The position numbers were made by a program, and so were the translations under genes. A model generated the notes under the pieces. The model had not been told where the DNA came from and searched no databases. It saw only the letters and a program-made list of their open reading frames with translations. DNA of 64,000 nt, taken from Candidatus Bathyarchaeia archaeon. GTDB taxonomy: Archaea > Thermoproteota > Bathyarchaeia > 40CM-2-53-6. The stretch is taken from positions 464,359 through 528,358 of the forward strand of contig JBEKVV010000003.1 of the NCBI GenBank assembly GCA_049513715.1. Reading direction: 5' to 3'. Every line of letters starts with the position of its first letter. Within the stretch, counting starts at the first letter, position 1. This document shows positions 1-64,000 of the stretch, piece by piece.

Positions 1-1762
1 CCGTTCCATCTAGAAGGTGGTAGTACTCGGAACCACCCAATTCTCGTTTGGTTTTCCCTACCGCGAATATTGCTTCTTCATCTTGCTTGAAACCCAATTT
101 CGTGATATGTTCGGGTTTCTCAACCAATCCGAGAACGCTGATGACAGGCGAAGATTTTATCGCCTTTTTGGTCACCTCGTCTTGGTTGTAGAAGCTTACT
201 TTACCACCGACGCAGGGCAAAGAGAGAACATTCGCGAAGTCCGCTATACCTTTCACCGTCATTGAGAAGGCCCCGAAGATCCTCTCGTCGTTCGGATCGC
301 CGAACTGACAATGGTCGAGAAAGGCGATTGGTTCCGCGCCAACGGCAACGATGTTGCGACATGCCTCCGCAAGTACACTCGCACCGCCGACGTAAGGGTC
401 CATATCACAAAACCGTGCGTTACCGTCAACTTTGACCGCGGCGAACTTCCCGTTAGGCAATCTTAGCACAGCTGCATCAGATTCACCAGGTTTGGCAATT
501 GTTCTAATTCCTACCTCATGGTCGTATTGGCTGTAGACCCATTCTTTGCTTGCGATTGTCGGAGAACTCAGGAGGTTCAGAAAGAGCGCTTCGATTCCTT
601 GGGAAGGACAAGGCTCAGACCCCTGATTGAAAAAGTGTGGTGGCTTGCCAATCCTGTGGATGATGGGCGCATTCGCGAGAAAACGAGTTGGAAGGTCGGC
701 AATCACTGTGCCGTAACGAACAATCGACACTTTCCCAGTTGATGTGACCGCTGCGATGCGGGCGAAGGACACACCGTATTTTCTCATAATGCCCAGCAGT
801 GTTGGTTCATGCCCTTCCTTCACCACGAGTAGCATCCTCTCTTGAGATTCCGAGATCATGATTTCAATCGAGTTCATGTCTGATTCGCGAATCGGAATTT
901 CCTCTAAGTAAACCTCTAGGCCAGTGCCGCCTTTGTCGGCTATTTCCGAAAGTCCCGTTGCCAGTCCGCCTCCGCCCAGGTCTTTGCAGCCTCGTAGAAT
1001 TCCGGCTCTGCTTGCTTCCAGCGTTGCTTCAATGATCAATTTCTTGGTGAAAGGATCAGGTATCTGTACCGCCGACCTTTCTTCTTCAGAATTCGCGGCG
1101 AGTGTTCTTGACGCGAAAGTTGCTCCGTGAATTCCGTCGCGTCCTGTGGACCCGCCTATTAGGTAGACACTGTCCGCCGGGTGTGTCGCCTCTGCGAGCA
1201 GCAGCTCTTCCTTCCTGCCCAAGCCTAGGCACGCAACGTCAACGAGGCAGTTCCTCTCGAAGCATTCGTCGAATTCAATCTCCCCCGCTACCGTTGGGAC
1301 GCCGATGCAGTTGCCGTAGTCAGCGATTCCCCTTACCACGTTCTTCATTATCCATTTGGAGTGATCGCTCTTTGTAATGTCGCCGAACTTTAGGGAATCG
1401 AGTAGAGCGATTGGAATACTTCCCATGCAGAGGATGTCGCGGACGACGCCTCCTATTCCTGTTGCAGCTCCGCCGTAAGGTTCGATGGCGCTAGGATGGT
1501 TGTGGCTTTCAATATGAAACGTCAGAACATAGCCGTCTCCAATGTCGACAACGCCGGAATCATAGCCAGGGCCGACTAGGACGCGCGGCCCGGTTGTCGG
1601 AAGCTGTGTTAGCAGGGGTTTGGAGGATTTGTAGCTGCAATGCTCGCTCCATTCTGCGTCAATCAATGCCCACTCGAGTGCATTGGGTTCTCTTCCAAGT
1701 TGTTTGCGAGCGTACTGAATTTCATCGGGGGTGAGTGTGGTTTCGATTTCTCCAACTAGCAT
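1..1762 (-). CDS. purL: Phosphoribosylformylglycinamidine synthase subunit PurL (runs off the window edge; missing from ORF track)
   Basis: Manual translation from ATG at 1762: MLVGEIETTLTPDE...WSEHCSYKS...ESHNHPSAIEPYGGAATGIGG; ATG overlaps the purQ stop. Confidence 0.95.
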   Translation of the reverse strand, partial: MLVGEIETTLTPDEIQYARKQLGREPNALEWALIDAEWSEHCSYKSSKPLLTQLPTTGPRVLVGPGYDSGVVDIGDGYVLTFHIESHNHPSAIEPYGGAATGIGGVVRDILCMGSIPIALLDSLKFGDITKSDHSKWIMKNVVRGIADYGNCIGVPTVAGEIEFDECFERNCLVDVACLGLGRKEELLLAEATHPADSVYLIGGSTGRDGIHGATFASRTLAANSEEERSAVQIPDPFTKKLIIEATLEASRAGILRGCKDLGGGGLATGLSEIADKGGTGLEVYLEEIPIRESDMNSIEIMISESQERMLLVVKEGHEPTLLGIMRKYGVSFARIAAVTSTGKVSIVRYGTVIADLPTRFLANAPIIHRIGKPPHFFNQGSEPCPSQGIEALFLNLLSSPTIASKEWVYSQYDHEVGIRTIAKPGESDAAVLRLPNGKFAAVKVDGNARFCDMDPYVGGASVLAEACRNIVAVGAEPIAFLDHCQFGDPNDERIFGAFSMTVKGIADFANVLSLPCVGGKVSFYNQDEVTKKAIKSSPVISVLGLVEKPEHITKLGFKQDEEAIFAVGKTKRELGGSEYYHLLDGT

Positions 1763-2424
1763 TTGGCCCACTCAACCATCGACTCAAACACCTTTAGTCC
1801 ATCTGTCCCACCTAGTGCGGAATCGCTGGCCCTCTCCGGGTGGGGCATCATGCCTACAACATTCCCTTTCTCGTTCGAGACGCCGACGATGCCTCGTGCG
1901 GTTCCAGTTGGATTTTCCTCATCATACTTCATTACGATTTGACCGGCTGCCGATAGGGCATCGAGAAGTTCGTCATCAGCGAAATATCGGCCTTCGTTGT
2001 GGGCAATCGGCATCCTGATTTTCGTATCTTTCTTGAAAGTGCACGTGAACGCCGAATTATTGGCTTCCACTTTCAGGGCTGTCCATTTGCATACAAACTT
2101 GAGGCCAGCGTTACGCAGCAAGGCTCCGGGTAGAAGGCCGGCTTCAATCAGAATCTGGAACCCATTACATATTCCTAGAACAGGTTTGCCGTCACTAGCC
2201 ATTTGAATGACGGCTTTCGTTGCTGGTGAATGTGCTGCGATGATTCCGGCCCTGAGGTGGTCGCCGAAACTGAACCCTCCGGGGAGAATCACAGCGTCGT
2301 AGGAGCCGTCTTTGAAATCATTGTGCCAGACTAGGTTGGCATCAATTCGCAGTGACTCTTTGAGAACGTGTACAGTGTCTCGGTCACAGTTACTGCCAGG
2401 GAACTCAATTACAGCGACGCGCAT
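1756..2424 (-). CDS. purQ: FGAM synthase glutaminase subunit PurQ
   Basis: FPGSNCD, PGGFSFGD, GICNGFQ, MMPHPER motifs. Confidence 0.97.
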   Translation of the reverse strand: MRVAVIEFPGSNCDRDTVHVLKESLRIDANLVWHNDFKDGSYDAVILPGGFSFGDHLRAGIIAAHSPATKAVIQMASDGKPVLGICNGFQILIEAGLLPGALLRNAGLKFVCKWTALKVEANNSAFTCTFKKDTKIRMPIAHNEGRYFADDELLDALSAAGQIVMKYDEENPTGTARGIVGVSNEKGNVVGMMPHPERASDSALGGTDGLKVFESMVEWAKC

Positions 2425-2426
2425 GT

Positions 2427-2687
2427 TTATGGTCTAACTCTGACCGTGATCGAATGCGCGACGGGGTTGTAGATTCTCAGGTCATTGCACATAGAGACTG
2501 CCGTGTTTCGAGCGTCGTCTGGGTCCGCAGCCTCAATTTTCAAAGAGAGCAACTTTCCAGTGCGGACTTCCTTGACGGCCTGCAGCCCACTTTTGTGAAT
2601 CAAATCTCGGATTATCGTCTCTCCTTCGGGATCGCGGGCCTGCGGTTTGTTGGATATGACTACTTCAACCGTGAACAACGGGTTCAC
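2427..2687 (-). CDS. purS: FGAM synthase subunit PurS
   Basis: DPEG..I and NPV motifs; GTG start at 2687 with GGAGGA RBS; lies between purC and purQ. Confidence 0.9.
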   Translation of the reverse strand: MNPLFTVEVVISNKPQARDPEGETIIRDLIHKSGLQAVKEVRTGKLLSLKIEAADPDDARNTAVSMCNDLRIYNPVAHSITVRVRP

Positions 2688-3393
2688 CGCATATCCTCCT
2701 GTAGGGTTCCGCATAGCCCAACTCGAAGACGTGTGGAAGGTCTTTGCGAAATCTGTCCTTGTCTAGAATCTCCTTCGTCTCCTTATCCCAGAGCCGCCAA
2801 GAATCAGGGCTCAGTTCGTCGCCGACAACAAGCTTGCCCTTCTCATCGCGGCCGAATTCCAATTTGAAATCAACTAGAATAGCTCCGCGCTCATCGAAGA
2901 ACTTCTCAAGAATAGCTGCCGCCTTGAGCGTGTTGTGCTTGATCACTTCAATTTCGTTATCGTTCGCTAGTTTGAAAAGCTTCAGGTGTTGATCAGTGAG
3001 CATTGGGTCGTGAAGAGTATCATCTTTCAGGTAAAATTCGACTAGTGGAAAAGTGAGTCTATCGCCGTTCTGGAAGTGTTTCCCAATTCCTATAAAGTGA
3101 CCTGCGGCTCGAAGTCTGCAAACAACTTCAACTGGAATCATTTCGAGCTTCTTGACGAGGAGCCGGGTTCCGTCAATTTGTCTAATGAACTGGTTTGGAA
3201 TTCCTCGCTCGTTCAGAATCCCGTACAGTTTGGCGGTGATTGTGGCGTTGACTCTTCCCTTCCCGCTGAGAATTTCATGTTTCTTCCCGTCACCCGCTGT
3301 AATATCGTCGCGGAAGATCAGGACGACTTGCCCCGGATCATCAGTAGGAGTTACGGTCTTGGTCTTTCCACTGGACAGCACAGAAATTGACAT
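2665..3393 (-). CDS. purC: SAICAR synthetase
   Basis: GKTK, FRDDITAGDG, IPVEVVCR, LVDFKLEFG, DELSPDSWRLWD, DKDRFR. Confidence 0.96.
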   Translation of the reverse strand: MSISVLSSGKTKTVTPTDDPGQVVLIFRDDITAGDGKKHEILSGKGRVNATITAKLYGILNERGIPNQFIRQIDGTRLLVKKLEMIPVEVVCRLRAAGHFIGIGKHFQNGDRLTFPLVEFYLKDDTLHDPMLTDQHLKLFKLANDNEIEVIKHNTLKAAAILEKFFDERGAILVDFKLEFGRDEKGKLVVGDELSPDSWRLWDKETKEILDKDRFRKDLPHVFELGYAEPYRRICGEPVVHG

Positions 3394-3601
3394 GTTTCGC
3401 TAATTCGCAGATTACTGTAAAAATCGTTTTTAACACGTTCATGCACAATTCTTTGCGTCCGTTCTGCTCTGAGTTTTCGATGCCGATTGACATTGCATCA
3501 CCCGTGTCAATGACTTCCAGTCGGTTTTGCGTCAGTTTTTGTCGCCCTCATTTCAAGAGTTGGCAGTGAAAACTGGTCTAGGACAGTGCAGCAACCCTGA
3601 A

Positions 3602-5209
3602 TTAGTGTTGGAAGTGTCGAATGCCTGTGAACAGCATCGCCATTGAGAAGTCATCTGCTGCTTGAATTACTTCTCCGTCGCGCATGGAGCCGCCTGGTTG
3701 AATCACGGCGGTTACGCCAACCTTTCCCATCAGGTCTATTGAATCTCTGAAGGGAAAGAAAGCATCGGATGCCAAAACTGACCCCTTGACGTTCAAGCCT
3801 GCATCTTGCGCTTTCATCAATGCTATTTTGCATGAATCGACCCGGCTCATCTGGCCAGCCCCAACGCCGACGAGCTGCTCCTTCGTGCAGAGGACTATTG
3901 CATTTGACTTGACGTTTTTCACGATGCGCCAAGCGAACAACAACGCGTCGTGCTCGTCATGTGACGGTGCGCGCTTTGTGACGACCTTTAATTTCTCCTC
4001 ATCAAGCAGCAATTCATCGCTGTCTTGGTAGAGTATGCCTCCATGGATTCTTCTGAAATTCTTGGTGCGTGTGGAGCTTTTGTTAGAGGTCAGGAGCCTT
4101 GACAAATCCAGAATTCGCCTGTTTTTCTTCGTGGCTAGGAGTCTCAATGCTTCCGGTTCGTATCCGGGCGCTAGGATCAATTCCACGAATTTGCCTTCAA
4201 GTAACCTGGCAGTTTCTATGTCGACTTGCTTTGTGAATGCGTAGACTCCGCCGAACGCCGAAACCGGGTCAGTTTGAAGGGCTCTTCGGCATGATTCTAC
4301 GAGTGTTTCGGCCTTGCCCACGCCGCACGGGTTTGTGTGTTTGATAATGATGGTGGCGCACTCTCCGCTAAATTCCCTTGTTAACCTGTAGCCTGCGTCG
4401 GCGTCCAAGATGTTCGTGTAACTCAATTCTTTCTCGCCGGCAACTTGTTTCGCTGTTGCGATGCAACTGTTTGTCTGTGCGTCTCTGTAGACTGCCGCCT
4501 TTTGGTGCGGGTTCTCGCCGTACCTCAAGTCCTTCAGTTTCTCAAAGCTCATGAGAAGCTTTGCGGGCCCCGGCCATTCACCGCGAATATTCTCAGTTGA
4601 GGCGAGTTTCTGGAAAAACATTGAGATCGCAACGTCGTATGAGGCCGTACGTTCAAAGGCTTTGAGCATCAGCTCAAGTCGTGTTCTCTCAGAAAGTTGG
4701 CTGCTAGAATTTCTCAACTCGTTGAGGACTCGCGTATAGTCTCCAGGGTCGGTAATCACCGCTACGCTCTGGTAGTTTTTTGCTGCAGCCCGTATCATCG
4801 TTGGGCCGCCTATGTCTATGTTCTCTATTGCGTTGGGCAGATCTTCAGATTGTGAGATGGCTTTTTCGAAGGGGTAAAGGTTCACGACGACCATGTCGAT
4901 AGGGTTGATGCCCATTTTCTGAATCGTCTCCCTGTCGCTTTTGCTGTTTCTTCTGAATAGCAAACCAGCGTGAATTTTGGGATGGAGGCTCTTCACGCGC
5001 CCGTCCAAAATCTCTGGAAATCCAGTGTAGTCAGCGATTTCGCGCGCTTTGATTCCGTTCTCGTTTAGGAGCCTAGCCGTTCCGCCCGTTGAGATCAAAT
5101 CAACTTTGAGATCCTGAAGGCCTTTCGAGAATTCTACTATGCCTGTTTTGTCGTGTACGCTTAGGAGAGCCGTCTTTACAGGAGAATCCGACATGCCAGA
5201 CCTATGCAT
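3602..5209 (-). CDS. purH: Bifunctional AICAR transformylase/IMP cyclohydrolase
   Basis: ALLSVHDKTG, STGGT, GRVKSLHP, IDIGGPTMIRAAAKN, LRYGENPHQ, SDAFFPF, QPGGS. Confidence 0.97.
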   Translation of the reverse strand: MHRSGMSDSPVKTALLSVHDKTGIVEFSKGLQDLKVDLISTGGTARLLNENGIKAREIADYTGFPEILDGRVKSLHPKIHAGLLFRRNSKSDRETIQKMGINPIDMVVVNLYPFEKAISQSEDLPNAIENIDIGGPTMIRAAAKNYQSVAVITDPGDYTRVLNELRNSSSQLSERTRLELMLKAFERTASYDVAISMFFQKLASTENIRGEWPGPAKLLMSFEKLKDLRYGENPHQKAAVYRDAQTNSCIATAKQVAGEKELSYTNILDADAGYRLTREFSGECATIIIKHTNPCGVGKAETLVESCRRALQTDPVSAFGGVYAFTKQVDIETARLLEGKFVELILAPGYEPEALRLLATKKNRRILDLSRLLTSNKSSTRTKNFRRIHGGILYQDSDELLLDEEKLKVVTKRAPSHDEHDALLFAWRIVKNVKSNAIVLCTKEQLVGVGAGQMSRVDSCKIALMKAQDAGLNVKGSVLASDAFFPFRDSIDLMGKVGVTAVIQPGGSMRDGEVIQAADDFSMAMLFTGIRHFQH

Positions 5210-5326
5210 CGATGGGGCCTTTGAAGCTTAGCATTTGCTTTCGCGCAAATTGGCGGCTCACACAAAGGAGTGGGCGTCAAAGAAAAAACAAAACAGAGAT
5301 GGAGACTGTCGCGGAACCTCTCACAC

Positions 5327-5422
5327 TTACTTTCCGTGTGCAGATTTCGCATGCGCCTGCAATTCTTGCTCTGTCTTGAAGAACATCTTGCAGGCTGGGC
5401 AAACGTATGTTCCTGTAGACAA
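5327..5422 (-). CDS. 31-aa single C2H2 zinc-finger microprotein (not in ORF track)
   Basis: TTG start; MSTGTYVCPACKMFFKTEQELQAHAKSAHGK* matches Y-x-C-x2-C-x3-F-x5-L-x2-H-x4-H exactly. Confidence 0.8.
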   Translation of the reverse strand: MSTGTYVCPACKMFFKTEQELQAHAKSAHGK

Positions 5423-5518
5423 ACTATTTCACTACAACAAGATTAACCGACGACCTATTTGAGTTGATTCCTGTTAGGTTGCAGTTGCCGTTTCGACTAA
5501 GGTTCTTGAGGGCAAAAT

Positions 5519-5770
5519 TCAAACCGGAACTGAGCGACTATGAGTCATGATATGGAAACCGCCGTTTACGGAGTCCGCTGACGTGTCGGCAGTCATTCCG
5601 TAAAGTAGCAACAGGGCACCCAACAGCATCAATGGAACGGCGAAGAGTAAGTTGGGGTAGATCACAACCTGTCTAGGTGGGTCTTGCAGAGTCTTAACCA
5701 GCGGCATGGGTGAGGCGACCAGAGCAATCGCTAAGACAATGAAACCTAGGACTGCCCCGAGTTTGTTCAA
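5519..5770 (-). CDS. Small membrane protein (2 TM), hypothetical
   Basis: Two hydrophobic segments; GAGG upstream. Confidence 0.6.
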   Translation of the reverse strand: MNKLGAVLGFIVLAIALVASPMPLVKTLQDPPRQVVIYPNLLFAVPLMLLGALLLLYGMTADTSADSVNGGFHIMTHSRSVPV

Positions 5771-6120
5771 TTAGCCTTGTACCTCATGGTGTTGGTATGA
5801 TTGACCACTTTGGGGTGCTGGATAATCTTTAGGGTTTCTGCAATTCGCATCCCCGTTGCCGGTCAAATGAATGGTTCCCGGTTTTCTGAGCCATGCTACC
5901 AAGCAGATTGGTATAGAGTGATAAGTTGCAAAACCAAATGCTCAGAAATAATCGCTTTTGCAACCTTCTGTGCCCCGGTTGACTGGTTTTGCAGCAAGAC
6001 CCTCGATAATTGGGCGTTAGGGGGCATGAACATCTTCTACGCTTCGATTATTGATTGGAGCTGTTTCAGTTGACTTTAATTCAAAGCCCCTTAGGAGGGC
6101 GCCTTTAGAGGCTTTCCGAG

Positions 6121-6381
6121 ATGGGCGCATACGTGGAAGGTTTTGCCTTCAACGATTTCTGCCAGCGCTGCCAGAGGGTCATGGAACATAAAATTGAGTT
6201 TGAAAGCAAGGCGCTTTCAGGTGTCTGTGGCTCATGTGGAGAAAAGCGCCCGATGACTGGAGCGAACCAGGTCTATTACCCGAAAACCGACCTATGGGTA
6301 ACCCGTTTCAAAATCGGCAGCATACAGAACGTCGTCTCAGGGAAACTCCTCGAAGCCCTCAAGCATTCGAGGAAAAACTAG
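6121..6381 (+). CDS. Zinc-ribbon protein, hypothetical
   Basis: CQRC...CGSCG pairs. Confidence 0.65.
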   Translation: MGAYVEGFAFNDFCQRCQRVMEHKIEFESKALSGVCGSCGEKRPMTGANQVYYPKTDLWVTRFKIGSIQNVVSGKLLEALKHSRKN

Positions 6382-6766
6382 AAGTCCAAGTTGCATGCTG
6401 GTGATTGAGTCACTTCATGCATGACTGAACTCATTCACTGTCCAGAAATCCATACCTGAAATCGAACTTCTGTCGAGAGACACCATACACAATTTCCGTC
6501 AAACCGCGCGCCATGAGCCGATTTCTTTCCATCGTCCGATAGAGAATTTGCCGCGAAAAATCGCGCGACGAAAAACGTGCATTGGGATTCGTTGTAACAT
6601 TCTGGAGTTGTTTGGGAATGCGAACCGATTTCTGTGAACTCGCGGAAGATTTTGGTGAAGAAATTTTTCGCGCGAAGCGCGAACGCAATGGGGCAACGCT
6701 TATATGCGATTTATTTAAGGTTACACGAAAGTCGGGAATTTTACCGGAGGACCTTGAGTACAAAAA

Positions 6767-7180
6767 TTGAACTCTAGACCTTACGCTTACAGGCATGTCG
6801 TCGCAACGCTCCATGGATGCCGATCAGATCTCCTTGACGACCAACTTCTCCTCAACACAACAATCAAAGCGATTCACAACGCGAACATGAATCTAGCTAA
6901 AACCAAAACGACGAATCCTCTCGTCTACAAAGTTGGCGACGACATCATGGGTGGAGGAGTAAGCGTCAATGCCTTGATTACTACCAGCCACCTGACCGTG
7001 CACACATCAAGAATGTACCGCACGGTTGAATTCGACTGCGCCACCTGCGGCTGCGACAGTAACCCATGGGCAGCACTAGAAAGTTTCAAGAAAGCTCTGA
7101 AGTCGACACACGTCACAATGCAATACCAACACGACGAGGCGCAGAAATCCGTTCTCTCCGTTCCACCACTTAAAGCCTAA
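6767..7180 (+). CDS. Divergent S-adenosylmethionine decarboxylase (SpeH-like) family proenzyme
   Basis: H..ATLHGC, GGVS...LITT-SHLTVHT...D..TCG...P pattern; GGAGG RBS upstream. Confidence 0.7.
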   Translation: MNSRPYAYRHVVATLHGCRSDLLDDQLLLNTTIKAIHNANMNLAKTKTTNPLVYKVGDDIMGGGVSVNALITTSHLTVHTSRMYRTVEFDCATCGCDSNPWAALESFKKALKSTHVTMQYQHDEAQKSVLSVPPLKA

Positions 7181-7305
7181 CTGACCTTTTCTCGCCGCTC
7201 TCATATTGTGCACGGCCATTGTTACCTAGTCAGTGCCAACGCAGCATGCCTGAAGTGGTGACAGTCAATTAGAAAGATTAACTTTAGCCGTGAGCATGGC
7301 TGCGA

Positions 7306-7575
7306 TTGGCGACGGTTGAGAAAATGGCCCTACTGAGCGGCCTAGAGTTCTTATTCGCAGCTGCGATAGTAGGAATTCTACTCTTGGTGGGACTGAAGTC
7401 TCGCCGGGAAAGAAGTGGCTTCAACTTCCTACCCTACGTGATAATTGGAGCTTTGTTGCTCGCGATCCTGACTCTATCAGGAACGGTGTTTTCTTTGCTT
7501 AAACTCGTACTGGCTCTTGGAGCAATAGTGTTTGCTCTTATGGCATTTGCCGCCTATAGATCAGTCAAAAGCTAA
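7306..7575 (+). CDS. Small membrane protein, hypothetical
   Basis: Three hydrophobic helices. Confidence 0.6.
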   Translation: MATVEKMALLSGLEFLFAAAIVGILLLVGLKSRRERSGFNFLPYVIIGALLLAILTLSGTVFSLLKLVLALGAIVFALMAFAAYRSVKS

Positions 7576-7837
7576 GCGTCTTGGTACTCAAGAGCTATTG
7601 TTCTCTGCGTTCTTCTTCCTCTTCCCCTGCGCTGGCGAGCTTAAGTTTTCTAACTGATTTTGACCTCCTTGATGTTTAGCAACACCCGTCAAGAAATACA
7701 CCTCGTTTTGCGTTAATACGAACTTCTGAAATTCGACCAGGGATTTCGAGGCTAAACCATCAGAGTTGTCTTGAGATCTACCTGGAAAGTTTAATTCAGA
7801 GAATTTGCGGTAGCAGCAACTGGGCGGTGTACGAAAA

Positions 7838-8356
7838 ATGCACGACTCGACCAAGGTACGACATGAAATCTCAACGCTATATGACAAGGACCCACAGGGC
7901 TGGAAAGTCTTGGTCGGGAAGGACAGGGCGGGCTTTTTCGATGTGATGATTTCACACAAAGACGAAGGCTGGCAGATTAAAGAATACCAGGTGAACCCTT
8001 ACAAATTCGTTGGCCTCGGTTCAAGGCTTCCAAACACGCCCGCTCACTCAATCGCAATGGATAATCCCGGCTTCGGGCTTCGTCCTGTTGGCATTGACCA
8101 GATGAAGGAACTCGCAGGCCTCATTGATGACCCGAAATCAATGAATGACATTCTCATTAGACTCCTCCAAGAGAAACCAACCACATCCCGCGACATCGCT
8201 GAGAGTGCGGCCGTCCTCCAGGGTCCAATCCTGCAGTCCAGCAGTCCCTTGGAAGATCTTTCCACAGCTCACACAAAACTCGATCAGAGACTACGGAAGG
8301 AACTGCAAAGGATCGTTCGCAGAGATTTCAGACACACGGTAACCCCATACATCTAG
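7838..8356 (+). CDS. Hypothetical protein
   Basis: 172-aa ORF with normal composition; no recognised motif. Confidence 0.65.
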   Translation: MHDSTKVRHEISTLYDKDPQGWKVLVGKDRAGFFDVMISHKDEGWQIKEYQVNPYKFVGLGSRLPNTPAHSIAMDNPGFGLRPVGIDQMKELAGLIDDPKSMNDILIRLLQEKPTTSRDIAESAAVLQGPILQSSSPLEDLSTAHTKLDQRLRKELQRIVRRDFRHTVTPYI

Positions 8357-8425
8357 AAGATTCAATAGAGTCCTAGCGCGATTTCATCGCGAACGCAAGA
8401 ACGTCAGCTAAGTAGTGTCTCGACT

Positions 8426-9607
8426 TTGAAAATCAAAGAAATCGAAGTGTACCAGCTTGGGGAGCAAGCAACTGGCAGTGCAACATGGGCCGCCAATTGC
8501 ATTCTACTGAAACTCACCACATCTGATGGGGTGGTGGGTTACGGCGAGGCGGTTCCGACTTTGAGAGTTCAGCCTGTGATTCAATCACTGCGTGAAGTTG
8601 CGCGAGTCTACGTGGACAAGGATCCTCTTGAGGTAGAGAGGAACTGGCATGAGTGGCACAAACACGATTTTTACCTCCCCGTCTCCTTCGAGTCCACTAC
8701 GGCAGTCAGCGCCTTCGACATAGCGTGCTGGGACATTATCGGAAAACACTTCGGGGCACCAGTTCACCAATTGATTGGGGGAGCGTTTCGAAAGCAAGTT
8801 AGAGTGTACTCGAACGGGTGGTACAACGATTGCGTAACCCCCGACCAGTTTGCGGAGCGTGCAAAGCAGTTCGCTAGAATGGGCTACACAGGCCTGAAGT
8901 TTGATCCATTCGGTGATTACTACGATTACATCGACGAGAAAGGATTGAAGTTGGCGCATGAGAGAGTGAAAGCCGTCCGGGACGCGACCGGTGGCAAGGT
9001 AGAACTTCTAATTGAACATCACGGTAGGTTCAACCCAAACTCAGCCATCATGATCGCGAAACGGCTTCGAGAGTTCGACCCCCTTTTCATGGAGGAACCT
9101 GTTCACCCTGAAAACCTTGAGGGTCTACGAAAGTACAGAGCTGCGACAGACGTCCGGGTGGCGCTTGGCGAAAGAATTCTTACTAAGGAACAAGTTGTGA
9201 ATGTTCTTTCCAACAACCTGACAGATTTTCTGCAACCCGACATAACCAACATCGGGGGGGTAACGCAGGCGCGCAAAGTTGCCGCAATCGCAGAGGCGTA
9301 CGGAGTCGAGATCGCCTTCCACAATGCTTTCGGCCCCATTCAAAACGCTGTAACTATCCAAGTCGACGCCTCGATTCCAAACTTCCTCATCCAAGAATCA
9401 TTCTACGACGTATTCCCATCTTGGAAACGCCAGCTCGTGAAGGACGGCTCGAGAATTGAAAACGGCTACGCCACCGTCCCAACCAAGCCTGGGCTAGGTG
9501 TGGAAGTGGATGAGAAACTGTTGGAAGAACACAAGGCTGAGGGTCAGGAGTACTTCAATCCCGACGAGCCAGTTTGGGTGGTTAAGAATACTTGGAAGAC
9601 GCCGTAA
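8426..9607 (+). CDS. gad: Gluconate/galactonate dehydratase (enolase superfamily, mandelate racemase subgroup), archaeal Gad-like
   Basis: GYGEAVPTLR, YSNGWY, KFDPFG, IEHHGRF, FMEEP, GER, AFHNAFGP; adjacent to glucose dehydrogenase. Confidence 0.85.
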   Translation: MKIKEIEVYQLGEQATGSATWAANCILLKLTTSDGVVGYGEAVPTLRVQPVIQSLREVARVYVDKDPLEVERNWHEWHKHDFYLPVSFESTTAVSAFDIACWDIIGKHFGAPVHQLIGGAFRKQVRVYSNGWYNDCVTPDQFAERAKQFARMGYTGLKFDPFGDYYDYIDEKGLKLAHERVKAVRDATGGKVELLIEHHGRFNPNSAIMIAKRLREFDPLFMEEPVHPENLEGLRKYRAATDVRVALGERILTKEQVVNVLSNNLTDFLQPDITNIGGVTQARKVAAIAEAYGVEIAFHNAFGPIQNAVTIQVDASIPNFLIQESFYDVFPSWKRQLVKDGSRIENGYATVPTKPGLGVEVDEKLLEEHKAEGQEYFNPDEPVWVVKNTWKTP

Positions 9608-9625
9608 GAGACATGGCCCCATGTT

Positions 9626-10690
9626 TCACGCGAAGTTGATGACGGTCTTAATGTCCTCTGGTTGAGGATCAAATGCCTGTTTGAATTCTTCGGGTTTTAG
9701 AACCAGCGTGAACATACGCGAGAGCACGTCGCCGAACCTCTGCTTGACCTGCCGAAGGTCTATCAGTCCCATCTCGAAGTAGCGCTTGTTTGCGTTTACT
9801 GAACCAAACAGCAGTTTATTTCTCAAAACCATCTCCCTGAGCATGTCACCGAATTGGAAAGTCGATTGAGATGCGTTATAGACGCCCAATAGGCATAGAA
9901 CACCGTTAGTTGAGAGGTGATTCATCGCGTCAAGGGCAACGGATGCGTTGCCGGTTCCCTCGATTATGATGTCGAAGGTTTTGCCGAGGGTCTCGAGTGA
10001 GGTTTGTGTTGCGTCAACGTATTGCGCTCCGACCGCGTCCACGAGACGCGCTTTCAAGTCATCCTTTGGCCTTCGGGCCATCGTGAAAACCTCCAAACTC
10101 CTCAACCTCAACAGGAAAGTTCCGAGTTGCCCAATCGGGCCTGCGCCAAGCATGAGGGCTGTCTTTGGCTCCCAAGCCATTCTCTTCTGGATCTGGTCGA
10201 TTTGGTATGTGGCCTTCTCAACTATGCTCGTTGGCTCCAGCAAAACCGCCACATCAGCGAGATCCGGTGGAACCTTCACCAGATAATTCGAATCCGAGAG
10301 GGCTAGGTCGGAGGCGAACCCATGGAGTTTGTAGATTCCATGCTCGAAGTAGTGTCCGGTTAGGCACATGTCGGATTCTCCCCGACTGCAATTCAAGCAA
10401 TTCTCGCGGCAAGAACGCCTAACAGTTGGAACAACTAGATCGCCTTTGGAAAATCCTTGGACGTTTGTCCCCGTGGCTTCAATGATGCCAAGAACTTCGT
10501 GCCCGGTCACCAAGAACTTTTCACCGTCAGGAGGGGCGCCGTAGAACCCGTCGTTAATGTCACGGTCAGTCCCGTCGATGCCTAATTTAGCGATCTTGAG
10601 AAGAACCTCGTTCTGTTTCGGTTGCGGCTGCTCAATCTCGGCCAGCTGAACTGAGCCCTTGGAACCTGGGGTGACCGTAATGGCTTTCAT
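9626..10690 (-). CDS. gdh: Glucose 1-dehydrogenase (zinc-dependent MDR family)
   Basis: GIDGTD, GHE, VPTVRR, C..C..C..GESDMC, GAGPIG, GSVNA. Confidence 0.9.
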   Translation of the reverse strand: MKAITVTPGSKGSVQLAEIEQPQPKQNEVLLKIAKLGIDGTDRDINDGFYGAPPDGEKFLVTGHEVLGIIEATGTNVQGFSKGDLVVPTVRRSCRENCLNCSRGESDMCLTGHYFEHGIYKLHGFASDLALSDSNYLVKVPPDLADVAVLLEPTSIVEKATYQIDQIQKRMAWEPKTALMLGAGPIGQLGTFLLRLRSLEVFTMARRPKDDLKARLVDAVGAQYVDATQTSLETLGKTFDIIIEGTGNASVALDAMNHLSTNGVLCLLGVYNASQSTFQFGDMLREMVLRNKLLFGSVNANKRYFEMGLIDLRQVKQRFGDVLSRMFTLVLKPEEFKQAFDPQPEDIKTVINFA

Positions 10691-10788
10691 GGGTTCTGAA
10701 CGGCACAACACATCAAATTAAACAATAATATCCTAGCCAACATACCCCAACTGATCCGGAAACGAGTAGCTAAGGATTGGCGTAATCC

Positions 10789-11619
10789 ATGATTGACATG
10801 ATTACCGTTCTGTTGATTTCGATTCTTGCGGGCTTCATGGGAGCTTTGACTGGGTTAGGTGGTGGAAGCATCATGATACCTATCCTCGTCGCCTTCGGTG
10901 TCCCAGTGAAGTATGCCATCGCTGCGAGTATGGTAACCATAATCGCTACCTCTAGCGGCTCAGCCGCATCATACGTGAAAGAACGCATAACAAACGTAAA
11001 GGCTGCATTCTACCTTGAAATGTTCACTATAACGGGAGCAATAATCGGTGCCACTATCACATCGTTCATAGCACCTAAGCTGTTGTACTTCTTCTTCGCC
11101 GCTTTCCTTCTCACCTCTTTCTATGGCCTATCGGGGCACCTCAAGGAGGATTTCCCGAAGCAATTCAAACAAGACAAGTTCTCAAGATGGTTGGAATTAC
11201 GCGGCAGCTACTACGATCAGGCTGCTGGAAAGCAGGTCGACTACGAGATGACAAACGCGCGCCTGGGTGGCCCTGGAATGATTGTTGCCGGGCTGGCAGC
11301 AGGTATGCTTGGCATAGGGGCAGGGGCGTTCAAAGTATCAATTCATGAGCTGATACTCAAGATGCCATCCAAAGTCTCCAGTACAACGAGTAATTTCATC
11401 ATTGGCATAACGGCGCTGGCTGGGGCAAGCGTCTATTTCTCTACGGGCCTACTTTTCATTGGTTTAGCTGCGCCGATGGCCGTGGGAACGACTGTTGGAG
11501 CTGTGGCGGGGGGGAGAGTTCTCAACCGCCTCCCGAGTCGATTCGTTCGATACCTATTCTTGGTGATTGTGTGCGGGCTGATTATTCAGATGCTTTACAA
11601 GGGGGTTACTTCCCCGTGA
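10789..11619 (+). CDS. Sulfite exporter TauE/SafE family membrane protein
   Basis: Duplicated GALTGLGGG / AGMLGIGAG motifs, ~8 TM. Confidence 0.88.
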   Translation: MIDMITVLLISILAGFMGALTGLGGGSIMIPILVAFGVPVKYAIAASMVTIIATSSGSAASYVKERITNVKAAFYLEMFTITGAIIGATITSFIAPKLLYFFFAAFLLTSFYGLSGHLKEDFPKQFKQDKFSRWLELRGSYYDQAAGKQVDYEMTNARLGGPGMIVAGLAAGMLGIGAGAFKVSIHELILKMPSKVSSTTSNFIIGITALAGASVYFSTGLLFIGLAAPMAVGTTVGAVAGGRVLNRLPSRFVRYLFLVIVCGLIIQMLYKGVTSP

Positions 11620-12002
11620 CCCAAGCATCAGGCGAAGAGAAACTGGACCGGGCAATCAGCTACATTCTAATTGTGGGCGTGATTGCGAGCGTTCTGACTG
11701 AAACAGCTGGAATCATCAGCTATTACTTCACACAGGGAAACCTCAGCATCACCTTTCAACCTGGCGATTCCTTGAAAGGAGTTGACTTTTTTAATTATAG
11801 AGGTCAAACGATTCAGAGCCTTCTCTTGGGGGGATGGACTCCCCTTCACATTATGGGATTAGGTATCGTACTGCTTATGATTACCCCGTACCTGAGAGTC
11901 GTCGCCTCAGTTTTCTACTTCAGTGTAGCCAAGAACCTGAAGTACCTAGCCATTACGGTCTTTGTCCTCGTTGTTTTGACAGCCAGCCTCATCATTCATT
12001 GA
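11616..12002 (+). CDS. DUF1634-type membrane protein (usual partner of TauE)
   Basis: GIVLLMITPYLRVVAS motif; GTGA overlap with the TauE gene. Confidence 0.8.
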   Translation: MTQASGEEKLDRAISYILIVGVIASVLTETAGIISYYFTQGNLSITFQPGDSLKGVDFFNYRGQTIQSLLLGGWTPLHIMGLGIVLLMITPYLRVVASVFYFSVAKNLKYLAITVFVLVVLTASLIIH

Positions 12003-12098
12003 TCTAACACCAAAGCTCCAATTCATGAATAGAGCGTCCTCACCAAACTAATTAGTGACCGTCCGGGTGATTCCGTCCCCCAAACCTGCTGATGTGCT

Positions 12099-13094
12099 AT
12101 GAACCCGGTTGAAGTCAGAGCACTTTCAAAGACCTTCGTTACCAAAGAGGGCCCCCTGTTTCGGAAAAGCCCGAAGACGCTTGTCGCAGTGGACGACATA
12201 AGTTTCAATGTTCCAAAAGGGGAAATATTCGGCCTCCTCGGGCCGAACGGTGCAGGTAAGACAACCACAATCAAAATGCTTTGCACATTGATCACCCCGA
12301 CCTCTGGAGACGCTCTGGTCGGTGGGTTCAGCGTTGCAAAGGACCAGCAAAAAGTACGCGAGAATCTTGGCGTAATGTTAACTGGGGAACGCACTCTTTA
12401 CTGGAAATTGACTGGCCGAGAGAACCTTGAATATTTCGCAGCTCTATACCACCTTGACCCATCCTTCGCCAAGAAACGAATCGAGGAACTCCTAGCCCTA
12501 ATGGGTTTGAAGGACCGCGAGAACACCCTCGTTGAGAATTATTCCACCGGCATGCGGATACGGCTCTCCTTCACGAAAGCATTGCTCAACGACGCGCCAG
12601 TGTTGTTGTTTGATGAACCAACCGCAAGCCTCGATCCCCAATCATCGCGGTTGATTCGGGACACAATTCACAGTCTAAAGCAGGAAGGACATGCGATTCT
12701 TCTCACGACTCATAACATGGAAGAGGCTGACCTTCTGAGCGACAGGGTCGCCATAATTGACCATGGAAAAATCGTTGCCTTGGATTCCCCCACACAGCTG
12801 AAGGAGAAAGTGAAGAGTAGCGACGTTATTGAAATCGAAGCCCGCAACATATCCGACCAGACCGCCAAAACACTAGAATCCTTCAGTGAAGTCTCCAAGG
12901 TAGCTATCTCATCAATTGACGGCTCCGACGATAAGGGTCTGCTGCGAGTACATGTTCAGAAGGGCAAGGAAGTTTTGCCTAAGATTTTGGAATTCTTGGT
13001 TCGCAAAGAAGTCACCATAACCAAAGTGGCATTCATCGAGCCCACTCTCGAAGACGTCTTCATTTCTCAAACTGGCAGGAGCCTAAGAGATTAG
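12099..13094 (+). CDS. ABC-2 exporter ATP-binding protein
   Basis: GPNGAGKTT, YSTGM, LLFDEPT, TTH. Confidence 0.93.
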   Translation: MNPVEVRALSKTFVTKEGPLFRKSPKTLVAVDDISFNVPKGEIFGLLGPNGAGKTTTIKMLCTLITPTSGDALVGGFSVAKDQQKVRENLGVMLTGERTLYWKLTGRENLEYFAALYHLDPSFAKKRIEELLALMGLKDRENTLVENYSTGMRIRLSFTKALLNDAPVLLFDEPTASLDPQSSRLIRDTIHSLKQEGHAILLTTHNMEEADLLSDRVAIIDHGKIVALDSPTQLKEKVKSSDVIEIEARNISDQTAKTLESFSEVSKVAISSIDGSDDKGLLRVHVQKGKEVLPKILEFLVRKEVTITKVAFIEPTLEDVFISQTGRSLRD

Positions 13095-13095
13095 A

Positions 13096-13935
13096 ATGAA
13101 TACTATTTCCGGCCCTCGAGCGGTAGCGGGCGCATTAGCCGCGATTTTCTGGAAAGGAATCAAACATTACACCCGGTACCCAGGCAACTTCCTACTGTAC
13201 CTCGTGATACCATTCCTGTTCACATCCCTCATCTTTGGGATGGGGCAGTTCGTGGGAGGCGGAAATGCCGCGTTGAATTTTGCCGCTCGTACTGGGACAC
13301 AAAATGTTTTGGTCTATGAGGTTCTGGGGAGTGCTGTCTGGATGGTAAGTTGGGTTGTAGTGGAGGATGTTGGCGTGGCGCTGCGTGATGAGCAAATGAA
13401 AGGGACGCTTGAGCAAAACTTTCTAGCGCCCGTAAGCCGTGTCACACTTCTAATTGGCCTCAGCCTGACGGATATTGTGATTACAGCGGGGATCTTCTTC
13501 ATTGTTGTTGGAGTTACGGTTGCAGTTACACTCCCCGCGGCCTTCGCCAGCTTACTCGAAGCCTATCTGGCCCTGTTGGTGGGCCTGATCCCACTGTTCG
13601 GGATCGGGTTTCTCTTCGCGGGGTTCGTTGTTAGGTTCAAAGAGCCTTACGTCTTCACCCAAATCGTCAACCTTCTCTTCGCAACGCTGACCGGGACATA
13701 CTATCCCGTAACACTCCTTCCTTACTGGGTTCAATTACTCTCCAGGACATTACCACAGACTTACGTCATTGATGACATGCGCAAGATTGTTCTCGCAAAT
13801 CAAACCCTTGTCAGCCTATACGGAAGCGTCTTCATTTTACTTGCATTGGCTGTAGCTTACCCAACTCTCGGCTACGCCATTTTCAAGCACATTGAGAAAC
13901 GTGCGGGTGTTACAGGTGAATTCTCAAAGTACTAG
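13096..13935 (+). CDS. ABC-2 exporter permease
   Basis: EQMKGTLEQ, 6 TM, YYPV..LP. Confidence 0.88.
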   Translation: MNTISGPRAVAGALAAIFWKGIKHYTRYPGNFLLYLVIPFLFTSLIFGMGQFVGGGNAALNFAARTGTQNVLVYEVLGSAVWMVSWVVVEDVGVALRDEQMKGTLEQNFLAPVSRVTLLIGLSLTDIVITAGIFFIVVGVTVAVTLPAAFASLLEAYLALLVGLIPLFGIGFLFAGFVVRFKEPYVFTQIVNLLFATLTGTYYPVTLLPYWVQLLSRTLPQTYVIDDMRKIVLANQTLVSLYGSVFILLALAVAYPTLGYAIFKHIEKRAGVTGEFSKY

Positions 13936-14752
13936 CTCAACACTCAAAGGCCTTAGGGAATTCAAGGCCGCCTTCCTGAAGGATCTGCGTTCCTACTTGC
14001 GCTACCCAGCATGGATGATAGGCGAATTCATCAGCACACCAATGTGGTTTTTCTTCTTCGCCCTCGGCGTAACACTCTTCACCCCAACAACGCCCACCAC
14101 CAAAGCGACTTCGGGAGGCGGTTTCAGCTTCTTTTTCCTAGGTTTCATTTTCATAACTCTCTTCGGCACTGCTGTTTGGGGCATAGGGCAGAGTGTGAGA
14201 ACCGAGCAGACTGCCGGAACATTAGAGCAGTTCTTCTTGGCACCGGCTAATAGGGTAACGCTCATAATTGGTAGATGGGCGCGGGTTTTCCTAACCAGCA
14301 CGCTCATCATAGGTTACACTACCGTTGTACTCTACCTTCTCGGCGGGGGCGCGATTCAACTATTGAACCCACTGCTCTTCTTCTTCTCCCTCGGCCTTTA
14401 CGAGGTGGGCCTAATCGGATTCGGAATTCTTATGGCCGGCTTAACAATGCGACTGAAATCCTACAATACAATTTCGAACTTGATATTCTTCGGCTACATC
14501 ATAGTAACAGGAGCACTATTTCCAATCACGCTTATTCCGACACCCTTCCGGTACATCTCTTTGGCTATTCCCTTCACCTACTTCATCGACCTTATGCGAC
14601 ACGCAGCACTGGACTCCCCTACGATCCTACCAGAGATCACTGAATACATCGTTGCCTTCCTGCTCTCAATTTCAATGCTCATAGTGGGATTTGTGGCGTT
14701 CAACAAGATTGAGGAAGAAGCACGCGTTCGCGGCAGCATCGCAACGAGTTAA
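13892..14752 (+). CDS. ABC-2 exporter permease (start possibly 13916)
   Basis: EQTAGTLEQ, GALFPI..IP, 6 TM. Confidence 0.88.
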   Translation: MRNVRVLQVNSQSTSSTLKGLREFKAAFLKDLRSYLRYPAWMIGEFISTPMWFFFFALGVTLFTPTTPTTKATSGGGFSFFFLGFIFITLFGTAVWGIGQSVRTEQTAGTLEQFFLAPANRVTLIIGRWARVFLTSTLIIGYTTVVLYLLGGGAIQLLNPLLFFFSLGLYEVGLIGFGILMAGLTMRLKSYNTISNLIFFGYIIVTGALFPITLIPTPFRYISLAIPFTYFIDLMRHAALDSPTILPEITEYIVAFLLSISMLIVGFVAFNKIEEEARVRGSIATS

Positions 14753-14784
14753 GCAGCACTCAGATCGTTTCTGGTGTTAGTAGT

Positions 14785-15759
14785 TTGGAATTCAAAGAAC
14801 TGGGAAAATCCGGAATCAAAGTTTCCGCAATAGGTTTGGGAACTTGGCAGTGGGGAAGCCGAGAATGGGGATGGAGTCGGTCGTACGGCAAGAAGGACGT
14901 CCTTGACGCCTTCCAGAAAGCGCTAGGAGTTGGCATCAACTTCATTGACACCGCTGAAATCTACGGCGGTGGTAAATCAGAGGAGCTAATCGGCGAAGCA
15001 ATTCGCGACCACCGTGACGAAGTTGTGATTGCTTCGAAAGTCTGGCCTTTGAACTTCAGTTATGGCCGCCTGTTAAGAGCGGTTGACCACTCGTTGCGCC
15101 GGTTGGGTGTTGACGTCATCGACCTTTGCCAACTGCACTGGCCGAACCCAATCGTCCCGATTGCGACCACAATGAGAGCGATGAAGAAACTCCTCCAACA
15201 TGGAAAAATCCGTTGTTTGGGCGTAAGCAACTTTGGCCTGAAGAAGATGAAAGCCGCTCAAGAAGCGTCCGCCCCACTAGAACTCGCGTCGAATCAAGTG
15301 AAGTACAACCTACTCGAAAGAAGCGTGGAGACGGAGCTTCTCCCGTATGCAGAAAGCGAGAGAATTTCAATCATAGCCTACAGCCCTCTTGGAAAAGGCC
15401 TGCTTACTGGTAAATACAATGCAGGTAGTTACCCAAGCAGCTTCGTTCAAAGAACGAATGCTAAATTCTCAACGCGCAACCTGACCCGGCTTGAGGGAGT
15501 AAACCACGTGCTGTCTGAATTGGGAACCGCTCACGGGAAAACGCCATCGCAAGTTGCCCTGAACTGGCTAATTGACAAAGAGCAAGTAATCGCCATTCCT
15601 GGCGTGAAACGAGCAGAAAATGTATTGGATGATGCTGGGGCAGTGGGGTGGCGACTGTCTGTCGATGAAGTTCTGAAACTGGAAGGGGCTGCGGCAAGCG
15701 TGAGTTTTGACAAACTGAGCGGCCTCCCGAATCTGTTGAGGGCGTTGGTTCCTCATTGA
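14785..15759 (+). CDS. Aldo/keto reductase
   Basis: GLGTWQWG, DTAEIYG, ASK, QLHWP, GVSNF, AYSPL, IPG. Confidence 0.93.
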   Translation: MEFKELGKSGIKVSAIGLGTWQWGSREWGWSRSYGKKDVLDAFQKALGVGINFIDTAEIYGGGKSEELIGEAIRDHRDEVVIASKVWPLNFSYGRLLRAVDHSLRRLGVDVIDLCQLHWPNPIVPIATTMRAMKKLLQHGKIRCLGVSNFGLKKMKAAQEASAPLELASNQVKYNLLERSVETELLPYAESERISIIAYSPLGKGLLTGKYNAGSYPSSFVQRTNAKFSTRNLTRLEGVNHVLSELGTAHGKTPSQVALNWLIDKEQVIAIPGVKRAENVLDDAGAVGWRLSVDEVLKLEGAAASVSFDKLSGLPNLLRALVPH

Positions 15760-15851
15760 GGCGACTGGATGCTGTTTTCGGCAGTTTGCTTCATCTGGAA
15801 GCTTTAAGCGAAAGATATCGTATTTACGGTCTGCTTCAAGGGCGCATATGA

Positions 15852-16892
15852 TTGGTGGCTGAACTTCGTCTGGGTTATTGGGCGGCCCAGGAGCAGTACG
15901 ACCCGCAAAGGCTGCTCCAGTACACGGTCCAAGCCGAAGTTGTGGGGTTCGACATTATCGTCACCAGCGACCATTTTCACCCGTGGGGTGACACGGGTGG
16001 CCAAGCTGGATTTCCTTGGGTATGGATGGCGTCGGCTGCAGAGAAAACTCGAAAAGTTGAAGTTGGGACCGCAGTCACGACCCCACTGTTCCGCTACCAC
16101 CCCGCAATCGTTGCACAGGCTTTCGCAACCCTCGACAACCTTTACCCGGGTCGAATTTTCGTCACACTCGGAACCGGACATGCGATGAATGAGATACCTC
16201 TTGGGTTTAAGTGGCCTGGGTTTGAGGAGAAGATTGCCAGACTCCAAGAATCAATTGAGATCATTCAGAAACTTTGGAAAGGCGACTTTGTGACCTACGA
16301 GGGCAAATACTACCAACTGAACAAAGCGAAACTCTACACGAAGCCGAAGATGAAGATCCCGGTGTACCTGGCCACTTCGAATGAGCGGGTTGCACGAATC
16401 GCAGGTCAGTTCTGCGACGGAATTCTGACGAACCCTCGAGGGCTTGAACGTTTCATGAAGATTGTCGGGGCCATGGAGATGGCTGCAATGAAAGTTGGGC
16501 GGGACCCATCAAAACTCAGTAAGAGTATGGAGTTCAAAGTAGCGTATGACATTGATTACAACCGGGCCTTGAAGTCGGCGATGTTCTGGGCAACAACAGC
16601 AATCCCCCGCGAAAAAAGAGAGAATGTCTGGGACCCGCGGGAACTTGAAGCGCTCGTCGGGCCTGAGGAAGAGCGACAGATCAAAGAGTCGTGGTTAATC
16701 ACCACGGACTCAGACGACATTATCAAGAGGCTTGGTGAGTTTTTGAAAATGGGCTTTGACCGCGTGTACATTCACAGCGCAAGCCCAATTGAGGAAAGAT
16801 TCCTCAGCCTGCTGGGACGCGAGATTCTACCATGGATGCGCGAGTACTACGAGAACCTATTCAAGCCTGTGCGTACTGTGACTGTGGACTGA
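15852..16892 (+). CDS. LLM-class F420-dependent oxidoreductase (glucose-6-phosphate dehydrogenase-like family)
   Basis: EQYDP, SDHFHPW, GTAVTTP..RYHPAIVAQAFATL, GTGHAMNE. Confidence 0.85.
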   Translation: MVAELRLGYWAAQEQYDPQRLLQYTVQAEVVGFDIIVTSDHFHPWGDTGGQAGFPWVWMASAAEKTRKVEVGTAVTTPLFRYHPAIVAQAFATLDNLYPGRIFVTLGTGHAMNEIPLGFKWPGFEEKIARLQESIEIIQKLWKGDFVTYEGKYYQLNKAKLYTKPKMKIPVYLATSNERVARIAGQFCDGILTNPRGLERFMKIVGAMEMAAMKVGRDPSKLSKSMEFKVAYDIDYNRALKSAMFWATTAIPREKRENVWDPRELEALVGPEEERQIKESWLITTDSDDIIKRLGEFLKMGFDRVYIHSASPIEERFLSLLGREILPWMREYYENLFKPVRTVTVD

Positions 16893-16954
16893 TGGAAACG
16901 TCGTCACAGGAGCGTTGACGTCAAGCAAGGCTGACAACGCGTTTCAGATTTTCC

Positions 16955-17473
16955 TCATTTGCTCCATCTGTCAACATGCGCAAGTACGTCCTCGTGTAAC
17001 CTCGCGATTTCTTCTCGACGAGTTTTTGAGAGATCAACGAATTTCAATTCAAGCCAGGCGTTATGGGAGGGTGCATCCTCGAGTTCGCCGAGAAACAGGA
17101 ATTCTAAGTCCCAATGTTCTTCATCTCCATAGATTTCGGAGATGATACGCGGTCCTTCCAAATTCTCATTTTCCAACCCTAGCTGTTCTTTCAGAATTCT
17201 TGTTGAAGCTTCTTGTGGGGATTCCCCGAAAATGAGACCTGAAGAGGGGAGCATCCATCCCCTACTATGCCTCTTGACTCTTTCCAAGTCAAGCGCGCCA
17301 ATGTGATCCCATGGCGCATTCTTGTTTAGGTGACCCATCAAGACCTTGTTCGGATAGCCCCTCTTCGAGATAATGAGGAACGCAGAGATACAGAATCCGC
17401 CTTCGGGGATTTCTTTGATTCTAGGTTCGGCAACATCTCTTTTGAAGTGGGCGAATCTTCTGCTCGTTGTCAT
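16955..17473 (-). CDS. NUDIX-fold protein with degenerate Nudix box
   Basis: WMLPSSGLIFGESPQEASTRILKEQLG. Confidence 0.7.
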   Translation of the reverse strand: MTTSRRFAHFKRDVAEPRIKEIPEGGFCISAFLIISKRGYPNKVLMGHLNKNAPWDHIGALDLERVKRHSRGWMLPSSGLIFGESPQEASTRILKEQLGLENENLEGPRIISEIYGDEEHWDLEFLFLGELEDAPSHNAWLELKFVDLSKTRREEIARLHEDVLAHVDRWSK

Positions 17474-17540
17474 GGTTCATTTGAGAGAGCGCTAAGCAAT
17501 CTAAGTCCTACGTCGACCGTACAAATCGGCGCATCCAAAA

Positions 17541-18698
17541 TCAGGAGGTGACGGAGTGGTGCCATCTGAGAATATACTCCGGTAGTCTGAGGCCGCGCTC
17601 GGCGACTTTTTCGACCAAGTAAATTGGGAGCGGGCTTAGAGCAAACGCGGTTTTGATGTAGAAACTATTCGGCCTTCCTTGGACCCCGTCGCCTTTGATT
17701 GTGAATGAGAGGTCCGAGGCTGCGGCTATTGTGCTGTCCGGGTTGCCTATAATGGAAGCAACCTTCGCTCCCATGCGTTTGAAATTCTTACACCAACCGG
17801 CCACGATCTCAGTCTCGCCGCTGTTCGAAATGACAACAAGAACGTCGCCTGCACGTGGTGCAGGAGTGTTCGATTCTCCGGCCACGTAAATTTGGTCACC
17901 TATCGCACGTTTCACATGCCCCACACGGACCGCGGTCATGCGGGCAACTTCCCTTCCGCTACCTAACCCAACGAAGAAGCAGGAATGCCTTTGCTCCAAC
18001 GAATCCACCAAGGATTTGAAGAAATCCGAAGTGACCATCTCATCAACAAGGGATCCAATCTCACCGAACAACTCTTTTGATCGTGCTAATACCCGGTCTG
18101 CCTGCGCTTCCTCATAAAGCGCCTCGCCGATAGCTTGGAAGAGCACTCCGGTACCCAGAATGAAGAGGTCTTCGAGAATGCCCGTGGTTCTGAACTCCTT
18201 CGATTCGGTCGGCACCTCTTCAGACTCTCGCCCTTTCAAAACGAGCACGTTACCGTAGCGTGCTCCGAGCTTCCCGATTGGGGAATCACGCTCAGAGGTG
18301 ACAGCGTCGATGTGGAAATCTCGCGGATTGCCATGTTGAGCTATGTACATGGCCAATTGTTGGGCGTCGAGTAATGGCATTAGGGATTTGCCACTGCCCG
18401 AGTTGATCAGCAGACAAACTTGGCCGAACCGTTGTTTCAGAATCGGGGCGGCCTCTAGAATATTCCTTCCGGGAAAGCCAATGTCGCCACGGTCGAGTAC
18501 AAGTTTTCCTTGGCGCATCTTCGCTAATTCGCTGCATGCAATGCTTAACGCTCCTTTTGAGCGTCCTTCTCCTGAGGGGAGAATTACACCCGCGCCCATG
18601 ATGTCGTGGTAGAGCGCTTCAATTTCGTTTCGATTAGCTTTGTCTAGGTTTTCGAAGATGCGATTTACGAACGTCATGCTGCTGATTTCGGTTGGCAT
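17541..18698 (-). CDS. Tandem SIS-domain protein (6-phospho-3-hexuloisomerase-like)
   Basis: Two halves: SGEGRS...INSGSGKS...SPIG and GLGSGR...GDVLVVISNSGET...STIA. Confidence 0.75.
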   Translation of the reverse strand: MPTEISSMTFVNRIFENLDKANRNEIEALYHDIMGAGVILPSGEGRSKGALSIACSELAKMRQGKLVLDRGDIGFPGRNILEAAPILKQRFGQVCLLINSGSGKSLMPLLDAQQLAMYIAQHGNPRDFHIDAVTSERDSPIGKLGARYGNVLVLKGRESEEVPTESKEFRTTGILEDLFILGTGVLFQAIGEALYEEAQADRVLARSKELFGEIGSLVDEMVTSDFFKSLVDSLEQRHSCFFVGLGSGREVARMTAVRVGHVKRAIGDQIYVAGESNTPAPRAGDVLVVISNSGETEIVAGWCKNFKRMGAKVASIIGNPDSTIAAASDLSFTIKGDGVQGRPNSFYIKTAFALSPLPIYLVEKVAERGLRLPEYILRWHHSVTS

Positions 18699-18942
18699 TT
18701 TCTTTTCACAGTTCTCGCTGAGGCGCCATTTTAGTCTTGAAGGAGAACGAGAATAAGTGGTTTCGCCTCCATGGGCTTCGTATGCAGTGGGTCCCTGTGG
18801 TCTGGTTGGCCTATGGTTTTGATGATGACGCTTCCTGCAACGTCACGCATTATTCTCGGTCAAGCTTCTTTCCAGCTGCGGTAATTATGGCACCTTCTTA
18901 AGTAGCATCATTTCGGATACGCCTTTCGAGGTTCGTCTGACC

Positions 18943-19497
18943 TTGAAAAAACAGGTAACGGTTTCGCAGCAGACAACCTCGACTACAACTACGTGGATAC
19001 CGGAGCTAGAATCCATCCTGGATTCTTCTTTATCACATGGAAAAAAAGTGGTTTTCGTGGGGATGGGACACCCACTTCGAAGAGATGATTATGCCGGCAG
19101 CTACATTGCGAAGAAACTGAAATCAATCACAAACGGCACATCGCGAAACGGCTTCTACGTTTTCGACGGCGAAGACAATGTTGAGGCCTTGATTACAGGG
19201 ATAGGCGACCTTGCTCCTGATCATGTTGTTTTTGTTGACGCTTGTGAGATGAAAGCAGAACCGGGCGAGACGCAACTAGTCTCAATAGAGCGGACAAGTT
19301 ACCCGTTCTTCACAACACATGGAATACCGCTCAAACTCATTGCGGAGCAACTATTGCCGAAGAGCCAAGTGTGGCTCCTGGCGATTCAACCGAAGGACAC
19401 TTACTTCGGTGAGCAATTGACGCCGGAAATTCGGCGCGTCTCCAACTCAATAGTGAACTCAATTCTGAGAATACTGAAGGAGGGCGCTAACAATTGA
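18943..19497 (+). CDS. hycI: Hydrogenase maturation endopeptidase (HycI-like)
   Basis: VGMGHPLRRDDYAG, VFVDA, TTHGIPL, IQP. Confidence 0.88.
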   Translation: MKKQVTVSQQTTSTTTTWIPELESILDSSLSHGKKVVFVGMGHPLRRDDYAGSYIAKKLKSITNGTSRNGFYVFDGEDNVEALITGIGDLAPDHVVFVDACEMKAEPGETQLVSIERTSYPFFTTHGIPLKLIAEQLLPKSQVWLLAIQPKDTYFGEQLTPEIRRVSNSIVNSILRILKEGANN

Positions 19498-19841
19498 TAG
19501 TGAGCGTAGACCTTTTGGTTGTAATCTGGTCGGTTATCCTATTCGTACTGGCATTCTATTTCGCCGTAGGTAAGCTCGGCAAGGTAAGTACTGGAACCGG
19601 AACCAAGTTTGACGCATTCTCGGGAGGAGAGGAACTGCCCCCTGAGCGTGGCAAGTATCATTCGGAGTTGTTTGTTTATGCGGCGCTGTTTGTTGCGTTC
19701 GAGGTGGTTGGGCTGTTGATTGCTAGCTCAATTGCCGCACGAGGGTTGTTGTGGCCGCTCCTGTTCACTCTAGCGGGTGGTTTCTCGTTGTTTGTTCTGA
19801 TGGTTTGGTTTGTGGGAACTGGAGGCGCAGAGCTTGCTTGA
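19494..19841 (+). CDS. Membrane-bound hydrogenase subunit, NuoA-like
   Basis: 3 TM, F.GGE loop, ALFVAFEV. Confidence 0.75.
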   Translation: MIVSVDLLVVIWSVILFVLAFYFAVGKLGKVSTGTGTKFDAFSGGEELPPERGKYHSELFVYAALFVAFEVVGLLIASSIAARGLLWPLLFTLAGGFSLFVLMVWFVGTGGAELA

Positions 19842-20256
19842 AAAATTAGCCGTTTGGGCAAGGAAACGTTCACCGTGGGTGTTCCACATCAACGCGTCAT
19901 CTTGCAACGGCTGCGACATCGAACTCGTCGCTGCCCTAACACCAACGTACGACATTGAAAGATTCGGCGCTGTACTCGTACCCAGCCCGAGGCATGCCGA
20001 TGTTCTCATTGTGACTGGGGTTGTCAACGCACAGACGAAGGACAGGTTGAGACGTGTCTACGAACAGATGCCTGAGCCGAAGCACGTCATCGCACTTGGT
20101 GCTTGTGCAGCGGCAGGCGGAGTCTTCAAAGGCTGTTATAATGCTGGACAAGGGATCCAAGACGTGATCCCAGTTGACATGTTTGTTCCAGGCTGCCCAC
20201 CCAGGCCTGAAGCCATAATGTATGGGGTTCTGAAGCTGCTGGGGGAGGTAAAGTAA
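19834..20256 (+). CDS. Group 4 [NiFe]-hydrogenase small subunit (NuoB-like)
   Basis: SCNGCDIE, SPRHAD, GACA..GG, PGCPPRP; TTG start after GGAGG. Confidence 0.93.
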   Translation: MLEKLAVWARKRSPWVFHINASSCNGCDIELVAALTPTYDIERFGAVLVPSPRHADVLIVTGVVNAQTKDRLRRVYEQMPEPKHVIALGACAAAGGVFKGCYNAGQGIQDVIPVDMFVPGCPPRPEAIMYGVLKLLGEVK

Positions 20257-20739
20257 TTGAGCGAAGTATTCCTTCAGCAAGTCGAAAGATACGCCAACGA
20301 AGCGAAAGCAAAGGTCACCCAACTTCGAAAAGGTGAAACGCTGGTCGAGGTTGATCAGAAGAAGCTGAAGAGCTTCCTTTCGCATATCGTCAACGGCATG
20401 AGCATACGCCACCTCGTGACGATGACCGGACTCGACTTGGGACAGAATATTGGCGTCATTTACCATTTCTCTCACGAAACAGACAACCTGCACATACGGA
20501 CTCTCATCCCAAAAACCAACACAACTACTGATTCTATTGTGGGCATTATTCCGGGCGCGATTCTCTATGAGATGGAGATTCATGACATGTTAGGTGTGAA
20601 GTTTGAAGGCAACCCATGGATGGACAGGAAACTACTACTTCCCGAGACTTGGCCAGACGACTTACCCCCACCTCTGCTGAAGACTTCGAAACCTGAAGAA
20701 ATTCGAAAGCGACTGCACTTGGAGGTTGTCAAAGAATGA
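20257..20739 (+). CDS. Hydrogenase subunit, NuoC-like
   Basis: YEMEIHDMLGVKFEGNP, LLP..WP...PL. Confidence 0.9.
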   Translation: MSEVFLQQVERYANEAKAKVTQLRKGETLVEVDQKKLKSFLSHIVNGMSIRHLVTMTGLDLGQNIGVIYHFSHETDNLHIRTLIPKTNTTTDSIVGIIPGAILYEMEIHDMLGVKFEGNPWMDRKLLLPETWPDDLPPPLLKTSKPEEIRKRLHLEVVKE

Positions 20740-21971
20740 TCGAGGATAAACCGGTTCGAAAAGAAGAATCGGCAGGTTTGATGAAGTACTCGACTGAAAC
20801 CCTTGTTCCCTTCGGGCCTATTCATCCAGCCTTGAAGGAACCTGAGTACTTCAAGCTGATACTTGAGGGCGAGAGAATCATCGAGGTCATCCCCAGAATA
20901 GGCTACGTTCACAGAGGCCTGGAGAAAGCGGCGGAATCAAGACCGTGGGTTCAGAACATGTACATGTTCGAGCGAACCTGCGGAATATGCAGCTTCGTTC
21001 ACAGCATAACCTATGCACAAGCCGTCGAAGGATTGACGATTTACGAGGTACCGCGCCGAGCCAAGTTCATCCGCACAATCGTCGCAGAACTGGAGAGAAT
21101 TCACAGCCACCTCCTCTGGGTCGGATTGATGGGACACTGGGCAGGGTTCGAAACCTTGTTCATGTGGGTTTGGCGTGACCGCGAAGTCGTCCTCGACTTA
21201 GTTGAGGCAATTTCCGGTAACCGGGTTCACAAATCGATGAACGCCATATGCGGGGTCAGGCTCGACATGCCTGAGGGCATGGAAGACAGAATCGTCGAAA
21301 GAATGAAGTTCCTAGTCGAACGCGCGAATTACTACAAGGAGATTGTTGACACAGAAGAGACGATGCTCGAGCGAACCGAAAACATCGGCAAAATCGATGC
21401 GGACCTTGCAGAGCGTTTATGCGCTGTCGGACCCATGGCACGATACGTGGGGCTCAGGCAAGATGTTCGATTAAACGATCCATACGCCGCATATGATGAA
21501 GTGCCCTTCGACATGGTGACATGCAAGGACGGCGATGTGCATGCGTTGCTGAAACTGCGCCTCGATGAAATGATAGTATCCGCGAACATGGTCAGCTACG
21601 CGGTAAAGCATCTTCCAGAGGGCCCGATAAGAGTCAAGATTGCACCAATAATCCCAGCAGGAGAACATTCGTCGCGCAGCGAAGCTCCTCGGGGCGAGAT
21701 CTTCTACTACGTGAAATCGTCAGGCGGACGAACACCAGACCGAGTGAAATCCCGCCAGCCGACAATGGCGAACCTACCAACGGCCCTCGAACTGCTGAAG
21801 GGACAGACGATCGCAGACGTCCCAGTCGTGCTAACGGCGATCGACCCCTGCTTCGGTTGCATGGACCGCATGTCCTTCATGGATACTGAGACGAACCGAC
21901 AATGGACATGGTCTGGGGAAGAACTCAGGCAATATGGAATCAACCACTACTTCCCTGAAAGAGCGAAGTAA
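20736..21971 (+). CDS. Group 4 [NiFe]-hydrogenase large subunit (NuoD-like)
   Basis: Both Ni-binding motifs intact: ERTCGICSFVH and DPCFGCMDR, followed by a cleavable C-terminal extension. Confidence 0.95.
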   Translation: MIEDKPVRKEESAGLMKYSTETLVPFGPIHPALKEPEYFKLILEGERIIEVIPRIGYVHRGLEKAAESRPWVQNMYMFERTCGICSFVHSITYAQAVEGLTIYEVPRRAKFIRTIVAELERIHSHLLWVGLMGHWAGFETLFMWVWRDREVVLDLVEAISGNRVHKSMNAICGVRLDMPEGMEDRIVERMKFLVERANYYKEIVDTEETMLERTENIGKIDADLAERLCAVGPMARYVGLRQDVRLNDPYAAYDEVPFDMVTCKDGDVHALLKLRLDEMIVSANMVSYAVKHLPEGPIRVKIAPIIPAGEHSSRSEAPRGEIFYYVKSSGGRTPDRVKSRQPTMANLPTALELLKGQTIADVPVVLTAIDPCFGCMDRMSFMDTETNRQWTWSGEELRQYGINHYFPERAK

Positions 21972-21973
21972 CA

Positions 21974-22957
21974 ATGATTGCTGAAATTCTGGAAGCAATA
22001 ATCTTCCCAGGAGTCCTCTTCACCATCGGAATGGGTTTCCTCTTCGATTGGCTCGACAGGAAGACCTCTGCTCGAATGCAGGGTCGAATAGGTCCTAAGA
22101 TCACAGGACCATCAGGCATCCTCCAACCCCTAGCGGATTTTCTCAAGTTGCTGTTCAAAGAAGAAATCATTCCCTCTCATGCTGACCGGATCATATTCCT
22201 GTTCGCCCCCGCTCTATACATCCTCGCACCACTGCTGTCGATGATGTTCATTCCCATAATCAGTCCTTCACCACTCGCAGGGTTCGACTTCGACCTGCTG
22301 GCAATCCTATTCCTCCTTGCGTACGCAGCGTTCGTAGTGGCGATTCTCAGTTTCTCCTCTGCGAGTAGTTTCACGACTATCGCCACCGGAAGATTGGTTT
22401 TGCAGTACGTGAGTTACGAGATCCCGTTCGTTCTCGCAATCATCACGGCCGCACTCTACTCCAAGAGCCTCTCAGTGGAAGGAATTGTCGCGTCCCAGAG
22501 CGGACTATGGAATATCGTGATAATGCCGTTTGCCTTCGTGGTTTACATCATCGCCTTAATGGCTGAACTTGAGAAACCTCCTTTCGATATTCCCAGCGCC
22601 AAAACTGAAATCGTCGCGGGTTGGCTAACGGAATTCTCAGGACGGGCGTTGTCATTCCTCAAGCTCACCAAGGAAGTTAGCTACGTCTTCGGCTCTGCGT
22701 TGGCGGTGTCGCTTTTTCTCGGCGGTGGCCTCGGCCCCGTGATATTTGGGATCCCGCCTTCGGTACTTTACTTCGTTTACTTTATGGTTAAACTTCTCGC
22801 TGTTGGTTTCCTTGTTTTCGTGCTCAAAACCTCGCTTGCCCGAGTGAAGATTGCCCAGGCGACTGAGCTGTTTTGGAAAATTCTGACGCCTGTCAGCCTT
22901 GCACAAGTCGCGTTCGTTCTGTTCTTGATTCAAGGAGGCTTGTTAATTGCCCCGTAG
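21974..22957 (+). CDS. Hydrogenase membrane subunit, NuoH-like
   Basis: ARMQGRIGP, QPLADFLKLLFKE, SYEIP, PFDIP.A.TEIVAG. Confidence 0.92.
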   Translation: MIAEILEAIIFPGVLFTIGMGFLFDWLDRKTSARMQGRIGPKITGPSGILQPLADFLKLLFKEEIIPSHADRIIFLFAPALYILAPLLSMMFIPIISPSPLAGFDFDLLAILFLLAYAAFVVAILSFSSASSFTTIATGRLVLQYVSYEIPFVLAIITAALYSKSLSVEGIVASQSGLWNIVIMPFAFVVYIIALMAELEKPPFDIPSAKTEIVAGWLTEFSGRALSFLKLTKEVSYVFGSALAVSLFLGGGLGPVIFGIPPSVLYFVYFMVKLLAVGFLVFVLKTSLARVKIAQATELFWKILTPVSLAQVAFVLFLIQGGLLIAP

Positions 22958-23336
22958 AAGGGCTGGCGCAGCCATACCCGAAATGTTCCGAACCATGCTG
23001 GAAAAGCCAAGTACCCGAACATATCCGTACCAGCCGGTCGTACTTCCACTGCGATTCCGCGGGAAACTGGACATTGACCCTGACAAATGCACAGGCTGCC
23101 AGGTCTGTGCCATGGTGTGCCCTGCTAGCGTCATCACGATGGTAGATATTGGGACGCGGAAAGTGGGTGACCGAGAACTCGCCGTCAAACGCCCCGTCTT
23201 TGAATTGTCGACGTGCATTTTCTGTGGCGAGTGTGTTGACAACTGCGCGTTCAAGGCATTGGAGATGACGAAACAGTTCGAGTTGGCGACGCCCAACAAA
23301 TCTGATTTAACAATGAGGAAAGCGATTGTGAAATGA
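22947..23336 (+). CDS. 2x[4Fe-4S] subunit, NuoI-like
   Basis: CTGCQVCAMVCP and CIFCGECVDNCA. Confidence 0.92.
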   Translation: MPRRRAGAAIPEMFRTMLEKPSTRTYPYQPVVLPLRFRGKLDIDPDKCTGCQVCAMVCPASVITMVDIGTRKVGDRELAVKRPVFELSTCIFCGECVDNCAFKALEMTKQFELATPNKSDLTMRKAIVK

Positions 23337-23851
23337 GTTTTGAAATCACTCTCCTTCTGGGCTTGATGCTCGTTATTGTCACAATAGTGGCATTGCTAGT
23401 GCGTAAGCTGGTTTGGTCGCTGATTCTTTTGTTCTACTCGAGCATTGTATTCGGTGTGCTCCTCATTACACTTGGTGCTGAGTTTGCGGGCCTGTTTCAC
23501 ATCGTAACTTTCGCGGGAGCGGTTTCCGTCCTCTTCATGGTGATCTTGATGATCGTGGGCGGCGATGCATGGCGTTTCGAGGATCAGCTGAACAAACAGA
23601 ACATTCTGGGTTTGGTGCTTGCCGTCCTCGCAGCGATTCCAATAGTCGTACTGGTCTCAAACTTTCAACCTTTCCAAGGCAAGGTAGTTGAGCAAATGCA
23701 ACTTTCCGGGTTGGCTTCGCCACCCGTCAGTCCTCTTGCCTTCTTGTGGGCCATGCGCTCTTGGGACCTGTTGCTAGTTGTCATCGTAGTCGCCGCAGCA
23801 ATGCTTGGCGTAATGAACCTATTCTCCCGTGAAGGAGGAGTTGAGCATTGA
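23333..23851 (+). CDS. Membrane subunit, NuoJ-like
   Basis: LGAEF..., FAGAVSVLF. Confidence 0.85.
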   Translation: MSFEITLLLGLMLVIVTIVALLVRKLVWSLILLFYSSIVFGVLLITLGAEFAGLFHIVTFAGAVSVLFMVILMIVGGDAWRFEDQLNKQNILGLVLAVLAAIPIVVLVSNFQPFQGKVVEQMQLSGLASPPVSPLAFLWAMRSWDLLLVVIVVAAAMLGVMNLFSREGGVEH

Positions 23852-24156
23852 ACGAACAACAACTACTCCAAGTCTTTGCAGCCATCCTCTTCATGTCGGG
23901 GTTTGGTGCGATTGTAACAACCAAGAACTTGGTCAAGATGATTATGGGATTTCAAGTCATGATATGGGGCGCTAACCTAGTTCTTTTCGCAGGTGGGGTC
24001 GTTAATGGGGAGGCTTCACTTTTCTCGTCATCGCTGGTTGTGCTCTCGATTTCTGTAGGCGCTAGCGTTGAGGCACTCGCGCTGTCCCTTGTAATCTTGG
24101 CTTTTCGTCGGTATGGAACTTTGAACCCGTGGGAAATTAGGAGACTGGCACATTGA
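23848..24156 (+). CDS. Membrane subunit, NuoK/MrpC-like
   Basis: KNLVKMIMG, ASVEALALSLV, YGTL. Confidence 0.85.
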   Translation: MNEQQLLQVFAAILFMSGFGAIVTTKNLVKMIMGFQVMIWGANLVLFAGGVVNGEASLFSSSLVVLSISVGASVEALALSLVILAFRRYGTLNPWEIRRLAH

Positions 24157-25919
24157 CCATGTTCTACGCGGAATGGCTTGTCTGGGCGCTTCCGTTCATC
24201 TCCATTCCCTTTGTACTACTACTCTCCCGTTGGAACAAAGCTCGGAATTGGTTCGCGGCCGCAATCGTTGGGACAACATTCCTGCTAGCCCTGAGCTTAC
24301 TCTTAGATGTCCAGAGCGGGAAGATCGTCGAATCTTCTATTCCTTGGCTTTCGGCTTATGGCTTCACGGTAACCGCACATGTAGACGGCTTGGCGGCCTT
24401 CCTCGCGGTCGTGGTCAACGCACTTGGGTTCCTGATCGTAGTATACTCACAGGGGTACATGGGACACGAGAAAGGCCTGCCAAGGTACTACTCGCTAGTC
24501 TTACTCTTCATCGGCGCGATGACTGGACTCGTAATCGCCGGGAATTTCCTACAGCTCTACATATTTTGGGAAATCGTAGGAATCTGCTCTGCCTTTCTAA
24601 TCGCTTTCTGGTATAACAAGCCAGAAGCAGTTCGCGCTGGCCTCAAAGCCTTCTTAGTCACGAGGGTAGGTGACGCCGCCCTCCTAATCGGATTCATCTG
24701 GCTCTACACAACGACAGGCAGCATCGATTTCCAGAAACTGAGCACGATGGCATCCCAAGGCTTCATCCCAGCCTCGCTTCTTACAACAACTGGAATCCTT
24801 GTCCTCATTGGAGCCATGGGAAAGTCTGCGCAGGTTCCCTTGCATGTGTGGTTGCCCGACGCAATGGAGGGCCCAACAACTGTTAGCGCCTTGATTCATG
24901 CTGCTACGATGGTGAACGCTGGTGTCTACTTGGTCGCCAGAACCTACCCCATCTTCTCCTCAAGCTCATCTTGGTTGACGACTGTTGGCTGGGTCGGAAT
25001 AATCTCAGCATTGCTCGCCGCCAGCATTGCAACAGTCACGATGGACATCAAACGCGTTCTAGCCTACTCAACCATCAGTCAGCTGGGGTTCATGTTTGCG
25101 GCTCTAGGAACCGGCACCCAAGGGGGTTGGTTCGCGTCTCAATTCCATCTAATGAGCCAAGGCTTCTTCAAAGCCCTCGGATTTCTGGCCGCCGGATCAA
25201 TCATTCACATGCTTGGAACGCGGGACATGGCTGAGATGGGCGGACTAAGGAAGCGTATGCCACTAACCTTCATCGCTTTCCTGTTTTCGACCTTGGCGAT
25301 AGCGGGTGTTCCGCCGTTCGTTGGGTTCTGGAGCAAAGATCTCATCATCACTGAACTCTCCCTCGCCCATATGAACATACAAGTGCTGCTCATGGTCGTG
25401 GCGTCGATACTCACATCGTTCTACATGTTCCGGGCACTGTTCAAAGTCTTCTTCGGCAAAGAAAGCAAGATGGCCTCGGACAAAGACCTCCATGAGGCTC
25501 CGAAAATCATGACCGTCCCACTGATGATTCTAAGCGCCTGCGTTCTAGTGCTAGGTTTCACGGAGAACTGGGCTGCGAGCCTCCTAGGCTTCAAAGAGCA
25601 GCTTGTGTTTGCGCTGCCTATCGTCGGTGCTTCAATAGTCGCAATCGTACTCGGGTTCGCACCTGCGTACATGGCATTCTATGTTGGCAGGCCTGACCCA
25701 CGAACCTTCCTCAAAGACCATCCATCTTTGGAAAAGTTGAGGAACGCCATGCTGGCTGGTTATGGGTTTGATGCACTCTACCTAGCATTGTTTGTAAGAC
25801 CCACCTCGCGAATTTCGAGTGCTGTAAGAAACATTCAGACCGGTATTCTAGCGAAGAACCTGTGGCCTATGGTCGCAGTACTGTTGCTGCTTGCGCTGTG
25901 GATTGTGATGTCCCGATGA
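24153..25919 (+). CDS. Antiporter-like membrane subunit, NuoL/MrpA-like
   Basis: GKSAQVPLHVWLPDAMEGPTTVSALIHAATMV, DIKRVLAYSTISQLG. Confidence 0.93.
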   Translation: MTMFYAEWLVWALPFISIPFVLLLSRWNKARNWFAAAIVGTTFLLALSLLLDVQSGKIVESSIPWLSAYGFTVTAHVDGLAAFLAVVVNALGFLIVVYSQGYMGHEKGLPRYYSLVLLFIGAMTGLVIAGNFLQLYIFWEIVGICSAFLIAFWYNKPEAVRAGLKAFLVTRVGDAALLIGFIWLYTTTGSIDFQKLSTMASQGFIPASLLTTTGILVLIGAMGKSAQVPLHVWLPDAMEGPTTVSALIHAATMVNAGVYLVARTYPIFSSSSSWLTTVGWVGIISALLAASIATVTMDIKRVLAYSTISQLGFMFAALGTGTQGGWFASQFHLMSQGFFKALGFLAAGSIIHMLGTRDMAEMGGLRKRMPLTFIAFLFSTLAIAGVPPFVGFWSKDLIITELSLAHMNIQVLLMVVASILTSFYMFRALFKVFFGKESKMASDKDLHEAPKIMTVPLMILSACVLVLGFTENWAASLLGFKEQLVFALPIVGASIVAIVLGFAPAYMAFYVGRPDPRTFLKDHPSLEKLRNAMLAGYGFDALYLALFVRPTSRISSAVRNIQTGILAKNLWPMVAVLLLLALWIVMSR

Positions 25920-27421
25920 TTTACGACTGGACCATGCTGCTGGCAACGTTCTTCCCAGGATTTGTGGGCGCATTCGCGGTCCTACTCCTTGACCTGGCTT
26001 TCAAGAATAAGACAAGCCACCGTTCAGCTGTGAGCGGCATTGTGGCCCTCGTGACATTTGGTTTCATTGCGTACAGTAACTGGCAACAAGCCACACAGAT
26101 CCTCGCGTCGGGCAAGTCGATAGTCATTCAACTAGAACCAAGCATTTTGGCAACCACTTTTACGATTACCGAGCTGGGTGTGTACATCTCATCGATAGCG
26201 CTTCTTCTCTCCTTCATGATCTCAGTATACTCGATTGCATATCTGAGAAAGGATGGCAACTCAGCGGTTTTCCAGTCGCTGATACTGCTACTGTACTTGA
26301 GCATCTACGCTGTCACAGTGTCAGGGGACCTGTTGACCTTCTTCATCGGGTGGGAGGGCATGAGCGTGGCCGCCTACGGCTTGGTGGCGTTCTACAAGCA
26401 CAGCTGGGAAGCGATCGAAGCGACAGTGAAGTATTTGATCATGAGTGGAATCGGAAGCCTGACAGCACTATACGGCATTGCACTCATTTACGGCCTCACC
26501 GGTTCACTGAACATCGAAAGCTTCGTCAAAGCATTCGCGACACCAACCCCGATAGGGGACCTGGCGTTGGTTTTGATATTCATGGGGTTCGGCGTCGAGG
26601 CTGCAATAGCTCCCTTGCACATGTGGTTGCCTGACGCGCACCCTGCGGCACCAAGCCCGATGAGCGCTTTGCTCTCGGGGATCATCATTGAGGTTGGCAG
26701 TTTTGCATTCATCCGTTTGCTGGGCGGCATCCTGATTCTTCCGTCCTACGTGGCTATGGCTCAACCAATACTAGCGATTACAGCTGTTGCGACCATGTTC
26801 ATCGGAAACCTCTCGGCCCTTCAGCAAGATGACTTGAAGCGCCTCTTAGCTTACTCAAGCATCGCCCAGGTGGGCTACATTTTGTTAGGAATCGCCACCT
26901 TAACCGCTGCAGGCTTTTCCGCGAGCGTTTTCCACATCTGGAACCACGCATTGTTGAAAGGGCTCCTGTTCCTTCTTGCCGGAATCGTCACGTTCCAAAT
27001 CGGAACCCGAAGCCTCTCTGAGATGGCGGGGTTGGGCAGGAAGAGCCCGATCTTGGCGGCGCTCTTTAGTTTTGGCGCTTTGGCTATGACCGGTGTGCCG
27101 CCATTCGGTTTGTTCTGGAGCGAATTCCTGATTGTACTCTCGAACTTGGCTGTGGGCTCACTGATCCTGACTGGGGCTGTCGTTTTGATGTTGGTCAATC
27201 TCTTGATTTCCATAGGATACTACTTCAGAGTAATTCGAACCATTGCTTTCGCTGAACCAAGCAGCAAATTGGAGGCTGCTGAAGGTTCGATGCGGATTCC
27301 GGTTTTGTTGCTCATTCCATGTGTCGTACTGGTTGGGTTAAGTTTGATTACAGGCCTCTATCCTAATCTATTCTACCAAGCAGCGGCTGACGCTGTGAAG
27401 GCCCTCCTAGCAGGATTCTGA
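25916..27421 (+). CDS. Antiporter-like membrane subunit, NuoM/N/MrpD-like
   Basis: EATVKYL, PLHMWLPDAH..APSP.SALLSG, DLKRLLAYSSIAQVGY; ATGA overlap with the upstream gene. Confidence 0.92.
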   Translation: MIYDWTMLLATFFPGFVGAFAVLLLDLAFKNKTSHRSAVSGIVALVTFGFIAYSNWQQATQILASGKSIVIQLEPSILATTFTITELGVYISSIALLLSFMISVYSIAYLRKDGNSAVFQSLILLLYLSIYAVTVSGDLLTFFIGWEGMSVAAYGLVAFYKHSWEAIEATVKYLIMSGIGSLTALYGIALIYGLTGSLNIESFVKAFATPTPIGDLALVLIFMGFGVEAAIAPLHMWLPDAHPAAPSPMSALLSGIIIEVGSFAFIRLLGGILILPSYVAMAQPILAITAVATMFIGNLSALQQDDLKRLLAYSSIAQVGYILLGIATLTAAGFSASVFHIWNHALLKGLLFLLAGIVTFQIGTRSLSEMAGLGRKSPILAALFSFGALAMTGVPPFGLFWSEFLIVLSNLAVGSLILTGAVVLMLVNLLISIGYYFRVIRTIAFAEPSSKLEAAEGSMRIPVLLLIPCVVLVGLSLITGLYPNLFYQAAADAVKALLAGF

Positions 27422-27433
27422 AGGTGATTCAAA

Positions 27434-27772
27434 ATGAGTGAGAGAGGAAGGGAACGAATAATCAACGACATAGAAACCCTAGACCAAGCCGTGAAAGCTG
27501 AGAAGGACGTGGAAATAGGATACCACGGCGTAATCGAAGAAAACCTAACCCACTGGGTAGCCGTGGAACAGGACATCATCGAAAGCTACACGAAGCTAGC
27601 AAACCAGTCAGACAACAAGAAGATCAAGAACACCCTAACCAAGATCGTGGAGGATTCGAAAAATCACGTGAGAATCCTCACATCCATACGGAAAAGTTTC
27701 ACGAAAATCATGACGGACGAACAACGTCACGCAAAATTACTGCAAGACCTAGCCGACGAATTCCACAAGTAA
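27434..27772 (+). CDS. Ferritin-like (rubrerythrin-type) helical protein
   Basis: E.....Y, EDSKNH and DEQRH motifs; AGGTGA RBS; 12 bp after the hydrogenase cluster. Confidence 0.65.
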   Translation: MSERGRERIINDIETLDQAVKAEKDVEIGYHGVIEENLTHWVAVEQDIIESYTKLANQSDNKKIKNTLTKIVEDSKNHVRILTSIRKSFTKIMTDEQRHAKLLQDLADEFHK

Positions 27773-27983
27773 AACTACACGTCTAGTACCCGTAGCCGTA
27801 GGCTCAGCAGTCGCTCCACGCCTGACATCGTCGAATCAAGACCCTTTCACACAAGGAACAAATTCGAAGGCATCGAACTGTCGACCAAGCCATCGAAGCT
27901 AGAAAAGATTCCACAACTAGAGCTACGCGTGAAGAACGTATAGTCGTAGGCCTTGCTGTCGCGGATGCGCCCGGAGCCTCGAA

Positions 27984-28397
27984 CTAAGAAGGTTTCATTG
28001 GAGGAGTGAATTCGTGTTCCTCCCACATGTCAAACGCTGTTGCCACCGAAGAGGCTTGAGTTATGATTGCCAACGCTATCACTAGGTGAATCAAGCTGAT
28101 TGGAAAGATCATGGTTGACGGAATACCCAGTCCCAAGGTGAGGCCAACATAGAGGGTTACGCCCAAGATTGCTTGAATCGAAGCTAACGCAGCCGTAGCT
28201 TTTGTAGTCCGTTTCAGGCGGGCTGGAGCTTCAGTCTTCTTGATCGATGCGTTGTTATAATGTGCTAACCCGAGAATAACGAGACCCAACAACGCATGTC
28301 CGTCTACGATGTAACTCGCAAGGGGTTGGGCCACCATTATGACAATCTGCAGGAACGAAAGCCAGACCAATGCATACAGCTGCTTCCACATACTCAT
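27984..28397 (-). CDS. 4-TM membrane protein, hypothetical
   Basis: Hydrophobic helices with His; C-terminal AFDMWEEHEF. Confidence 0.7.
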   Translation of the reverse strand: MSMWKQLYALVWLSFLQIVIMVAQPLASYIVDGHALLGLVILGLAHYNNASIKKTEAPARLKRTTKATAALASIQAILGVTLYVGLTLGLGIPSTMIFPISLIHLVIALAIITQASSVATAFDMWEEHEFTPPMKPS

Positions 28398-28553
28398 GAC
28401 AGACCGGGAACTTCTAGGGCCTGCTTTCTTCTAAAGCTTCAACCAACTCGCTGTCATCGAATTCTTGATCTGCAACTCTTTGAAGAGCCATTGTAAAGCT
28501 GGCGCTATGTGCATCGATCTGTCCATCGCATATCTGTTGCTGCGCATCCAGCA

Positions 28554-29531
28554 TTACTGGTGGCCGATTATCGGATGTGGCGTGTAACCCTCTTCAAGCC
28601 GCTTAACGTCATCAGCTTCGAGTCTTATGTCCAAAGCTCCAACTGCCTCTTCTACATGTTCTACTTTAGTTGCGCCGATTATTGGCGAAGTCACACCTTT
28701 ATGAAGCAACCACGCCACAGAAATCTGGGCGGGCGTTGCGTCTTTCTGTTTGGCCAATTCTAGGACAACATCCAGCACATCGAAGTCTTCGGGTTTGAAG
28801 TATCGTTCCGATAAGTACTTGTCAACCTCATACCGGGGGGCTTTCGGTGTTTTCCCACGTTGGTACTTTCCGGCAAGGAAACCTCTTGCGAGTGGGCTCC
28901 AAGGTATGAGGGCAATGCCTTCTTCTTTGCAGAGGGGGATCATCTCACGTTCTTCTTCGCGGTATAGTAGGTTGTAGTGGTTCTGCATGCTGACGAATCT
29001 GGCCAGACCCAAGCGGTCGCTTGTGTGGAGGGCCTTCAGGAATTGCCATGCGAACATGCTTGAGGCCCCTATGTAGTGCGCGAAGCCGAGACTGACGACC
29101 TCGTTGAGGGCACGCATGGTTTCCTCGATGGGTGTATTGTAGTCCCATCGATGGATTTGGTAGAGGTCAACGTGATCCATTTTGAGCCTGTTCAATGACG
29201 CCTTGATTTGCTGCATAATGTGGCGGCGGGATAGGCCTGAATCGTTGGGTCTCTCACCCATTGGGAAATAGACTTTCGTTGCGACAACGACGTTATCACG
29301 GTAGCCTTTCAGGCATTCACCTGTGATCCCCTCAGAACGGCCTGATGAGTAGACGTTCGCAGTGTCGAAGAAGTTCACTCCCAAGTCAACTGCTTTCTTC
29401 ACCAGCCTCTGAGCCTCATCAAGTTCAACCTTCCAAGCAGCATCTGTGCCAAACGACATACAGCCCAAGCATATCCGAGAAACCTTCACGCCTGCTCTGC
29501 CAAGGTTCACGTATTCCATGAATCGTCCCAT
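28554..29531 (-). CDS. Aldo/keto reductase (YajO/AKR9-like)
   Basis: LGCMSFG, FDTANVYS.G.SE, DLYQIHRWD, MQNHYNLLYREEEREM. Confidence 0.93.
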   Translation of the reverse strand: MGRFMEYVNLGRAGVKVSRICLGCMSFGTDAAWKVELDEAQRLVKKAVDLGVNFFDTANVYSSGRSEGITGECLKGYRDNVVVATKVYFPMGERPNDSGLSRRHIMQQIKASLNRLKMDHVDLYQIHRWDYNTPIEETMRALNEVVSLGFAHYIGASSMFAWQFLKALHTSDRLGLARFVSMQNHYNLLYREEEREMIPLCKEEGIALIPWSPLARGFLAGKYQRGKTPKAPRYEVDKYLSERYFKPEDFDVLDVVLELAKQKDATPAQISVAWLLHKGVTSPIIGATKVEHVEEAVGALDIRLEADDVKRLEEGYTPHPIIGHQ

Positions 29532-29599
29532 GCTCTCTCACCTATTTTTTCTTTCACCTTTGTGAAAGGTTATACGCAAGCATGACTTGCGGCGGAGTC

Positions 29600-30394
29600 A
29601 TGGGACTAACGATTTTTCAGGTGGACGCTTTCACTGACACGCCCTTCGCTGGGAACCCGGCGGGCGTCTGCGTTCTTTCGGAGCAGCGTGATGATGAGTG
29701 GATGCAGAACATTGCACGGGAAATGAATCTATCCGAAACTGCTTTCCTCCGCAAACAAGCTGGGGGCTTCAATTTACGTTGGTTCACACCAGCGGTCGAG
29801 GTCGACCTGTGTGGCCATGCCACTTTGGCTAGCGCACATGTCCTGTGGGAAAGTGGACTTCTCAAACCTGATGAACGTGCTCGATTTCAAACTCGCAGCG
29901 GAGTTTTGACGGCTGAACGAAAGGATGGTTGGATCGAGCTTGATTTTCCACTTCTCCCAGACAGACGCACACCTGCGCCTCACGGGCTTTCGAAAGCCTT
30001 AGGCATCAAACCCGTGTACGTCGGCAAGAGCCGGTTCGACTACGTTGTGGAAGCCAATTCAGAGAAGACCATTCGGAAGATGCAGCCAGACTTTTCGTTG
30101 CTTTGGAAAGTTCCAATCAGAGGCGTAATCGTAACTGCTCGTGCAACCTCTAAACCGTATGATTTCGTCTGCCGTATGTTTGCTCCAAGAGTGGGTATCG
30201 ATGAGGATCCAGTGACCGGTTCAGCATTTTGTTGCCTCGGCCCCTTCTGGCGCGAGCGGCTGAAGAAGAACGAGTTCCTAGCATACCAAGCCTCCGCGCG
30301 TGGAGGAGTCGTTAAGGTTACAGTCGGTGATAGGCGGGTGCACATCGGAGGCAAGGCAGTAACAGTGTTGCGTGCCGAGTTAATGGAACATTAG
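29600..30394 (+). CDS. PhzF family isomerase
   Basis: VDAF....AGNPA, EMNLSETAF, EVDLCGHATLA, EDPVTGSA. Confidence 0.93.
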   Translation: MGLTIFQVDAFTDTPFAGNPAGVCVLSEQRDDEWMQNIAREMNLSETAFLRKQAGGFNLRWFTPAVEVDLCGHATLASAHVLWESGLLKPDERARFQTRSGVLTAERKDGWIELDFPLLPDRRTPAPHGLSKALGIKPVYVGKSRFDYVVEANSEKTIRKMQPDFSLLWKVPIRGVIVTARATSKPYDFVCRMFAPRVGIDEDPVTGSAFCCLGPFWRERLKKNEFLAYQASARGGVVKVTVGDRRVHIGGKAVTVLRAELMEH

Positions 30395-30474
30395 TGGTCA
30401 ACAGCGAAAGCCTGGACTTTCAAGATTCCGATACTTTCAATCCGTGGACCTAGCTTGATTTGTGAGGAAAAGCG

Positions 30475-30984
30475 ATGCCGGTAAGAGATGTAAATGCAAG
30501 AAGGCGTGGTCAGCGTATCGGAAGTCGTGTCAAGGTTCGCCTGGCGACAGTTAGAGACCTCGATGTGCTTGTTCACCAGCGTCGGGGTATGTGGACCGAT
30601 ATGGGCGAGAAGACCAGTGCTGAACTCGATGATGCGGACTCAGTCTACCGACCTTGGGCGCGTTCACGTCTAAAGGCTGGAACAGTCGTCGCATGGCTTG
30701 CCGAGACTAACCAGAAGGACATAGTGGCCGGCGCAATCGTCTGGTTGAGACCGACTGTTCCACGCCCCGGTTTCAAACACCAGACTCAACCGTTCGTGCT
30801 TTCCATGTATACCGAACCCGAATGGCGCGGGCGAGGCTTGGCGCCTCTGCTCGCCGCCGAAGCTGTGAACTGGGCAAGGAAGAATGGGTACAAAGAGATT
30901 CTGCTTCACGCAAGCCAGATGGGTAAACGCGTATACCTGCGCCAAGGTTTTTCGCGGACTTGGGAAATGAGACTTCAACTGTGA
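30475..30984 (+). CDS. GNAT N-acetyltransferase
   Basis: MYTEPEWRGRGLA, LHAS..G..VY...GF. Confidence 0.88.
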   Translation: MPVRDVNARRRGQRIGSRVKVRLATVRDLDVLVHQRRGMWTDMGEKTSAELDDADSVYRPWARSRLKAGTVVAWLAETNQKDIVAGAIVWLRPTVPRPGFKHQTQPFVLSMYTEPEWRGRGLAPLLAAEAVNWARKNGYKEILLHASQMGKRVYLRQGFSRTWEMRLQL

Positions 30985-31064
30985 GAGGATACATGTTTCA
31001 AAGCCACTGCTTGCCAGTCTCCGGCTGAGACTAATGAGGTTCCATGACCTGTAGGTGAGTTTGT

Positions 31065-31733
31065 TTGATCTGGAGGGTTTTCAGTTTTCATTGGCGTGGC
31101 TGGAGAAAGTTTGCATATGATTTCTCTGTAATTCAGTTTGGTTTCTTGCTGTTCGGTTTGTCAATCGACATGACGGTTCAAGCGAACCTAGGGTTGAGTT
31201 CTTGGGATGTTCTACACATGGCACTCACTTACCATCTTCCAATTACCCTTGGCGAGTCTAGTATTGGGGTAGCGGCGCTTGTTGTTCTTGTGGATGTGAT
31301 TCTTCGTGAGCCGTTGGGTTGGGGGACGCTCGCGAACATGGTTTTCATAGGGGTGTGGGTTGACGTGTTGAGGCCTTACGTTCCAAGAATTCTCCCTATC
31401 TTGTGGTTGCAAGTTGCTTACGTGCTTTTGGCGGTTTTGGTGATGGGGTTTGCTACGGCAATCTATGTTGGAGTTGATGCGGGTGCAGGCCCTAGAGATA
31501 GCTTGATGTTGGCCGTTTCTCGATTGCGCAAGACTAGCTTGCGGTGGTCACGCACTGCCATCGAGTTGACCGTGGTTTGTGTAGGATGGTTACTTGGAGG
31601 CCCACTTTGGTTTGGGACTGTGATTTGCGCTTTCGCGATTGGCCCTGCGGTTCAACTCGCCTTTAGAGTTCTGAAGGTTAGATCGCACCAAAGCCTAGCG
31701 AAGCCTGCTGAAATATCCCCGCAACTTCCATAA
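31065..31733 (+). CDS. YczE/YitT-family membrane protein
   Basis: LGLSSWDVL, GAGPRDSLM, LGGP..FGT. Confidence 0.82.
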   Translation: MIWRVFSFHWRGWRKFAYDFSVIQFGFLLFGLSIDMTVQANLGLSSWDVLHMALTYHLPITLGESSIGVAALVVLVDVILREPLGWGTLANMVFIGVWVDVLRPYVPRILPILWLQVAYVLLAVLVMGFATAIYVGVDAGAGPRDSLMLAVSRLRKTSLRWSRTAIELTVVCVGWLLGGPLWFGTVICAFAIGPAVQLAFRVLKVRSHQSLAKPAEISPQLP

Positions 31734-31773
31734 CATGAATGCCCCCGTTCAGATACGTTGCGGCATTATGTCG

Positions 31774-32094
31774 TTACGCTTTTGTCCATGTGTGCCCGCA
31801 TTTCGCGCACATGAAGCGCTCTATTGACCTTTCCTGTCTGACTCCAGCATGTTCTCCTGAGAAGAATGAAATGTAGCGGAAGGCTTCCGGATTAAGACAC
31901 GCGGGGCAGGGTTCTTCCACTTTTGTGCGTTCGGCTCCTTGAGAAGCGCCAATGATGTCCACCGGTTTTTCCTCGCGTCCTTCGATGTTTTCTACGTCTA
32001 CAATGTCAGTTTGGATCGTGTACCCACAACGTGAGCATGCGAGGCCACTCGCTGTTTTCTGCATGTACGAGTGGCACTTGTCACAGAACCTCAT
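31774..32094 (-). CDS. Transcription factor S / RpoM-like double zinc-ribbon protein lacking the acidic dyad
   Basis: MRFCDKC...CSRCGY and CPAC...CAKCGHTW; ATGA-coupled to the upstream gene. Confidence 0.75.
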   Translation of the reverse strand: MRFCDKCHSYMQKTASGLACSRCGYTIQTDIVDVENIEGREEKPVDIIGASQGAERTKVEEPCPACLNPEAFRYISFFSGEHAGVRQERSIERFMCAKCGHTWTKA

Positions 32095-32570
32095 GATGGG
32101 CCCCATTTGGGATTGGTTGTTTTGGCGTAATCTCGTTCAAGTGCAGCCACGTATTTGTCCCATATCTGGCTAATGTGCTTGGTAAAGATAGCTTTCTCGG
32201 GGACTTTGCGGATTTTCCATTTCTCGGTGAACACCATATCGAGCCTCGTCTTTCGAGGCCCTAACCGAACCAGCGCGTAGTCCGCGATTTCATCGTCGTC
32301 CTGACCAAAGTAATCCAAATGCCAAGAGTATGGCGCGCTCAGCGTTACAAGGTTAAACCCGATCTTGATTTGTTTCTCGTCCGGATACTCAATCACGTAA
32401 ACGGCCCTGTGTTTCGTTTTCTCTAGGATTGTTCGTTTCGTCTTGGACCCTGTGAGCTTATTGTCATCCTCTCTGTAGTCGGTGCACCAACCGAACACGA
32501 ATCGAAGTGGCGCGTTGATGATTTTGGTGACGTGATATGTGCATGTTGTGATGCGGATGCGTTGGCGCAT
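32091..32570 (-). CDS. SRPBCC/START-like hypothetical protein
   Basis: INAPL.FVF.WCTDY start and C-terminal W...V.ALE helix. Confidence 0.55.
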   Translation of the reverse strand: MRQRIRITTCTYHVTKIINAPLRFVFGWCTDYREDDNKLTGSKTKRTILEKTKHRAVYVIEYPDEKQIKIGFNLVTLSAPYSWHLDYFGQDDDEIADYALVRLGPRKTRLDMVFTEKWKIRKVPEKAIFTKHISQIWDKYVAALERDYAKTTNPKWGPS

Positions 32571-32676
32571 ATGGGCTGACTACCTTCAAATTACTGAAGC
32601 TCAGTTGGTTAGAAAAGCTCTTTCAAGCACCGAATCTTCTTGGTGATGAACAGTAAGTTCCCGGAGGTCGAGGCCG

Positions 32677-33234
32677 TTGCTTAAAAGGTGTTTGTGGGCC
32701 ATGAATGCCCCCCTCCTCCTAGAATACCATGACAAGGAATGGGGAGTCCAAGTCCACAATGACCGAAAGCATTTCGAGTTCCTAATCCTCGAGGGCGCTC
32801 AGGCGGGCTTGAATTGGTTGACCATTCTGAAAAAACGCCACAACTACCGCAGTGCCTTCAACTCATTCAACCCAGCCAAGGTAGCTGAATATTCCCGAGC
32901 CGACATCAAACGCCTTCTCTCAAATCCTGGAATTGTTCGCAACCGATTGAAAATTGCAGGTGCAATAGTTAATGCCCGAAACTTCCTTGAAGTTCAAAGA
33001 GAATTCGGCTCTTTCGACAATTACATCTGGCGATTCACTGATGGTAGGATAGAGAATCGGTTCAGATCTCTTTCGGATGTGCCGGCTAAGACTCGGGAAT
33101 CAGATACGATGAGCAAGGACCTCAAAAAGCGCGGGTTCAAGTTTGTTGGGTCAACTATCTGTTACGCGTACATGCAGGCTGTGGGAATCGTAAACGACCA
33201 TACGGTCGACTGTTTCAGGCACGACCAAGTATGA
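32677..33234 (+). CDS. tag: DNA-3-methyladenine glycosylase I
   Basis: RC.W, YHDKEWG, LEGAQAGLNW, IVRNRLKI, GFKFVGSTICYAYMQAVG.VNDH..C. Confidence 0.95.
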   Translation: MLKRCLWAMNAPLLLEYHDKEWGVQVHNDRKHFEFLILEGAQAGLNWLTILKKRHNYRSAFNSFNPAKVAEYSRADIKRLLSNPGIVRNRLKIAGAIVNARNFLEVQREFGSFDNYIWRFTDGRIENRFRSLSDVPAKTRESDTMSKDLKKRGFKFVGSTICYAYMQAVGIVNDHTVDCFRHDQV

Positions 33235-33554
33235 TTTTGCAATGGCAAATTGTTTTTAAGATTGACCTAAACTTCAAATGCATCTACCTACCCTTCCTTA
33301 ATGGTTTGATTCGTTTGATGTTCACGAATACGCGAGAGGTGTGCGTGCTCAGTATACTTAGGTTGGAGAATCCGGTATCGACTAGGCGAATCACAGAGCT
33401 CGCTTCGACCGCTGAGTTTCAGGAGATCTGCCGTGACTGTAGGAGTGGAACTGAAGTGTATGAGACAACCATGCGCATGCACCGTGTAGGCTTGCTCAAC
33501 CGAGAGCCGAGCTCCGGTGGTTTCCTATGGAGCCTCGCTAACTCACAGACTTGA
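33231..33554 (+). CDS. Hypothetical winged-helix-like protein with CxxC (start uncertain)
   Basis: CRDC; C-terminal GLL.RE...GGFLW wing. Confidence 0.5.
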   Translation: MILQWQIVFKIDLNFKCIYLPFLNGLIRLMFTNTREVCVLSILRLENPVSTRRITELASTAEFQEICRDCRSGTEVYETTMRMHRVGLLNREPSSGGFLWSLANSQT

Positions 33555-33645
33555 AGTGCTCTCCACTTTTCAGATAAGGAATATTCCAGTTATGGTCTTC
33601 GAAACGAGAGGTTTTCAGAACTAAAAATCAGTAACAACCCCCTAT

Positions 33646-33774
33646 ATGGGCATTGGATACGTCCAACGCATGCTTGACCCATTCACTAACCTCTGGACTT
33701 GCTTCGGCAACGTCTGTACCAGTTCTGGCCTGCAGCAGAACTGCAAGTTCCTGAAGGAGCGAAAGGGCTGCTAA
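33646..33774 (+). CDS. 42-aa Cys-containing microprotein candidate
   Basis: MGIGYVQRMLDPFTNLWTCFGNVCTSSGLQQNCKFLKERKGC*. Confidence 0.35.
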   Translation: MGIGYVQRMLDPFTNLWTCFGNVCTSSGLQQNCKFLKERKGC

Positions 33775-33812
33775 TCCCGATCAGATGAACCTAGGTGAAA
33801 GTGTTGGCAACT

Positions 33813-33923
33813 ATGATTATTCAGGCGCCGAGAATTGAAATCACGGATGCTTGCGAAGAAGGCCGCCATTTGAGTTGTGATGGATCCTGCACGTGCCATT
33901 GCCACGCATGGTGGAATCCCTGA
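33813..33923 (+). CDS. 36-aa Cys/His-rich metal-binding microprotein candidate
   Basis: MIIQAPRIEITDACEEGRHLSCDGSCTCHCHAWWNP*; AGGTGA RBS at 33793 with in-frame GTG/TTG starts at 33801/33804. Confidence 0.6.
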   Translation: MIIQAPRIEITDACEEGRHLSCDGSCTCHCHAWWNP

Positions 33924-33957
33924 AAGCAAAACCTCTAGAATTGTTGCAGCTGTAAAA

Positions 33958-34599
33958 TCACGAGAGGTTCTTGGTGTCTTCCTGAAGTGTAATTTTGTGT
34001 ACGAAGTTTTCTAGAATGATTTTGCCGGCTTGGTTTTCTTCATTCCATCGCTCGGGATGGAATTGAATGCCATACAAAGGGCGGTCGTTGTGTTTCATAC
34101 CCTCGTTATCGGTGTCTGATGATGTTGCAGTTCGAACGAAACCTGGGGGGAGTACCTTCACTTCTTCTTTGTGACTTTGCATCACTCTGATCTTAGCGGG
34201 CAACCCGGCGAGTAACGTGTCTTTATCCTCCAAGCTCACTGTTCGAAAGCCCTGGACGAGGCCCGACCTGACCTTTGCCACATTACCTCCGTATGCCAAC
34301 GCGAGCGCTTGGTGGCCGCCGCAGATTCCGAGAGTGGGGATTGTGATCTTCGGTAGGAATTGGATTAGGTCTACGAAACGAGCTCGGTCAGCGGTTCTTG
34401 TCCATAGCGCCTCTGTTCCGCTCAATATGATGCCGCTGTAAGTTTGGTTGACTGCCTCCGGGTTCTTCTTCTTGGTTAGAGATTCGAAATCAGACTCCGC
34501 CGCTTCTACTCCTACCTCTTTGATCCTAGCGACCAGTCTGTCGAAGTTGCGCTTATACTTCGACTGTAAGTAGAGGTTAACGACGAGTAGTTGCTTCAA
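33958..34599 (-). CDS. Class I glutamine amidotransferase (GMP-synthase glutaminase-like)
   Basis: IILSG, GICGGHQ (catalytic Cys), QFHPE. Confidence 0.88.
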   Translation of the reverse strand: MKQLLVVNLYLQSKYKRNFDRLVARIKEVGVEAAESDFESLTKKKNPEAVNQTYSGIILSGTEALWTRTADRARFVDLIQFLPKITIPTLGICGGHQALALAYGGNVAKVRSGLVQGFRTVSLEDKDTLLAGLPAKIRVMQSHKEEVKVLPPGFVRTATSSDTDNEGMKHNDRPLYGIQFHPERWNEENQAGKIILENFVHKITLQEDTKNLS

Positions 34600-36124
34600 C
34601 CTTCACTACCTCATGGCCCAGCGTGGGGTCGGCCCATGCGAATTTGGTCACCAGTGTCTTCGGATAGTATGCTTTCCAGTCGTAGTCTACCTTTTGACAG
34701 AATTTGACGATGACCCTGGGGTCGATGTAATTCTTCAGCGAGGTTCCTAGGTTCCATTTCTTGCTCAGCTTCATCTGCTCCAGACGCAGTTTTAGTGACT
34801 GCTTTCGTTTCTCAACCGACTTTCCCTCTTTCCCTCTCAGCGACCGAAGCATTTCAAGCCGTTTCTTGTAGGTTTCCTCCCAATTCTTCGGAATAGCCTT
34901 TTGGTGGTTGAGTAACTGCGCCACCGCCGCATTAGCCTCCATCAACGCCATTTTTTTCTCAACATCAGGGTTCTCCGTGGTGACTTTCGAGGCCTCCAGT
35001 TGCTGTACGAAGAGCCGCGTGGCAGAGAAGGTACGAAACACTTTGGGGCTAAGGCCAGGCATGGCCTCTGATAGAAAAGCCCGCACAGCATCTGTAGTTA
35101 TGCCACTGAACAAGCGATCGCTTTCTGAAGCAAATTCCTTCAGATTCCGGAAAACCTCTGGGCTAACTTCCAGTTCTCTCTCGAACAGAATCGAGTCCTT
35201 TCCGAGAAAGTGCAACTTCACCTTGGGCTGGCTCTGGGGAAGGCGTATGTGGATCCTGCGTAGGCTGGTTGCACCAACCGTTCCACTCTCAGTCTCCTTC
35301 TCATCGCCAACACGAATATTGAAGATGTCAATCAGGTAGGCGACCGTTGCCGCCTTCCTCCGCCTCAAATCCTCGGCTGTGAGGCCCTCTGCTATGTGGG
35401 CCCGAACCTTGTCAAGTCTTAATTCGACCTGCTTGGCGAGGTCGAATTTCTCTTGAACTCGTCCTTGTTTCATCGGGGTGGCGTCGTGGAACCAAATGTA
35501 CTTGACTTTTCTGTTCAGCTTGTCCGTCCAACGCGCAATCCAAAGCTCGCTGGGCCTCCACTCTCTGGTTGCCCATTCACCGGGCGGTTTGGCGTCGGGG
35601 CTCAAATTGAGAGTAACGTCTTTCGTGGTTATGGCAGGTTTCCATCTTCCCCGATCCGGGTGGGCTCCCCGCCCCATGAATATCCCCGGAGGCTCGACGG
35701 CGTAGCTTGCGATCTCCATTTTGACGCCATTAACCGTAGCCCAACCATATTTCGCTTTTCGCTCCTCACGAATCTTCTTCCTGACTGCCGCCAGCTCTTT
35801 TTTCTCCTCTTTCGGCATGTTCGTTTTGCGTGCCCTCTCGGATTTGACCCATTGAACGATTGAGGACCAGTCGAAATCCTCCACAGTGATCTTTTCTTTC
35901 AAGCCGAGAGCTTTGGCGAAGTCTTCCATGAAATTGGAGCGAAACGTCTTATCTTCAAAGTAAGGGGTTCCGAATTTCTGCACGAACCTTACTGCCATCT
36001 CTTCTTGAAGCGGGTTCAACCTGAGGCCCTGCCCACGGAATTTGATGGTGAACCCTCGTGGCGCGTATGCGTCGGGTATCAAGACACCATTATGGACTAG
36101 TTGTTTGAGTTCAGTTAAGGCCAA
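34577..36124 (-). CDS. top1B: DNA topoisomerase IB (eukaryote-like)
   Basis: LVHNGV, EPPGIFMGRGAHP, IRVGDEK, GKDS, KVFRTF, NHQK, GTSLKNYIDPR: complete R-K-R-H-Y catalytic pentad. Confidence 0.96.
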   Translation of the reverse strand: MALTELKQLVHNGVLIPDAYAPRGFTIKFRGQGLRLNPLQEEMAVRFVQKFGTPYFEDKTFRSNFMEDFAKALGLKEKITVEDFDWSSIVQWVKSERARKTNMPKEEKKELAAVRKKIREERKAKYGWATVNGVKMEIASYAVEPPGIFMGRGAHPDRGRWKPAITTKDVTLNLSPDAKPPGEWATREWRPSELWIARWTDKLNRKVKYIWFHDATPMKQGRVQEKFDLAKQVELRLDKVRAHIAEGLTAEDLRRRKAATVAYLIDIFNIRVGDEKETESGTVGATSLRRIHIRLPQSQPKVKLHFLGKDSILFERELEVSPEVFRNLKEFASESDRLFSGITTDAVRAFLSEAMPGLSPKVFRTFSATRLFVQQLEASKVTTENPDVEKKMALMEANAAVAQLLNHQKAIPKNWEETYKKRLEMLRSLRGKEGKSVEKRKQSLKLRLEQMKLSKKWNLGTSLKNYIDPRVIVKFCQKVDYDWKAYYPKTLVTKFAWADPTLGHEVVKVEATTRR

Positions 36125-36470
36125 ATTTCTCCCCTCCTACTCTCACTGATAGCAGATCCTCGGATTTCATGGTGTGAAAATCTTGTATTCTCAGATGAGT
36201 ATTCTGCTTCAGCCCCATCACTTGTTCTTAGAAACTCCCCGGATTCGTGAATCGATAGCTCGGATGTATTAGAAAATGTTTGCCCCTGACCTATCCGTTC
36301 AACTGCTTGGAGCAGAACAACCTGCTTGGGAACGCAGCTAATGCTTGGCATTCGGACTTCAAGTCTGCATCATGCTCGGGTTTGAGATTCACAGCTCCAG
36401 TTACAAACTTACCGGACAGATTCAAGCCCATCCAAAGTCTTATTGTCCAGAAGGAGTGTCATTTGGTTTC

Positions 36471-36602
36471 ATGAAGAAACGTACCAAACGCAAGCCCAAG
36501 CGACGAACCAAAGTGAAGCGCAGGGTTCGTAGAGGAGCCAAAAGTACACGCCGCAGAGTCAGAAAAGGCATTTCTAGAATCAGAAGAAAGCTATCGCGAT
36601 AG
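36471..36602 (+). CDS. 43-aa extremely basic (protamine-like) microprotein
   Basis: MKKRTKRKPKRRTKVKRRVRRGAKSTRRRVRKGISRIRRKLSR*: 26 of 43 residues R/K, no acidic residue; AAGGAG upstream. Confidence 0.6.
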   Translation: MKKRTKRKPKRRTKVKRRVRRGAKSTRRRVRKGISRIRRKLSR

Positions 36603-36789
36603 GTCAAGCTTCCTGGGCAATTGCAATCGTGCAAGCGTAGGCAATCGCAGTAGCGTAGGCTCGCTTCACTTTTTCTTTCTATTATTGTTAGGGGTGGGGG
36701 GCTGTAGGGTAGTTTTGTATCCCATTATCGTATTTCGGGCCGATCGTTAGACTCAGTGCTTCCGAGCCGTAACTCTGCGCTTCAATTGC

Positions 36790-37371
36790 CTACATATCAC
36801 TACGCACGTTTTTCTTCGCAAGCAACATGTTGACAATCCTGAAGGTCAAACCCCAAATTACGCGCCCTTCGTAAATGTAAGAATCAACCGTCAAAACTCC
36901 GCCCTCTACTTTGACATTACTCTTGCTTATGCTGAGTTGGTCTAGTAGACCTAGGGGAACCCAGAAACTCTCAGTCACCTCATCGTTCAATTCAACGGTA
37001 ACACTGGAATTCAATTGGAAAACAAACGAAGCTACAAGGATGCGGCGAGTGTGGGCACGCATGAGCGGCAACACACCTAACATTTGATGGTTGGATAGAT
37101 TGATTCCTACCTCCTCTTGCGCCTCCCTAATCGCAGTCTCCAGAAACGAGCTGTCAATGGCGGACTTGTGGCCGCCTGGGAAGGCTGTTTGGCCGGACCA
37201 AGGATCACCCAGCCGTTCCCTCCTCTCTATGAAAAGCGCACTTCCGCCCCGGTCTTTCGGGTCAATTATTATTGCGACCGCAGCTTCTGGTGGGCCCTCT
37301 TGAGATTCGAGAAGAGAAGCCTCTGGCAGTAACCGCCGCTGAAGCACATCGATATGGAAAGAACGGGTCAC
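36790..37371 (-). CDS. NUDIX hydrolase, CoA pyrophosphatase family
   Basis: AAVAII, PWSGQTAFPGG, TAIREAQEEVG, IWGLT. Confidence 0.9.
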   Translation of the reverse strand: MTRSFHIDVLQRRLLPEASLLESQEGPPEAAVAIIIDPKDRGGSALFIERRERLGDPWSGQTAFPGGHKSAIDSSFLETAIREAQEEVGINLSNHQMLGVLPLMRAHTRRILVASFVFQLNSSVTVELNDEVTESFWVPLGLLDQLSISKSNVKVEGGVLTVDSYIYEGRVIWGLTFRIVNMLLAKKNVRSDM

Positions 37372-37414
37372 TGAAGGGCACTAGCTGCCGGTTGGTCCAC
37401 AAGAAAAGTGTGTT

Positions 37415-38176
37415 TCAGGTTCTACGCACTTCCTGCTTCCCTTTGATCGGCTTTACTCCGATGTAGAGTCCTCTTCCAATCAAGCCTTTGCGGTCGTAGG
37501 TAACTTTCAAACCGGCCTTTCGAAACGCGGCTAAGTATTCGGCGTGCGTGAAGAGCCCGAATTCGTTCAACTCTGTCATGTACTTGACCCCATCCGGTGT
37601 GCCCACCAAATAATGGAGCTTGAATACTGAAAGCCTTCCTTTCGTTACAAGAATATTCATTCGGGCGATCTTGAGTTTCGGTTGATTTACGAATACGGCC
37701 CCGACATGACCGGGGATTATTTTGTCAGGAGTCAACCATGGCTCAACGATTATGACGCCGCCGGGTTTCAAGTGACGTGCCATGTTTCTGATGGCTAGAT
37801 TTAGTTCGCGAATAGTTCGCATGTATCCAATAGCACTAAAGAGGCATGTGATTGCGTCGAATTGTCTGTGCAGGTCGAAGGTTAACATGTTTCCGCGGTG
37901 AAACTTAACTCTGGGGTTTCGCTTACGCGCGATGGTTAGTAGTCTGGGTTGTATGTCCAGGCCTTCGCATGAATAGAATTTCCGCATGCATTGAATGTGG
38001 CGGCCTGTTCCGCAGGCAACATCCAGCAAATCCTTGCCCTTGGACTGCTTGCAGTTCTGAATGAGTGCGCGCAGTCGTTTGGTTTCTTTTCGGTAGTCTT
38101 TGCCCACTGTATCGTATATCAAGTCGTAGTAGTTCGCGGATTTCTTGAAAGGCCTTAAACGCTCATCCATAATCAA
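37415..38176 (-). CDS. Class I SAM-dependent methyltransferase
   Basis: YYDLIY, LDVACGTG, FDAITCLFSAIGY, LKPGG. Confidence 0.9.
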   Translation of the reverse strand: MIMDERLRPFKKSANYYDLIYDTVGKDYRKETKRLRALIQNCKQSKGKDLLDVACGTGRHIQCMRKFYSCEGLDIQPRLLTIARKRNPRVKFHRGNMLTFDLHRQFDAITCLFSAIGYMRTIRELNLAIRNMARHLKPGGVIIVEPWLTPDKIIPGHVGAVFVNQPKLKIARMNILVTKGRLSVFKLHYLVGTPDGVKYMTELNEFGLFTHAEYLAAFRKAGLKVTYDRKGLIGRGLYIGVKPIKGKQEVRRT

Positions 38177-38189
38177 ACCACCCCCTGTC

Positions 38190-38771
38190 TTACCGGTACC
38201 TCAGTGGAAAGAATTTCGGAACATGTTCCTTGTACTTGCGGTACTCATCCCCAAATCGTTCTTGTAGCTCCCCCTCTTCAAGTGGCGTAATCAGAAAGTA
38301 GGATGTAAGAAAATCAGCTAGTGCCAGGACGCCGGCGCCAACGTACCCTGTGAGAAGGAATATTCCTGCGAAGAAGAGTGTGTGGGCTAGGTATGTGGGA
38401 TGCCTCACAATTGAAAAGGGGCCCTGTGTGACCAGCCTCTTGTGTGTTGCTTGGGGAACCAGTTCCGCGTAGCCGACTAGGACTCTCCAACCGAGAAGTC
38501 GCGTGGCCCAAGCTTGAAGGCCAACTCCGATGAGCGCAATTATCAACCCTGCCCATCTCAGTGCGCCAAGGTCAAGCCTCGTGCCAAGTACACTATTCCT
38601 GAAGGCGAAAACCAGAAACGCGACAGCAAACCACTCGAGCAGAATTGGAACGTAAGTGAAGCCTCCACGTTTCCTCCAGAAGCCAGGGCGGCTGTGAATC
38701 TGCAGCCAGCATATTGGAATGAGTGGCCACCCAGCGATTGCTACGAGAACCAGAAACCTTGACCACATCAT
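38190..38771 (-). CDS. Isoprenylcysteine carboxyl methyltransferase / PEMT family membrane protein
   Basis: LVTQGPFSIVRHPTY, EE.EL.ERFG.EY..Y...VP. Confidence 0.88.
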   Translation of the reverse strand: MMWSRFLVLVAIAGWPLIPICWLQIHSRPGFWRKRGGFTYVPILLEWFAVAFLVFAFRNSVLGTRLDLGALRWAGLIIALIGVGLQAWATRLLGWRVLVGYAELVPQATHKRLVTQGPFSIVRHPTYLAHTLFFAGIFLLTGYVGAGVLALADFLTSYFLITPLEEGELQERFGDEYRKYKEHVPKFFPLRYR

Positions 38772-38854
38772 CGAACAGCCACCAACCTATTGTTGATGGC
38801 AGCCAAGCTTTATCTTTCGGTCGGGTGCAAACGCCCCAATTTGGAGAGCCTTAG

Positions 38855-40078
38855 TTGTCAAGTGTCGATAGTGTTCTGCGTACGATTGAGAGTTCGCGAG
38901 ACGAAATAACACGCTTCATGGTTGAGATGCTGAAGATAAAGGCCGTGAACGTTGATGGTGGAGGAAAAGGAGAGTACGATCGCGCACTTTTCGTCAAGAA
39001 GTGGCTAGACAATTTGGGAATGAAGGTTGCGAGGCATGATGTTCCTGATGACCGCGTCGCTCAAGGCGTCCGCGTTAACTTGACGACAGTCCTTGAAGGA
39101 CAGGACCCATCACGAACTCTCTGGTTTGCTGCGCACTTGGACACCGTCCCGGAGGGCGCAAGAGAGCTTTGGGCCACTGACCCCTATGACCCAGTCGTCA
39201 AAGATGGCAAGATCCTTGGAAGAGGTTCGGAGGATAACGGCCAAGCGATCGGGTCCACACTCTTCACGTTGAAAGCTTTAAAGGCTCAAAAAGTTAAGCC
39301 GCGAATGAGCATTGGATTCGCCTACTTTTCAGATGAAGAATCGGGTAGCAAGTACGGCGTGATTCCAATGCTCGAAAAGAACATTTTCAAACCTACGGAC
39401 ATGGCCATCGTTCCAGACAGCGGATCGCCTAAAGGGGACCTCATTGAGGTTGCGGAGAAGCACATAATGTGGTTGAAGTTCACCACGAAGGGGCTGCAGG
39501 TGCATGGCAGCACACCTGAGAAGGGATTGAACGCGAACCGAATCGGCATGAAGCTGGCGTTGCAACTCGACGAAATGTTGCATAAGAATTACCCGGCCAC
39601 TGACCCCCTCTTCGACCCTCCAGTCTCAACATTTGAACCCACCAAACGCGAAGCGAACGTGGACAACGTGAACACTGTCCCAGGATTAGATGTTCAGTAC
39701 TTCGACTGCCGTATCCTGACACGGTACCCGTTGAAAGAAGTCTTGAATGAAATTGAAACGGTGACGTCAAAACTGGAAAAGGAAACGGGTGCGCAGATTA
39801 AGGTTGAACCGATTCAATATGAAGAGAACACTGCGCCCACACCAACCGACAGCGAGGTTGTTGTGAAACTTAAGGGTGCACTGAAGAAGTTGCGAGGAAT
39901 CGATGCGAAGGCCATCGGAATAGGTGGCGGAACAGTTGGACTGTACTTTAGGCGGAAGGGAATTCACACCGCTGTTTGGGGGACCCTCGACGACATGGCG
40001 CACCAGCCCAACGAATACTGCAAGATCGACAATATGATCAACGACGCGAAAGTATTTGCTTATGTCACCATGAACTGA
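38855..40078 (+). CDS. M20 family metallohydrolase (ArgE/DapE-like)
   Basis: AHLDTVP, GRGSEDNG, DEE, HGSTP, GGGT, AHQPNEY. Confidence 0.92.
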   Translation: MSSVDSVLRTIESSRDEITRFMVEMLKIKAVNVDGGGKGEYDRALFVKKWLDNLGMKVARHDVPDDRVAQGVRVNLTTVLEGQDPSRTLWFAAHLDTVPEGARELWATDPYDPVVKDGKILGRGSEDNGQAIGSTLFTLKALKAQKVKPRMSIGFAYFSDEESGSKYGVIPMLEKNIFKPTDMAIVPDSGSPKGDLIEVAEKHIMWLKFTTKGLQVHGSTPEKGLNANRIGMKLALQLDEMLHKNYPATDPLFDPPVSTFEPTKREANVDNVNTVPGLDVQYFDCRILTRYPLKEVLNEIETVTSKLEKETGAQIKVEPIQYEENTAPTPTDSEVVVKLKGALKKLRGIDAKAIGIGGGTVGLYFRRKGIHTAVWGTLDDMAHQPNEYCKIDNMINDAKVFAYVTMN

Positions 40079-40089
40079 GGTAAAGAGAA

Positions 40090-40641
40090 TTGGATCGTGT
40101 ATCGGAACGTTGGGCCCGCATAGGACCCAGAAACCCACGCACTTTAGTGCATACGCCAAAAGCTGGAGTCTGCCTCTCAACTTTCGTTATCGCGAAACAA
40201 CGAAACTCAATCCTACTGTTCCGCCCTCGCGCTCACGATGCTTGGGAAACTAAAGGCGCGTTCCCCAAGGGCTGGGCTGCTGAGTTGGCTAAGGAGGGGG
40301 CTTGGTTGCTTCCCGCTACTCACCTGCTCATGGGGGAATCGCCAGATCATGCGGCGCGCAGAATCGTTCGGGAATGGGCGGGCTTGAAGGGTACGCCGAG
40401 GTTTCTGATGGTTCAATCTCATACTCGACGCGGTGGATTCCTAAACAAGAAACTGAAAGGCAAACATTGGGACATTTGCTTCGTTTATGAACTTACTGCT
40501 GGGACCGGGCCGAAAGCGAAGCCGTGGTGGTCTGAGGCGCACTACTTTCCGATCCCTAAGATCTCACGCATGCATTTGGGACGCGGCCATCTCGACATAT
40601 TGAAAGAGGCCGGAATGATTCGAATTCGAAGACCTCGCTGA
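40090..40641 (+). CDS. NUDIX-fold protein, paralog of 16955-17473
   Basis: G.CLS.F.I, WLLPA.....GESP..AARRI..E, HWD..F, H.DIL. Confidence 0.7.
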   Translation: MDRVSERWARIGPRNPRTLVHTPKAGVCLSTFVIAKQRNSILLFRPRAHDAWETKGAFPKGWAAELAKEGAWLLPATHLLMGESPDHAARRIVREWAGLKGTPRFLMVQSHTRRGGFLNKKLKGKHWDICFVYELTAGTGPKAKPWWSEAHYFPIPKISRMHLGRGHLDILKEAGMIRIRRPR

Positions 40642-40698
40642 AACCTCCAGCAATCGCCAAGTCATCGCTTTGGGCGGCTGCAAACACGGTTTGCAGAT

Positions 40699-41115
40699 AT
40701 GCAAACCCATATCTACTTTGAACCATACCTAAGCCTAGAGATGCTGATTCTAATGCAGAAGATGGAAGTAAAGAACCTGAATTCTCCAGATGAGACCCGT
40801 AACTTCGAAAAGGGCAAACTCGACCTAGTAAAAATGAGCGGTGCTGTCGTTGGACGCGGAGTCTTCCAGCCGGGATGGCGCTGGTCAACTTCACTCAAAC
40901 CTGTGGCGAAGACGAAAAGTTGCGAGGCCCCACACTTTCAGTACCATGTTTCCGGCGTACTTCACGTAGTCATGGACGATGGCACAGAGAAGGACTGCAA
41001 GGCAGGAGACGTCTCGCTTCTCCCATCCGGCCACGACGCATGGGTCGTAGGCAATGAACCTGCAGTTGTAGTTGACTTTCAGGGCATGATAGACTACGCA
41101 AAACAGGCTAAGTGA
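40699..41115 (+). CDS. Cupin-domain protein (start probably ~40753)
   Basis: PGWRWS, C...H..Y..SG, GHDAWVVG.EP. Confidence 0.85.
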   Translation: MQTHIYFEPYLSLEMLILMQKMEVKNLNSPDETRNFEKGKLDLVKMSGAVVGRGVFQPGWRWSTSLKPVAKTKSCEAPHFQYHVSGVLHVVMDDGTEKDCKAGDVSLLPSGHDAWVVGNEPAVVVDFQGMIDYAKQAK

Positions 41116-41283
41116 ATGACGGAAGCGATTTGATTAATACTAGAGACTCAACGAAGTCGGTAGAATATTCTATTCTGAAATGTCCAAGTTGAATTTGGGC
41201 TTTGTTTCGGATACCTATGAGGTCGATGTGATACCAAAGGAATTCTTTGGTTGATCAGAAGTTTGATTGGAGGTGAGTTCGAA

Positions 41284-41370
41284 GTGGCCATGTATAAGTG
41301 TGGAGCGTGCGGCAAAGAGTCCAGCACCGCTGGTATGTGCTGCGGTGCGCAGATGAAACTGGTAAGTTAG
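41284..41370 (+). CDS. 28-aa desulforedoxin-like microprotein (not in ORF track)
   Basis: GTG start 7 nt after GGAGGTGA; MAMYKCGACGKESSTAGMCCGAQMKLVS* = YKCxxCG...CCGxxM. Confidence 0.75.
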   Translation: MAMYKCGACGKESSTAGMCCGAQMKLVS

Positions 41371-42197
41371 GGAGGTTTTGACTGCAGAGCCTTCCTAAGC
41401 CTCTCATATTTTGCAGGATCATCTCCCACATCTACTGACACGGCTTTTGTTCCAATGTAGATGGGAATCCACTCCTCATATGCCCGCTGACCACGTGCCT
41501 TCACGATCCTCACTTGTCGTTTCTGGCGTCCTTCAACCTCAATCACGCGCAGTTCTATCGCGAAGTCCATGAGCGTTTGCAGGCGTCTTACGTTCTCTTC
41601 GCTGATGGTTCCGCTAGTGAGTGAGGTCAAGAAAGCGCCGCCCTTCGACTTCACTTTAACCGCCATGCTTGACAGGAACTGTACAACCAGTTGGGGGTCC
41701 TTGTAGGTGAATAGAGGAGTGGCTGAGTCGACGATTATCTTCGGGGTTCCTAACTTACTCTTCTCGTTGAATAGATCCGTGATCAAGAGACTCAGTTCGT
41801 TCAGGTCTGTGCGGCTCTTCAGCGCGTACTTCTCTTGACTGGGCACTCCCGCGATTGAGGAGTAACAATCGACGAGAGTGGCAATTCCTTTGCCCTCATA
41901 TTCTGGGAGTTTTTCCTGCGTATACCCCCCAAGGGGACCACGCAGGTTTGACGGGGAATCATCGAACGCGAGTAGAACAACGGGTCTGTTGTTTCTTAGG
42001 TAGAAGTCTATCCAGTGATGCAGTATCGGAGTTTTACCTGCACCTGGCGGGCCGGTAACCATCAAAGTGTAACTGTCCGGTAACCACTGAACGAACTGGT
42101 CACAATGGCCGCAGTAGTAGAACTCTGTGATTTCATCGTACGATGATGGCTCCCCGCAGAGCGGGCAAAGCCTCACTGGGGTTGTTGGCGCTTGCAA
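41367..42197 (-). CDS. KaiC/RAD55-like RecA-superfamily ATPase with N-terminal zinc ribbon
   Basis: CPLCG...CGHC; GPPGAGKT; IIVDS; IVKARG. Confidence 0.85.
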   Translation of the reverse strand: MQAPTTPVRLCPLCGEPSSYDEITEFYYCGHCDQFVQWLPDSYTLMVTGPPGAGKTPILHHWIDFYLRNNRPVVLLAFDDSPSNLRGPLGGYTQEKLPEYEGKGIATLVDCYSSIAGVPSQEKYALKSRTDLNELSLLITDLFNEKSKLGTPKIIVDSATPLFTYKDPQLVVQFLSSMAVKVKSKGGAFLTSLTSGTISEENVRRLQTLMDFAIELRVIEVEGRQKRQVRIVKARGQRAYEEWIPIYIGTKAVSVDVGDDPAKYERLRKALQSKPP

Positions 42198-42495
42198 GCC
42201 TAACCTCTCTGTTCTTCTATTGGCATTAGCTGAAGTTAGTCTGTCGGTTGAGCCTTAAGTGCCTGATGACGTGCCTCATATATTGGCTCGGCAGCTACAC
42301 GTGGTCTTCCATGCTACGCCTTCAAATGTCACATGGAAAACTTAGAACGAAATATCATTTCCGGCGCGCCGTTACACCCAACACGTGAGAATTCAAAAGA
42401 ACATGAACCACGTTTTCCCATTCGCAGCTATCGATGAATTTGGTTGCCTCGAGTACATGATAATTGATATGTAACCATGATGTTCGTTCGGCGCT

Positions 42496-43425
42496 ATGAA
42501 CCATCTCACTGTCGGACTATTTCACGACGATGCACTTGGTCGAGAATTAGGTAAGAAAGGCAGCGAAAGCGACATCGCCATGTTCAACAGAAAAATGGGC
42601 GACCACATATTCACTTTCATGAGCCCAGTGGAAGACAAACTGTCAGCAAAGAGTCAGATAATTTCCAGCATTGACGTCGCGATAGTTGCGTTCGCGGAGA
42701 TGAGTAGGGAATTGGGCGAGACGGTGGTAATGCTCAACTCGCTTGGTGTCTCTCAGGGAATAGCAGTAACGTCTCCCTACGCGACTCCTGAGCAAATAGC
42801 CGCCATAACCAATGGCACTGCCCTCAAATCATTCACCGTCGAAACAAGGGATGCGGTGAAGATGCTTGAAGTTCTCAAGGGCTACCGCCCAGAGAGGGAT
42901 TCTACTTCACCGACAGTAGTTGTAGTGGATCATTCTTTCAGCGTCAAAGGAGTGGGCGAGGTCTTACTTGGATTCGTGCGGAAAGGCATTGTGAAAAAAT
43001 ACGACAACCTCACGCTGCTACCGGCCAACAAAGAGGTCACGGTGCGGTCTATACAAATGCAGGATGAAGACTACGACCAAGCTGAGGCTGGGTCACGAGT
43101 TGGCCTCGCCATGAAGGGCGCGACCGTTGAGGAGATGAGGAGAGGTTCCATCATCTGCGCCCCCGGCAGCGTCAAAACGGGTACAAGGTTGGAGCTCTCT
43201 TTCAAGAAAAGCCCCTTCTATTCTGAGGATTTGAAAGAAGGCGCGTTCCACGCCACAGTGGGCATGCAAACAGTTCCCATCAACATCACCGAACAAAGTG
43301 CAACCTCAATAGTTATCGAATCTGAGAAACCAATCGCGTACACAGCCCAAGATACATTTCTCCTGTTGGATCTGAACGCTAAGAAGATGCGCATTATCGG
43401 CACAGCAAATGCCCCGAACAACTAG
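42496..43425 (+). CDS. SelB-like / EF-Tu domain-II protein with degenerate G domain
   Basis: LGKKG.ESDI, VDHSFSVKGVGEV.LG, VRSIQMQD, GSRVGLA; no GxxxxGK[ST] P-loop. Confidence 0.85.
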   Translation: MNHLTVGLFHDDALGRELGKKGSESDIAMFNRKMGDHIFTFMSPVEDKLSAKSQIISSIDVAIVAFAEMSRELGETVVMLNSLGVSQGIAVTSPYATPEQIAAITNGTALKSFTVETRDAVKMLEVLKGYRPERDSTSPTVVVVDHSFSVKGVGEVLLGFVRKGIVKKYDNLTLLPANKEVTVRSIQMQDEDYDQAEAGSRVGLAMKGATVEEMRRGSIICAPGSVKTGTRLELSFKKSPFYSEDLKEGAFHATVGMQTVPINITEQSATSIVIESEKPIAYTAQDTFLLLDLNAKKMRIIGTANAPNN

Positions 43426-43527
43426 CATGACGAGCCTACTAACGGTCGACAAACAGGCATGAGCCAATCGTGCGGACACATAATACAAAATGGGGAAATG
43501 GGTTCTAGCTTAGTTGGAGTGTTTGTG

Positions 43528-43674
43528 CTACTGCTTGACCTTCAGTTTCTCCGTGTAGGCGTCGGCCAATTTTCCGAGCTTCCAAATCAACCACAGGACT
43601 GCAATTGCAATAACAGCGCCGATGACGCCCCTGATCATCAAGCCCACAAACAGTAAGCCATTTGGATAAGGCAT
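43528..43674 (-). CDS. Small single-TM protein
   Basis: MPYPNG..., AGGTGA RBS. Confidence 0.6.
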   Translation of the reverse strand: MPYPNGLLFVGLMIRGVIGAVIAIAVLWLIWKLGKLADAYTEKLKVKQ

Positions 43675-43827
43675 TATTTTTTCACCTTCTTGACGCGAGT
43701 TCGGCTTTCTCGATAAAAGGAGTTGTGGATGAATCATCCACGACTTTCGAGAATTTCGTCTGGCAGAACGCGAAACCGATTCAGTGGACTTCCTATATTC
43801 TCTTGTTTGCGCGCCAGTTGGACTTCG

Positions 43828-44682
43828 CTAAGCCCGAGGCTTGATGAATGTGCCTCTCTGATATTCTTCAAAGGCGACCCGTAACTCTTCTTCAGTGTTC
43901 ATCACGATAGGGCCATGCCACGCGACGGGTTCCTGTAGAGGCTTACCAGAGATGAGGAGAAACCTGACCCCCGTGCCTCCTGCCTGAACTTTCAATTGGT
44001 CTCCTTTGCCGAACAGTACGAACCCCTCGGCGCCTACGGTGTCATGGTCTGCCTCGTCGAATTTGCCCTGCCCGTCAACGACATATGCGAACACATTACG
44101 CTCGTTCTCGACGGTGTGTGAGAAGAGTGCGTTAGGAGCCAGCGTCACGTCTAGGTACTCTGGGGCAGTGATGATGTCTCGAACTGGCCCTTCGACCGAG
44201 CCGACCTTCCCGCAGATAACCTTCATCTTTACGCCTTTAGAGGGCACTGCTACGGGAATCGTGTCTGCCTTCACATCTCGGTACCGGGGGTCCATCATCT
44301 TATGTGACGCGGGTAAGTTCGCCCATAGCTGGAGCCCCCACAGCAGGCCGGGGCCTTTCGGCATTTCTTGATGAATGATGCCGCTGCCGGCGGTCATCCA
44401 TTGAACTTCGTCTGAGTGTATCGTACCCCCGGTTCCCAAACTGTCTCCGTGCTCCACTCTGCCGTGAAGCATGTACGTTATTGTCTCGATGCCGCGGTGC
44501 GGGTGCCAAGGAAAACCAGCGATGTAATCGCGCTCATCGTTAGAATGAAAATCATCCAATAACAGGAATGGGTCCAGTTCGGGCACCGGTGGATATCCGA
44601 ACGCGCGTTTCAGTTGCACACCGGCACCTTCGACAGTTGGAGTGCTCCGCCATACCTTACTCACTCTACGTGCAGAGCTCAT
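43828..44682 (-). CDS. Pirin family protein
   Basis: DPFLLLD, HPHRGIETITY, QWMTAGSGIIHQE, QLWANLP, GPIVMNT. Confidence 0.95.
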   Translation of the reverse strand: MSSARRVSKVWRSTPTVEGAGVQLKRAFGYPPVPELDPFLLLDDFHSNDERDYIAGFPWHPHRGIETITYMLHGRVEHGDSLGTGGTIHSDEVQWMTAGSGIIHQEMPKGPGLLWGLQLWANLPASHKMMDPRYRDVKADTIPVAVPSKGVKMKVICGKVGSVEGPVRDIITAPEYLDVTLAPNALFSHTVENERNVFAYVVDGQGKFDEADHDTVGAEGFVLFGKGDQLKVQAGGTGVRFLLISGKPLQEPVAWHGPIVMNTEEELRVAFEEYQRGTFIKPRA

Positions 44683-44806
44683 GATTCGCCAGTGTTCTCT
44701 TGACACCTGCTGGGTAAAAGCATGGCGACCAATCAAAACATGCACAAGAACTCAACCATACTGGTTCTTAGGTTCCTTCGTTGCAGACACCTCAAGGCCC
44801 CAGAAC

Positions 44807-45661
44807 ATGCCCAGAGCAGTTGTCAGGTTCAGATCGACCATCGCGAAAACGTCCGACCTCAGGCTAGCAACGCGGCTTTGCCAGCGCTCAACTGGGAGGG
44901 GAGATTATGCTCTCTGGGTTTTGCGAGAAACCATCGAGGACGGAGGACTCTTTCTCGCGTGGGCCGGCCATGAACTTGTTGGAATGACCAACTTCGACAG
45001 ATGCGTGGATGGATCCGGCTGGCTTAGCATGGCCCGAACGGACCCGAAATGGAGACGTACCGGTGTAGCGCTCTTCTTGCAACACAAAATCACCCAATAC
45101 GCAAAGCGAAGAAATATCCTGTTCCTAAGATTGTGGACCTTGTCGAACAACAATGCATCAAAACGTGCTTGCCTGAAAGGCGGTTTCAAACCCATTTGCG
45201 AGGCTGCACATATCTCGTGTGCACTTCGCGGGAAGAGACGCAGAAAAACTCACGCATTCTTGAGGCCCGCTTCCAAAGACATCCTGAGGTCTCTTCTAAC
45301 GTCGAAGACCGTTTCGAAAACGCGCGACTACCTCGGTTACAAGTGGCACTTCGTTAAGGCAAACAAGGAACTACTTCTCAAAATCGCACGAAGAGGCGAA
45401 CTGTACCAAGACGGGGAGACATGCTTCATCCTAACGAAACCGGAACAACGTTTCCATGCGCGTCGTAGCACACTAACGCTTCTAACAGGACAGGTACGCA
45501 AATCTCTGCTAACGGCCAAGAGATTAGCTAAGGATTTGGGCGCTGACAGTCTTTCCTCCTATGTCCCGTACGATTCCTACACTCTTCGTGCTGCTAGAAA
45601 GTTGGGGTTCAGGATTGACGACTGGGGAAAGCACTGCATAATCTTCGAAAAGAAAATCTGA
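44807..45661 (+). CDS. GNAT N-acetyltransferase
   Basis: ARTDPKWRRTGVA, N.AS....KGGF. Confidence 0.8.
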   Translation: MPRAVVRFRSTIAKTSDLRLATRLCQRSTGRGDYALWVLRETIEDGGLFLAWAGHELVGMTNFDRCVDGSGWLSMARTDPKWRRTGVALFLQHKITQYAKRRNILFLRLWTLSNNNASKRACLKGGFKPICEAAHISCALRGKRRRKTHAFLRPASKDILRSLLTSKTVSKTRDYLGYKWHFVKANKELLLKIARRGELYQDGETCFILTKPEQRFHARRSTLTLLTGQVRKSLLTAKRLAKDLGADSLSSYVPYDSYTLRAARKLGFRIDDWGKHCIIFEKKI

Positions 45662-45751
45662 CTCCTACAAACTGACCTGCAGTTGGAAACCAACAGTAGT
45701 TGTTGTAAAACAGAGAGAACGGTCTCAACGAGGGATTCAAGTTACCCGATT

Positions 45752-45943
45752 CTACAAAACCGCGATCGACACCACTTGAACTGTCGGGCTGTAGATTGCT
45801 TTCTCCAGGATCCCGAGTGATGAATAGCCGTGTGTTCCGCAAAATTCTTCGCAGGCTTCTGCGGTTTTGAGAGTGCTGTAGCCGAACCCGCAGATTTCAC
45901 GTCGGTACGTTGTCTGTTTCTTTCCGAATGACTTGTAGACCAA
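45752..45943 (-). CDS. Small Cys-containing protein, possibly degenerate metal-binding
   Basis: YRREICGFGY....AEACEEFC..H; expected first Cys of CxxC appears as Arg (CGT). Confidence 0.55.
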   Translation of the reverse strand: MVYKSFGKKQTTYRREICGFGYSTLKTAEACEEFCGTHGYSSLGILEKAIYSPTVQVVSIAVL

Positions 45944-45959
45944 TTCTTCTCTCAGACTC

Positions 45960-46169
45960 TCAAGCGGTTGCCAATTGTACGAGTTTGCCGTTCACGAAGT
46001 AGCCTCGAAGGCTGCATTGATCGCATATGGCAGCGAGTTGCAGGTCCACGCCGTCCTCGTAGAATATGTTCATGTTGTTTGCTCCGCATCTCGGGCAGGA
46101 ATGGCCAGATGTTTTATCCAACCCAACCACCAGGTTTGTTTTCGGACTGACTTGTGATTCATCTTGCAA
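45960..46169 (-). CDS. Zinc-ribbon protein
   Basis: CPRCG...CDQC. Confidence 0.6.
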   Translation of the reverse strand: MQDESQVSPKTNLVVGLDKTSGHSCPRCGANNMNIFYEDGVDLQLAAICDQCSLRGYFVNGKLVQLATA

Positions 46170-46336
46170 TGAAAAAGCTAAGAATTGAGCGCATAGAAAT
46201 CGTATGCCTCCCCATGCCTCGTATGAATCATATAGAGCGGTCTACTGACAACACACCCTCATCATGAATTGTGCCACAAGGAAAATCCTACGAGTGAAAA
46301 CAGGGAGGCTATGTGGAAAGGAGGGGGTGGGGTGGG

Positions 46337-46825
46337 TTATGGCGAGAAGAACGCGGTTGCGTAGATCGTGTTGCCCGTTGCGTCTCTGACCACAACTTGG
46401 TACTGTGTGCCACTTCTTAGGCTGAGCGACTGAGCGTAACCTCCATCGCCGCTATCATTCGTAGTAACCCAACCAAGTTGCTGCCAACTGCCATCGCATC
46501 CACCTGAACCAGTCTTGTATCCAAGCCAGACACTGTATTGGGTATTGGAACTGGCGTGCTGCAAACGGACGATCAAGTCTCCACTGTCAAACATTACAGT
46601 GCCGAATTTGCCACCAAATCCCAGGTCCCCACAGCTTGCAGGACTCGATGATGGGCTGGCTGGTGCGGCATTGGATACTCCTCGAATATTCGCTCGCGTA
46701 TAATGATTTATTCCTGCGCCGAGTACGGGTGGGCCGTGTTTGCTGGCAGCGTAGCCCTGCGGAACGCTGAGTGCGGCAAGCATCACGATTGCCAAAACGA
46801 TTACTCCAATTGTTCGTTGTTTCAT
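46337..46825 (-). CDS. Secreted hypothetical protein
   Basis: Signal peptide MKQRTIGVIVLAIVMLAALSV; AGGTGA RBS; beta-rich body with 2 Cys. Confidence 0.7.
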   Translation of the reverse strand: MKQRTIGVIVLAIVMLAALSVPQGYAASKHGPPVLGAGINHYTRANIRGVSNAAPASPSSSPASCGDLGFGGKFGTVMFDSGDLIVRLQHASSNTQYSVWLGYKTGSGGCDGSWQQLGWVTTNDSGDGGYAQSLSLRSGTQYQVVVRDATGNTIYATAFFSP

Positions 46826-47146
46826 CTTTTCTTTTCACCTCATACACTCACCGTCTCAGGATTTGAATTAAGTGCTGGTCTCATACTTCGTATAGAGGAC
46901 TACGAATCGTATTCCGCAGAGGAACAGAGGCCTTGCAAGATTCCCTGCTAAGCATAACTCACTCCTGGACTTTTTGCTGCTTGGGACATAGAAACGGCGA
47001 TCTGGCCGAGTACTCGCTCAGGAAGAATTCGCATGGTTTTCGAAAGCGATTGCCCTTGACGTTCAGCCCCAAATCATCCGCAAAATTCCAGTAAAAACGG
47101 CGACGTCCTGGTAACACTGGCTTTCGGACGGATTGACTTCGGCAGC

Positions 47147-47827
47147 CTAGTCTTTGCGTTTTGATAGTGTTACGGCCATTACTCTTACTTGGTCGCAGGA
47201 GTCTTCGCAGTGGTCAGCTGTGTTCTCCATCGCCTCGAAGAACTGCCCTAGAAGTATGATGGAGCCAACTCCGACTCCATTTGCGGGAATACCTGTCAGG
47301 TTGCCCCGAGCCTTCTGGTGCAATTTGTCAACTTGTTCCTCCAACCGTTCCACCTCGTCAGCGGCTCTCAGAGAGTCCTCGATCTCACCGTCAATCAGTT
47401 CCTGAACGCACTCGGCGACCTTAACCGTGCACACGACAATGGTCGAACACATTTCCTTGCAGACTTCCTGAACCTGCTTCGGCATCTGTGAGAGGTCGAA
47501 GAGAACCAGTATTCTGGTTCCCTCATGCGCCCAGTCAGTAATCCAATCAATTTGCCTACCAAGGCGCATCAGGCCTACTCGCTCGTCAGCTGGCAATTCC
47601 CCTCGAGCTAGTTCCATGGTAATTCGGCGTCGCATGCTATCGGCTTCGCGCTCTTTTTGCTCAAGCAGGTTGAAGGTTCTCATCAAGTTGTCCCTCTTCC
47701 CTGCAACAGCCTCGTCAATGCATTTGGAGAGCAGCTCCACTGCAAGCGTGGTCATTTTCGAGTGCTCGAGCACGAGCCCCATCGCTTTGACACTTCGCCT
47801 AGCGACTAACCAACTTTCCAACGACAT
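47147..47827 (-). CDS. DUF47 (PhoU-like) family protein
   Basis: E.EAD..RR, D...D, VERLEEQVD, ENTADHCED. Confidence 0.85.
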   Translation of the reverse strand: MSLESWLVARRSVKAMGLVLEHSKMTTLAVELLSKCIDEAVAGKRDNLMRTFNLLEQKEREADSMRRRITMELARGELPADERVGLMRLGRQIDWITDWAHEGTRILVLFDLSQMPKQVQEVCKEMCSTIVVCTVKVAECVQELIDGEIEDSLRAADEVERLEEQVDKLHQKARGNLTGIPANGVGVGSIILLGQFFEAMENTADHCEDSCDQVRVMAVTLSKRKD

Positions 47828-47862
47828 TTCGATTACACCTCATGACTTTGAATGAGCGATGA

Positions 47863-48966
47863 TCACTCTAGAGCCGTTTCTTTCTCCAACCCTTCTTCGG
47901 GATAGTCAAATAATAGCGTATGTTCGCCCGACCTCAATTGGACGTTGACATCGTCACCAACTTGAAATTCACGACGTTCAGCAATAGTGGGAATGTGCGC
48001 GATGATGTCCAGCCCATTTCCAACCTCAACAACATAACGACTTATGCTTCCAAGGAATGCGACCTCCTTGATTCGGCCCCTCCACTCATCACCTTCCGCC
48101 TTTGCTGGAACCAGTGGGACGAACTCGGGCCGAACAGCTACTACAACTCGTTGACCGACCTTTTTGGCCGACGCTGGAATTCTAATTCTCTGCCCTTTCA
48201 CTTCAACAGCACAATCAGTCCCATTCGTTCCCACAACGCTGCCCTCGAGGAGGTTTGTTTCTCCGACGAAGTTTTCGGTGAAAATATTCTTCGGCGAATA
48301 GTAAAGCTCAGCCGGACTCCCAACCTCCACTACCGCGCCTCGCTTCATCACCACAACCCGATCGGCAATTGAGAGAGCTTCTTCTTGGTCGTGGGTTACG
48401 TGAATCACAGTCAAACCTAGGTCTGAGGCGAGGCGTCGCAACTCGTAACGCAACTCAGCGCGTACTAGGGCGTCGAGTGCGCCGAGTGGTTCGTCGAGGA
48501 GGAAGAAATGTGAGCCTGTTGCTATGGCGCGTCCCACGGCGACCTTTTGTTGCGCACCTCCGCTGAGTTCGTTTGGATGGGATTTGGAGCGGTCGCGCAT
48601 GCTGATGAGGTCTAGCATTTCATTAGATACAGTTGTGATTTGATCCTTCGGTGCATTTCTGACCATTAGGCCGTATGATAGGTTCTCGCGCACGGTCATG
48701 TGAGGAAACAGTGCAATATCCTGGAAGACGTACCCAATGTTTCGATCCTCGATCGGCAGATCTCGAACGGGTTTGCCGTCTATGAGGATTTGCCCGCTGG
48801 TGGGCTGAATTATGCCGGCTACACATTTGATTAGGGTGCTCTTGCCACAACCGCTGGGGCCTATGATGCAGACGTACTCTTTGTCATCGACGTGAAGAGA
48901 CACGTTATCGAGTGCTTTGATGTCTCCGTATAGTTTCGAGACGTTTTCTATGTCTAAGCTTGGCAT
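47863..48966 (-). CDS. ABC importer ATP-binding protein (PotA/FbpC/CysA-like, TOBE domain)
   Basis: GPSGCGKST, LSGG, LLDEPL, HVTHD. Confidence 0.92.
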   Translation of the reverse strand: MPSLDIENVSKLYGDIKALDNVSLHVDDKEYVCIIGPSGCGKSTLIKCVAGIIQPTSGQILIDGKPVRDLPIEDRNIGYVFQDIALFPHMTVRENLSYGLMVRNAPKDQITTVSNEMLDLISMRDRSKSHPNELSGGAQQKVAVGRAIATGSHFFLLDEPLGALDALVRAELRYELRRLASDLGLTVIHVTHDQEEALSIADRVVVMKRGAVVEVGSPAELYYSPKNIFTENFVGETNLLEGSVVGTNGTDCAVEVKGQRIRIPASAKKVGQRVVVAVRPEFVPLVPAKAEGDEWRGRIKEVAFLGSISRYVVEVGNGLDIIAHIPTIAERREFQVGDDVNVQLRSGEHTLLFDYPEEGLEKETALE

Positions 48967-50076
48967 CTAGACCATTTCCAACTCCTGTCCCATTCCGCCG
49001 ACTGGGTACTGGAAGGTCATGACGTCCCGTTCATCGAAGCCAACAGAAACTTCCTCTCCGACCCTGAAGTCCGATTCGGGGCCCTCCAAGAATCGGCGGG
49101 ACGTTAAGGTATCACCGTTTGTTAACCGAATCAAATACTCGCGTGAGTTTCCGAGAAACCTGACCGCTCTAACCTCTCCACTCAAAACGTTTGCCAAATT
49201 GAGGTTTCCGATTTGAATTCGAACACGCTCTTTCCTAATCCCTAAGATGATTGGCTCGCCGATTGTGAATGGCTCCTGTTCCTGCATTTTGATTGCGATT
49301 CCCCCTCGAACCCGAGCAGTCATCCTGTTTCCTGCGGTAGATTCGACAACGCCCTCGAGGAAACTGGCGCCCCCGATTAGGTTCGCCACGAATATTCCTC
49401 GCGGCCTCATGTAGACCCTGTCAACTGTTCCGTAATCCAGAAAGCGTCCGTTCCGGAGAACCATGACATGGTCTGCAACGCTCATGGCCTCGTCCCGGTC
49501 ATGTGTAACATGAATCGCGGTCATGCCAGCTTGTTTCACAAGCTCTCTGAGTTTATGGCGCAACTCGAGCCTAAGCCGAGCGTCCAACGCTCCTAATGGC
49601 TCATCGAGCAGGAGGAGTTTGGCTCCTGAGGCCAAGCCTCGGGCTAATGCGACCCGTTGTTGCATCCCACCACTGAGTTCGTTTGGAAAGGCATCCGAGC
49701 GCGAAGAGAGCCTTACGAGATCCAACGTTTTCCTAGCAGTTTCCAACGCCTCGCTTTCCCGTCTTCCTTTCGCAAGGGGACCGAATGCCACGTTTTGCAG
49801 TACCGTGAGATGTGGGAAGAGTGCGTACTGCTGCGGAACGAAGACGCAGTTCCGGTCTTGGGGGTCGATATTGGTTACGGGTTTGTCGTCGAAGTAAATG
49901 GTTCCCTCTTCGGGCCTCAACAAACCCGCCAGAAGGCGCAGAAGGGTTGTTTTACCGCTCCCAGTCGGGCCCAGAACGCAGAGGTACTCTCCGTCTTCTA
50001 CATCGAAGGTTACGCGGTCTATAGCCAGAACTTTTCCGAATCTTTTTGTGACGTTCGCGAAGTTTACCGAGGGCAG
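48967..50076 (-). CDS. ABC importer ATP-binding protein, CTG start (ORF track truncates it at 49923 and loses Walker A)
   Basis: Frame open to 50079; LPSVNFANVTKRFGK...GPTGSGKTT; LSGGMQQ, LLDEPL. Confidence 0.9.
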   Translation of the reverse strand: MPSVNFANVTKRFGKVLAIDRVTFDVEDGEYLCVLGPTGSGKTTLLRLLAGLLRPEEGTIYFDDKPVTNIDPQDRNCVFVPQQYALFPHLTVLQNVAFGPLAKGRRESEALETARKTLDLVRLSSRSDAFPNELSGGMQQRVALARGLASGAKLLLLDEPLGALDARLRLELRHKLRELVKQAGMTAIHVTHDRDEAMSVADHVMVLRNGRFLDYGTVDRVYMRPRGIFVANLIGGASFLEGVVESTAGNRMTARVRGGIAIKMQEQEPFTIGEPIILGIRKERVRIQIGNLNLANVLSGEVRAVRFLGNSREYLIRLTNGDTLTSRRFLEGPESDFRVGEEVSVGFDERDVMTFQYPVGGMGQELEMV

Positions 50077-50079
50077 CTG

Positions 50080-51801
50080 TCAATTCCTCCGTCTTGAGCC
50101 GCGTTGTGCAATCAGCCGCAGCACCACTAGTGCCAAAAATGAGGTCAGTACCAGGAAACCGACGCCAAGCGCTCGTTCGGCAGGGGTCACTTGCACCGTG
50201 CCCTTAATCCAGGCGACGAGGAGGATTGGTGCAGTTTTGAGTGTGCTTGAAACAGCGGAGGTTGCCCCGGTTTCATCGACGCTTCGAGTGAAGACCAAGA
50301 TTGCTCCAGAGAGGAGAGAGTATTTTGTGAGGGGTATGGTGATTTTTCGGAAGATTCTGAACGGCCTAGCGCCTAACGTTTTGGCCGCGTCCTCAAGCTC
50401 GGGGGCTATGCCTTGAATTGATGCAGCCATCGCGCGAACGAAGTAGCTGTAGGTTATGGTGGTGTGGGCGAGGACGAGTACCCAGAATTCTGGGAGGGCG
50501 CCGATGTTTCGCCAGAAGAAATTCAACGAGACACCAAGCGCCAAAGATGGCACTATTATCGGTAGGTCTACGAGAGTGTCCACAATCCTCGTGAGCTTCC
50601 GGTTGAATCTATTCCGGGCGATTAGGACTGCTATCGGCAAGCCTGATACAATGTTCACGACGGTTGCCAGTAAAGCCACAACGTAGGACAAGCCCATCGC
50701 GGACCAGAAGGCGCCCCATGGGCCTACTCCTGCCACCGCTTCGCTAACCGTGCCGCTGGCAACTGCTTGCGCTGCGGGTAAGGCGATGAAGAGGCATGGC
50801 ATTAAAACGAAGACCAAGAACACGGATATGCTTACCACGTTTCTGCCAGAAGCAACGTTACTTGTGCTGAGTTTCTTCTCTACAGTCGGCCAGGCTCTCA
50901 GCGGCGACAGTTTCACTCTAGGAGCGAGAATCTTGATTGCTGCAAAAACAACGAGCGATACTGCTATGAGGACTAGGCTTGCGAGTACGACAGCCGCCGT
51001 TAAGCCTGCGCCGCGTGCGTTGCTGATGAAGACGGTTCCGTTTTCGAAGGCGCCGGCGACGACTATGGTTGCGCCCGTTTCGGAGAGCGAGCGAGCCAGT
51101 GCCAGCAAGAATGCTGCCAGGAGCCCTGGCCTTAGAATTGGGAAGGTGACTGTTCGAACTGCCGTGTGGGCTGAGGCGCCTAGAGTTCGCGCGGCAACTT
51201 CGAAGGTTTCGCGGTAGTTCAGGAATTCTCCGACCATTACTCGTACGATGACGGGGTATGAGAAGGCGAAGTGAAGCAGCATAATCAGCAACGCTCCCGG
51301 TGCCACTAGCCCGCTTCCTCCGAAGATTCCCGAGATTCCGGAGGGACTGCCCCAGAACTGTAGAATCGAGAAACCTAGGGCGACGGTGGGAATGACGAAC
51401 GGGATGTCGGCGAGGCTGTCAAGTATCGGAGTCCAACTTCCATGCTTCCTCACAATCAACCAAGCCAACGGAACACCCGCAACAATATCCAAAGCAGCGA
51501 CGGTGAGGCCGATCGTGAAAGACCACACGACCGCATTCTGCATTCGCACTGTAACTGCAGGTGTCAAGGCGAGGTTCGGAATCGTGAACAGTTGAACAAC
51601 AATACCGGCAATCGCAGGCGTAATCACAATCAAAAAGAAGAAAACCAGTGCGATGGAGTAGACGGACTTTGTTACGCCCGCTCGGCCTGAGATGTTCTCT
51701 AGTTTCTTGAGTAGTTTGTCGAGTAGGGTGGTTGAGCCTCCAGTTTGGCTTGCTGTGGCCTGCAACGGCTCAATCCCAGCCTGGCATTCGGCCAAGAGCA
51801 T
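50080..51801 (-). CDS. ABC importer permease with two fused domains (FbpB/ThiP-like)
   Basis: Two EAA loops (EVAARTLGA, EDAAKTLGA), ~12 TM. Confidence 0.88.
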   Translation of the reverse strand: MLLAECQAGIEPLQATASQTGGSTTLLDKLLKKLENISGRAGVTKSVYSIALVFFFLIVITPAIAGIVVQLFTIPNLALTPAVTVRMQNAVVWSFTIGLTVAALDIVAGVPLAWLIVRKHGSWTPILDSLADIPFVIPTVALGFSILQFWGSPSGISGIFGGSGLVAPGALLIMLLHFAFSYPVIVRVMVGEFLNYRETFEVAARTLGASAHTAVRTVTFPILRPGLLAAFLLALARSLSETGATIVVAGAFENGTVFISNARGAGLTAAVVLASLVLIAVSLVVFAAIKILAPRVKLSPLRAWPTVEKKLSTSNVASGRNVVSISVFLVFVLMPCLFIALPAAQAVASGTVSEAVAGVGPWGAFWSAMGLSYVVALLATVVNIVSGLPIAVLIARNRFNRKLTRIVDTLVDLPIIVPSLALGVSLNFFWRNIGALPEFWVLVLAHTTITYSYFVRAMAASIQGIAPELEDAAKTLGARPFRIFRKITIPLTKYSLLSGAILVFTRSVDETGATSAVSSTLKTAPILLVAWIKGTVQVTPAERALGVGFLVLTSFLALVVLRLIAQRGSRRRN

Positions 51802-51829
51802 TTAAGAAGATGATGACCTCGAACTAACA

Positions 51830-52123
51830 ATGAAAAGGGGTTCTCAGATGATTACGGCGTTCGTTATGATGAACGCGGAACGAGACCGCATCGCACAAGT
51901 ACCCGACGAATTACTCAAAATCACCGGCGTCACAGAAGTCTACTCCGTAGCAGGAGACTACGACCTAGTCGCCACAGTCCGCGTCAAACAAGCCGAAGAC
52001 CTGGCGAAGGTAGTCAGGGAACAATTCGTGAAGGTTCGTGGGATAACTAGGACGATGACGCTGATTGCTTTCAGGTGCTACAGCAACTACGACCTAGAAC
52101 ACATGTTCAGCATAGGAAACTAA
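51830..52123 (+). CDS. Lrp/AsnC ligand-binding-domain-only protein; apparent integration target
   Basis: GVTEVYSVAGDYDLVA, GITRTMTLI; no HTH. Confidence 0.88.
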   Translation: MKRGSQMITAFVMMNAERDRIAQVPDELLKITGVTEVYSVAGDYDLVATVRVKQAEDLAKVVREQFVKVRGITRTMTLIAFRCYSNYDLEHMFSIGN

Positions 52124-52149
52124 TGCTAGGCCTGGCGCACAGATAACTC

Positions 52150-52282
52150 ATGGTGCGCAAGCACAAGAAGCAACGGTTCAAATTCAGTTGCCAGCACCAC
52201 TAGACCCACACACACAAAATAACGGTTCAAATTACGGTGCTCGCACCACTAGACCCACACACACATTTTTGACGGTGCTCGC
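52150..52282 (+). repeat. Island repeat family: two tandem copies (49-bp period) plus a partial third
   Basis: GGTTCAAATT-N4-TGCNNGCACCA-CTAGACCCACACACACA with cores at 52175 and 52224; ACGGTGCTCGC again at 52272. Confidence 0.9.
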
Positions 52283-52541
52283 TTCGCTCGCAGACTCGTT
52301 TTCCATGTAGCATGGGTTGGAATGGGATGCGTTATTTTGTGGAGGTAGTAAATGGTGAATCTTGAGAGCCTTTTGCGTGTTCAGTTTTGGTTTAGTGGAA
52401 AGGCTAGTGTAGTGTATTTCTCTGCCACGAAATACCCCATTATGGGTGGGGTGTTTCTACCGACGCGTGTTGAAAACTCCTGTTATGCTTTGAGTTCGAC
52501 CGCCATCTTGCCGCTATCCCATCGCATCACACAAAACCCGT

Positions 52542-54689
52542 TTAGGGTCGGAGTGTCGCGCCGCTTGACGATGTGACCAGGACCCACATGGCTTGCCCCG
52601 GTTGAAGTACGTAGGATGAGTTTGCCCTAATCCATGTGCCACTAGAAGTATCGTACAACCAAACGTTACCCACATCATAGCTGCCAGTAATGCTGGATAA
52701 GTAGACGCCAACCGTTTTGGGTTCGGTAGCGTTCGGCTGCGACTTAAACCCAACCAAATTCCAACCCGCAACCAGCGAGTAGGATGGTGGTGTCGAGCCG
52801 AATGGGATTACGGAACCATTAACGTACAACGTACCCGCAGCCCTCATGAAGACACAGTACCCGAACCCGTCCACCATCGTCGTCAAAGTGCTCGGTTTGC
52901 CGGGAATGTAGAACTTCCAGCTCAGCGGAGTTCCAGTATAACCCCACACCACACCAAGGTTACCTGATGCAGCCAAAGACCTCATCTTGTTCACAGCGGA
53001 CGAGTCCACTGGAACCACGGGCAACGAGACCAGATTCCAACCCGCAACCAGCGGCACGCTATAGGCGTAGGCGATACCCCCAACATCCATGATCACCCCG
53101 TTCATCACCTCATCCCGATCATCCGAAGGCACCCCATCAGTCAGGTTTAGGAGGGCTACTGTGCGGTTCTGGCTGACAGTGAAGTGGCTGACGGGAAGCT
53201 GACGCCAGACACCATTATGAAAAGTCCAGTACATCAACCCAGGCCCGTTAGGCAGCGGGGCAGGCAACGTCACAGTCACGTTCACAGACGCCCCCGCCGT
53301 CAAATTGCCGACCGTCATGTTGAACAAGCCAAATGGAAACGTCAAGCCAGCAGGCGAGAGAGGAGATGCACTCGCAGGACTCAACGCCGTCAAACCCACA
53401 AAGCTACCATTGTTCACCGTGAAGACCACGCTACCCATACCAGTCGCAGACACTAGATCGCCCTGAGGCTTACTCCGCTTCTCAACCCTCCACTCTTCCT
53501 TGCTACCTGCCGCGTTCGAGTCGTATCCGACCACGTAGACGCCTGAAGCATCAACAGCAACACCAGAAGCGTAGTCGCTGCTGGTGCTGATCTGCTCCGA
53601 CACGGCCCAGATGATTACCCCGGTTGCTAGGCTCCGCTTCTCAACCCTCCACTCATCGTGGTTGCCAGCAGTGTTCTCATCACCTCCGCCCACGTAAACG
53701 CCTGAACCATCAACAGCAACACCATGAGACGCATCGGACCCGCTGCTGCTGATGTGCTCTGACAGTGCCCAGATGATTACTCCGGTTGTTAGGCTCCGCT
53801 TCTCAACCCTCCACTCATAGTGGTTGCCAGCGGTGCTCGAGTCGCCTCCGACCACGTAAACGCCTGAAGCGTCAACAGCAACACCATGAGCGGTGTCATA
53901 ACTGGTGCTGATATCCTCCGACACAGCCCACATGATTACTCCGGTTGTTAGGCTCCGCTTCTCAACCCTCCACTCATAGTTGCCGGGAACTTGGTCAAAG
54001 CCGACCACGTATACGCCTGAACCATCAACAGCAACACCATAAGCGACGTCCCAACTGGTACTGATATCCTCCGACACAGCCCACATGATTACTCCGGTTG
54101 TTAGGCTCCGCTTCTCAACCCTCCACTCAGAGTTGGTGCCAGCAGTGTTCGAGTCGTATCCGACGACGTATACGCCTGAACCATCAACAGCAACACCATA
54201 AGCGTAGGAGCTGCCGGTGCTGATGTCCTCCGACACAGCCCACATGATTACTCCGGTTGTTAGGCTCCGCTTCTCAACCCTCCACTCAAACGTGTTCCCT
54301 GCACCGTTATGATCGAATCCGACTGCGTATAGGCCTGAACCATCAACAGCAACACCATAAGCCCAGTCGTTGTAGCTGCTGATATGCTCAGACACGGCCC
54401 ACATGATCGCGCCAGTGGTCAGGCTTCTCTTCTCAACCCTCCACTCATATGACCCGCTCACAGTATTGTTGTCAGCTCCGACAGCGTAGAGTCCCGAGGC
54501 GTCAACAGCAACACCATTAGCCCACTCGCTGCTGGTGCTGATATGTTCCGACACAGCCCACACTTTGCTTCCTGGTGGGGGATACGGTGTAACGGCCTTG
54601 ACGGGTTGTGGTGGATTCAAGGCGGGGAACATTATTGCTATCAGGGATAGGAGAAGTACGGAACGGATTACGGTACCCCGTCTAATCAA
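52542..54689 (-). CDS. Secreted/surface protein: 7-bladed beta-propeller, choice-of-anchor-U-like domain, two AGWNLV repeats
   Basis: Signal peptide; 7x GVAVD.SG.Y.VG...EWRVEKRS; LTDG...D.D...NGVI.D.GG; LVAGWNLV twice. Confidence 0.8.
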   Translation of the reverse strand: MIRRGTVIRSVLLLSLIAIMFPALNPPQPVKAVTPYPPPGSKVWAVSEHISTSSEWANGVAVDASGLYAVGADNNTVSGSYEWRVEKRSLTTGAIMWAVSEHISSYNDWAYGVAVDGSGLYAVGFDHNGAGNTFEWRVEKRSLTTGVIMWAVSEDISTGSSYAYGVAVDGSGVYVVGYDSNTAGTNSEWRVEKRSLTTGVIMWAVSEDISTSWDVAYGVAVDGSGVYVVGFDQVPGNYEWRVEKRSLTTGVIMWAVSEDISTSYDTAHGVAVDASGVYVVGGDSSTAGNHYEWRVEKRSLTTGVIIWALSEHISSSGSDASHGVAVDGSGVYVGGGDENTAGNHDEWRVEKRSLATGVIIWAVSEQISTSSDYASGVAVDASGVYVVGYDSNAAGSKEEWRVEKRSKPQGDLVSATGMGSVVFTVNNGSFVGLTALSPASASPLSPAGLTFPFGLFNMTVGNLTAGASVNVTVTLPAPLPNGPGLMYWTFHNGVWRQLPVSHFTVSQNRTVALLNLTDGVPSDDRDEVMNGVIMDVGGIAYAYSVPLVAGWNLVSLPVVPVDSSAVNKMRSLAASGNLGVVWGYTGTPLSWKFYIPGKPSTLTTMVDGFGYCVFMRAAGTLYVNGSVIPFGSTPPSYSLVAGWNLVGFKSQPNATEPKTVGVYLSSITGSYDVGNVWLYDTSSGTWIRANSSYVLQPGQAMWVLVTSSSGATLRP
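53470..54565 (-). repeat. Seven intragenic tandem repeats of 153-162 bp
   Basis: EWRVEKRS-coding block at 53473, 53632, 53794, 53953, 54106, 54265, 54424. Confidence 0.95.
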
Positions 54690-55196
54690 ACTTCACACCA
54701 GTTAGACGATTAACAGTCGATTACGTGGCCATGAGTAATTATCATTTTCCATGTTGATTCACAATGACTACGAAAAGTCAATACTGCACATACTCTACAG
54801 TGCATTGAATAACACAGAACAGCAATGCACTATACTCTTCCCAGTCGAGGTCCTCGAAGTTGAATCGTAGTCGCGTGTCCCATGGGCTCTTGCCCAAGAA
54901 ACCATCGCGCGTTTGCGGAAAAGAAACGCGCAGGCTAGGTACCGCGAAACTTCCTGGCAAAAAACAAACATCGCGAGGTTAGCGAGAAAACAAGAAAACA
55001 AACATCGCAACCAACGCGCAATTTTCGCAACGCTGATTGCAACAAGTCACACTTGGTTTAGGTTTTTGTGACATGCAACCACGAAAAGAAACACGGTTCT
55101 TCGCTATTGCACGGTTCACTCTGGTCACATCGAAACTGCAGCTGCAGCTTTTTTGCTATTGCTCTAATATCCTCTTTCATGTATGGGTTGAGTGAG

Positions 55197-55268
55197 GGTG
55201 CACATACACAAACCCGCCAGAATTGACGGTTCAATTGTGGATGCTCGCACCATTGGACCCACACACAA
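55197..55268 (+). repeat. Island repeat family copy
   Basis: GGTTCAATTGTGGATGCTCGCACCA-TTGGACCCACACACA, core 55228-55252. Confidence 0.85.
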
Positions 55269-55346
55269 GAAATCGAAATCAACGTCCTAGAATGAATGAC
55301 GGATCTAGACTAGAAAAATAGGTGGAGGGCCCTATGGGTCCTGCGT

Positions 55347-55802
55347 TTAGGTTACGGTTACAGTTGTATTTGCAACTGTAGTCGTGGCAGTTATGGTGGT
55401 ATTGGCTACTTCGGTGGTTAGAGTCTCTGTGATTGTTGTGTTCGTCCCTGGTTGAGTGATTGTTTCGGTGATTGTTGAGTTCGTCCCCGGTTCAGTGATC
55501 GTTTGTGTGATGTTTTGGGTCACAGTTACAGGTTGGTTTTGCGTTACGGTGGTGGTTTCGGTTACTGTGGCTGTTTTTTTGTTGTGGTTGTTCTCGTTAT
55601 TGTTGTCATCGTTGTTATTGCCGTTGTCGTCATTTGTTTCAGTTTGATTGTGACTATCAGTGTGAGTGTGACTCTTGCTGCTTGAGCTGAGTGTTGAGTG
55701 TTTGTCGGCGAGTGTCACGTTGGGCTGGAGCGCAAGAACTGAGACTGCTAGGAGCAGTAGCACGATTGCCACCTTTCGTGTTTGAATGGTGTGGGTTTTC
55801 AT
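55347..55802 (-). CDS. Secreted Thr/Asn-rich low-complexity protein (possibly truncated surface glycoprotein)
   Basis: Signal-like VAIVLLLLAVSVLA; N/D tract; TVTETTT/TITETIT repeats; NxT sequons; no C-terminal anchor. Confidence 0.7.
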   Translation of the reverse strand: MKTHTIQTRKVAIVLLLLAVSVLALQPNVTLADKHSTLSSSSKSHTHTDSHNQTETNDDNGNNNDDNNNENNHNKKTATVTETTTVTQNQPVTVTQNITQTITEPGTNSTITETITQPGTNTTITETLTTEVANTTITATTTVANTTVTVT

Positions 55803-56014
55803 TTTCTGATCCACTTTTTCCTGATTGCCTTTTGACATGGAGATAGGTATATCAGTGTTCGCTCTATGGCACATACACGTTTCAATAGAAAAAGCGGGGA
55901 GAGCCCCTGGGAGCCATGGAACACATGGACTCCAAATTACAAATAGATCTACGCGACCGCCTCCGCGTAGCGGACTCAGGGTGGACACACCTCATCGAGG
56001 GTAGATTCCACCCA

Positions 56015-56158
56015 CGCGTCAAAGAAGCCGAAGACCTAGCCAAAGTGGTCACAGACCAATTCGTGAAAGTCGAAGGGATTACTAGAACCATGACGCTAAT
56101 CGCGTTCAGATGTTACAGCAACTACGATCTAGAACACATGTTCAGCATAGGAAATTGA
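56015..56158 (+). pseudogene. Displaced 3' half of the Lrp/AsnC gene
   Basis: RVKEAEDLAKVVTDQFVKVEGITRTMTLIAFRCYSNYDLEHMFSIGN*; sequence upstream of 56015 is unrelated to the gene. Confidence 0.85.
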
Positions 56159-56253
56159 CCCCGGTTCTAACCCGAATGGGCGCAAACCCCTCCAAAACAA
56201 CACTATTCGCCCCTGTAGCGTTAACGAGTCCATTCCGTGGGTTAGACCTTGGT

Positions 56254-56289
56254 GGGTGACATCACCCGAGGGTGAGGTGACATCACCTC
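56254..56289. promoter_or_regulatory. Two palindromic GGTGA-CA-TCACC boxes 21 bp apart (operator or recombinase site candidate)
   Basis: GGTGACATCACC at 56255 and 56276. Confidence 0.5.
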
Positions 56290-56349
56290 CCTCCCTTGTT
56301 GCGAACTGCATCAAACTTCTGCAAAAAATCAGTCGAAGTGCCCGCAAGG

Positions 56350-56706
56350 TTAGAACACTCGGGTAACCGGCTTGAATGCGGGGACCGGCCGTGTCCTCGT
56401 AGCGAACATGGCCAATGCGATGCCCCAGGCACGGTCATCATGCGTCCCATCTGGGTGGCTGAATTGAATTTGACCAGCCTTGGTGAGCTGGAATCGTTCG
56501 ATGTTCAACTCGTTGGCTAACTCAAGTTGATAGGGGATCAGGAATCGTTTCTGCTGCATCATCATTTTGAGGTAGTTCATCACGTCCTGTTTGGCTGGTG
56601 CGGAGAGGACGATGCCTTCTGCGTTAGGGAGCGATTTCTTCGCTTCTTCTACGACACTCTCTCCAACGCCCGTTTGGTCGATTAGAATTCTATGAACTGT
56701 TTGCAA
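56350..56706 (-). pseudogene. Terminase large subunit C-terminal (RNase H-like nuclease) fragment
   Basis: ILIDQTGVGESVVE, K..VM..LK..MQ, HDDRAWGIALA; ATPase domain absent. Confidence 0.75.
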
Positions 56707-56774
56707 CTTCTTCGTGAGAACTCGAACTCAGCCTTCAGAAGCGTGGCTATGAAGGTTGGGATGCTTCACTGCTA

Positions 56775-58286
56775 GTGCTCCCTGTTAATTGGCGTTGCCA
56801 TAGAAATCCTATGAAGAATGATGATCGATGCGTTTTCCATTCAGACAAGAAAGATGCGGCCACTTTCGATACGGCGCTTCGAAGAGAGATCAGTAACAGT
56901 AAAATCAAATCGTTTGACTTCACAGGGGCGATCTTCCCGGAGCCGGGTGTCGATCTGACCTGCATATCGCAAAGCAAACCGATTTTGTTTACTGGAGCCG
57001 ATTTCCGAGGACAGACTTTCTTCAATGGAACAACATTCGGCGAGGTTGATTTCCGGAAAGCGACGTTCGACAATGAGGTCACATTCGAGAACGCCGTATT
57101 CAAACGCCGCTCCAAGTTTGAGGGAGCAAAGTTCACCGACGCTTCTTTCAAAGGAGCCACTTTCGAGGACGTAGCTGATTTTCAATTCGCCAAATTTGAC
57201 GTCGGAGATTTCTTTGACGCAACATTCAGCAAGAATGTGAGTTTCCAATGGTCAGAATTGCACGATGTTTCATTTGTTTCGACCAACTTCAAGGCTCAAG
57301 TTGATTTTGCCTCATGCACAATGAGTGGATGTGACTTTGACGACGCGACGATTGCTTGGCAATCATTCTTCGACAGAGCAAAGTTGAGCGATGTTTCTTT
57401 CGAGGCTACCACATTTGTTAGACCCGTGTCGTTCGATGAGTGTATTTTCTCTGGAACTTCGAAATTTACCAACACTGTCTTTCTATCACAGGCAAGTTTC
57501 CGCGACGTTCATGGGAACGCGCGAGACAGCGTTTTGTTCGCCGGTAATCCCGCCGACTTGACGGCAGAATTACTCGAAGACAGTAACGGAGAACCTCCTC
57601 TAGATGACGAATTGAGAGCAGAGCTTGACAACCAAAAGAAAATCGCTTCAATTGGCCATATCAGTCTGAGACTAGTGACCCTCAGTGGAGCAGACATCAG
57701 CACCATGCAGTTCCTCAATGTTAACTGGAATAGCAAGTCATACGGAGTTTGGCCCTTCTCTAGGACAAGAAGCGCAATATTCGATGAGATCCAACAAGAA
57801 GGAAGCCGCACATCAGCGGATTATGAATCGGTCGCGGCGACCTACAGACAGCTTCGGGGGAATTATGAAGCTGAACTAAGGTATCATGAAGCTGGCGACT
57901 TCTACGTCGGCGAAATGGAGATGCGACGGCTCCAGCTCTCTTGTCAGTCCAGATTTGGCCTTTGGCGCTGGGTACGTCGCAATATTCTCTCGATATTGGG
58001 TTGGTACAGGAATATCAGCTTCTACGGCGAGAGTTACCTGCTCTCAGGTTCATGGATCATTGGAATGATTTTGCTCTTTGCTATGGTGCATGGAGTCTCT
58101 ATGTGGAATTCGGAAGCGATCAAATGTAACTCCACTATCAACTTCCGCGATTTACTGAGCGAAAGCCTTTTTGCCTTTTTCCAACTGAAAAGCGACACCA
58201 ACTTGGACCTGGTGGAGCGTCTAATTGGGGCCTTCCTAAGCGGAATGCTATTCATTCCCCTGAAGCGTCATTTCGAGAGACGCTAG
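56775..58286 (+). CDS. Pentapeptide-repeat protein with C-terminal membrane (ion-channel-like) region
   Basis: N-terminal C...CVFH; many [AV]xFxx repeats; A..FY..EME.RR, SFYGES, two TM segments. Confidence 0.8.
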   Translation: MLPVNWRCHRNPMKNDDRCVFHSDKKDAATFDTALRREISNSKIKSFDFTGAIFPEPGVDLTCISQSKPILFTGADFRGQTFFNGTTFGEVDFRKATFDNEVTFENAVFKRRSKFEGAKFTDASFKGATFEDVADFQFAKFDVGDFFDATFSKNVSFQWSELHDVSFVSTNFKAQVDFASCTMSGCDFDDATIAWQSFFDRAKLSDVSFEATTFVRPVSFDECIFSGTSKFTNTVFLSQASFRDVHGNARDSVLFAGNPADLTAELLEDSNGEPPLDDELRAELDNQKKIASIGHISLRLVTLSGADISTMQFLNVNWNSKSYGVWPFSRTRSAIFDEIQQEGSRTSADYESVAATYRQLRGNYEAELRYHEAGDFYVGEMEMRRLQLSCQSRFGLWRWVRRNILSILGWYRNISFYGESYLLSGSWIIGMILLFAMVHGVSMWNSEAIKCNSTINFRDLLSESLFAFFQLKSDTNLDLVERLIGAFLSGMLFIPLKRHFERR

Positions 58287-58517
58287 TTGGACCTCGCCAT
58301 ATGTGCACGCATGCTATCATACCATTTGCGATACTCACCACACAAAAACTCTACGATTGTTGGAGAGGTGAAGCTATCTAACAGAAGCTCCAACCAAATG
58401 CGAGCGCGACATCCCTACCAACCGCGGAACGTGTTCGGCCCTCACTTCGATGTAGACTGACCTAGGATTGCACCCCAGAGAAAAAGACCGGCTACGGCCT
58501 ATCCCTAGGAAAGGCAT

Positions 58518-59333
58518 TCAACAACACTGAAACAGGTAGTCAGGTAGCGCATCAATCGCCAGCATAGGATACCCCAACGTCTCGCGCGCAGCCCTTGCTA
58601 GACTCTCGTAGAGAGAGGGCACCAACAGGTCCCCATATCGATACACGATGCCTCCACGCTTAATCACGGCGTTGTACGCAATATCCTCATCCACGTATCG
58701 AGCAATAATAAAAGGCACCAATCCCAATTGTCGGGCAACTCTAACCTTCATGTTAACGTCATCTCGTGTGTCCCATTCATATCGAATCCAGTTTTTCACA
58801 TCCACGCCGTACAAAAGCCCGTCACGCTCAAAAACAAAATCGACGTTCGGAGGCTCTTTCCCTGACACTCCGTGGACCTTTCGCCCCGAGAACTCAGACA
58901 CATCTCTGCCGTGAAATTTGAACCCTAGAGAGAGAAACGCATGCTCGAAAAGATCCTCAGCATGCGCACCCGCTGGCGAAACCCCCGTAAGAACATTGGC
59001 AACTCCTTCCGAAACGTCCTTTTTCTTCTTGATCAGATCTTTTACAGAATCATAGTTAGTCCCACTCAACACATAGAACGAAACCACGTCCGTACCAACT
59101 ATCCGCCTCCTTCCAGGATATCCAACTTTCTCAACAACCTCATCATTAATCAAAACTCCAAGGGCGCGCCCAACGACCCATGGGAAAAAAGTCTTCTCCA
59201 GTCGTACTTTCAGCTCTCTGTCCGTCGCTACTGAAACTTCGCCAAGAATTTCCGAGATTCTTGGCATCGCCTCAGCAACTCTTGGATCCATCTCCTCATC
59301 TTCGCTGGGCTCCCACCCTTCCATCGAACCCAA
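58518..59333 (-). CDS. PD-(D/E)XK restriction-endonuclease-like protein with N-terminal winged-helix-like region
   Basis: G.HAE.LF, NVDFVF, GVDVKN. Confidence 0.6.
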   Translation of the reverse strand: MGSMEGWEPSEDEEMDPRVAEAMPRISEILGEVSVATDRELKVRLEKTFFPWVVGRALGVLINDEVVEKVGYPGRRRIVGTDVVSFYVLSGTNYDSVKDLIKKKKDVSEGVANVLTGVSPAGAHAEDLFEHAFLSLGFKFHGRDVSEFSGRKVHGVSGKEPPNVDFVFERDGLLYGVDVKNWIRYEWDTRDDVNMKVRVARQLGLVPFIIARYVDEDIAYNAVIKRGGIVYRYGDLLVPSLYESLARAARETLGYPMLAIDALPDYLFQCC

Positions 59334-59593
59334 ACCTCGCGAAAGAACCTATCCCGAAAAGCATGCCCTACCCATATCTGCGTTTGGTTAAAACTAGTGC
59401 GCAGCGCTAATCGTTAGTCTTTCGACGACGCTAACAACTGAGACAAAGCAACACCATATCACAGAATGAATATTCAGCATCTACACCCACGTGCTGCCCC
59501 GTGTTTATCAATAGTGCACTAAACCGCAAACACGAAACCACTGAATCACAAACAACAAAACACAACCCGTTCATTCGTTCGTTTTCGGGGGGC

Positions 59594-59626
59594 GGGTCTA
59601 ATGGTGCGAGCAGTCCAATTTGAACT
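59594..59626 (-). repeat. Island repeat family copy (inverted)
   Basis: Reverse complement reads AGTTCAAATTGGACTGCTCGCACCA-TTAGACCC. Confidence 0.85.
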
Positions 59627-59875
59627 CGACATAATCGGGTGCCGAGCTAAGGGTTCAGTGTAAGATACGTATCATAGAAGAACGAGAACATCTTGTCTGA
59701 AGAGAAAGGCTCCCCTCCCGACAATCATCCCGGCTTCGCGGAGCCAAGCACAACAGCTACTGGAGGTTCGAATCCGACCCACCACAAGAACGACGGAACC
59801 CCCCGTAGTAGGGGGGCGGTGCCAGTCGGCGAACATCCGCTCCAGAAGATCTACCACTCACCGAAAAACTTGTGG

Positions 59876-60010
59876 CTAGTTGTGTTTGGACAGGACTGTT
59901 CTTAGAGTGTTTAGAGAAATGTTGGCGCCGCTTACAATCACCACTACTTTCTCCCCCACTTTGAGCTTGGCCTTCTCAAGTAATGCTGCGATGGCGGCTG
60001 TTGCCAGGAT
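59876..60010 (-). pseudogene. C-terminal fragment of a PLP-dependent threonine/serine dehydratase
   Basis: ATAAIAALL...GEKVVVIVSGANI. Confidence 0.65.
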
Positions 60011-60017
60011 ACGAATC

Positions 60018-60318
60018 TCAAGCAGCGAGCTCGCCGTTGAGTTTAGCGCGGACTTTCGCATAGATGCGAAATCATTCTTTGGCCTTGACATTCTTTCGCA
60101 GGTAATGGAGCGTACTCCTGCTGATTCCTAGTTTTCCAGCTTCCGACTGAGTTATACCAAGAATCTTCTCTCTAACCACTCGATCATCAGTCGTCTCAAA
60201 AATAAGGTAAGGGAGCAGAGAAATCAGGGCTACGAGAGCTACCACTCAGGTATATCGCCAGTTCGCTCGTTTTTTCCTGAATTACCGTATGCCATTTCAG
60301 AATGCGACCCTTGTAGCT
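60018..60318 (-). pseudogene. cas1: 3' remnant of a solo Cas1 (casposase-like) gene with C-terminal HTH extension; one frameshift, one internal stop
   Basis: SYKGRILKWHTVIQEKTSELAIYLSGSSRSPDFSAPLP / IFETTDDRVVREKILGITQSEAGKLGISRSTLHYLRKNVKAKE*FRIYAKVRAKLNGELAA*. Confidence 0.75.
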
Positions 60319-60408
60319 ATGCAGCACTTTCACTCGTCTCACTGACTATTCAGTCTCTTCGCAAGAACACTCTCACGCTTACTAGATATGAAAGGTTGAG
60401 GAGACTTA

Positions 60409-60735
60409 TTGTTGGCCGTCGAATCAATCAAGGCCATCCCTATTCACCAGGTACGCGCATGGGCGAACCAGCTTGCTGGTGAAGCTCGTGACGCGGATTG
60501 GCTTCGTTATTCGTATGTTGTTCCTGATGTGCTGAACGATGTCGCTCAAGAACTGGAGGGGGGGTACCGCGGATTGATAGGGCTCGTGGGGCGACAAGGA
60601 GTAGGCAAGAGCAGCGCATTGATGGCGCTTATGAAAGGAATCCCATTCTCTCTGCGCCCACAAAACGCGAAGATTCTTTTCAAGTGGCGAAGGGAAAAGG
60701 AACTCTTCGCGACTCTTCTGAACAACACTTGCTAG
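60409..60735 (+). pseudogene. Truncated P-loop NTPase
   Basis: LIGLVGRQGVGKS Walker A, then stop before any Walker B. Confidence 0.6.
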
Positions 60736-60749
60736 TATCTTTCGGAAAC

Positions 60750-61364
60750 TCACAGGGCTTTCTTCAGGGCCCGTATGTTGAATGTTGTATTGGCGCAACC
60801 ATTCCTGATTAAAGGCACATTTTGACCTGGCAGCCCCGTCTTCTCTAACAGCCCTTCAGCTAGCTTGATCTCCTCGCCGCAGGCGACTCCCACAAGCGCC
60901 TCATAACGGCCTTTTTGCAGAATCTGATGGATACATGACCCACCCGGCAGAACATAAACATCGTACCCTTTCTCCTCCCCAGCCAGTGTCGCTTGGTTTA
61001 CCAAGCAGTCGGGTGAACAGTGAGAGCAGCCGTATGATGGAATGTTCGAATCGAAGACGGCTTTACACCGATTGTCCATATACTTCCTTGAGCAGTGAGG
61101 AAGCAGTAGCACTCGCCTGGAAGTTCTTACGAATCTTTCCCGGTTGTTGAAATTCTTAGTCTGGATATCTATCAAGTCCTCGAGGAGCATCAGAGCTTGA
61201 GCAAAATCCAACCCTGTGATCTCCTGAACTCTAAATCGTTCAAGAAGACGTAGAGTTGCCTCGCCAATTCTTCTGTGCAGCTTTCTCTTTTGGGCAGCCA
61301 GCGCAATTCCTGTGAAGAACGATTGAGATAGCCGTGTCAGGTCGAACTTGAATTGGTAAGGCAT
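60750..61364 (-). CDS. DUF116 family protein
   Basis: LLLPHC.R....C, C..C...C, LPGGS, VGVAC..E, VPL...GC. Confidence 0.85.
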   Translation of the reverse strand: MPYQFKFDLTRLSQSFFTGIALAAQKRKLHRRIGEATLRLLERFRVQEITGLDFAQALMLLEDLIDIQTKNFNNRERFVRTSRRVLLLPHCSRKYMDNRCKAVFDSNIPSYGCSHCSPDCLVNQATLAGEEKGYDVYVLPGGSCIHQILQKGRYEALVGVACGEEIKLAEGLLEKTGLPGQNVPLIRNGCANTTFNIRALKKAL

Positions 61365-61595
61365 GAGTCTCGTATTACCGCCAGGAGCAATAAGCTCAAA
61401 GGACGAGTCTTGGTTTTGGTACTTAATCAGAAGTGTGCGTTGTCCATTCTCTGGCGGACGTGTGTGTGGTACAGCTGGCGCGCACGCACACAAAAATAGG
61501 GACCCATGTGGACTGAGACACCGTGCCATCGAACAACTGTCAACTTCACCTTATTAGCGTCCGGTCACCACAGCGACATTGAATAGCTGATTTCT

Positions 61596-61832
61596 GTGGC
61601 TGAGAATTCGTCTTCACGCAATACACCCAAGTACCCTTTCTTTGATTTTATGCGAGGAATTCAACCGGTTAGGGAACACAAGGGGTGGCGCATCTTCCGA
61701 TTCAAGCAGGCCTATCATGCAGCTGAAGGATGGATCGACTTGTATGTTGGCTACAAGCCCGAACGCGTCCTAATTGATGGACTCGGCCTCAAGTCTGTAG
61801 TCTCAGACATTGACGAAGCTGAACAAGCATAG
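61596..61832 (+). CDS. Hypothetical protein
   Basis: 78-aa ORF, no motif. Confidence 0.4.
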   Translation: MAENSSSRNTPKYPFFDFMRGIQPVREHKGWRIFRFKQAYHAAEGWIDLYVGYKPERVLIDGLGLKSVVSDIDEAEQA

Positions 61833-62148
61833 TGCTCTCTTGGTCCCGTTATTCCGTGAGGGAAGTCGGGGCGCTATTGTATGACAGATCGGCTTAGCGA
61901 GGAACAGGAACGGGCTGCTGCGAAAAAGATGGACGAATTCTACGAAGTGTTGGGGTCAGCCGCCTGGACAGATCGGAAGGTTACTGGTTGAAATGCAGAG
62001 AGTGCGGAAAGGAATGGAAGCATACTGTGGAAATGACTCCACTCACCCATTGGGTACGCCCAAACAAGTGCAACTTGAGGGAACAACGAAAAACATTTAG
62101 GGCATAAACAAACGCAAGCGGTTCGTAATGTGACTGCTTGTGTTTTCG

Positions 62149-62286
62149 TGGTGCGCACAAAATAACGCCTGAAGTGACGGTTCAAATCGTTTTCCAACAG
62201 GCGATCTGGTCAGCAGTTTCCTGTGTGTGTGGTCTGGTGGTGCGTGCATCAGAATTTGAACTTTAGCTTTACTGTTTGCGCACCAT
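62149..62286. repeat. Island repeat family: partial forward copy (62149-62187) facing a full inverted copy (62221-62286)
   Basis: Reverse complement of 62221-62286 aligns with 52150-52216; 62149-62187 aligns with 55197-55236. Confidence 0.85.
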
Positions 62287-62322
62287 CGGTCAGGTTCGAT
62301 TTGCGAATTCTCGCTTAGGCGC

Positions 62323-62368
62323 TTATATGTACCGGTAAATTGGGGTCAAAATCCCCTGCCCCGCACCA
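62323..62368 (+). repeat. 40-bp direct repeat copy 1, ending in a tRNA 3'-end-like fragment
   Basis: TTATATGTACCGGTAAATT-GGGG-TCAAAAT-CCCC-TGCCCCGCACCA. Confidence 0.8.
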
Positions 62369-62465
62369 TTGAAAACGCTTTGAGGGTTGACTTTGATTTC
62401 CGTCTCTAACAAACTAAATAGTTGCGGGAACATTATAACGAATTTCTTGAGGAGGCGCTAAGGCT

Positions 62466-62708
62466 TTGGTGGTTGTCGTCGGCAAGAGAACTCCAATTTG
62501 GCCGATATTTGCAGTACTCATCATCGTGGTTCTGGTTGTCGTCGCAATTTTACTCTTCATACTCACGGGAGGAAGAGGAACACTGCTTGTCGTTGCGATT
62601 CCAGGATTTCCCGTAGAATCGATCATTCTGGGCTTAGGGCTCGGAGTCCTCTTGGTACTGCTGAGGAGGAAACCCGCCAGCAACAACAAAAAATCGGGCA
62701 CAGCCTAG
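62466..62708 (+). CDS. Tiny membrane protein ending in an IPGFP-type (PGF-CTERM-like) sorting signal
   Basis: TM helix then AIPGFPVESIILGLGLGVLLVLLRRK; GGAGG upstream. Confidence 0.6.
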   Translation: MVVVVGKRTPIWPIFAVLIIVVLVVVAILLFILTGGRGTLLVVAIPGFPVESIILGLGLGVLLVLLRRKPASNNKKSGTA

Positions 62709-62822
62709 CTAGGTTCACTCCGTGAACAGAGGCTTCCACCGATTCCACCTAACCACATTATCAACGAGACTGTTCGCTAAAGCAAAAAGTGCGTTCGACC
62801 AGTTCTCGGAAAGTGAGTTGAA

Positions 62823-63080
62823 TTGCTTGAAGGTGGAACTGTGAAGATCGTGGCCCTCGGAGACAGCCTGACGGTCGGAGAAACCGGATTCTCTGATTCT
62901 GAAGAATCCGCTTCGTACCCGAAGTATCTTGAGACCCTTGCCGAAGAACATCTGCGCAGTCTCCAATCGGACGTGAAGGTCAACGTTCTGAATAGAGGAA
63001 TTAACGGTGATCTGACCTCGGGTATGCTCGAAAGGTTCGATAATTGGTTGAGGGCACTTCTGGACCAACATACAAAGTAG
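62823..63080 (+). pseudogene. N-terminal fragment of an SGNH/GDSL hydrolase
   Basis: KIVALGDSLT, NRGINGD...ML.RF, then stop; GxND and DxxH blocks missing. Confidence 0.75.
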
Positions 63081-63139
63081 TTTCGCATTCTACTGCTAAC
63101 GGAATTAGTAGATCATCCACCTCGGCCTACACGAGCTCA

Positions 63140-63179
63140 TTATATGTACCGGTACATTGGGGCTGAAATTCCCTGCCCC
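63140..63179 (+). repeat. 40-bp direct repeat copy 2
   Basis: 35/40 identical to 62323-62362; contains perfect palindrome ATGTACCGGTACAT. Confidence 0.8.
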
Positions 63180-63233
63180 ATCTCTGAGGTCAAGCTCCGT
63201 GGGAAATCTAGACCGCCTTTCTTGCGGGGGGAA

Positions 63234-64000
63234 TCAGCTGTAGTCCATACTGCTTGTCTTTTTGCTTGCTGTTCGTACTCCTGTTTGACTGATGCGGTTG
63301 AGAATTGAGTGCATCTTCTGTTCTTTGCGAATGCTGCTCCAATAGTAGGCTTCGTCAACTGTGTCTTCAGCCATCAACACTGTGACCTTGCCGATTCTGG
63401 TTCTTCCGGTTCTCCCCCTTCGCTGAATGGTTCGTATTTCGGATGGCACTGCTTCATAGAAGATAACGTGGTCGACATCCGGCACATGTAGGCCTTCCTC
63501 GCCTATGCTTGTGGTTACGAGGATGTTGAACTTCCCCGATTTGAAGTCCTCCAACGTTTGCACTTGCTCCTTCTGTGATAGGCCTCGGCCTGAATCCTCG
63601 CTCGTTGCGTGGCCGACGAAGCGAACCGGGCGAGAGCCCCCCTCTTCCAGTTTCGTTACGATCAGCTCTACGGTGTCTCGATATTGCGTGAACACTATGA
63701 TGCGACTGGTTTGGTTCATCCTCAATTGTTCGATGATTAAGTTGGAGAGGAGGTTCAATTTCGGATGTGACGTGTGAATGTTATCGGTCAGCTGGATGGC
63801 TGTTTGAACTCGGGGGTCTTTCAGTAGGCTTTTGATGGTTCGTTTCGGGTTTTCTGACATGCGGGTAAAGTATTGCTTCAGATTCTGGATGTCTTGGGTT
63901 TCGAGGAGTTCTATGCCGTGGAGTAGGGAGATGGCTTGCGCTTGGAGTGTTAGGGCGGCGAAGATGTAACCCGAACGTCTCTTCCGAAGCCTTATGATTA
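63234..64000 (-). CDS. hef: Hef/FANCM-like SF2 helicase, C-terminal part (5' end outside window)
   Basis: HPKL, IVFTQYRDT, RFVG, GLSQKEQ, TSIGEEGL.VP.VD, FYEAVPSEIR.IQRRGRTGR. Confidence 0.88.
   Translation of the reverse strand, partial: IIRLRKRRSGYIFAALTLQAQAISLLHGIELLETQDIQNLKQYFTRMSENPKRTIKSLLKDPRVQTAIQLTDNIHTSHPKLNLLSNLIIEQLRMNQTSRIIVFTQYRDTVELIVTKLEEGGSRPVRFVGHATSEDSGRGLSQKEQVQTLEDFKSGKFNILVTTSIGEEGLHVPDVDHVIFYEAVPSEIRTIQRRGRTGRTRIGKVTVLMAEDTVDEAYYWSSIRKEQKMHSILNRISQTGVRTASKKTSSMDYS

Follow-up and report, generated by a model that had tools for sequence, protein, structure and literature searches.

The Bathyarchaeia, uncultured archaea that abound in peat and sediment, gain genes in ways that are little understood. 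In the genome of one peat member (G000), a 64,000-nt stretch of DNA, here called the window, contains dispersed short repeats that resemble the 3' end of a tRNA gene, which raises the question of what these repeats are and whether they mark the joints of acquired DNA. C3, C4, C7 and C11 denote contigs of G000, and G002 and similar codes its relatives. An earlier note on this DNA had claimed five 25-nt cores, and all were present (52175+, 52224+, 55228+, 59602- and 62238-), each matching RGTTCAAWTN5TGCNNGCACCA with 0 mismatches. The chance expectation for this pattern was 0.01, and five or more matches occurred in 0 of 100 shuffles. The tails were read directly as CTAG, CTAG, TTGG, TTAG and CCAG, each followed by ACCC; as described, four have a CA run, with GCCCCCC in its place in A4. 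The alignment of the outermost copies extended over 67 nt with ~80% identity, the three forward copies were 75–78% alike, and nhmmer gave 0 matches in the first 52 kb, where the note had seen none. The tRNA-like spacing of 16 nt from T loop to CCA was confirmed by a whole-genome scan free of circularity, in which the gap could vary (GTTCAAWT-N(4..16)-GCACCA) and was 10 in 40 of 40 matches. The members in the window, including two that the note had missed and a partial copy that proved real, are as follows.

52150..52216, + strand: copy A1, with an inverted GCACCA (TGGTGCGC, 52151-52158), the T-loop/acceptor mimic core (52175-52199) and the tail CTAGACCCACACACACA
52217..52265, + strand: copy A2, a 49-nt unit without cargo, with its core (52224-52248) and then a tail
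52270..52291, + strand: degenerate third unit, GACGG TGCTCGCTTCGCTCGC, without T loop or CCA (missed earlier)
55206..55270, + strand: copy A3, with the spacer ACACAAACCCGCCAGAATTGAC, core (55228-55252) and tail TTGGACCCACACACAAG
59585..59626, - strand: copy A4, with its core (59602-59626) and tail TTAGACCCGCCCCCCG
61450..61487, + strand: palindromic member, (GT)n, N4, inverted GCGCCA, GC and (CA)n AAAA, without the T-loop part (missed earlier)
62149..62187, + strand: partial copy, TGGTGCGC, spacer and GGTTCAAAT, broken right after the T loop
62221..62286, - strand: copy A5, with an inverted GCACCA (62278-62285), core (62238-62262) and tail CCAGACCACACACACA

The motif of the degenerate unit was also found 3' of family tails at C4:239955 and in G017, and ~230 nt upstream of A4 (to ~59850) were common to a copy at C4:240370. 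The family is built around the 6-nt GCACCA, which in the tRNA comprises CCA and the bases just before it; 3' of this core come four unconstrained bases and the tail ACCC(CA)nAAAA, and on its 5' side stands either a spacer with the T loop/acceptor mimic (GGTTCAAAT-TNNGN-TGCYC) or an inverted (GT)n arm. Among 84 GCACCA-N4-ACCCACAC modules, the T loop was in register in 38 and absent in 46, and about 30 of the latter, as read by eye from the list, come after (GT)n-GC. Of six partial copies, three broke just before GCACCA and two just after the T loop. The T loop and TGCYCGCACCA were near-invariant, with circularity at the positions fixed by the search pattern, and three would-be T-stem positions held <0.25 bit. 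The conserved positions held across ~20 species whose genomes are ~70% identical. Full-length copies with 20–22-nt inverted arms formed a long hairpin in 4/6 cases outside the window (z <= -3.1), with two stems, an unpaired spacer between them and a variable loop; their left and right tetranucleotides neither matched nor were complementary in 5/5 parsed. The outer arm is absent from most copies, including those of the window, whose folding did not surpass that of shuffles (z -1.1 and -0.7). Cargo-less tandem units measure 49–61 nt.

The note had held that the repeats are not tRNAs, and three analyses agreed. ARAGORN found 0 tRNA genes in the window, with Rfam there were 0 matches at the gathering score, and even at E<=5 no copy matched a tRNA or any other family. 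All five T-stem pairs (49-53 with 61-65) were present in just 2/42 family copies, much as with shuffled partners (~0.7 of 42), vs 26/36 other T-loop...NCCA ends, mostly true tRNAs; the variable bases had no consistent pairing partner. We also considered 3' halves of split tRNAs and a hidden intact tRNA whose acceptor would be GCGRGCA/TGCYCGC; both ideas were rejected, as none was found in G000 and five candidate loci in relatives gave no tRNA match. A BLAST hint that the region upstream of A4 is homologous to a tRNA body was not convincing once aligned.

The source tRNA was located at about C3:86163-86290. It is a tRNA-Gly(GCC) (Rfam tRNA, 42.4 bits; anticodon taken from the alignment), and the gene ends GGTTCAAATCCCGGCGGCCGCACCA, followed by the family tail CTGGACCCACACACAAAAT. 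The T loop, GCACCA and the downstream tail are common to the repeats and this gene, and intermediate copies contain the exact CGGCCGCACCA, although in the acceptor portion 2–3 positions separate the mimic (TGCYCGC) from the tRNA (CGGCCGC), which counts against this origin. Judged by sequence, the repeats are evidently copies of one part of the tRNA-Gly(GCC) gene, its T loop and acceptor/CCA end, together with the downstream flank. We compared 13 such loci, that of G000 and 12 from 11 relatives. Directly behind the CCA, G016, G004, G012 (both contigs) and G007 have a tail or spacer, then a family core (partial in G016) and then another tail. Family units thus lie directly 3' of this gene in 4/11 relatives; G000 has the tail only, G018, G021, G010, G002 and G008 had no unit there, and G014 and G013 were ambiguous.

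We next asked where the repeats lie relative to inserted DNA. A1 lies at the left edge of an island, 26 nt past the stop of an Lrp/AsnC-like gene. In 6/7 relatives this gene abuts a convergent PLP gene, with stop codons seen to overlap in five; in G000 the two are at least 7.7 kb apart. A second gap, from FtsY/DTD to NusG, measures 5,442 nt in G000 and contains family copies, vs ~0.3–0.6 kb in 21/21 relatives. Its outermost copy is oriented as A1, with the T-loop side toward native DNA and the tail inward. The empty-site comparison proposed in the note therefore gave uninterrupted gene order at both loci, at the level of gene order only, since relatives that are ~70% identical leave insertion points and duplicated bases unreadable; exact breakpoints at the Lrp/PLP site were sought and abandoned because the gene ends are too diverged. 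The single 10-kb element with nested terminal inverted repeats that the note had envisaged gave way to two facing arrays in a larger insertion extending beyond the contig end. Within it, A2 and A3 are direct repeats around 3 kb, and the following displaced or acquired sequences and sites of a linked second family (family B, missed in the note) were identified.

52542..54689, - strand: cargo gene for a 715-aa secreted repeat protein with a DUF7671 match
56015..56154, + strand: displaced second copy of the Lrp/AsnC-like gene 3' end (84%; first copy 51980-52119)
56350..56706, - strand: terminase large-subunit nuclease domain fragment (Terminase_6C, 9e-8), a viral remnant within the island
59840..60004, - strand: displaced 3' fragment of a threonine-dehydratase-like PLP gene, 93% identical to C7:29727-29891
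62323..62368, + strand: family B site, TTATATGTACCGGTAAAT, T-arm mimic GGGGTCAAAATCCCC and TGCCCCGCACCA
63140..63189, + strand: second family B site, ending ATCTCTGAGG

A paralog of the 715-aa protein (72% identical) on C11 also adjoins family copies, in opposite relative orientation, and the intact threonine-dehydratase-like gene is on C7. In duplicated segments, homology ended at the repeats and at family B: a 96% homology between C11 and C7 begins at core position +18, CGCACCA, and homology to C7:10511-10664 ends exactly where the second family B site ends. This site closes an internally deleted GDSL-lipase cassette (62823-63080), and the lipase gene moves together with the family B site on its 3' side. 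The first family B site lies 36 nt from A5, an inverted A–B pairing that occurs in other genomes too. Family B, which includes a TATA-like TTATATG, mimics another tRNA end and shows clean recombinant junctions; a PF00589 integrase is encoded within ~1 kb of that tRNA in G000 and at least six relatives.

A genome-wide nhmmer search of G000 returned 64 matches in 26 clusters, many near contig ends. The note had named even scatter over the genome as contrary to its reading; the copies were indeed genome-wide, but clustered in accessory regions. Outside crude ORFs, which cover 85% of the genome, lay 38/46 copies, with flanks of mostly unique DNA and varied accessory genes. No orientation relative to neighbouring genes was fixed, and all four classes occurred in both families, which counts against the explanation that we favour below. 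The family was present in 16/22 same-genus genomes and, beyond the genus, almost only in Bathyarchaeia MAGs; a second genus has the identical anatomy with GAC instead of CA as the tail repeat. On viral contigs, seven of nine pattern matches were ordinary phage tRNAs, one contig, whose record contains no integrase, carried a full-length copy flanked by host-like genes and by restriction-modification genes, and family B had 0 matches. A literature search, with subscription papers mostly outside its reach, found no description of the family.

The casposase-like protein that the note had placed at 60.0-60.3 kb was not recovered: PF01867 had 0 matches at E<=0.01 in all six frames of the entire genome, and 60.07-60.25 kb contains nothing but a sub-threshold 57-aa helix-turn-helix piece. 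Y1 (HUH) transposases (PF01797) had 0 matches in the genome, no serine recombinase was found, and none of four TnpB-like genes is near the sites; links to casposons, IS200/IS605 elements and serine recombinases were accordingly dropped. PF00589 had no match among the ORFs of the window's island, nor in the vicinity of tRNA-Gly(GCC) in those genomes that allowed the positions to be compared, nor at E<=1e-5 anywhere in G018, which is 98% complete and contains family copies. That no recombinase could be tied to the sites counts against the reading favoured below. Classical integrated elements do occur at tRNA genes in G000, e.g. C3:166058-181371 with an integrase. Logan contigs from four public runs had the arrangement of G000; their joints are short, with a shorter side of <=48 letters (mostly <40), and resemble cross-matching to further copies of the family, so that neither an excision nor an inversion form was callable. 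When metagenomes were scanned with the end of the Lrp gene, one other contig came up, identical in arrangement and without an excision variant.

Three other explanations have to be weighed. The repeats might be MITE- or REP-like non-autonomous elements, 50–100-nt units copying themselves into intergenic DNA, preferably behind the regenerated tRNA-like end, with cargo borders as a by-product of insertion into already variable DNA. Tandem units without cargo, the subset with hairpin-forming arms, the intergenic position without fixed orientation and the units behind tRNA-Gly(GCC) without a nearby integrase would suit such elements. As in the note, however, no target-site duplication was seen at the copies read; inverted arms are confined to a subset, no parent element was found, and one multi-copy element with these ends was rejected, as the flanks are mostly unique and no larger element has common ends. 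The copies are also not near-identical, the left and right tetranucleotides of full-length copies mismatch, no Y1 transposase was found and the TnpB-like genes lie elsewhere. We therefore consider self-copying rather unlikely.

That the repeats are inert scars, i.e. displaced tRNA-Gly 3' ends and arm remnants of old, ordinary integrase-bearing elements, scattered by rearrangement and now functionless, seems unlikely as well. The islands do contain other displaced gene ends (the Lrp copy, the PLP and terminase fragments), the arrangement is unchanged in the four runs and the second metagenome contig, and integrase-bearing elements exist at tRNA genes of G000. Neutral decay, however, should hit all positions, whereas the T loop, acceptor and CCA are near-invariant over ~20 species while a few defined positions vary, and the anatomy is unchanged in the second genus. 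A role in regulation or as an RNA, whether as a promoter or terminator module or as a small structured RNA that ends like a tRNA, is very improbable: despite the TATA-like motif of family B and the folding of full-length copies, the lack of fixed orientation in both families led us to reject a promoter or terminator role, and the Rfam, T-stem and pairing-partner results, like the shuffle-level folding of the window copies, are against an RNA.

We favour, at about even odds (roughly 0.5), the reading that the repeats are att-type junctions derived from the tRNA-Gly(GCC) 3' end and its flank, with GCACCA as the core, bounding serially captured cargo. Their position at the edges and inner seams of inserted DNA makes them look like docking or joining sites for captured genes. 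This reading is carried directly by the anatomy, the conservation pattern, the tRNA-Gly(GCC) link, the island edges with empty sites and the breakpoints. The landing-site interpretation of the note thus stands in general through the edges, breakpoints and units behind tRNA-Gly(GCC), but is not supported as to the casposase and the single element. Strands would be exchanged in or beside GCACCA by a putative site-specific recombinase, with a tyrosine integrase supplied in trans as the likeliest candidate; the point of exchange, enzyme class, action in trans and present activity of the sites are all putative. The incoming element would read tail, cargo, spacer and mimic, between two GCACCA cores. 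Since the exchange would involve only bases that both partners have in common, the tRNA would stay functional at its end, and the T-stem positions of the mimic, never entering the tRNA, would be free to vary. Repeated insertion would build arrays, including the cargo-less 49–61-nt units, although these are too small for former circles, so that their origin needs another step, which counts against the proposal. Copies landed outside the tRNA gene would become secondary docking sites, the route to a non-tRNA locus not being part of the proposal, and the window would show two such arrays facing each other within one large insertion that separates two convergent core genes. A bolder version is possible but doubtful: an integron-like cassette capture of Bathyarchaeia on imitation tRNA ends, in which full-length sites would fold as hairpins of two stems around an unpaired spacer, cassettes would be joined at GCACCA by a recombinase whose gene lies elsewhere, and cargo-less units would be portable docking pads seeding islands away from the tRNA.

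Short genus-wide seam sequences of acquired DNA are a practical marker for variable regions and a concrete substrate for testing Bathyarchaeia integrases, and they would account for the recurrent break points in assemblies of these genomes. Among known systems, a report on Prochlorococcus tycheposon islands describes tRNA-gene integrations after which partial tRNA copies remain at either side, newcomers pushing earlier insertions inward, with degenerate elements and further partial tRNAs scattered among cargo genes (bioRxiv 10.1101/2020.12.28.424599). The likeness lies in partial-tRNA att repeats flanking cargo in tRNA-anchored islands. The repeats described here, however, are not faithful tRNA pieces, because their T-stem bases can vary freely; dozens occur per genome, many far from any tRNA gene, and cargo-less tandem units and palindromic forms are among them, with no integrase at tRNA-Gly(GCC). 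The 'gene capture' in Sulfolobus attributed to She et al. in 2001 reportedly left chromosomal DNA enclosed by directly repeated tRNA gene ends, its elements being said to bring an integrase of their own, often split, along with exact tRNA repeats. It resembles our case as captured DNA bordered by tRNA-end repeats in an archaeal chromosome, but neither an own integrase nor exact tRNA repeats were found for the present family. MITEs and REP sequences are likewise small, intergenic, multi-copy and in part armed, whereas our repeats derive from a tRNA gene end and come without target duplications, a parent insertion sequence or a RAYT/Y1 transposase.

Integron cassette arrays likewise have short sites that separate single- or few-gene cassettes; the two stems, unpaired spacer and variable loop seen in some full-length copies recall attC sites, as does the GDSL-lipase gene travelling with its 3' family B site recall a cassette. 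The R''/R' boxes of attC read RYYYAAC...GTTRRRY, and GTTCAAA has C where GTTRRRY requires R. Unlike in integrons, gene–site orientation is not uniform, most copies are without a hairpin arm, and no integron integrase was identified in searches that did not include an IntI-specific domain. Archaeal integrons have also been reported (bioRxiv 10.1101/2022.02.06.479319). If the sites described here are active and served in trans, they would constitute a gene-cassette system built on tRNA-end mimicry, not on attC.

Five 25-nt cores had been described in the window by the earlier note, and all of them were recovered at their positions with no mismatch to RGTTCAAWTN5TGCNNGCACCA (0.01 matches expected by chance). 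Direct reading also agreed with that note on the tails and on a partial copy at 62149–62187. The sites of this family, termed family A, and of a second, linked family, termed family B, were as follows.

52175, + strand, core of A1
52224, + strand, core of A2
55228, + strand, core of A3
59602, − strand, core of A4
62238, − strand, core of A5
62323–62368 and 63140–63189 (+), family B sites

In agreement with the earlier note, the repeats are not tRNAs: ARAGORN found no tRNA in the window, and Rfam returned no family at the gathering score and no match touching the copies at E ≤ 5. The 16-nt spacing from T loop to CCA is no artefact of the pattern, because a scan for GTTCAAWT and GCACCA with the gap left free (4–16 nt) gave a gap of 10 in 40 of 40 matches in the genome. 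Five T-stem pairs were present in 2 of 42 family A copies, which is the level of shuffled partners, versus 26 of 36 other T-loop...NCCA ends, mostly true tRNAs. The profile search matched only the five copies in the window and confirmed that its first 52 kb lack family A. The proposal of a single element with nested inverted ends was not borne out; instead, A1–A3 point rightward and A5 and A4 leftward, forming two converging arrays. A further shortened tRNA-end look-alike, GGAGGTTCGAATCCGACCCACCA, lies at 59760–59785 (+) within a unit of about 230 nt common to C4:240395–240620, on another contig of this genome.

The family A tail was found behind a real tRNA at C3:86166–86290, on the contig carrying the window (anticodon GCC; the Rfam tRNA model scores it at 42.4 bits): after the 3' end of this tRNA-Gly(GCC), GGTTCAAATCCCGGCGGCCGCACCA, the sequence continues with the tail, CTGGACCCACACACAAAAT. 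The gene was read directly at 12 loci in 11 related genomes. Directly behind its CCA, tail or spacer and then a family core with a further tail were present in G016 (partial core), G004, G012 (two contigs), and G007; no family unit stood there in G018, G021, G010, G002, and G008, and the loci of G014 and G013 were ambiguous. Since family units lie directly behind this gene in several relatives, the end of tRNA-Gly(GCC) serves as a primary landing place. Searches for an intact tRNA whose acceptor is TGCYCGC, as in the family, found none in this genome or at candidate loci in relatives. As for tRNA annotation, most tRNA genes of this genome have introns and an encoded CCA; ARAGORN without intron mode reported 9 tRNAs versus 18 with the Rfam model, and called the Gly(GCC) gene Val(cac).

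The constant piece of family A is GCACCA, four free bases (N4), and ACCC(CA)nAAAA, and 84 such modules were collected. A T-loop mimic in tRNA register preceded 38 of them and was absent from 46; about 30 of the latter (read from the list by eye) have (GT)n-GC upstream and therefore take a palindromic form, as at window 61450–61487. An inverted arm, then a spacer (AAAATAACGCCTGAACTGAC), and after it the mimic and tail make up the 'full-length' copies. Of six such copies outside the window, four folded (z ≤ −3.1) as an outer GT/CA stem with N4 unpaired, a TGGTGCG/CGCACCA inner stem, and about 45 nt of loop; the folding test revealed no hairpin of that kind in A1 and A5. The two N4 within one copy were non-complementary in all five copies parsed. 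In the mimic, the T loop and TGCYCGC were near-invariant and three positions free, by a measure that is partly circular. Among six partial copies, the break fell after the T loop in two, just before GCACCA in three, and at CAC in one, where a family B site follows.

A profile from 39 seeds gave 64 family A matches in 26 clusters over the whole genome, many of them no more than a few kb from a contig end. The flanking DNA is mostly unique, and thus the copies are not ends of one repeated element. Of 22 same-genus genomes, 16 carried the strict pattern including the tail; it also occurred in one other genus, and the reversed control gave no match. Scanning 185,579 species genomes for exact matches yielded 16 loci, 15 of them in MAGs titled Bathyarchaeia or Bathyarchaeota. 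In the other genus and some same-genus species, (GAC)n replaces (CA)n in the tail. A full-length copy with a (GAC)n arm also lies at about 2920–3050 of L075, a viral-collection contig classed as viral, flanked by archaemetzincin-like and Eco57I-type methylase genes; no integrase was found in this record. Extra TFIIB and TBP genes recur in repeat-bearing islands, and in two species a member of a 232-aa KaiC-like ATPase family (52–56% identity) adjoins a family A copy, at three loci in total.

C7:2509–3207, KaiC-like ATPase gene, this genome
L024:13502–14200, KaiC-like ATPase gene, G014
L026:402–1100, KaiC-like ATPase gene, G014

At two loci, family A copies lie at the edges of DNA that is inserted relative to related genomes, as judged from gene order. 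The Lrp/AsnC-like gene at window 51830–52123 abuts a threonine-dehydratase-like PLP gene in 6 of 7 relatives examined (overlapping stop codons are visible in 5 of the 6), and no family A copy is near the abutting genes there. In the studied genome, A1 begins 26 nt past the Lrp stop, and the window has only a 165-nt 3' fragment of PLP, at 59840–60004 (93% to C7). Contig C7 carries the PLP gene intact, adjoining a family B site. The island thus extends at least over 52124–59840 and, in our reading, probably continues across the contig break. In addition to a displaced Lrp 3' copy (84%) and a terminase fragment, it encodes a secreted repeat protein of 715 aa, a pentapeptide-repeat protein, a DUF116 protein, and others; no recombinase was found among them.

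The final 140 nt of the Lrp/AsnC-like gene occur twice at 84% (window 51980–52119 and 56015–56154), and the Lrp C-terminus reads FSIGN here versus FQIGFKG in relatives, as if the end of the gene had been replaced. The C-terminal region of a helicase is present in two copies, 94.6% identical, at window 63234–63998 and C4:240677–241451, and both contigs terminate inside these copies; the assembly break therefore falls in a duplicated gene. Several further contig ends carry the repeats. At the second locus, the gap between the FtsY/DTD and NusG/L11 blocks is 5,442 nt versus about 0.3–0.6 kb in all 21 relatives with both blocks on one contig. The insert carries family A copies with a RusA gene between them, and the outermost of these copies is placed like A1, with the tail facing into the insert and the T-loop side facing native DNA.

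Family B comprises 41 copies in this genome and was found in 14 of 22 same-genus genomes. It reads GGC-TTATATGTACCGGTAAAT, a T-arm mimic, and TGCCCC-ATCTCTGA or ...CCCCCGCACCA (tRNA acceptor-CCA), and TTATATGTACCGGTAAAT includes the 14-bp palindrome ATTTACCGGTAAAT. Its copies are intergenic and in co-oriented arrays, with about 12 on one strand of C5:160–220 kb in an array that begins at an integrase-adjacent tRNA; in several species, family B often abuts a family A copy in inverted orientation. In this genome and at least six relatives, a PF00589 integrase lies no more than about 1 kb from the tRNA whose end family B mimics. Behind tRNA-Pro lies a cargo segment of 5.4 kb, flanked by a repeat of the tRNA's end (25 nt) that carries B-type arms. 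Partners of duplicated segments switch at repeat sites, as seen at the four junctions compared.

C6:4966, left flank of C5:175038 joined to right flank of C5:182621
C5:206462 versus C1:892385, 97% over 1,541 nt, homology stops inside B
C7:10615 versus window 63140, homology stops at the last base of B
C11:8568 versus C7:1–443, 96%, homology begins at CGCACCA of a family A core

At the C6 junction (C6:4966–5092 versus C5:175026–175801 and C5:182517–182645), one B site unites both inner ends of a 7.6-kb C5 interval, as is expected for a circle or tandem junction; sharing is limited to the end pieces and excludes the cargo. Elsewhere, C3:166058–181371 carries two identical copies of a 25-nt tRNA end at a distance of 15 kb. 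A weak-scoring integrase of 470 aa adjoins the tRNA, and the segment resembles an ordinary integrated element without relation to family A.

The evidence fits an exchange of strands within or next to GCACCA, in which the tail would be the far arm of the incoming element, and the spacer with the T-loop/acceptor mimic its near arm, which would be tRNA-shaped because the enzyme must bind both partners. Such exchange would account for the arrays and the separable modules, and for T-stem positions being free. Cargo-less units of 49–61 nt, the palindromic form, and the arrival of sites at non-tRNA loci are left unexplained by it. A casposase had been suggested as the enzyme, but no Cas1 was found in this genome, and searches there for a Y1 transposase and a serine recombinase found none either. 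No integrase was present at tRNA-Gly(GCC) among the genomes compared, and G018 carries family A copies yet has no PF00589 match at E ≤ 1e-5. Tyrosine recombinases known from the genus include one of 319 aa at C5:218585–219541 and weak-scoring ones of 391 and 470 aa. There was no sign of current movement: the arrangement was the same in four public runs, compared as contigs in which rare variants are hidden, and in one further metagenome contig.

Among known systems, the integron attC site resembles the hairpin form of some full-length family A copies, and its defining boxes are absent from family A. Archaeal 'gene capture' likewise resembles family A. The nearest known picture, as far as the accessible part of the preprint describes it, is that of tycheposon-type islands, anchored at tRNA genes and with partial tRNA repeats dispersed through them (bioRxiv 10.1101/2020.12.28.424599). 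Compared with gene capture and these islands, family A differs in its hairpin form, in the lack of an integrase found, in its copy number, dispersal, and tandem empty units, and in a mimic that is degenerate but constrained.

Follow-up and report, generated by a model that had tools for sequence, protein, structure and literature searches.

A broken 3' end of a probable family-2-type casposase gene in a bathyarchaeal genome island with tRNA-like junction repeats

On the minus strand at positions 60018-60345 of the bathyarchaeal DNA analysed here (the window, 64,000 nt, corresponding to G000:C3:464359-528358, whose right edge is the end of its contig), two short reading frames with a 1-base offset near 60200 together resemble the end of a Cas1 protein. 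They lie in an island spanning ~52166 to ~62273 that also contains repeats resembling tRNA 3' ends and including GCACCA. Which gene left this remnant, and does it belong with the repeats? The CRISPR adaptation machinery has been proposed to descend from casposons. To our knowledge, few casposon families are known, and all the classic ones carry their own polymerase. We propose with good confidence that the stretch is the non-functional 3' quarter of a family-2-type casposase gene from a mobile-element family abundant in the genus.

Translation of the minus strand gave two frames. Frame A (60199-60345) reads ...HSYKGRILKWHTVIQEKTSELAIYLSGSSRSPDFSAPLPYF and terminates at a stop codon at 60196-60198. 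Frame B (60021-60245) reads ...ETTDDRVVREKILGITQSEAGKLGISRSTLHYLRKNVKAKE, TGA, FRIYAKVRAKLNGELAA, and terminates at 60018-60020. These are exactly the peptides quoted in the first-pass annotation of the window, together with the frameshift and the internal TGA that it had reported. By tblastn and structure alignment, the stretch (hereafter the relic) corresponds to the final ~95 residues of a Cas1 of ~405 aa bearing a helix-turn-helix (HTH) at its C-terminus. In the tblastn and 6OPM alignments it begins at about residue 309, 3' of all catalytic motifs (Glu, His, Asp/Glu), and as only residues ~309-403 are present, the whole catalytic part is missing. Contigs of the DNA run X20, which is not flagged as source, reproduce the window over 59957-60806 letter for letter and ungapped; both the frameshift and the TGA thus belong to the population and do not result from an assembly slip. 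The relic itself is dead and without function. Its parts, the surrounding junctions and the related copies and elements are listed in Table 1.

Table 1. Features of the window, casposase relics of the genome and casposase-bearing elements of relatives
Feature	Location	Strand	Length	Description
Window
Two tandem leader + core + CA-run units	52166..52265	+		GCACCACTAGACCC at 52194-52207 and 52243-52256; left edge of the island
Junction	55219..55267	+		leader, core GCACCATTGGACCC (55247-55260), CA-run
Junction	59568..59637	-		leader 59608-59637; core GCACCATTAGACCC 59594-59607; C-run end pointing away from the relic
Possible degenerate junction facing the relic	59757..59845	+		T-loop-like GGTTCGAAT...CCACCA, C-run, 6 nt, G-run; identified by eye
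Dehydratase 3'-end copy	59840..60004	-		last ~42 codons + ~36 nt downstream; 93-94% identity to G000:C7:29727-29891
Original stop codon, homologous C-terminus	60018..60020	-		alignment extends to aa 403 of 409
Piece 2: linker, helix-turn-helix and C-terminal tail	60027..60191	-		6OPM 357-412
In-frame TGA within piece 2	60072..60074	-		last ~17 residues cut off
Frameshift zone, 1-base offset	60196..60207	-		colinear alignment changes frame between paralog residues 115 and 120
Piece 1: last helices of the Cas1 C-terminal domain	60205..60312	-		aa ~309-346 of ~405-aa homologs; 6OPM 319-354
Degenerate junction	61460..61492	-		GT-run, core GCGCCAGCTGTACC (61468-61481), CA-run
Junction	62204..62273	-		tRNA-like leader, core GCACCACCAGACCA (62230-62243), CA-run end
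Casposase relics of the genome
Relic	C1:893791-894261			residues 246-403
Relic	C1:619026-619280			residues 288-363
Relic	C1:46608-46784			residues 256-333
Relic, window copy	60018..60345	-		residues 309-403
Relic	C5:10949-11176			residues 331-406
Elements of relatives
Element L023			8.6 kb	intact casposase; leader present; inverted ends weak
Element L024	7904-15034		7.1 kb	intact casposase; ~70-80-bp inverted ends
Element L025	6292-17238		10.9 kb	intact casposase; 15-bp inverted ends
Element L040	1455-6600		5.1 kb	truncated casposase; ~13-15-bp inverted ends

Searched against the PDB with the TGA read as X, frame B matched a single structure, 6OPM, with an E-value of 1.2e-6 over chain residues 357-412. 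Frame A alone gave a non-significant match (E 0.66) ranked under unrelated lipocalins. Though deposited as 'CRISPR-associated endonuclease Cas1', 6OPM is identified as the M. mazei casposase of PMC6977970, and the C-terminal HTH is described in PMC4046053 as a feature of all family-2 casposon Cas1 proteins and of no other Cas1. The best solved relative of the relic being the M. mazei casposase, the annotation's recognition of a Cas1 end followed by a family-2 HTH is borne out. Both pieces align colinearly with an open 174-aa paralog of the same genome (L004 ORF, G000:C1:893749-894273), piece 1 with 50% identity to residues 80-115 (pairwise E 4e-12) and piece 2 with 47% identity to residues 120-173; this paralog matches 6OPM with an E-value of 4.4e-19 over residues 256-399. 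With a full-length homolog as tblastn query, the two relic pieces were recovered joined, at E 2.3e-17, over aa 309-346 and 352-403 of 409.

Profile libraries, used alone, did not pick out the fragment. A Pfam scan of the relic pieces returned 0 families, with weak Xre-like or Fis HTH matches and no Cas1, an NCBIfam scan returned no Cas1 and weak generic HTH matches at most, and a six-frame search of the genome with the PF01867 profile found nothing at the relic position. The absence of a PF01867 match on the fragment is explained by the ~35 residues of the domain that remain. The profile comparison suggested in the annotation thus led, for the HTH piece, to the casposase 6OPM in the PDB, with no Cas1 recognised in the fragment by Pfam or NCBIfam. 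A longer-protein search yielded 450 homologs at E<=1e-3; the 120 matches listed among them are 307-429 aa long, all with PF01867, and the organism-named ones are Bathyarchaeia. Full-length homologs match PF01867 at E ~1e-50.

An intact homolog from a relative, P0002 (404 aa), matches 6OPM with an E-value of 4.3e-69 over residues 36-403, HTH included, and the motifs VEG..YW, GFxH and YDLQEPFR are kept in this alignment, their presumed assignment to catalytic residues following PMC4046053 in part. The best CRISPR Cas1 structure reached 4.5e-21 against P0002, over residues 38-257 only; CRISPR Cas1 structures align at best to residues 38-317, ~48 orders of magnitude worse than 6OPM, the preference for the casposase being a ranking of solved structures. 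These comparisons support the assignment of the relic as the putative end of the Cas1 fold and C-terminal HTH of a family-2-type casposase.

Could the relic instead be what is left of a cas1 of the ordinary CRISPR-associated kind, its CRISPR-cas locus having decayed? The fold family is that of Cas1, and the source annotation of the full-length homologs reads 'CRISPR-associated endonuclease Cas1'. However, the C-terminal HTH aligns to the casposase only, and all nine intact homologs examined in relatives (9/9 loci) lie outside CRISPR-cas operons, no cas2, cas4 or other cas family being detected among the 125 ORFs around them. The window has no CRISPR-like array either: none was found among its repeat families, in agreement with the annotation. 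We consider this origin most improbable.

Other copies of the family were sought in this genome (99.4% complete, 8.8% contamination). No intact Cas1 was detected in it, no PF01867 match passing the cut-off (best E 0.15, at an unrelated place). Searching by tblastn with three full-length homologs, five casposase relics were found, none with the N-terminal half. The 174-aa and 96-aa copies are uninterrupted. No orthologous relic was found in 22 congeners, and within 2.15 kb around the relic a DUF116 gene alone is common to them. Found in this genome only, the copy in the window is a dead fossil. Since all five copies are dead, the junction repeats of this genome would be fossils as well, or movable only by an enzyme coming from outside.

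In the related genomes, a match to P0002 was found in 28 of 61, this genome included. The 75-row table of these matches was classed by hand count, giving 14 full-length genes, 13 internal pieces, 1 frameshifted near-full gene and 2 genes cut by contig ends; 32 loci are without the 5' part yet reach residue 386 or later, against 1-2 with an N-terminal piece only. Another 6-7 rows, with <=36% identity, are probably ordinary Cas1.

Such a preponderance of 3' ends in the hand count raises the question of a retained function, all the more as most 3' pieces in relatives are uninterrupted open frames, like the 174-aa and 96-aa copies here. The relic, or its 57-codon open part at 60072-60245, could then be a working small HTH protein, for instance a casposition inhibitor occupying ends or targets. 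In the window, however, the frameshift falls just upstream of the HTH, the TGA removes the conserved tail, the start codon would be a GTG within out-of-frame sequence, and the 22 congeners have no ortholog; moreover the C-terminal part of the protein is the best conserved and therefore the easiest to detect. We regard a working protein as quite unlikely and keep the relic as a broken gene. Deletions anchored at an element end were also considered as a source of the 5' truncations. A junction lies <=100 nt from the break in 2 of 22 truncated loci only, so that this is not a general explanation.

The neighbourhoods of the intact copies are variable. In several loci (L019, L022, L026) a winged-HTH gene lies directly against the casposase start, and in L025 an HNH gene adjoins the casposase; other neighbours comprise AIPR, a TIR-domain protein, a DNA methylase with ParB, DUF4365 and HerA-like proteins, and L019 contains a phage-integrase fragment. 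Neither an integrase nor a PolB was found inside the three delimited elements with an intact casposase. The sole PolB among the 125 ORFs, in L018, sits amid housekeeping genes (arginase, RsmB, F420-ligase), and among 17 PolB matches in five genomes it alone is within 20 kb of a casposase match. PolB genes of similar length in other genomes, with no casposase nearby, are presumably its orthologs. As the annotation had stated, the window has no PolB, none of the PolB matches of the genome falling there. DNA homology between casposase loci is restricted to the casposase ORF (63-82% identity), and an attempt to delimit elements by homology between copies failed for this reason; as the homology ends at gene borders, no recent transposition is seen.

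The repeats of the window have the format GTTCAAAT...TGCyC-GCACCA-nnnn-ACCC, then a CA-run or C-run. Using our own regular expressions, we called 110 such junctions in the whole genome and nine relatives' loci, 75 of them in this genome. The 14-bp core is preceded by a tRNA-like leader, a GT-run or a G-run; what follows it is unique sequence or else a CA-run or C-run. Such an arrangement would be expected of elements whose inverted ends are CACACA.../...GTGTGT or C-rich/G-rich, with junctions of three types: leader-duplication-element, element-duplication-element and element-duplication-flank. A junction is located 1.6-4.7 kb downstream of the casposase stop in all nine intact loci; for the truncated loci, several being short contigs, the count with a junction <=3.4 kb downstream is 12 of 22.

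The possibility that the leaders are tRNA genes was discarded, since neither ARAGORN nor Rfam, the latter run over 51500-63000 with two thresholds (gathering score, E<=5), detected tRNAs or other RNA families at the leaders or in the window. Similarly, tRNA models gave no match at 59757..59845. A conserved T-psi-C hairpin in the pseudo-leaders was not retained either, a T-stem of >=4 bp being present in 12 of 56 compared with 10.8 +/- 2.4 among shuffled partners. Beyond the window, the genome has a tRNA gene that contains an intron and encodes its CCA (G000:C3:86163-86290, minus strand; Val(CAC) according to ARAGORN). It ends ...GCACCA, and the rest of the core and a CA-type element end come directly after it; C5:182538 has a pseudo-copy of its 3' end bearing that core.

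Four casposase-bearing elements could be delimited in relatives, each with a tRNA-like leader, an identical direct 14-bp repeat starting with GCACCA, and inverted ends. In L025 a second element comes next, and then a third identical core; the intact casposase is in the leader-proximal unit. L020 has a terminal inverted repeat of 18 bp. Among pairs of cores 100-15,000 bp apart, 6 of 81 in the same orientation and 1 of 58 in opposite orientation are identical, for a background of 2.1%; a few core variants being frequent, it is improbable only to a moderate degree that neighbouring cores are identical. Three of the six identical direct pairs enclose an intact casposase (L023, L024, L025). In 6/6 of these direct pairs, and in L040 too, the inner ends are of matching type (CA with GT, C with G). 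The combination of leader, identical direct 14-mers and inverted ends points to the GCACCA tRNA-like repeats as casposon insertion junctions. Consistently, 4 of the 5 relics of this genome are <=2.5 kb from a junction, a zone covering 7.35% of the genome (p 1.5e-4, 20,000 permutations). With this co-location and the four bounded elements of relatives, the link that the annotation had suspected between the relic and the repeats is supported. Inverted rather than direct cores flank a 2.8-kb segment of L018 and G000:C5:6288-12900, which encloses the C5 relic, and a simple insertion model does not explain these two cases.

These inverted pairs bring in another reading of the repeats, as att sites of tyrosine-integrase-type elements or of another capture system, with the relic merely residing in the same island, repeats and relics both being expected to cluster in variable regions. 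The phage-integrase fragment of L019 would agree with it, and so would the DNA beside the relic. Starting 13 nt after the casposase stop and on the same strand is a 143-165 nt copy of the 3' end of a threonine/serine dehydratase gene (59840-60004), matching the C-termini of NCBIfam threonine dehydratases at E 1e-5; such a 165-nt duplicate of a gene 3' end is typical of integrase att duplication. The full PALP (threonine/serine dehydratase) gene is intact on contig C7, none is present near the nine intact casposase loci of relatives, and a 9-kb contig matches up to 60004 only. The copy may be att-like, or host DNA captured by the element. Against att sites stand the four casposase-bearing elements with their leader, direct repeat and matched inverted ends, and the absence of an integrase inside the three delimited elements with an intact casposase; moreover, 14 bp, a CGCA-type start, an overlap with the tRNA 3' end and a repeat shared in tandem are the published format of family-2 casposons. 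An att-site origin of the repeats thus appears unlikely, and we retain their interpretation as casposon junctions.

How much of a casposon does the island hold? The annotation had inferred a decayed casposon or casposon-derived element, of which the casposase relic and the casposon-type junctions stand. Its borders could not be defined: neither matched ends nor 14-bp duplications bracketing the relic were found in the window, and the nearest clear downstream junction (59594-59637) points away from it. An element-encoded PolB, by which strict casposons are recognised, is found neither in the window nor in the three delimited elements, and because the intact relatives are also without PolB, the strict definition of a self-synthesizing casposon does not apply. 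Judging from their sequences, the elements with intact copies would nevertheless qualify as casposons by their inverted ends, fixed short duplication and tRNA-end targeting. The survey of intact homologs proposed in the annotation thus gave inverted ends and 14-bp repeats outside CRISPR-cas operons and no element-borne PolB. Neither of the outcomes that it had named as contradicting its reading, best matches other than Cas1 C-termini or homologs sitting in CRISPR-cas operons and never near the repeat, occurred.

Several observations concern the junctions themselves. CA-type ends often have another leader and core within 4-25 nt, giving tandem units 47-66 nt apart, which occur in the window (52207-52222, 52256-52265) and elsewhere in this genome (C1:619941/619991, C2:8840/8890, C11:8536/8587, C1:573246/573293). 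Cores of the tandem pair are identical in the window and not in the four other pairs compared. In a second end family (L024, L025, L040 and window 59568-59593), C-runs or (CCG)n at one end are paired with G-runs or (CGG)n at the opposite end; it uses the same 14-bp core and leaders as the CA/GT family, and mixed junctions exist (G-run, core, CA-run). Finally, a conserved motif of the type TTTACCGGTACAyATAA is found after real tRNA 3' ends and before several pseudo-leaders (for example those of G000:C5:167007 and L024:15048), with sites of this type at 62323-62362 and 63140-63179 in the window. It may be a promoter or terminator-like signal.

Other genes of the island were also inspected. The junction at 61460..61492, 1.1 kb upstream of the relic, lies immediately 5' of the DUF116 gene (60729-61441, minus strand), which is 92-97% identical in at least 6 congeners with nothing in common in the flanks on either side. 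In G004, a leader-core-CA junction is found 48 nt from the DUF116 3' end; in the window, the degenerate junction is on its 5' side. In its behaviour the gene resembles a mobile cassette. RNA contigs, from three libraries, match only 60759-61335 within it, with 95-99% likeness; none covers the relic, although contigs are no proof of absent expression. A 108-aa ORF at 60409-60735 (plus strand) has a Walker-A-like GxxGxGKS motif and weak P-loop matches; it has no relatives in the genome or in the casposase loci compared and is probably a gene fragment. Antisense to it runs a 124-aa ORF, which over its first ~30 residues extends the conserved DUF116 region. Further away, a 118-aa ORF (56353-56706, minus strand) has a Terminase_6C RNaseH-like nuclease domain (E 8e-8), a viral gene fragment in the island, and a 715-aa ORF (52545-54689, minus strand) is built on six ~159-nt tandem repeats (53473-54540) that are 68-82% identical, with sub-threshold Pfam matches.

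A mechanism can be proposed from the intact relatives and the published biochemistry of family 2. The casposase would bind the inverted ends of the element (CACACA... or C-rich) and join them to a target in which a leader resembling a tRNA 3' end (GTTCAAAT...TGCyC) precedes GCACCA. Integration would duplicate about 14 bp, and reuse of one site would stack elements with the 14-bp repeat alone between them. The window relic would formerly have belonged to such an element. A bolder and rather doubtful extension is that polymerase-less casposons form a casposase-driven gene-cassette system, with leader-repeat-cassette-repeat-cassette arrays such as that of L025, in which pseudo-leaders at CA-type ends seed targets and tail-only genes act as insertion inhibitors. 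Each insertion seeding new targets in this way would account for the presence of pseudo-tRNA tails by the dozen in each genome, and such a system, if true, would represent a present-day counterpart of the casposon-to-CRISPR transition that has been proposed.

The relics and the intact copies of sister genomes point to a large bathyarchaeal branch that would have kept the family-2 integrase and tRNA-end targeting and lost the polymerase, and that piles up cassettes of variable, often defence-like content next to a leader, with short duplicated repeats between them. In the present genome, the relic provides a candidate enzyme for the cassette-border repeats, and its interest lies in that link only. 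The enzyme being now extinct here, the cassette borders are historical.

Comparison with known systems places these elements closest to family 2 (MetMaz, 6OPM; AciBoo-C1). They share with it the Cas1 fold with the family-specific C-terminal HTH, the catalytic motifs, conserved in the intact bathyarchaeal relatives, and, beside some copies, HNH and winged-HTH genes. Casposon targets are described as overlapping the last 4-7 nt of tRNA genes (PMC4046053), and the A. boonei casposase as using the T-psi-C segment as leader (PMC9939771); here the target overlaps the 3' end of a tRNA-like sequence and ~14 bp appear duplicated. In M. mazei, according to PMC4779613, the duplications are 14 bp long and invariably start with CGCA, a single duplication is shared by tandem casposons, and both orientations occur. 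Likewise, a C precedes GCACCA here, giving CGCA, and tandem elements have one repeat between them and occur in both orientations. Unlike family 2, the bathyarchaeal elements are without PolB (3/3 of those delimited with an intact casposase, and none linked in 5 genomes), most of their targets are pseudo-tRNA tails, dozens per genome, and not tRNA genes, they have two end families (CA-run and C-run), and their cargo, often defence-like (AIPR, TIR domain, methylase with ParB), is variable. The window copy differs further in being the broken last quarter of the gene.

We found no published report of casposons in Bathyarchaeia in our literature searches, which covered casposase papers by title and abstract. 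In the literature so covered, PolB-less casposases are proposed once before, for the HTH-less 'family 5' of hot-spring metagenomes (PMC9755687); those described here bear the HTH and come from Bathyarchaeia. PMC9755687 presents 'family 5' as mostly without PolB nearby and as proposed non-self-replicating transposons, its Cas1 homologs lying outside CRISPR loci, keeping the catalytic residues and branching near subtype I-A Cas1. The bathyarchaeal family resembles it in having Cas1 homologs outside CRISPR loci, mostly PolB-less and with catalytic residues kept, but its proteins possess the HTH and come nearest to the M. mazei casposase, a separation made by description.

Like Tn7 at attTn7 and tyrosine-integrase elements targeting tRNA genes, these elements would build islands of live and dead copies by repeated insertion at a tRNA-type site. 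The enzyme class is different, and short duplications at inverted ends are found here in place of long att identity, the 165-nt dehydratase 3' copy being the one feature that recalls tyrosine-integrase elements. With CRISPR-associated Cas1, finally, the family shares the fold, the chemistry that would follow from it, and the logic of a leader, a duplicated repeat and inserted DNA; it differs in having no Cas2, no array and an extra HTH, and in its inserts, which are of kilobase size with inverted ends instead of ~30-bp spacers.
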